Origin: an uncultured virus (IMG/VR IMGVR_UViG_2609459885_000003)
Taxonomy: Duplodnaviria > Heunggongvirae > Uroviricota > Caudoviricetes
DNA length: 20,000 nt
Reading direction: 5' to 3' (one strand)
Virus record (IMG/VR): IMGVR_UViG_2609459885_000003
Location: 54,568 to 74,567 of that record
Positions 1-20,000 of this stretch are shown piece after piece (the stretch's first letter is position 1; every line of letters starts with the position of its first letter). Below the pieces are notes generated by a model. The model saw only the letters and a program-made list of their open reading frames with translations, did no database searches and had not been told where the DNA came from. The position numbers and the translations under genes are program-made.

Positions 1-1
1 A

Positions 2-403
2 AACGCCGCACTTAAAGCCCAGCTGGTTGAAATGACCGTCGGCGCTTCCTTTTCTGGCTCCAATTTCCTGCGTGAAAAAGTTCTGATGACTCCGGCTAAG
101 GCCCGCGTTATCTACGGCTCTCATTTCGAAGTGGGTGAAGACGGTAACGTCGTTGGCTATGACAAGCCGGCAGGTCAGAAAGAGCGTGCTGTTCTGGTTG
201 ACGGCGAAGGTAAGCCGTTACCGTTCGAATCCGCGATTGAGCGTATTTTACGTGCAGATCCGGAAGCTGACGCTTTATTGCGCAGCGAAGCTAAGCAGGG
301 TGCTGGTTCAATTAGTAAACCGACCCACAAAGTAACCCAGCCGAAGAACAAGTCGACAATGGATAAGTTGACTGCCGGTTTAGGGAAAATCGGAATCAAG
401 TAA
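2..403 (+). CDS. 5'-truncated probable capsid scaffolding/assembly protein (C-terminal part)
   Basis: The frame is open from the window start (NAALKAQLVEMTVG...) to TAA at 401-403. It lies directly upstream of the major capsid gene and has a flexible C-terminus (KQGAGS...). Function is inferred from position. Confidence 0.55.
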   Translation, partial: NAALKAQLVEMTVGASFSGSNFLREKVLMTPAKARVIYGSHFEVGEDGNVVGYDKPAGQKERAVLVDGEGKPLPFESAIERILRADPEADALLRSEAKQGAGSISKPTHKVTQPKNKSTMDKLTAGLGKIGIK

Positions 404-429
404 CATCTTAAATCATAGGGAAATGAAAG

Positions 430-1308
430 ATGCCATTACTGCGTGAAGAAGCTGAAAAGCTGTCTAATAACGAGCTTGAACAGGGCGTGATCGAGACCAT
501 TATCGATCGTGACGACCTGTTTGCCGTCCTGCCTTTCATGAAAATCAATTCGAAGGCATATCTTTATAACCGCGAAAAAACCCTGAGCGAAGCTACTTTC
601 ATTGATGTGAACGACACCATCACCGAAGGTGCAGCAACCTTCGAAGAGAAAGTTGCGAAGCTGCGCATTCTGGCTGGCGACGTTGACGTCGACAAATTCC
701 TGGCTACCACTATGGCTGATACCAACAACCAGCTGGCTATCCAGGTTCGTCAGAAAGTCAAAGGTCTGGCTCGTGCCTTCCGTCGCAATCTGATTGTTGG
801 CGACTCCACCACTAACAACAAAGCCTTCGACGGTATTCCGAAGCTGATGCATGACGATCAGAAGATCGACATCTCCGGCGCATCCATGACTTTCTCTATG
901 TTCGACGAACTGGTCGACGCAGTTAAAGATCTGGGCGCAGACTGCATCATGATGCGTTCTGAGCATCTTCGCGCATATCGTGCGCTGCTGCGAACTGTAA
1001 ACGTAGGCCCGTCCGAAATCATGATGGAAAACTTCGGTCGACCAATGCTGTGCCATAACGGCGTTCCGTTTATCGTAAACGACTTCATTCCGGTTGCGGA
1101 CTCCACCAAAGCGGATATCTACTGTCTGCACCTTTCTGAAGAAAACGGTGTAACTGGTCTGTACGGCGGCGAAAACGCCGGTATCGTTGTGGAAAACATT
1201 GGCACCGTTCAGAACAAAGACGCAGTACGTACTCGTGTGAAGTGGTACTGCTCTCTGGCCAATAAGCACGACAAAGCTATCGCGGCGCTGACTAACGTCA
1301 AAATTTAA
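430..1308 (+). CDS. Major capsid protein (probable HK97 fold)
   Basis: 292 aa, SD-like AGGGA at 417-421, codon usage typical of highly expressed genes. Motifs such as 'LFAVLPF', 'LIVGD...AFDGI.KL' and 'GVPFIVNDFIP' are typical of phage capsid proteins. Followed by a terminator. Confidence 0.85.
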   Translation: MPLLREEAEKLSNNELEQGVIETIIDRDDLFAVLPFMKINSKAYLYNREKTLSEATFIDVNDTITEGAATFEEKVAKLRILAGDVDVDKFLATTMADTNNQLAIQVRQKVKGLARAFRRNLIVGDSTTNNKAFDGIPKLMHDDQKIDISGASMTFSMFDELVDAVKDLGADCIMMRSEHLRAYRALLRTVNVGPSEIMMENFGRPMLCHNGVPFIVNDFIPVADSTKADIYCLHLSEENGVTGLYGGENAGIVVENIGTVQNKDAVRTRVKWYCSLANKHDKAIAALTNVKI

Positions 1309-1312
1309 TCCT

Positions 1313-1340
1313 AATAATAGGTAAGTACTTACCTATTATT
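1313..1340. promoter_or_regulatory. Perfect 28-bp palindrome; copy 1 of a recurring operator/late-promoter motif
   Basis: AATAATAGGTAAGT|ACTTACCTATTATT is an exact inverted repeat. It contains a -10-like TATTAT at 1334-1339. Related copies occur at 4427 and 10909. Confidence 0.7.
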
Positions 1341-1347
1341 TTTAAAT

Positions 1348-1373
1348 GGGTGGGCTATACGCCCGCCCTTTTT
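1348..1373 (+). terminator. Rho-independent terminator after the capsid gene
   Basis: GGGTGGGC-TATAC-GCCCGCCC (8-bp stem with one G-U pair) followed by TTTTT. Confidence 0.75.
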
Positions 1374-1386
1374 ATAGGAGCGATAT

Positions 1387-1815
1387 ATGTCAGAAAAAAA
1401 AGTGAAGATCACTGAAAAGGCCTTCACCGACTTTACGGGGGTTATGTTCCGTACTTCTTTCACTAAATCGGTGTCCGATCATCCAGTAAACGAGCGCATG
1501 CAGAACCGTATCACCGCAGCTATGCGAGCGGTTCCGATGGAGCCCACTGTCGCTGTTACTGGTGTGTCGGTAAGTCCTAAGTCGGCATCGGTGGAGGTGA
1601 AAAAAACGGTTCAACTAACGGCTACCGTGGCGCCTGCTGGTGCTACCAACAAGAAAGTTACCTGGGCGTCGAAAAATGCTGAATTTGCAACGGTTGACGC
1701 GGCTACTGGTCTCGTGACCGGCGTTGCAGAAGGGACTGCAACAATTGAAGTCACGACCGCAGACGGCAGCCATAAAGCAACCGCAACTGTTCAAGTTACA
1801 GCAGCTGCAGCCTGA
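1387..1815 (+). CDS. Ig-like (Big_2-type) domain protein, probable capsid decoration/accessory virion protein
   Basis: SD AGGAG at 1376-1380. The C-terminal ~90 aa 'VTGVSVSP...VQLTATVAPAGATNKKVTWAS...ATVD..TGLVTGVAEGTATIEVTTADG' match the bacterial Ig-like group 2 pattern. Confidence 0.8.
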   Translation: MSEKKVKITEKAFTDFTGVMFRTSFTKSVSDHPVNERMQNRITAAMRAVPMEPTVAVTGVSVSPKSASVEVKKTVQLTATVAPAGATNKKVTWASKNAEFATVDAATGLVTGVAEGTATIEVTTADGSHKATATVQVTAAAA

Positions 1816-1827
1816 TTCAGCAACAAG

Positions 1828-1845
1828 GGGTGGCTCTGGCCACCC
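1828..1845 (+). promoter_or_regulatory. Intergenic GC-rich hairpin (possible weak terminator or stability element)
   Basis: GGGTGGC-TCTG-GCCACCC, 7-bp stem, with only TGTT downstream. Confidence 0.4.
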
Positions 1846-1862
1846 TGTTCAGAGGAAAACTC

Positions 1863-2297
1863 ATGAAACCAGCAAAAATTCATCTTCTGGAACCTCAGTT
1901 CCTTGGATACACGGGCATCCTGTGCGGCGTTTACTTTAAAGACGGCATTTCCGTAGCAGAGCTGCCATTCCTCGATCAACAGCGGATCTGCGCCTCAATG
2001 CGTGCCGAAACGATTGATGGGCAAAATGTCTCTCCATCAGCTGCCTTCAGCAATCGTAACGAGCTGGTGGCCGATCAGATTGTGGAGCCTACGGCCCCTG
2101 ATATTGTCCCTATGAAACGTGGCGTCGCGAATGAGGAGACAAAACATGTGCAGCGCTTCACCCGAGAAGAACTGGAGTCCATTGCTGACTGTGAAGGTAT
2201 CGCCGGCCTGCGCCAGATCGGTAACACGCTTGGCGTGAAAGCGAAGGGCATTGTTGAAATGATTGAGGGCATCCTGAAAGCACAAGGCGGTGAGTGA
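1863..2297 (+). CDS. Hypothetical virion protein; N-terminal domain paralogous to that of 1387..1815, C-terminal small helical domain
   Basis: ATG 1863 with SD GAGGA is preferred over the ORF-track start at 1830. The stop overlaps the next start (TGATG). Confidence 0.7.
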   Translation: MKPAKIHLLEPQFLGYTGILCGVYFKDGISVAELPFLDQQRICASMRAETIDGQNVSPSAAFSNRNELVADQIVEPTAPDIVPMKRGVANEETKHVQRFTREELESIADCEGIAGLRQIGNTLGVKAKGIVEMIEGILKAQGGE

Positions 2298-3130
2298 TGG
2301 CTCTGATCGACACGTTTCGTAGCGGAGACATCGTGTCTCTGACCTTCGCCTTTAACGTACTGGATATCGATTCCGCTTCTTACACCGTGCGAGATAGTGC
2401 AGGTACCACACTTGTGGACGAAGAGCCTCTCGATATTGCAGAGGGCCAAATGTCTATACCGGTTGTGGTCTCAGCAGAGCATAACCAGCTGGTCGAAAAA
2501 GAGCGCGATCTGCGCTACGTCATCGTGAAGGCCACAGCGGGTGGGCTAACCCACGAAGAGCGGCAGATGTATGTGCTGCTTAATAGCTTTGAACTATCCG
2601 TCCCGGGTCAGTCGTTTGCCACCGTAGCCGATGCTCAAATGCAGGCCATTGATATGATCAATGGAGATACATTGCTGGCTGATGGAGAGGGTTTGATGCG
2701 CAAGCGGCTAATCGAAGCGACACGGCGAATCAAAACCTTACCTTTCTCTATCCGGAGGATCATGCGCATCGATTTCGACCGGTATGACCGTCCCCAAAAC
2801 ATGCTGAATGTCTATGACATTCCCTGGGGGGCTGACGGTGTGTATCGGCAGGATTTGGTGGACTGGGAGCGGATCACTTCGGAGCAGTTTGCGGAGTTGC
2901 CAGACTACTTTAAAGAGGCGCTGCTTCTGGCCACCGTTAATGAGGCATGCGAGATCGCCAATGGCAACGATATTGCGAGTGCGCGTGAAGACGGCATTTT
3001 GTCTGAATCGATCGGTGAAACAACCAATATGTACCGTACAAGCAAAGTGGCGAATGTCCGTGTGGCTCGCAGCACCTGGCGATTGCTTATTAGTTACATC
3101 AACAATCGGATGATTGTTCGTCGTGCGTAA
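2297..3130 (+). CDS. Probable head-tail connector/adaptor with an extra N-terminal beta-rich domain
   Basis: The C-terminal half has the adaptor-like pattern 'SFATVADA...LIEATRRI...LPDYFKEA...ILSESIGETTNMY'. Located between capsid and neck genes, and translationally coupled to the upstream gene. Confidence 0.6.
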   Translation: MALIDTFRSGDIVSLTFAFNVLDIDSASYTVRDSAGTTLVDEEPLDIAEGQMSIPVVVSAEHNQLVEKERDLRYVIVKATAGGLTHEERQMYVLLNSFELSVPGQSFATVADAQMQAIDMINGDTLLADGEGLMRKRLIEATRRIKTLPFSIRRIMRIDFDRYDRPQNMLNVYDIPWGADGVYRQDLVDWERITSEQFAELPDYFKEALLLATVNEACEIANGNDIASAREDGILSESIGETTNMYRTSKVANVRVARSTWRLLISYINNRMIVRRA

Positions 3131-3227
3131 CACACGTCGTGCTCTTTACTTCTGGTCGACAGGCCTAAGACGGGAAACCGCGCCTCCGCCTGGTAATGAG
3201 TGCGACGACTTCACACAAGGAGAGTGG

Positions 3228-3572
3228 ATGAATATTTCGTGGCAAGCCGAATTGTCGATCTACCGGTTTGGTTCCAAAAACGTCTACGGTGAAGCGCAAT
3301 TGCAATTCGTCAGGAAGACGAAAGTAGGCGTCGTTAAATTTGAACAGAGCAATGAAAAATCGTCCGTCAGGGCAGATAGCTCTGGAAGTCGCGGAAAGGC
3401 GGCGCTGGAGTTGTTTGACGCAGTACTTATTGTTCCACTTGAAGCCGCTGTTCAACTCGATGACGTTCTTGTGCTGGAGGGACAGAAGCTGAAGGTCTCA
3501 AGCGTACATCGGCGATGGGGACTACGTGGCCGCCCTGGGCATCTTGAGCTGGGGGCGAATATATGGGTTTGA
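3228..3572 (+). CDS. Probable head closure / head-tail joining protein
   Basis: ATG 3228 with SD AAGGAG at 3217-3222. 114 aa, beta-rich, with a 'DDVLVLEGQKLKVSSV' pattern. Function inferred from synteny. Confidence 0.6.
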   Translation: MNISWQAELSIYRFGSKNVYGEAQLQFVRKTKVGVVKFEQSNEKSSVRADSSGSRGKAALELFDAVLIVPLEAAVQLDDVLVLEGQKLKVSSVHRRWGLRGRPGHLELGANIWV

Positions 3573-4036
3573 AATATGACGCACACCAGTTTAAGCGTGC
3601 CGGCGCCAGACTTAATAACAGCCAGAAAGCGTTCAAGCGATATCTAATCAGGGACATGGAAAAGCTGGCGCGTCTGGTTGAACGACTGGCACGAGCCATG
3701 GCCCCGCTTGAAACCGGATCGCTTGAGAGCGCCATTTTTGCACGGGTTGTAAAAGAAGGATACGCGGGGCTTCGTATTGAGCTTTCCGTTTCAGGCGCAA
3801 AGCAGCGAGAAGGACATCCAGGCGTTGAGGTGGGGGACTATGCAAAATACATGGAGCTTGGTAAGTACCGTCTTGGTTATTTGTCTCGTATGAAGAATGT
3901 TACCAACCCTCCTGTCGCCGGCGTGAAGCCTAAAGTGGGCCCATATTTCCTTGAGCGAGCGACTCAGATCAGCGAAAAGCAATTTTCGCAAACGATCATG
4001 GAAGCTGCCAGAAAAGCAGGATTTACGCGAGGTTGA
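3563..4036 (+). CDS. Probable neck/tail completion protein (HK97 gp10-like)
   Basis: Motifs 'APLETGSLESAI', 'YAKYMELG' and 'GPYFLERA' are typical of this family; synteny agrees. Confidence 0.7.
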   Translation: MGLKYDAHQFKRAGARLNNSQKAFKRYLIRDMEKLARLVERLARAMAPLETGSLESAIFARVVKEGYAGLRIELSVSGAKQREGHPGVEVGDYAKYMELGKYRLGYLSRMKNVTNPPVAGVKPKVGPYFLERATQISEKQFSQTIMEAARKAGFTRG

Positions 4037-4037
4037 C

Positions 4038-4430
4038 ATGTTTGTAGAAGCATTCGCAAAATTGATACAGAAAAATGGGCTTGGAAAAGTAGGGACGGAC
4101 ATTTTCTGTCACTATATGCCAGCAAAAGTTAAGTCTGGCATTTTGCTGATTAATCCCAATACAGGCATAGCCATCGACCCGGATTTGCAGGGTTTTTACT
4201 TCGACTCATTCACGATAGTAGTTCGCAATGCGAGTATCACAAAATCTGTTGAAATGGCCAACAAAATCATGGATATCCTTCCTGTTAGCAACGTTGAGTC
4301 TGACGGGGTATTCTTCAAAATGGTTAGGCCGATGGCGATGCCAATAACGTATCCAATAAATGACGGATCGCTTATTGAAACAGGGATTCCACTTGAATTT
4401 GCCGGGTACTTTATTGAACTGAATAAATAA
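4038..4430 (+). CDS. Probable tail terminator / minor structural protein
   Basis: ATG 4038 lies just after the previous stop, with SD GAGG. 130 aa, immediately upstream of the tail tube gene. Confidence 0.55.
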   Translation: MFVEAFAKLIQKNGLGKVGTDIFCHYMPAKVKSGILLINPNTGIAIDPDLQGFYFDSFTIVVRNASITKSVEMANKIMDILPVSNVESDGVFFKMVRPMAMPITYPINDGSLIETGIPLEFAGYFIELNK

Positions 4431-4449
4431 GTAAGTATATACTTATCAT
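4427..4449 (+). promoter_or_regulatory. Copy 2 of the palindromic operator/late-promoter motif
   Basis: ATAAGTAAGTATATACTTAT followed by CAT, giving a -10-like TATCAT at 4444-4449. Upstream of the tail tube gene. Confidence 0.65.
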
Positions 4450-4497
4450 TGTGTGTCGGAATGACACTGTTTTAACGGAAAAAGGAGTTTTCCAATA

Positions 4498-5244
4498 ATG
4501 TCCAATACCCATGTTAAAAACATCAAGCTTGGCGCCTGCAAGGTGTCGTTTGGTGGCGTGGATCTGGGTTACACCAAAGGCGGTGTTCAGGTTGAAATCG
4601 CAACCGAAACGCTGAAAGTGACCGTAGACCAGCTGGGCCAGACCACGATCTCCGAGCTGATCCAAGGCCGCAACATCACCATTACTGCGCCGCTGGCTGA
4701 ATCCGTGTTGAAAAACATGGTCGATCTGATGCCAGGTTCAACGCTGAGTTCTGGCGAAGATACCGTAACCATCACGTCTGCGCAGGGTGTGAACCTGATC
4801 GACGTTGCAAAAGAGTTGGTGCTGACCCCGCAGGATGCGACGGATTATGTTCTGACCATCCCTAAAGCAGCAACCGCGGGTAACTTCACCATGACCTACC
4901 AGTCTGACGACGTTCGCGTGTTCTCAGTTGAGTTTTCCGCTTACCCGGACGACGCTGGCGTGTTGGGGAAAATGAGCCTCCCAAAGCCGGTTGAGAGCGT
5001 CACGCTGACCCCGTCTTCACCGACCGTAAAAGTGGGCGCTAAAGTTCAATTGAGCGCAACCTTTACCCCGGCCGATGCAACCAATAAGACTGGCGTGTGG
5101 AGCTCTGATGCGACTGATAAAGCGACCGTAGATCAGAACGGACTGGTAACTGGTAAAGCTGTCGGTTCAGCCAATATCACCTTCACAACTAATGACGGCG
5201 CCAAGAAGGCGACCAAAGCCGTCTCTGTAACTGCCGCAAGCTAA
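4498..5244 (+). CDS. Major tail (tube) protein with C-terminal Ig-like (Big_2) domain
   Basis: N-terminal 'IKLGACKVSFGGVDLGYTKGGV' is a siphovirus tube pattern. The C-terminal ~85 aa are Ig-like. SD AAGGAG. Upstream of the chaperone and tape measure genes. Confidence 0.85.
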   Translation: MSNTHVKNIKLGACKVSFGGVDLGYTKGGVQVEIATETLKVTVDQLGQTTISELIQGRNITITAPLAESVLKNMVDLMPGSTLSSGEDTVTITSAQGVNLIDVAKELVLTPQDATDYVLTIPKAATAGNFTMTYQSDDVRVFSVEFSAYPDDAGVLGKMSLPKPVESVTLTPSSPTVKVGAKVQLSATFTPADATNKTGVWSSDATDKATVDQNGLVTGKAVGSANITFTTNDGAKKATKAVSVTAAS

Positions 5245-5305
5245 ATTGTGATAACCAAAGAGGCCCATGGATGGGCCTCTGTATGAGTTTAAAAGGATTT
5301 AAACC

Positions 5306-5623
5306 ATGACCAAATTACTCGATCTCGACTCCATTCTGCCGCCGAAAAAAAGCATCAAATTTGGTGGCAAAGAATATCCCATCGTTGAAATGACCGTCGG
5401 CCTCTTTGTTTCTATCAAGCAGATGGAAGACAAAGACCTCATGAATATGTCTCCCGTCGACCAGGTAACTGCCTACGCAGAACTGGTACGCAAAGTCATT
5501 CCGTCAGTACCTGACTCCGTTCTGGAGAAACTGACTGTCCAGCAACTCCAGCAGATCTTCACTTTCGCCATGGAAGTGATTGATGAAGAGAACGAAAAAG
5601 CGGCTGGCGAAGGGGCAAAGTAA
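5306..5623 (+). CDS. Tail assembly chaperone (lambda gpG analogue)
   Basis: 105 aa between the tube and tape measure genes, SD AAGGA. Ends GGG GCA AAG TAA, overlapping an open -1 frame. Confidence 0.75.
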   Translation: MTKLLDLDSILPPKKSIKFGGKEYPIVEMTVGLFVSIKQMEDKDLMNMSPVDQVTAYAELVRKVIPSVPDSVLEKLTVQQLQQIFTFAMEVIDEENEKAAGEGAK

Positions 5624-5973
5624 TATCCCGCGATGAATCCGGGGTAAAGACCGTTTCGATAGATCTCGGATTCTATTTCAGTCGTGTAGTTGCTCACTAC
5701 GCCGTATCGCCAATAGAGCTACTGAGTGTCCCGTTGACCATGTTCTGGATGCTCAGCCGCAATATCGATCGTCTGCGAGCGGAAGAGGATGTCCGCAATC
5801 TGCAGGTCGCCCGCGTCGCCCAAGCGGATGGCGATGGCGTTAAGGCGTTCATGGAGGGTTTGCAACTCAGGATTGGAAGGCCAGTCGTTACTGATAAAGT
5901 CTACCGTCCGCATATGGATAAGGCAGACCCCGACGCCAAAGAGCAGCTGATGCAAATTTTTGGCAGAGGATGA
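5587..5973 (+). CDS. -1 frame extension of the tail assembly chaperone (lambda gpT/gpGT analogue)
   Basis: The -1 frame is open from 5587 (after TGA TGA at 5581-5586) to TGA 5971-5973 and reads ...GKVISRDESGVKTVSIDLGFYFSRVVAHYAVSPIELLSVPLTMFWML.... There is no good SD before the ORF-track start at 5734. Confidence 0.7.
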   Translation, partial: RERKSGWRRGKVISRDESGVKTVSIDLGFYFSRVVAHYAVSPIELLSVPLTMFWMLSRNIDRLRAEEDVRNLQVARVAQADGDGVKAFMEGLQLRIGRPVVTDKVYRPHMDKADPDAKEQLMQIFGRG

Positions 5974-5980
5974 CAAGGGA

Positions 5981-8900
5981 ATGTCACAAAACGTAGAGTT
6001 TATCCTGTCGCTGGAAGACAAACAGTTTACGGCGTCAATCGACCGGGCGGGTAAATTACTTACCAAATTTGGCGAGCGGGCTACCAAACCGGCTCAAAAA
6101 ATTAAAAACCTCGAGCGCTCTCTGGGTTCGGTCTCCAGCATTCTTGGCGCTCTTGAAACCAGACTCAATTCTACGGCAGACAAACTACAGGACGTAGCTG
6201 CCGGTTTTGAACTCGTTTCCAACACCTCTCGAAAGGCACAACGTGAACTGTCCGCTATCAGCACTGATTTGCGGACATTCACAGATCGCGTTGATTCAGC
6301 CACATCGTCTACGCACAAGTTCCTGGCCTCATTGCGGAAGGTTCAGTCGGAACTCAATGAGTTTTCTGATTGGGTTAAATACGCAGGAGACCATGCCGGT
6401 AAATTCAACACTGAGATCAAGGGTGCCACTACTTCTCTTGGTGGAATGAACACCAGACTAAATGCGACCAGCAAGCGTCTGAGCAATTGGGGAACAACGA
6501 CAAGCCAGGCGGCCGAGGGGTTAAAAAAAGTCAAAGATCAGATGGATGGCGTTATTCGAAGCCAGCAGCTGATCAGCCGTCCGGTCAGGGTCAGAACAAC
6601 CACAAAGGGCGGGGGAGGCAGCGGAGGTGGCGCTGATCGATTTACCGCTGCGCCCCATCGCGGTGGTGGTCGTGAAAATGGCGTCTTCTCAGGATTACGC
6701 GGCAATATTTTCCTTCTGGGAGAAATTGGGGATGCGGCCAGAACGGTCACTGACATCCTGTTTGGTTGGCAGAAGCCGATCGTAGAGGCTGCGGCCGAGA
6801 TGCAGCGTATGCGTGTCATGTTGCGTGGGTTGAATAAGGATAAGGTCAATCCTGGAGAAGCCGCTGCTCAAGACATGCAGTATATCGTGAATATGGCGAA
6901 AAACGCTCCATTTGCGATGCAGGCTTTAACCGACTCATTTGTGAAGTTCCGTTCTGCTGGGCTCGATCCTACTGATGGCTCGTTAAAGGCACTGGTGGAC
7001 TCAGTCGCACGTTTTGGTGGCGATAGTGAGTTGCTTAAGCGAGCGGCGGTGGCTGTCCAACAGATGTCTGGTAAAGGCGTTGTGTCGATGGAAGAGCTCC
7101 GCCAGCAATTGGGTGAAGCGGTTCCAAATGCGATGAAGGCCATGGCAGATGCGGCCGGTATCACGATGGGTGAGCTAACCAAAGCCGTCTCCAGTGGGAC
7201 CGTTGAAGCGAAACAGGCTCTTTCATTGATGTTTGTTGGTTTGCGTGCGGAAAACGAAAATGCCGCCAAAGATATGATGCAAACCTACACCGGTGCGTTG
7301 GCGCAGCTGCAAACCTCTTTCACTCTGTTTGCTGATCGAGTGGGGCAGGCTGGATACCTTGACTCGCTGACCAAGGGGATGAAAGAGCTGGCGGCCGTAA
7401 TGAACAGCGCAGAAGGCATTTCGTTCGCTAATTCATTGGGAGAGGGGCTTACCACCGCGATTGATGGCCTGCGCGAGCTGGCGCAATGGTTGGCTAAGAA
7501 TCAGGAGTTGGTTATTACGCTGGGCAAAATTGTCGCCGGAATGGTGGCATTTAAAATGCTCAGAGCGGGCATTTTAGGTGTTGTCGGCGCCGGCGGCCAG
7601 ATGCTTTCCACCTTCATGAAGATGTCCACTGTAATCCAGACACCATTCACGCTGGGGGCGACGGCGGTCACTCGTTTCAATCGTGCTGCACGCATGGGAC
7701 TGGCACCAATCCCATCGCTCATTTTTGCCATTCGTGGTGCGATTACGGGGCTGAAAGGGGCATTCGCTGGGCTGACTGCGTTTATCGCAGCAAACCCGAT
7801 TGGTGCTGCGTTTACCGTTGCAGCTGTAGCAGTGGCTGGACTGATCAGCTATATGACCATGCTTCGCAACGAAACGTCCAAAGTCGTTGAGGAGATCCGC
7901 AAAATCCCCGAGGCGATGACAGCCGCCAAGCGGGCACAGATGGCGGATTACAAGGAACGTCTTGATCGCCAAATAGCTCAGAAGGAGCAGGAGCTAAATT
8001 CTGGTGAAAAAATGGTCTACGGACCAGGGGTGGCCGGAACCACTATCAAAATTGACCGTAAGAAGGTCGAGTCCGAACTGAGCGACCTTCGCAAACAACG
8101 CGATAGAGTTAGTGGGACTATTGATCTGGGGGACACTGCCGTCTCCAAACGTCTCGCAAAAGAGGCGGCTGAATCTCAGATTGAAAAAATCCGCGATGAA
8201 AACAAAGATTTTTCGGCCAAGTTCGTGAAAGCGCGCCAGGAAGCTTTGGAGAAAATTCAGAAGATCAATGACGACAAGTCATTGTCCGATGATGAAAAGA
8301 ACAAGCTGCTGGGGCCATTACGAGAAACGGTAAATAAATCTTATCTGGTACCAGCCCAAAAGTTGGTTGAGTCTTTATCATCGCGCAAGACCGCAACTGA
8401 AAAGCAGATCGCACACTTCAGCGATCTGCTGGAAAAGGCGAAAAAAGAAGGAAACACAGAACAGGTACAGAAGCTGCAGGGCAGTATTCGTGGCTATCAG
8501 GAACATCTTGAAACTGTTGCTCAGGAACTGACACAGGCTGAGTTTGAACGCGATAACGCGGCGAAAACCGGAAAGGGCGTGAAGACCAACCAGGGAACAG
8601 TGCTTGGGTTGGGCACCAGCGACAAAGGCGCTGATAAAGCGCTCGCGCAGTACATGCGCAACCAGATGGACTCTGCGGTTTACCAGCGCACGCTGCCTGA
8701 TGGCACACCAATGATGGATTTTGAAGGAAAACCTATCATTGGGCCGAAGCAGCTTAAAACCCAGCTTAACCTGCAGAAAGCCTCCACTGCATCGTCTCTG
8801 GAAAAGATGAGCGAGAAGGAGCGTGCAGCCGCCATAGCCGCACTAACCAAAGCTCGTGAACAGGATGCTGCTGCTGCCGAGAGGGCGGGGAAGCGTACCG

Positions 8901-10516
8901 CGAATGCCTCTGAACGCGCCGCGAAGAGGGAGGAAAGTGCGCAACAGAAGCTGGCTGCCGGCTTCCAGAAGGCTCTGGATAAAGCTGATCAGCTCATGGG
9001 GCAAATGGGCGAAAGTTCAAAGGCCACCGTGTCGTTTGATCAGTCGCTGCGTGATGTCACTAAGTCACTAACCGATCTTGCAAACGCCACGCCTAACGAG
9101 TTTATCTCGCAGGAGATGGTTGACCAGGCTAAAAAACGTCTCGCGGATTTGAGGAACGCTACCCCCGAATACCGTGAAATGTTTAATCGCCGCAACGTCG
9201 AGCAAATGATCAGCGCTTGGGCGCCGGAATCGGATTCGATTATCAGCGCAGGCTTGATGCAAAGCCATGAGGAGAAGGCTGCCGAGTTTTCGGATACCTA
9301 CAACCGCAATCTTAAGGCGCTGATCGAGCTGCGTGATAAGGCGACTGACCCGAAAATCATCTCGCTTTACAACAAGCAGCTTAATCAGCTGGTGGCCGCT
9401 GGCAATAATGCGCTGATTAAGCAAACAGGCACAGCGACCCAGCAGTTGGCTCTGGAATATGAAAACCTGGCTGACCAGATCGAAGGTACCTGGACAGATC
9501 TGTTTAGCGGTTTAACTGACACGCTTACTGACTTTGTTGTTAACGGGAAGATGAGCATCTCCAGTCTGGCCACATCGTTCCTTAAAGACATCACCAACAT
9601 GGTCGTGAAGACTCAGATCACTCTGCCTCTCATGAATATGTTGGGAATGGGAACGACAAACGCTGGCAATGCACAAAGTGGAAATCTCATGAATGGCGTA
9701 GCGTCTGCGATCGCTAATCAAGGGGTTCAGCTAGGTAATTCTGGTGTGTCGGTGGCCAATGGGGATAAATCTGTCGGCGAGGCCACTAAGGAGACAGCCT
9801 CCGGCGTGAACTCTATGGGGCAAGCGTCTCAGAATGCGGCCAGTGGTTTAAGTCAGGCGGTGAATGGCGTCTGGGACTGGACTAAGTCATTGTTCACCGG
9901 TACTGACGCTACAAAAGATCAAACCAAAGCGGTTAACAGCAGCATCCTCAGTATGGGGAATCTGTCTACCGCGGCTGGGGCGCTGGCAGCTACATTCGCC
10001 ATGGTAGGTGCTTCGTCGTCGAGTTCGTCCAGCCGTTGGCTAAATTTCGGTCTGTCACTGGCCAGTACCGCAGTGTCCGCCTGGGCTGGGTCAGCTTCAT
10101 CGTCTTCATCTGAGCCAAAGCCTAATGTGAAGAAACACGCCAATGGCGGCATCTTTGGCAAGGAAGGGGTTGTACCTCTGAGAGCCTATCAGAAAGGCGG
10201 AATCGCCACCTCACCGCAGTTGGCGATGTTTGGCGAGGGCTCAATGAATGAGGCTTACGTACCGCTGCCAGATGGTCGAACCATTCCAGTCACACTTTCT
10301 GCAGAGTCGGCTGGAAAGAGTACGGGTAACGCGGTGTCCCCTGTCTCAATTCAAATCAATGTGACCAAGGATGGACGAACCAGCGAGAGCAGCAGTGGAA
10401 GCGAGAGCAATCTCTGGAACGGTGCAGCGCGGCAAATTAAGTCGATTGTGCTTGAGACGATTGCCGAAGAGAAACGTTCTGGTGGTTCACTTAATCCGCA
10501 TACCACCAGAGGGTAG
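5981..10516 (+). CDS. Tail tape measure protein (1511 aa)
   Basis: ATG 5981 with SD AAGGGA. Ala/Gly-rich and helical, with a tape-measure core ('NAPFAMQALTDSFVKF...QMSGKGVVSMEELRQQLGEAVP'), central hydrophobic segments and a typical C-terminus ('HANGGI...MFGEG..EAYVPL'). Confidence 0.92.
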   Translation: MSQNVEFILSLEDKQFTASIDRAGKLLTKFGERATKPAQKIKNLERSLGSVSSILGALETRLNSTADKLQDVAAGFELVSNTSRKAQRELSAISTDLRTFTDRVDSATSSTHKFLASLRKVQSELNEFSDWVKYAGDHAGKFNTEIKGATTSLGGMNTRLNATSKRLSNWGTTTSQAAEGLKKVKDQMDGVIRSQQLISRPVRVRTTTKGGGGSGGGADRFTAAPHRGGGRENGVFSGLRGNIFLLGEIGDAARTVTDILFGWQKPIVEAAAEMQRMRVMLRGLNKDKVNPGEAAAQDMQYIVNMAKNAPFAMQALTDSFVKFRSAGLDPTDGSLKALVDSVARFGGDSELLKRAAVAVQQMSGKGVVSMEELRQQLGEAVPNAMKAMADAAGITMGELTKAVSSGTVEAKQALSLMFVGLRAENENAAKDMMQTYTGALAQLQTSFTLFADRVGQAGYLDSLTKGMKELAAVMNSAEGISFANSLGEGLTTAIDGLRELAQWLAKNQELVITLGKIVAGMVAFKMLRAGILGVVGAGGQMLSTFMKMSTVIQTPFTLGATAVTRFNRAARMGLAPIPSLIFAIRGAITGLKGAFAGLTAFIAANPIGAAFTVAAVAVAGLISYMTMLRNETSKVVEEIRKIPEAMTAAKRAQMADYKERLDRQIAQKEQELNSGEKMVYGPGVAGTTIKIDRKKVESELSDLRKQRDRVSGTIDLGDTAVSKRLAKEAAESQIEKIRDENKDFSAKFVKARQEALEKIQKINDDKSLSDDEKNKLLGPLRETVNKSYLVPAQKLVESLSSRKTATEKQIAHFSDLLEKAKKEGNTEQVQKLQGSIRGYQEHLETVAQELTQAEFERDNAAKTGKGVKTNQGTVLGLGTSDKGADKALAQYMRNQMDSAVYQRTLPDGTPMMDFEGKPIIGPKQLKTQLNLQKASTASSLEKMSEKERAAAIAALTKAREQDAAAAERAGKRTANASERAAKREESAQQKLAAGFQKALDKADQLMGQMGESSKATVSFDQSLRDVTKSLTDLANATPNEFISQEMVDQAKKRLADLRNATPEYREMFNRRNVEQMISAWAPESDSIISAGLMQSHEEKAAEFSDTYNRNLKALIELRDKATDPKIISLYNKQLNQLVAAGNNALIKQTGTATQQLALEYENLADQIEGTWTDLFSGLTDTLTDFVVNGKMSISSLATSFLKDITNMVVKTQITLPLMNMLGMGTTNAGNAQSGNLMNGVASAIANQGVQLGNSGVSVANGDKSVGEATKETASGVNSMGQASQNAASGLSQAVNGVWDWTKSLFTGTDATKDQTKAVNSSILSMGNLSTAAGALAATFAMVGASSSSSSSRWLNFGLSLASTAVSAWAGSASSSSSEPKPNVKKHANGGIFGKEGVVPLRAYQKGGIATSPQLAMFGEGSMNEAYVPLPDGRTIPVTLSAESAGKSTGNAVSPVSIQINVTKDGRTSESSSGSESNLWNGAARQIKSIVLETIAEEKRSGGSLNPHTTRG

Positions 10517-10523
10517 TAAAGCC

Positions 10524-10543
10524 GGCCGCCTTAGCGGGCGGCC
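10524..10543 (+). promoter_or_regulatory. GC-rich intergenic hairpin after the tape measure gene
   Basis: GGCCGCC-TTAGCG-GGCGGCC; no U-tract on the + strand. Confidence 0.4.
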
Positions 10544-10559
10544 ATAACAAGGAAGTGAT

Positions 10560-10895
10560 ATGTCGAGGAAAGTATTTAATTGGTATCCAGATTATGAGTC
10601 TGAGAAAACCGTAAAGCCTAACGTGACCGTGCTGAACTACGGCGATGATTACGAGCAGCGCCAGTCGCAGGGGATCAATCGGATTAAAGAAGAGTGGTCT
10701 CTCACGTTCACCCGCAGCCATGACGTGGTAAACGACGTTGATGACTTTTTGACTGCCCGCGCAGGGGTGGAGTCATTCATTTGGACTAACCCAAGAGGCA
10801 AAGCAATTATCGTGGTTTGTGATAGCCATACGGTAAAGCGTTACCCAGGCTATCAAGTGCTTACGGCAACATTTAGACAGGTTTTTGAGTCTTAA
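10560..10895 (+). CDS. Minor tail / distal tail protein (lambda gpM-like)
   Basis: 'YGDDYEQRQSQGIN', 'FLTARAGVESFIWTNP' and 'LTATFRQVF' match the gpM family; follows the tape measure gene. Confidence 0.88.
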   Translation: MSRKVFNWYPDYESEKTVKPNVTVLNYGDDYEQRQSQGINRIKEEWSLTFTRSHDVVNDVDDFLTARAGVESFIWTNPRGKAIIVVCDSHTVKRYPGYQVLTATFRQVFES

Positions 10896-10908
10896 TTTGC
10901 GACTATAG

Positions 10909-10931
10909 ATAAGTAAGTGCTTATCTATTAT
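10909..10931 (+). promoter_or_regulatory. Copy 3 of the palindromic operator/late-promoter motif
   Basis: ATAAGTAAGTGCTTATCTAT followed by TAT, giving a -10-like TATTAT at 10926-10931. Upstream of the L-K-I-J genes. Confidence 0.65.
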
Positions 10932-10937
10932 TATATA

Positions 10938-10968
10938 TCAACGTCACAGGATGTGACGTTGAGTTTTT
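10938..10968 (+). promoter_or_regulatory. 11-bp hairpin with GGA loop followed by a T-run (CsrA-like site and/or attenuator)
   Basis: TCAACGTCACA-GGA-TGTGACGTTGA then GTTTTT. Confidence 0.55.
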
Positions 10969-10981
10969 CAAGGATGAAGTG

Positions 10982-11680
10982 ATGGGTATTAGAGCTGATA
11001 TTCAGAGTTTATCGCCTTCTGCGCTCATTGAGTTGTTCGAGCTGGATATGTCGGTGACAACCTCCGGCGGCAAGTTGTATTTCCATGCCGGCACCAACGG
11101 GCTTAGCCAGCCAATTGTCTGGCAGGGGGTTTCCTATGAGCCGTGGCCAATTAAAGCGTCTGGCTTTGATAAAAGCGGTCAGGGAACACTTCCTCGTCCA
11201 AAGATTCAGGTTTCCAACTACGACGGTGTAATTTCTGCGGAGCTGCAGGCCAATGACGATCTGATTGGCTGCAAAATCATTCGCAAGATGACGCTGGCAC
11301 GTTTTCTGGACGCGGTGAACTTTCCGGATGGAAACCCGACCGCAGACCCAAGTCAGCATTTTGCTGATGAAATGTGGTTCGTCGAACAGAAGACCCTGGA
11401 GACGCACCAGTATGTCGAATTCGAGCTGTCCAGCGTCTTGGATCTGATGGGCGTTCAACTGCCGTATCGTCAGATCATCAAAAACAGCTGCCCGTGGAAA
11501 TATCGCGGAACAGAGTGTGGCTACACCGGCCCATATTTCGACAAAAACAACCAGCAAACCTCTTTGGCCGGCGCCGACTACTGCACCAAGCGTTACGACG
11601 CCTGTAATGCTCGTCGCAACTACTTCGCGAATGGCGTTATTCATTTTGGCGGATTTATTGGGGCGACACGATATGAGTAA
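10982..11680 (+). CDS. Tail tip protein L (lambda gpL-like, Fe-S cluster cysteines)
   Basis: Motifs 'IELFELD', 'GTLPRPKIQVSN' and 'RKMTLARFLDAVNF'. C-terminal CPWKYRGTEC...C.K....C carries four Cys. Confidence 0.92.
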   Translation: MGIRADIQSLSPSALIELFELDMSVTTSGGKLYFHAGTNGLSQPIVWQGVSYEPWPIKASGFDKSGQGTLPRPKIQVSNYDGVISAELQANDDLIGCKIIRKMTLARFLDAVNFPDGNPTADPSQHFADEMWFVEQKTLETHQYVEFELSSVLDLMGVQLPYRQIIKNSCPWKYRGTECGYTGPYFDKNNQQTSLAGADYCTKRYDACNARRNYFANGVIHFGGFIGATRYE

Positions 11681-12470
11681 CCAGACGTTACCTGAGCTGG
11701 GCTCAGAAGTCATGCAGGATATCTATCGTTGCGCTATCCAACGTTACCCGAATGAAGCGTGTGGCTTTCTGGTACGCACACAGGGTGAGAAATATCGCTT
11801 TATGGAAGCGATGAATGTCTCTGAAACGCCACGTGAGGATTTTGTCATGCGTGCCAGCGACATTATTGCGGCCGAAGATGCTGGGGAAGTGATCGCTATT
11901 TGGCACTCTCACGTGGAGCGCAGCGCAGAGGCGTCAGACCCGGATCGCTCCGGGTGCGAGGCGACGGAACTACCGTGGATGATTCTGGCAATTCGCAAAA
12001 ATGTGGAAAGCGATATGCCATTCCACTTTAGCGAAATGAACGTCATTTATCCGTGTGGTTTTGAGATGCCCTACCTCGGGCGCCCATACGTATTCGGTGT
12101 GTTTGATTGCTGGATGCTGTGCCGCGATTACCTAAAGCGTGAATTTGACGTTGAGCTGAATGCAAACGCCCACCTGCATATTCCTTCCTGGTACACGGGG
12201 GACAACGACATCCTCGACCAGAACTACCGAAATGAAGGACTTGTCCGCATGGCGCCGGGGACGGAGCCCCAGCGCGGCGACATCTTCTTCATCCAGTACG
12301 GGAAAATGCCAGATCACTGCGCGGTATACATCGGCGACGGCATGATCATGCATCACCAGATCGACCGTCTCAGCTGTCGGGCTTATTACGGTGGGATGTA
12401 TCAGAAGCATACGACGCATCACCTGCGTCACAGGGATTTACTCAAGGGAGACGAGACGTGTCTGAATTAG
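11673..12470 (+). CDS. Tail tip assembly protein K (JAB/MPN metalloprotease + NlpC/P60 domains)
   Basis: ATG 11673 overlaps the end of L. JAB motif 'PNEACG...WHSH......S..D'. NlpC/P60 motifs 'GVFDCW' and 'DHCAVYIG'. Confidence 0.92.
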   Translation: MSNQTLPELGSEVMQDIYRCAIQRYPNEACGFLVRTQGEKYRFMEAMNVSETPREDFVMRASDIIAAEDAGEVIAIWHSHVERSAEASDPDRSGCEATELPWMILAIRKNVESDMPFHFSEMNVIYPCGFEMPYLGRPYVFGVFDCWMLCRDYLKREFDVELNANAHLHIPSWYTGDNDILDQNYRNEGLVRMAPGTEPQRGDIFFIQYGKMPDHCAVYIGDGMIMHHQIDRLSCRAYYGGMYQKHTTHHLRHRDLLKGDETCLN

Positions 12471-13069
12471 TTCATGTTCAGCTCGGCGGTGCGATGGCAA
12501 AGAACTTTGGCCGCCACTGGAAATTGAAGGTGCGCAACACCAAACAAGCCATCGATTTGATTGAGGCGAATCGCCCGGGCTTTAAAGCCTGGATTAAGCG
12601 TAACCGTAACCACTTCGATAAGTACCACATCCAGGTCACAAATAAGCAGGGCCACAAGTGGTCAATGGACGACACCGAATACCAGATGATGGGCGAGTCG
12701 GAAAATATCGCAAAAATCCGCATTACTCCCGTACCACGTGGCAGCGGTGGTAAGGCGTTTGGGTGGTTCCAGACTTTCGTGGGCGCCGCGATGATCGCTG
12801 TCGGCGCTCTGGCCTCTGGGCTGACTTTTGGTGCGTCTTCCGCGCTGGTGATGGGAGGGATGTCATTGATGATGGGCGGTGTGTCCATGCTGATTTCGCC
12901 GCAGGCATCAAATGCGTCTGTCAGACAGGCGGATAACACGGATTCGTTTTATTTCGATGGGCCTCAAAACACCAGCAACCAGGGAAACCCGGTTCAGCTT
13001 AATTACGGCGAGGAAATTTTAGTTGGCTCACAGATTGTGAGTTCTTCAATCACCATAGACCAACTGTAA
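12458..13069 (+). CDS. Tail assembly protein I (lambda gpI-like, ubiquitin-like N-terminal domain)
   Basis: GTG start. Motifs 'LGGAMAKNFGR' and 'IRITPVPRGSGG', a hydrophobic Gly-rich segment, and 'NTSNQGNPVQLNYGEEILVGSQIVS'. Confidence 0.9.
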   Translation: MSELVHVQLGGAMAKNFGRHWKLKVRNTKQAIDLIEANRPGFKAWIKRNRNHFDKYHIQVTNKQGHKWSMDDTEYQMMGESENIAKIRITPVPRGSGGKAFGWFQTFVGAAMIAVGALASGLTFGASSALVMGGMSLMMGGVSMLISPQASNASVRQADNTDSFYFDGPQNTSNQGNPVQLNYGEEILVGSQIVSSSITIDQL

Positions 13070-13085
13070 GGGAAGTTTTTTGAAC

Positions 13086-16000
13086 ATGGATCAGTTCAAG
13101 AAAAAGAGATTGCCCCTCCTGATTGCGGGAGCGGGCGGCAAAAAGAGCTCAGGCTCAAGCCGTACACCAGTTGAAGCGGATGATACCGTTAATTCTCGTA
13201 CCATGGCGTCTATCCTCGATCTGCTCGGGGAAGGTGTTGTTGGTGGGTTGATTGACGGTGCTAAATCTATCTTCGTCGATGGTGTGGCGCTACAGAACGA
13301 AGACGGTTCATTCAACCGTTCCGGTGTAACTTGGGATTTCCGGGATGGTTCGCAAGACCAAAGCCCGATGCCTGGTTTCGATTTTGTCGAAACGCCAAAG
13401 GCCGTTAATACACAGCTGAAAACCACAAACGCGGTTACGGTCGCCATCGATAACGACGATGCTGATCGTGTTCGAGTGATCATGAAGTTCCCGTCGCTGC
13501 GGAACATTGACAAGAAAACAGGGGACACAAACGGTACTTCGGTCCAGTTTAAGTTCCAGCTGGCCAACGGCAATGGCTCTTTCTATGACGTGATTGCTGC
13601 AGGTGAGAGCAGCTCTGACGTGACGCTGACTGCGAAAAAGACTGGTGTCTACTACCGCAGTTACGAAATCCAGCTTCCAAAGCCTGGGCGTGCCTATAAA
13701 GTGCGCGTGCTTCGTCTCTCCGCCGACAGCAACGATCAGTATCTCTTTAACGATACCTGGGTCGACTCTATCGGTGAGATCGTTGACACCCCAATGAACT
13801 ACCCGAACTCCGTTCTGGTTGGCCTTAAGGTTAACTCTGAGCAGTTTGGTAGCTCTATGCCGTCACGTTCGTATCTTATCCGTGGCCTCAAAATCCGTGT
13901 GCCTTCGAATTATGATGAAAACACGAACACTTATAACGGCGTTTGGGATGGAACCTTTAAACTTCTGTCGTCTTCCAACCCTGCCTGGATTCTGTTCGAT
14001 CTGCTGACCAATGCTCGTTATGGCCTCGGCAAATTTGTTTCGGAGTCAATGATTGACCTTGGCCAGCTTTATCAGATCGGTCGCTACTGCGACGAAGAGG
14101 TTGATGATGGCTTTGGCGGCAAAGAAAAACGCTTTGCAATCAACACCCAGATCACCAGTCGTCAGGACGCTTATCGTCTGATTCAGGATATTGCCGGCGC
14201 TTTCCGTGGCATGGTTTTCTGGGCTGGTGGCATGGTGAATATCATGCAGGACAGCCCGTCTGACCCTGTCATGCTGTTTACCAACGCAAACGTAAAAGAT
14301 GGCCTGTTTACCTATAAAGGCTCAGCTCGAAAAGACCGGCCGTCCGTAGCGTTGATCACTTATAACAACAAACAAGACGGCTATAAGCAGAACGTTGAGT
14401 ATGTTGAAGATCAGGAAGCGATGGCCCGATACGGGGAGCGCAAGACCGAGGCCGTTGCGTTCGGATGCACCAGCCGAGGTCAGGCTCATCGTGTAGGTTT
14501 GTGGCTGCTCTATACCGCGCGTATGGAGTCAGACATGATCACCTTTACCGCGGGCCTGGACGCCTCGTTCCTGATGCCGGGCGAAACCGTTCTGATCCAG
14601 AACAAATATCGTGCCGGCAAACGCAATTCCGGTCGCATTGTCTCTTTCACCAAAAACAGCATCACCCTCGATGCGCCTGTCTCTCTGAAAAAGAGCGGTA
14701 GCTTCATCCGTATCATCAATCAGGAAGGCAAAATCGTTGAGCGAGACATCAACGAGACCGGCGACAACATCACTAAAGTTACCTTCAAGACGGCGTTGGC
14801 CACAGCCGATCAACCAGTAGCGAATGGCGTCTGGACGATCACCGAACCAGACCTGGTTCCAATGCGGGCGCGCGTTGTCGCTATCGCACAAGGTGAAACC
14901 CCGGGGTCGTTTGATATCACGGTGGTGCAGAACAATGCATCTAAGTACCAGGCGATTGATAACGGGGCCGCGCTCGTTCCAGAAAATACGACGGTTCTTG
15001 ATCCCACATATTCCAAACCGAGCAATCTGGTCATCTCAGAAGGCACCTATCTGTCCAGTCCGGGCAACTTGTCCGTGAAGCTGATGCTTGCCTGGGAAGG
15101 TAAATCACCAGAATACTGGGTCAGCTGGCGCCGCTCCGACGAGGGCAACGTCTCCAACTGGCAATCTGTCCGAGCCACGGAAGAACAATATGAAATCGTC
15201 AATGTTGCCGAAAATGGGCGATATGACTTCCAGCTGTATTCCGTTTCCTTCGGCGGCAAAAAATCCGAGATCATTACTGCTGTCTATCAGGTAAAAGGCA
15301 CGATGACGCCGCCAGGGGCGCCCACATCACTGACCGCGGTGGGGGATTATCGTAACGTGGTATTGAATTGGGTTAACCCTGATTCAGTCGACCTCGCGCA
15401 GATCAACGTGTATGCGTCCAAAACAAATAAGCTGGACACCGCGACACTCATTGCTCAGGCCGCCACAACGACTTTCACTCACGCTGGGCTGGGTGACAAC
15501 GAGACCTGGTATTACTGGATTCGTGCGGTAAACAAACGTGGGATGGTAGGCCAGCCGAACTCGAACCTCGGTACAGAGGCCACCACTCGCGACGTATTGT
15601 CTTTCCTGAAAGATAAGATCACATCTTCTGAACTCGGCAAGGAGCTGCTCGACGAAATCGACAGCAAAGCCACTCAGGAGGCGGTAGACAACGCCATTGG
15701 CGAGGTTCAGAACTCAGTCAACGAGTCTATTCAGCAAGTTGAAAACGACCTTGCGCAAACCTCCTCCGAAATTAAGGCGCAGGTTGACTCTGTCAATCAG
15801 TCGCTGAAAGAGAACATTGATACTGTCAATCAGACAATTGTCGACAATATCGATACGGTCAACCAGACGATCAATACCAACATCTCCAATGTAAACAGCC
15901 AAATTGAAGCTGCAAAACAGTCGATTAAAGACGGCGACGATGCTCTGTCGCAGGAGATTAAGAAAGCGCAGTCATCACTGACAACGTCGCTGTCCCAGAC

Positions 16001-19000
16001 CAGCAAAGATCTGACTGCGGCCATTCAGAAAGAGACGAATGACCGTATTGCAGATGTTAATGATGCAGCCAAGCAAGCGGCCGACCAACTGCTGAGCGCG
16101 AAGAATGAGCTGAAAACCTCTATCGATAGCTTGTCTGAGGTTGTGACCTCCGGTGACGAAAACCTCGCGCGACAGATCTCGCAGATTGCCGCTGGCACAG
16201 GGGAACAGTTTGACTCTCTGAAAATCTGGTATTTCGACCAGGACGCCGAAGGCTGGACGGAAGATGATAATGGCTACACGCCAATGAGCGTCACCAGCGA
16301 TGGCTGGCTGAAAGCGAACAATCCGACCTCAACCTGTCGTTCCCCTAACGGCTTGACGATCGATGCCCATGCTTATCGTTTCATTAAGATGCGCATTAAA
16401 AAGGTTGGCAACCCAACCTGGAACGCCAAAATGTTCTGGATCGGCGCTGATGAAACCGGCTGGAATGCTGGTCGCTCCGTAGTTATCAATGAACCGGAAT
16501 ACGATGACAAGGGTATTGCGATTCTGACCCTGCACGACATTGAGTGGCGAGATTCGACAACGATTCGTCGTTTCCGCTTCGATTTCACTTCAGGTCAGGA
16601 TGCGGACAATTACCTGTTATTCGACTGGATCGCCGTCGGTCGACCGACGCCGGGCGCAGGCATGGCCGCGTTACAGGAAGAGCAGCAGGCTCGTGCGAAT
16701 GCGGATACCGCCGAAGCGCAGGCGCGCAGCACATTGGCTGCACAAATCCGCGGTTCCTCTGAAAGCGGAAATCTGGACGACATTCGCTCCGGTCTGATCT
16801 ATCAGGAGAAAAATGCTCGTATCACCGCCGATGCTGCGGAAGCGAGTGCGCGTGAATCCCTGCAGACTGAATTCAACAGAAACAAAGCCTCTGTTGCAGA
16901 AGAACTGCATACGCTGTCCACTGAACAAGCTTCCCAGGCAAGCAAGATTACCGGGTTGCAAACAAGCCTTGGCCAGAAGGCCGATGCCAGTGCGGTACAG
17001 ACAATTTCCCAGAAGGTCGAAGAGCAGGGCAACACCCTTAAATCACAAGGGGCGGCATTGTCTACGCTGGATAATCGCGTAGGAAGTGTTGAGTCTGGTG
17101 TATCTGCGAACAGCAAGGCGATCACGGGTCTGCAGTCGACCGTAACCCAGCAGGATAAAACCCTTAGCAGCCAGAGTGAAAGCATCACCACCCTGAATAA
17201 CTCGCTGAGCGATATCCAGAGCGATACCGATACTGCCAAAAGCAACCCGAGCAATTTGCTGGTTAACGCCTCCTTTGAGCGTGACCTGGCAGGGTGGTCT
17301 GCAGGGAACAGCGTATCCAGTATTATCAAGGCGAGTGCGCCCCATTCTGGTAGCAAAATTCTTGTTTGCGCCGCCGGAACGGTGCAAATCACGCAATCTG
17401 TAAGCGTCGTCGAAGGACGGACATACAAGCTGTCCTCTTTTGTGCGGTGCACCACTGATGCGGTGATCAGCAGCCCTGGCAACAACAAACTGCGTATTGG
17501 CGCGGCCACGTTGCTCAAAGAGATTCCGATTCGTCCGGAGAATCTGCCCAAAGATGAAACATGGAAAGAGGTCTCTGATACCTGGAAGGCGACGCTGACC
17601 GGTAAAGTTGACGTATCGATCATGTCTTCTCTCAAAACCGGTTCTCAGTACTTCGATGATGTTGGTTTTGTTGACGTCACTGATGCTCTGGCGATTGAGG
17701 CGAACGCCAGTGCCACCAATGCTTTGACCTCTCGGGTATCGTCTGTTGAGGGCACCATCACAAGTCAGGGGCAACAGATCACTTCGATGCAGAACAGCAT
17801 CAAGAACAAAGCTGACGCCTCAGCTGTGACTAATCTGACAAACCGCGTAACTGCTGCCGAAAATCAGATCTCCAGCCAGTCCCAGAGCATCACCAGCCTG
17901 TCAAACTCGCTGGATAACGCCAATGCTGATGCGGATGCCTCGAAAGCGATCATCGGCAACATGCTCAAAAACAACTCTTTTGAACGTGGTTTCGAAGGTT
18001 GGGAGTATGTCGGCTGGACTCTGCTGGAGGCCCAGAACCCCAAATCGGGGAAATATATCATCCAGGCGGGCAAACTGGCCTCTGGCGGTGACTCAGGCTG
18101 CAATCAAACGGTCGAGCTGCAGGCTGGCAAGACTTATCGTATCGGCGCATGGGTTCGCAAATCCGCTGACTTCGCGATCAATAATGCCGGCAACAACAAG
18201 ATTAGCCTTCGAAACACAGATCTGACGCCGTTAAAGGATATCCCGATCACCGGCGCCGGGCTGTCGACTAACTGGGCACTTATTAGCGGCGAGTATACGC
18301 CAGCCAAAACCGCCGGCGTGGTTGTGTCTCTGCGCGCAAGTGTCGCTTCCGGCTATATGTATCTCGATGACGTCTTCTGCGTTGACGTGAGCAATGAGAA
18401 AGCGATTGATGCGACGGCCAATGCGTTATCAACCCTCAACAGCACAGTGACTCAGCAGGGAAAAGACATTACGTCTAACTCCAACAGTATCACTTCGCTG
18501 TCAAACCAGATGGTTAACGGTCGCCAGAACATGTGGGTGCGTAGCGTATACAACGTACAACTGGCGAACAATGCCACCGAGCCGACCTTTAGCGATATCA
18601 ACGGTAAGGCGCCAATCTCGATCGATGAGGTTCCTGACGCGGCAAAACTGGACTTTGCGAGCGCCGGCAGTTACGTGATCGCGCATTACAAAGCCTTCGT
18701 GAAGGTTAATGCTGATACCACCATCACTATGGCACCAGGGTCCCGTGTTTTTGATGATACGGGCGCCGTATACGTGAACGGTGTTAGGGCTGCTTTTGGT
18801 AATTCGAGCTGGAATACGGTTAGCTTTGATCTGAAAGCTGGCTGGAGCACGGTTGAGTTCCTGGTGAACCAATGGACTGGTCAGGCTTACATTAACCTCG
18901 GCTTTAAACTGTCCGAGAAGGTAGCCCAGCTGAATTCTGCTCTTGGGATGAACGCGCTTTCGAATGCCATTAGCGCCGTCACCTCAAACGTCAGCACCGT

Positions 19001-20000
19001 AGGTGATCGCGTCACGAGCACCTCGCAGAGCGTTACTGATCTGCGAAACAGCCTCGAACAGACCAACGCTAATCTGGCGAATAAGGCAGATGCACAGGCG
19101 CTGTCTACGCTGCAAAATACGGTCTCCAAGCAGGGGGGTACGATTTCCAGCCAGGGTAACAGCATCACGAACCTGAATAACACCCTGACCGCTGACAGAA
19201 ACGCCGGTGACAACCTGATCCCGAACTACGATTTCCTGCAGGGTGCAACTGCGTGGGATACCCAGTATCCGGCGGGCGTCACTTTCGGCAACTTCGGTGA
19301 TGGTAAGGCTGGGGTTAAGCTGAACCGGACGACCACTACCAGCCCAGGCATCTTCTCCAACAACAACAAGCCGCTGCCGCTTAATGGTCAGCGCAAATAT
19401 CGTGTTGTGGTTAAAGCCAAGGGCGTGTCCGGGGCGATGAACATGTTGATCCGGCGCCAGAATAAAATCGGCCAGACCGACAGCAATTATGAAGATAAAA
19501 ACGTCACACTAACCAGTGAGTGGCAGACCATTACCTGGGAGACTGGACTTACTGCCTCTAACGCTGATGGCCAGAACTTTAAGCTTTACGCGCACCCGGC
19601 TAATGCCGAAATCTGGGTTGATACATTTAAGGTCTTTGATATCACGGATGAGGTGAAGATCAAGGCTAATAGCGATGCGCTGTCTACGTTGTCGAGCACG
19701 GTGACGCAGCAGGGTGACAAGATCACCAGTCAGGGCAACAGCATCACCAAACTGACAAATGACCTGGCAACGACCAATAACAACGTCAGTAAAAAAGCTG
19801 ATCAGAGCGCTTTAAGCGTGTTGTCCGGGCGCGTCGATCAAACAGAATCGGGCTTATCCTCTGCGAATAGCAGTATCACTGCGCTTAATTCATCTGTACG
19901 CGCAGGGAATGCGACAAGTGGCGATTTGATTAGCAACCCGACATTTGACCCAGAGTTTAGTCAGATGGGCTTCACTGTGGTTTCCAGCTCGTCTGAGGGC
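13086..20000 (+). CDS. Giant tail tip / host-specificity protein J (central fibre), 3'-truncated by the window (>2305 aa)
   Basis: ATG 13086 (MDQFKKKRLPLLIAGAGGKK...). gpJ motifs include 'ILDLLGEG', 'YPNSVLVGLKVNSEQF', 'WDGTFK...SNPAWIL' and 'FGCTSRGQAHRVG'. Followed by FN3-like domains, coiled coils and lectin-like modules. The ORF track lists no stop-terminated ORF in this frame, consistent with the frame staying open to 20000. Confidence 0.92.
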   Translation, partial: MDQFKKKRLPLLIAGAGGKKSSGSSRTPVEADDTVNSRTMASILDLLGEGVVGGLIDGAKSIFVDGVALQNEDGSFNRSGVTWDFRDGSQDQSPMPGFDFVETPKAVNTQLKTTNAVTVAIDNDDADRVRVIMKFPSLRNIDKKTGDTNGTSVQFKFQLANGNGSFYDVIAAGESSSDVTLTAKKTGVYYRSYEIQLPKPGRAYKVRVLRLSADSNDQYLFNDTWVDSIGEIVDTPMNYPNSVLVGLKVNSEQFGSSMPSRSYLIRGLKIRVPSNYDENTNTYNGVWDGTFKLLSSSNPAWILFDLLTNARYGLGKFVSESMIDLGQLYQIGRYCDEEVDDGFGGKEKRFAINTQITSRQDAYRLIQDIAGAFRGMVFWAGGMVNIMQDSPSDPVMLFTNANVKDGLFTYKGSARKDRPSVALITYNNKQDGYKQNVEYVEDQEAMARYGERKTEAVAFGCTSRGQAHRVGLWLLYTARMESDMITFTAGLDASFLMPGETVLIQNKYRAGKRNSGRIVSFTKNSITLDAPVSLKKSGSFIRIINQEGKIVERDINETGDNITKVTFKTALATADQPVANGVWTITEPDLVPMRARVVAIAQGETPGSFDITVVQNNASKYQAIDNGAALVPENTTVLDPTYSKPSNLVISEGTYLSSPGNLSVKLMLAWEGKSPEYWVSWRRSDEGNVSNWQSVRATEEQYEIVNVAENGRYDFQLYSVSFGGKKSEIITAVYQVKGTMTPPGAPTSLTAVGDYRNVVLNWVNPDSVDLAQINVYASKTNKLDTATLIAQAATTTFTHAGLGDNETWYYWIRAVNKRGMVGQPNSNLGTEATTRDVLSFLKDKITSSELGKELLDEIDSKATQEAVDNAIGEVQNSVNESIQQVENDLAQTSSEIKAQVDSVNQSLKENIDTVNQTIVDNIDTVNQTINTNISNVNSQIEAAKQSIKDGDDALSQEIKKAQSSLTTSLSQTSKDLTAAIQKETNDRIADVNDAAKQAADQLLSAKNELKTSIDSLSEVVTSGDENLARQISQIAAGTGEQFDSLKIWYFDQDAEGWTEDDNGYTPMSVTSDGWLKANNPTSTCRSPNGLTIDAHAYRFIKMRIKKVGNPTWNAKMFWIGADETGWNAGRSVVINEPEYDDKGIAILTLHDIEWRDSTTIRRFRFDFTSGQDADNYLLFDWIAVGRPTPGAGMAALQEEQQARANADTAEAQARSTLAAQIRGSSESGNLDDIRSGLIYQEKNARITADAAEASARESLQTEFNRNKASVAEELHTLSTEQASQASKITGLQTSLGQKADASAVQTISQKVEEQGNTLKSQGAALSTLDNRVGSVESGVSANSKAITGLQSTVTQQDKTLSSQSESITTLNNSLSDIQSDTDTAKSNPSNLLVNASFERDLAGWSAGNSVSSIIKASAPHSGSKILVCAAGTVQITQSVSVVEGRTYKLSSFVRCTTDAVISSPGNNKLRIGAATLLKEIPIRPENLPKDETWKEVSDTWKATLTGKVDVSIMSSLKTGSQYFDDVGFVDVTDALAIEANASATNALTSRVSSVEGTITSQGQQITSMQNSIKNKADASAVTNLTNRVTAAENQISSQSQSITSLSNSLDNANADADASKAIIGNMLKNNSFERGFEGWEYVGWTLLEAQNPKSGKYIIQAGKLASGGDSGCNQTVELQAGKTYRIGAWVRKSADFAINNAGNNKISLRNTDLTPLKDIPITGAGLSTNWALISGEYTPAKTAGVVVSLRASVASGYMYLDDVFCVDVSNEKAIDATANALSTLNSTVTQQGKDITSNSNSITSLSNQMVNGRQNMWVRSVYNVQLANNATEPTFSDINGKAPISIDEVPDAAKLDFASAGSYVIAHYKAFVKVNADTTITMAPGSRVFDDTGAVYVNGVRAAFGNSSWNTVSFDLKAGWSTVEFLVNQWTGQAYINLGFKLSEKVAQLNSALGMNALSNAISAVTSNVSTVGDRVTSTSQSVTDLRNSLEQTNANLANKADAQALSTLQNTVSKQGGTISSQGNSITNLNNTLTADRNAGDNLIPNYDFLQGATAWDTQYPAGVTFGNFGDGKAGVKLNRTTTTSPGIFSNNNKPLPLNGQRKYRVVVKAKGVSGAMNMLIRRQNKIGQTDSNYEDKNVTLTSEWQTITWETGLTASNADGQNFKLYAHPANAEIWVDTFKVFDITDEVKIKANSDALSTLSSTVTQQGDKITSQGNSITKLTNDLATTNNNVSKKADQSALSVLSGRVDQTESGLSSANSSITALNSSVRAGNATSGDLISNPTFDPEFSQMGFTVVSSSSEG
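15780..15911 (+). repeat. Degenerate 33-bp (11-aa) tandem repeat within J
   Basis: QVDSVNQSLKE / NIDTVNQTIVD / NIDTVNQTINT / NISNVNSQIEA, with units starting at 15780, 15813, 15846 and 15879. Confidence 0.7.

Follow-up and report, generated by a model that had tools for sequence, protein, structure and literature searches.

Paired hairpins ahead of tail genes in the late operon of an SSU5/pKpn-type phage-plasmid and their possible reading by host CsrA

The spacers between virion genes of phage-plasmids can harbor RNA hairpins, which raises the question of whether such hairpins act as structures alone or also present a loop sequence to a regulator. The window analysed here, a stretch of 20,000 nucleotides (positions 54,568 to 74,567 of IMG/VR record IMGVR_UViG_2609459885_000003), is the late operon, with head and tail genes, of an SSU5/pKpn-type phage-plasmid of Klebsiella. 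This family is frequent among clinical Enterobacterales, and the tube region of the window is matched by 609 PLSDB plasmids. A literature search found no description of late gene control in SSU5/pKpn-type phage-plasmids, and a 2026 phage-plasmid preprint merely names SSU5 as a type.

Two-hairpin leaders in the late operon

A reading of the sequence alone had placed six stem-loops in the leaders of the tail tube, tail chaperone and gpL genes, and all six are found at exactly the coordinates given for them (Table 1). The three leaders share the paired layout ascribed to them, in which one GGA lies in an apical loop upstream of the Shine-Dalgarno (SD) sequence and a second GGA lies over the SD, 26, 26 and 23 nt downstream in the tube, chaperone and gpL leaders, respectively, and 21–26 nt downstream in relatives. 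The two-hairpin structures ahead of the tail genes are real and conserved. The name "chaperone" derives solely from the position of its gene, between those for the major tail protein and the tape measure; the protein matches phrog_893, which is of unknown function.

Comparison relies on about 90 related loci for each leader, with counts then given per unique leader. A scan of genome contigs with the tube protein provided five useful loci, and two distant Ig-domain matches (L006 and L007) were left out. One alignment of the gpL leaders (A1) placed gaps within the stem and hence yields no pair counts; these leaders were instead compared by single-sequence folds and by parsimony on a longer alignment.

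Table 1. Hairpins and palindromes of the late operon (window coordinates)
Feature	Sequence	Position	Strand	Remarks
Tube upstream hairpin	GUGUC-GGAAU-GACAC (DNA GTGTC-GGAAT-GACAC)	4453..4467	+	From sequence
Tube SD-display hairpin	GGAAAA-AGGAG-UUUUCC	4477..4493	+	SD in loop; ATG at 4498
Chaperone upstream hairpin	AGAGGCCCA-TGGA-TGGGCCTCT (RNA AGAGGCCCA-UGGA-UGGGCCUCU)	5259..5280	+	14 nt past tube stop codon
Chaperone SD hairpin	GUUUAAA-AGGA-UUUAAAC (DNA GTTTAAA-AGGA-TTTAAAC)	5287..5304	+	Weak, A/U-only; ATG at 5306
gpL upstream hairpin	TCAACGTCACA-GGA-TGTGACGTTGA (RNA UCAACGUCACA-GGA-UGUGACGUUGA)	10938..10962	+	Then GUUUUUC; terminator-like; from sequence and fold
gpL SD hairpin	UUCA-AGGA-UGAA (DNA TTCA-AGGA-TGAA)	10967..10978	+	ATG at 10982
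gpM-leader hairpin	GGCCGCCU-UAGC-GGGCGGCC	10524..10543	+	Tape measure/gpM junction; internal control, stem kept and loop free
gpM SD region	UAACAAGGAAGUGAU	10545..10559	+	ATG at 10560
Canonical terminator	GGGUGGGC-UAUAC-GCCCGCCC	1348..1368	+	Then UUUUU; after major head gene; loop without GGA; z −2.69
Hairpin ahead of head gene at 1863	GGGGUGGC-UCUG-GCCACCCU	1827..1846	+	Without GGA; loop free in relatives
20-bp palindrome, perfect copy		1317..1336	.	After major head gene
20-bp palindrome, copy	ATAAGT-N8-ACTTAT	4427..4446	.	Directly upstream of tube-leader hairpin
20-bp palindrome, copy		10909..10928	.	Upstream of gpL-leader hairpin; kept in relatives

Hairpins are not confined to these leaders. 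Almost all spacers of the late operon contain G+C-rich hairpins, which follow high-copy genes and in part carry U runs, and the leader hairpins share with intrinsic terminators a G+C-rich stem of at least five pairs and a short loop. Hairpins with a loop GGA precede the terS-like gene, the gene in the chaperone position and the gene for minor tail protein L, all expected to be low-copy; none is present at the major head gene. A fourth leader of the same two-site layout, that of the terS-like gene (L019:27000–27075), lies outside the window, 4 kb upstream.

Folding is strongest in the chaperone leader (−22.3 kcal/mol, z −4.13; none of 200 shuffles as good), followed by the gpL leader (−16.2 kcal/mol, z −3.29; 1/200) and the tube leader (−10.9 kcal/mol, z −1.32; 19/200). 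The minus strands of the three leaders fold equally well (z −3.3, −4.4 and −6.2), and energy alone therefore does not name the strand.

Conservation of stems and loops

The tube leader displays the clearest separation of stem and loop. All five pairs of its upstream stem change on both sides, 91.4% of cells remain paired, and the covariation of 0.296, compared with 0.143 in shuffles, is reached by none of 500. The loop harbors GGA in only 11 of 35 unique leaders, and its columns carry 5, 3, 3, 3 and 4 changes against 3.95 at third codon positions, approximately the neutral rate. The upstream hairpin is thus kept as structure alone, and its loop GGA is particular to the clade of the window and incidental; the loop, UCGGAAUG, does not fit the extended CsrA consensus, and in SSU5 it reads GUGAA. 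The sequence-only reading, in which host CsrA or a mimic gates these leaders, fails by its own terms where the loop GGA is lost and the stem is kept, and the tube leader is such a case. Kept for its structure, the upstream hairpin of this leader perhaps acts as a stabiliser of a 5′ or 3′ end, and the U tract after the stem is UGUUUU. The SD hairpin of this leader presents a GGA-bearing loop at the SD position in 34 of 35 unique leaders, and a distant clade (L175–L180) builds the same fold with other letters (UGCAAA-AAGGAG-UUUGCA).

In the chaperone leader, the upstream apex CAUGGAUG (5266–5273) matches CANGGAYG at 8 of 8 positions, and the loop contains GGA in 27 of 29 unique leaders, the exceptions being AGGCA (nine loci) and UGA (four loci). 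Conservation of the stem equals or exceeds that of the GGA: six of eight pairs are invariant and the stem columns mostly show no change, as against 0, 1, 2, 0, 2 and 1 changes in the loop columns, with four across the three GGA columns. The constraint may therefore fall on the whole hairpin, and the loop GGA outlasts sequence divergence here in count only. The U tract is poor in the clade of the window (GUAUGAGUUU) and reads CUUUU in relatives. The SD hairpin is marginal, present in the minimum-energy fold of only 4 of 29 unique leaders. The upstream hairpin is a candidate attenuator and a candidate CsrA site.

The gpL leader retains GGA in the upstream loop of 32 of 37 unique leaders while the lower stem is wholly different between clades with pairing retained, so that the proposal of a conserved loop withstands the comparison that it fails in the tube leader. 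The conserved apex, ACAGGAUGU, is without the R/N position of the extended CsrA consensus. Its ACAGGA columns show 1, 0, 0, 1, 2 and 1 changes, compared with four at the next base (U) and an average of 3.1 at third codon positions. Variants without the loop GGA comprise UCC (a loop inversion), GAA and one replaced hairpin; in a clade of seven loci the leader has no hairpin. The SD element CAAGGAUG (10969–10976) likewise matches CANGGAYG at 8 of 8 positions, with no changes in the CAAGGA and G columns and four at the U that follows GGA. The stems of the SD hairpin covary, and folding predicts its loop for 17 of 37 unique leaders. The U tract, GUUUUUC in the window, is interrupted in several clades (UACUUAUUU, GUAACUUC).

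In the terS-like leader (73 loci), the three GGA columns show no changes and the flanking N positions one and two. The terS-like and chaperone hairpins have outer stems AGAG...CUCU and A(A)GGAA loops in common.

The hairpin of the gpM leader serves as a control, compared across 92 loci that are largely those of the other leaders. Its 29 unique leaders display 19 different loops, including GACC and GGUC, which are mutual loop inversions, and its loop columns carry up to nine or more changes. The gpM SD in relatives takes the form CUCACA-AGGA-UGUGAG, with ACAAGGAUGU at the hairpin apex. Most unique leaders are predicted to form this hairpin, whose stems covary (UCACA/UGUGA, AUCAC/GUGAU, UCUC/GAGA). 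The loop of the terminator after the major head gene is UAUAC in 13 of 14 sequences. Judged by these substitution patterns, an apex CA(N)GGA(N)G is shown to be held by selection in the chaperone, gpL and terS-like leaders, and the loops of neighbouring hairpins are not so held; in the chaperone leader this is not separable from conservation of the stem.

Several observations speak against a CsrA reading of the leaders. SD sequences contain GGA anyway; the tube leader fails loop conservation; natural variants without a loop GGA exist; the chaperone stem is no less conserved than its GGA; and GGA loops are only modestly enriched across the replicon.

Candidate readers of the loops

Enterobacterales carry csrA, and the bridging range allowed for dual CsrA sites, about 10–63 nt, spans the distances between the paired GGAs. 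The conserved apex CA(N)GGA(N)G agrees with the motifs given in three binding studies: [A/C]UGGA in apical loops from Salmonella CLIP (PMC5207318), which includes AUGGA; RUACARGGAUGU from CsrA SELEX, with ACA and GGA invariant (PMC4347634); and CANGGAYG from RsmA/N SELEX (2020 preprint).

The closest known arrangement is the ColE7 cel system, as described by Yang et al. (NAR 2010, PMC2896534). It is likewise an extrachromosomal, damage-inducible operon, in which a terminator-type stem-loop, T1, carries a single-stranded loop GGA and a second site lies on the cel SD, the same layout as in the phage-plasmid. The intercistronic spacer is 61 nt in ColE7 and the phage-plasmid leaders are 61–86 nt; the downstream gene is wanted in small amounts, as is assumed here. 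The two systems differ in that CsrA binding and about 5-fold repression were measured for ColE7, whereas CsrA control is a proposal here, and in that the present layout recurs within a virion operon, at three or four of its junctions, with morphogenesis genes downstream, rather than before the single lysis gene cel. In glgC, the textbook dual-site target as outlined in the same source, an upstream hairpin-loop GGA tethers CsrA, which bridges to a GGA overlapping the SD, again the same layout; however, that gene is chromosomal and metabolic, and its 5′ leader is transcribed from a promoter of its own, whereas in the phage-plasmid two of the sites are intercistronic and the stems longer and terminator-like. 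Full-text searches of the literature outside subscription journals returned no paper in which CsrA controls structural genes of a phage.

The reading we tentatively favour, at a little short of an even chance, is that the hairpins are intercistronic attenuators and SD-display elements, and that those of the chaperone, gpL and terS-like leaders would in addition dock host CsrA. Each leader combines an upstream G+C-rich stem-loop, partly terminator-like, with a small hairpin that displays the SD GGA. A host CsrA dimer would dock on the loop GGA and bridge to the SD GGA 21–26 nt downstream; CsrA acts in this way at the ColE7 T1 loop and cel SD and at glgC. Bridging would lower the translation of low-copy assembly proteins encoded after high-copy ones and would add to any attenuation by the stem-loop. 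The loop motif of the chaperone and gpL leaders fits host CsrA, which might in this manner limit the production of low-copy tail proteins.

A known means of setting stoichiometry within operons is the intercistronic stem-loop or the partial intrinsic terminator. Such elements are likewise G+C-rich, some with U runs, and follow high-copy genes. Because the leader stems are long, G+C-rich and in some cases followed by U runs, a purely cis role suffices to account for the stems: the hairpins could be partial terminators or attenuators, or 3′/5′ stabilisers, that set the ratio of virion proteins, with loops that nothing reads and a GGA kept for other reasons or by limited divergence. The stems of 8–11 pairs, followed by GUUUUUC in the gpL leader or CUUUU in the chaperone leader of relatives, are consistent with this explanation, as are similar GGA-free hairpins at the junctions at 1348–1368, 1827–1846 and 10524–10543, the UCC inversion and loop mutants in natural isolates, and the conservation of the chaperone hairpin as a whole, stem included. 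Such elements need no fixed loop, however, and CA(N)GGA(N)G persists in three of the present loops, whereas those of control hairpins at like junctions, in mostly the same relatives, drift (19 loops in 29 unique leaders, with columns that change up to nine or more times). Amid variable neighbours, GGA is retained in the loops of the gpL and terS-like leaders, and U tracts are poor in several clades of both chaperone and gpL leaders. We regard an explanation by cis action throughout as less likely than not.

The same loop constraint, seen in the gpL and terS-like leaders against the gpM control, would arise if the loops were read by something other than CsrA. A phage-encoded repressor or antiterminator that binds RNA could be such a reader, as could the 30S subunit, for which the loop AGGA would serve as an SD-like standby site. 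The stems and loops that the terS-like and chaperone hairpins have in common could mean a single stem-and-loop reader, and the hairpins adjoin a dispersed operator-like palindrome, by which phage-specific control is present. The conserved letters, however, are those of the CsrA/Rsm consensus, no known RNA family is matched and no candidate protein was identified. A standby role is at odds with loops that are not extended toward GGAGG and with AUGGA variants that weaken pairing to the anti-SD. A reader of this kind is accordingly improbable.

Palindromes for a dimeric DNA-binding protein, or cruciform sites, would yield RNA folds as a by-product; although both strands fold equally well and two hairpins have a member of a true DNA palindrome family a few bases upstream, G-U pairs confined to the sense strand (gpL hairpin, UGAC/GUUG; locus L118, U-G), sense-biased leader loops (GGA 7, TCC 1) and compensatory changes that keep pairing rather than sequence (tube and gpM hairpins) leave this explanation very little probability.

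Chance occurrence of GGA in three loops is as slight a prospect, although GGA is a three-letter word, purines abound in the leaders, GGA is not the most frequent triplet in loops across the replicon and the tube loop GGA is incidental. When the six long spacers of the window are dinucleotide-shuffled 2000 times, three or more of them have an upstream GGA-loop hairpin once, a null that conflates the existence of a hairpin with a loop containing GGA. Conservation across clades and a fourth leader with an invariant GGA also argue against chance, which is unlikely for the gpL and terS-like leaders. Among 91 non-SD hairpin loops in 79 leaders of a near-identical whole plasmid, GGA occurs in seven and TCC in one; mononucleotide shuffles give a mean of 2.7 GGA loops, with 7/300 reaching seven, though such shuffles also yield fewer hairpins (69 loops as against 91). 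The replicon-wide enrichment of GGA loops is modest. CA.GGATG occurs four times in 16.8 kb of intergenic plus strand.

If the reader of the loops is host CsrA, virion assembly proteins would have their dose and timing set by a global regulator of carbon and stress responses, and the production of phage-plasmid particles, and hence their spread, would be tied to host physiology; the ColE7 precedent, which concerns one lysis gene, would come to cover an entire morphogenesis operon. Should CsrA not bind, a conserved set of intercistronic hairpins with a selected loop motif still needs another explanation. A broader proposal, to be regarded as doubtful, is that in SSU5/pKpn/pHCM2/pMT1-type phage-plasmids host CsrA acts as a shared translational brake on the terS-like, tail-chaperone-position, gpM and gpL genes, with loops that double as attenuators. 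Any stray late mRNA made in the plasmid state would then go untranslated, and the flood of late mRNA on induction would titrate CsrA, giving a threshold switch and a fixed ratio of low- to high-copy proteins. A highly structured leader rich in GGA hairpins (L019:4160–4298) could add to such titration.

Replicon context and the dispersed palindrome

A phage-encoded CsrA mimic, which the sequence-only reading had offered as an alternative to host CsrA, receives no support from domain searches: PF02599 has no matches in the genome of the window (G000, a virus record of 74.6 kb, 68% complete) or in four whole related records. The GGA-rich sponge RNA that it had put forward as worth seeking also finds no counterpart on the replicon, which contains neither a member of a Csr/Rsm RNA family nor a dense array of GGA; GGA density reaches at most 10 per 200 nt, mostly in coding DNA, and Rfam at gathering scores returns only a tRNA in 110,928 nt. 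A match to SorX at 1308–1374 scores 22 bits (E 0.11), below the gathering score of 46.6, and is attributed to chance. BoxB-like or GNRA loops were dropped, as the loops do not fit G-N-R-(N)-A, and mini-ORFs noted by eye in the gpL and tube leaders were set aside as lacking an SD and conservation. The stretch is contained in 12 RNA runs, and one run examined as raw reads gave no reads; contigs of three RNA runs, 0.3–40 kb long, run through all hairpins, with possible carry-over of DNA.

The 20-bp palindrome has 17 sites within three mismatches in the 110,928-bp plasmid, 15 of which are intergenic, and a literature search for its core found no paper. Its 3′ edge resembles a −10 element (TATNAT). 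On a promoter reading, the transcript would start at or inside the hairpins; against this reading, four copies lie only 11–17 nt ahead of start codons, with the SD in between. The phage-plasmid P1 has dispersed C1 operators and Lpa-dependent late promoters. The palindrome is comparable, occurring about 17 times before genes of the replicon, with copies immediately upstream of the hairpins of the tube and gpL leaders and of the one after the capsid gene; as a DNA element, however, it is a separate matter from the GGA loops.

Leader hairpins and their genomic setting

The tube gene region (1.2 kb) is 99.9% identical to ∼111 kb Klebsiella pneumoniae plasmids and ∼80% identical to Salmonella phage SSU5, and among PLSDB plasmids it has 609 matches, spread over Klebsiella, Enterobacter, Escherichia, Yersinia, Salmonella, and Citrobacter. 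The source virus record (G000) holds 74,567 bases and is rated 68% complete. Gene assignments in the late operon rest on PHROG matches; the sole match of the 'chaperone' is a family of unknown function, and its name is therefore positional, taken from its place between the tube and tape measure genes. Between the 'chaperone' and tape measure genes, relatives have an annotated short ORF (5749-5973), at the usual site of a frameshift extension of the G-T type.

Features of the late operon and its surroundings (window coordinates unless stated otherwise)
Feature	Coordinates	Detail
Major head protein	430-1305	PHROG match
Palindrome copies	1317-1336, 4427-4446, 10909-10928	14 further sites in L018-L020, parts of the near-identical plasmid
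Hairpin after head gene	1348-1368	loop UAUAC then U5; canonical terminator
Ig-domain structural protein	1387-1812	PHROG match
Hairpin	1827-1846	loop UCUG
Tube leader hairpins	4453-4467, 4477-4493	second displays the Shine-Dalgarno (SD) sequence
Ig-domain major tail protein (tube)	4498-5241	PHROG match
Chaperone leader hairpins	5259-5280, 5287-5304	second displays the SD
'Chaperone'	5306-5620	PHROG match to a family of unknown function only
Tape measure	5981-10513	PHROG match
Hairpin before gpM	10524-10543	loop UAGC
Minor tail protein, M type (gpM)	10560-10892	PHROG match
gpL leader hairpins	10938-10962, 10967-10978	second displays the SD
Minor tail protein, L type (gpL)	10982-11677	PHROG match
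terS-like leader hairpin	G000 50500-50519 = L019:27032-27051	4,067 nt upstream of the window; AGAGCGC-AAGGAA-GCGCUCU then GUGUGUGUUUU

All six stem-loops described by the sequence-only reading are present, and its GGA-to-GGA spacings of 26, 26, and 23 nt (tube, chaperone, gpL) are confirmed. Against their shuffles, folding is far stronger in the chaperone and gpL leaders (z -4.13 and -3.29), and the tube leader does not clearly stand out (z -1.32). The opposite strands fold equally well, so folding energy cannot assign the strand. An upstream GGA-loop hairpin in at least three of the six long spacers arose in 1 of 2000 dinucleotide shuffles, a null that counts mere hairpin presence alongside the GGA in the loop; a G+C-rich hairpin occupies nearly all late-operon spacers. 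Among 91 hairpins in 79 leaders of the near-identical whole plasmid, non-SD loops carry GGA seven times and TCC once, GGA being just one among several common loop triplets. Shuffled leaders give a mean of 2.7 GGA loops and 7 of 300 shuffles reach seven, but shuffles form fewer hairpins. The leader hairpins are real RNA-level elements.

Conservation of loops and stems

Leaders were drawn from 14 annotated or genome loci and from IMG/VR loci found by query with gpL (80), the chaperone (80), and the terS-like protein (74). Once identical leaders were collapsed, gpL was left with 37 unique leaders from 94 loci, the chaperone with 29 from 94, and the tube with 35 from 91.

In the tube leader, the upstream hairpin is compensatory, with 5/5 pairs varying on both sides and 91.4% of cells paired, rows L017, L171, and L173 lying one column out of register at this helix. 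Its covariation is 0.296 vs 0.143 for shuffled alignments (0/500 reach it) and at most 0.105 when the helix is slid. The loop varies freely (AUGAA, GUGAA, AAUGAGA, AAAAA, GAUGACG, and others), its columns changing 5, 3, 3, 3, and 4 times vs 3.95 at third codon positions on a tree built from 71 unique sequences, and GGA occurs in 11/35 unique leaders, namely the window's clade, L173, and the distant clade L175-L180. Because the stem covaries, the loop is free, and GGA is this sparse, the proposed regulatory role of the GGA loop falls for the tube leader: the hairpin is a structure-only element in which GGA is incidental. The SD-display hairpin is predicted in 34/35 unique leaders, and in the distant clade it takes an identical fold with different letters (UGCAAA/UUUGCA); in the alignment of this second helix, L175, L176, L178, L179, and L180 are out of register and scored unpaired, and L164, with a shorter SD stem, is unpaired at one pair. 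Two RNA runs (X1 and X4) come from strains with three substitutions relative to the window, 4446 T>C, 4447 C>T, and 4453 G>A; this third one abolishes the outer pair of the upstream hairpin.

The chaperone leader retains GGA in 27/29 unique leaders, as UGGA, AGGAA, AGGAU, AGGAC, or AUGGA, the exceptions being AGGCA (9 loci) and UGA (4 loci). The stem is equally fixed, with 6/8 pairs invariant and stem columns mostly at 0 changes; loop columns change 0, 1, 2, 0, 2, and 1 times. Against a third-position rate of 2.5-4, selection on this hairpin is clear, though it need not act on GGA specifically. The expected conservation of GGA was borne out in count. At the SD, the A/U-only hairpin is a marginal one (predicted in 4/29 unique leaders).

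In the gpL leader, the loop GGA persists (32/37 unique leaders) over a changing stem. Lower stems differ entirely among clades (UCAACGU..., GGCGC..., GUGCGC..., and, in the distant L095, CGCCUAC-GGAAA-GUGGGCG), while the apex ACAGGA(N)G is retained. Counted on a tree built from 73 unique sequences, the ACAGGA columns change 1, 0, 0, 1, 2, and 1 times and the base following GGA 4 times, vs 3.1 at third codon positions; at the SD, CAAGGA and G show 0 changes and the intervening base 4. These column counts leave out L069, L072, and L086 for their short flanks, L041 for its replaced hairpin, the distant-clade rows L093-L100, and L004. Several loci count against a GGA reading. The E. coli plasmid pECAZ155_2 (L009, 13578-13642) keeps the stem unchanged but shows UCC in place of GGA by loop inversion, apparently a frequent kind of mutation in these hairpins; L036 has GAA; in one IMG/VR contig (L041:539-603) a (GGTGAT)n tandem repeat and another hairpin replace the usual one; and 7 loci forming one clade (L093 type, L098) lack the hairpin.

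Control hairpins behave differently. That of the gpM leader, compared in largely the same loci, shows 19 distinct loops across 29 unique leaders (92 loci), including the mutual inversions GACC and GGUC, its stems covarying and its loop columns changing up to at least 9 times; equal freedom is seen, in 10 sequences, for the loop preceding the gene at 1863. Since these loops drift, free loops are the rule of the operon and fixed GGA loops the exception. Another such exception precedes a DNA-binding protein gene in the terS position upstream of terL, its SD GGA lying 26 nt downstream. Relatives show GGAGCGCA-AGGA-UGCGCUCU, GGAGCACA-AGGA-UGUGCUCU, and AGAGCGC-AUGGAC-GCGCUCU. The GGA loop is in the minimum-energy fold of 15/22 unique leaders; six of the seven others prefer a longer helix with the local hairpin still visible, and in L181 a one-base deletion in the 3' arm disrupts it. 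Across 73 loci the GGA columns show 0, 0, and 0 changes, the two N positions 1 and 2, and third codon positions 2.5.

A CsrA-like motif and candidate readers of the loops

The conserved apex is CA(N)GGA(N)G. CsrA is reported to bind [A/C]UGGA in apical loops, with GGA in every Salmonella CLIP-seq peak (PMC5207318); its SELEX consensus is RUACARGGAUGU with ACA and GGA invariant (PMC4347634), and that of RsmA/N is CANGGAYG within a hexaloop (10.1101/2020.08.24.265819). The sites at 5266-5273 (CAUGGAUG) and 10969-10976 (CAAGGAUG) match CANGGAYG at 8/8 positions, and the gpL upstream apex ACAGGAUGU is one base short. The gpM SD is ACAAGGAAGU in the window, and relatives carry it as ACAAGGAUGU on a 6-pair stem; the latter apex (window leader 10524-10559), absent from the sequence-only list, matches the CsrA SELEX motif almost perfectly. 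CA.GGATG has 11 plus-strand sites in the plasmid, 4 of them intergenic (16.8 kb of annotated intergenic DNA), and 7 minus-strand sites, 1 of them intergenic, a modest plus-strand intergenic excess.

Judged by these alignments, the loop motif of the chaperone, gpL, and terS-like leaders is under selection, fits the CsrA consensus, and lies at bridging distance from the SD GGA. The most likely single reading, held tentatively, is that these attenuator-like hairpins may also dock host CsrA on their GGA loops, which would lower translation of low-copy assembly proteins. ColE7, where CsrA is reported to bind the T1 terminator loop and the cel SD and to lower cel translation ∼5-fold, has the same layout, with a terminator-type intercistronic GGA-loop hairpin and an SD GGA in a damage-inducible extrachromosomal operon (PMC2896534). 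Literature searches turned up no report of phage structural genes under CsrA control. A purely cis action of the hairpins, with which the evenly fixed chaperone stem and loop would agree and the GGA kept beside variable bases in the gpL and terS-like loops would not, is less likely. A reader of the loops other than CsrA would account for the same constraint, has the match to the CsrA/Rsm consensus against it, and is improbable.

For CsrA docking, the host protein is the candidate. The suggested phage-encoded mimic found no counterpart: a search that recovered the CsrA family in control genomes returned no such gene in G000 or in the whole Klebsiella plasmid, SSU5, pHCM2, or pECAZ155_2. Nor did the suggested sponge RNA turn up, with no match to a Csr/Rsm RNA family and no CsrB-like GGA density. 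An unannotated gap at L019:18271-18470 (plasmid 68271-68470) has 9 GGA per 200 nt and GGGAAACGGC direct repeats, and resembles iterons or some other DNA repeat more than a Csr-type sponge.

A dispersed palindrome and neighboring elements

A 20-bp palindrome with the consensus ATAGGTAAGTACTTACCTAT, ∼30 bp including the flanks AAAT(G/A) and (C/T)ATTT, occurs at 17 sites in the 110,928-bp plasmid when up to 3 mismatches are allowed, and 15 of these are intergenic. Copies lie mostly 11-134 nt upstream of plus-strand genes and are kept in relatives; three of them stand 6-11 nt upstream of the post-capsid terminator and of two of the upstream hairpins considered here. The palindrome is dispersed and looks like a dispersed operator. 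After one copy, outside the window, a 139-nt leader (L019:4160-4298; plasmid 54160-54298) folds very strongly, at -45.7 kcal/mol (z -4.28), with the hairpins CGUCA-GGA-UGAC and GUUCCA-AGGA-UGGAAC and its SD GGA also in a loop; it is a further multi-GGA leader or possibly a small RNA. The phage-plasmid also carries a tRNA gene (L018:10535-10606; Rfam tRNA, 77.5 bits).
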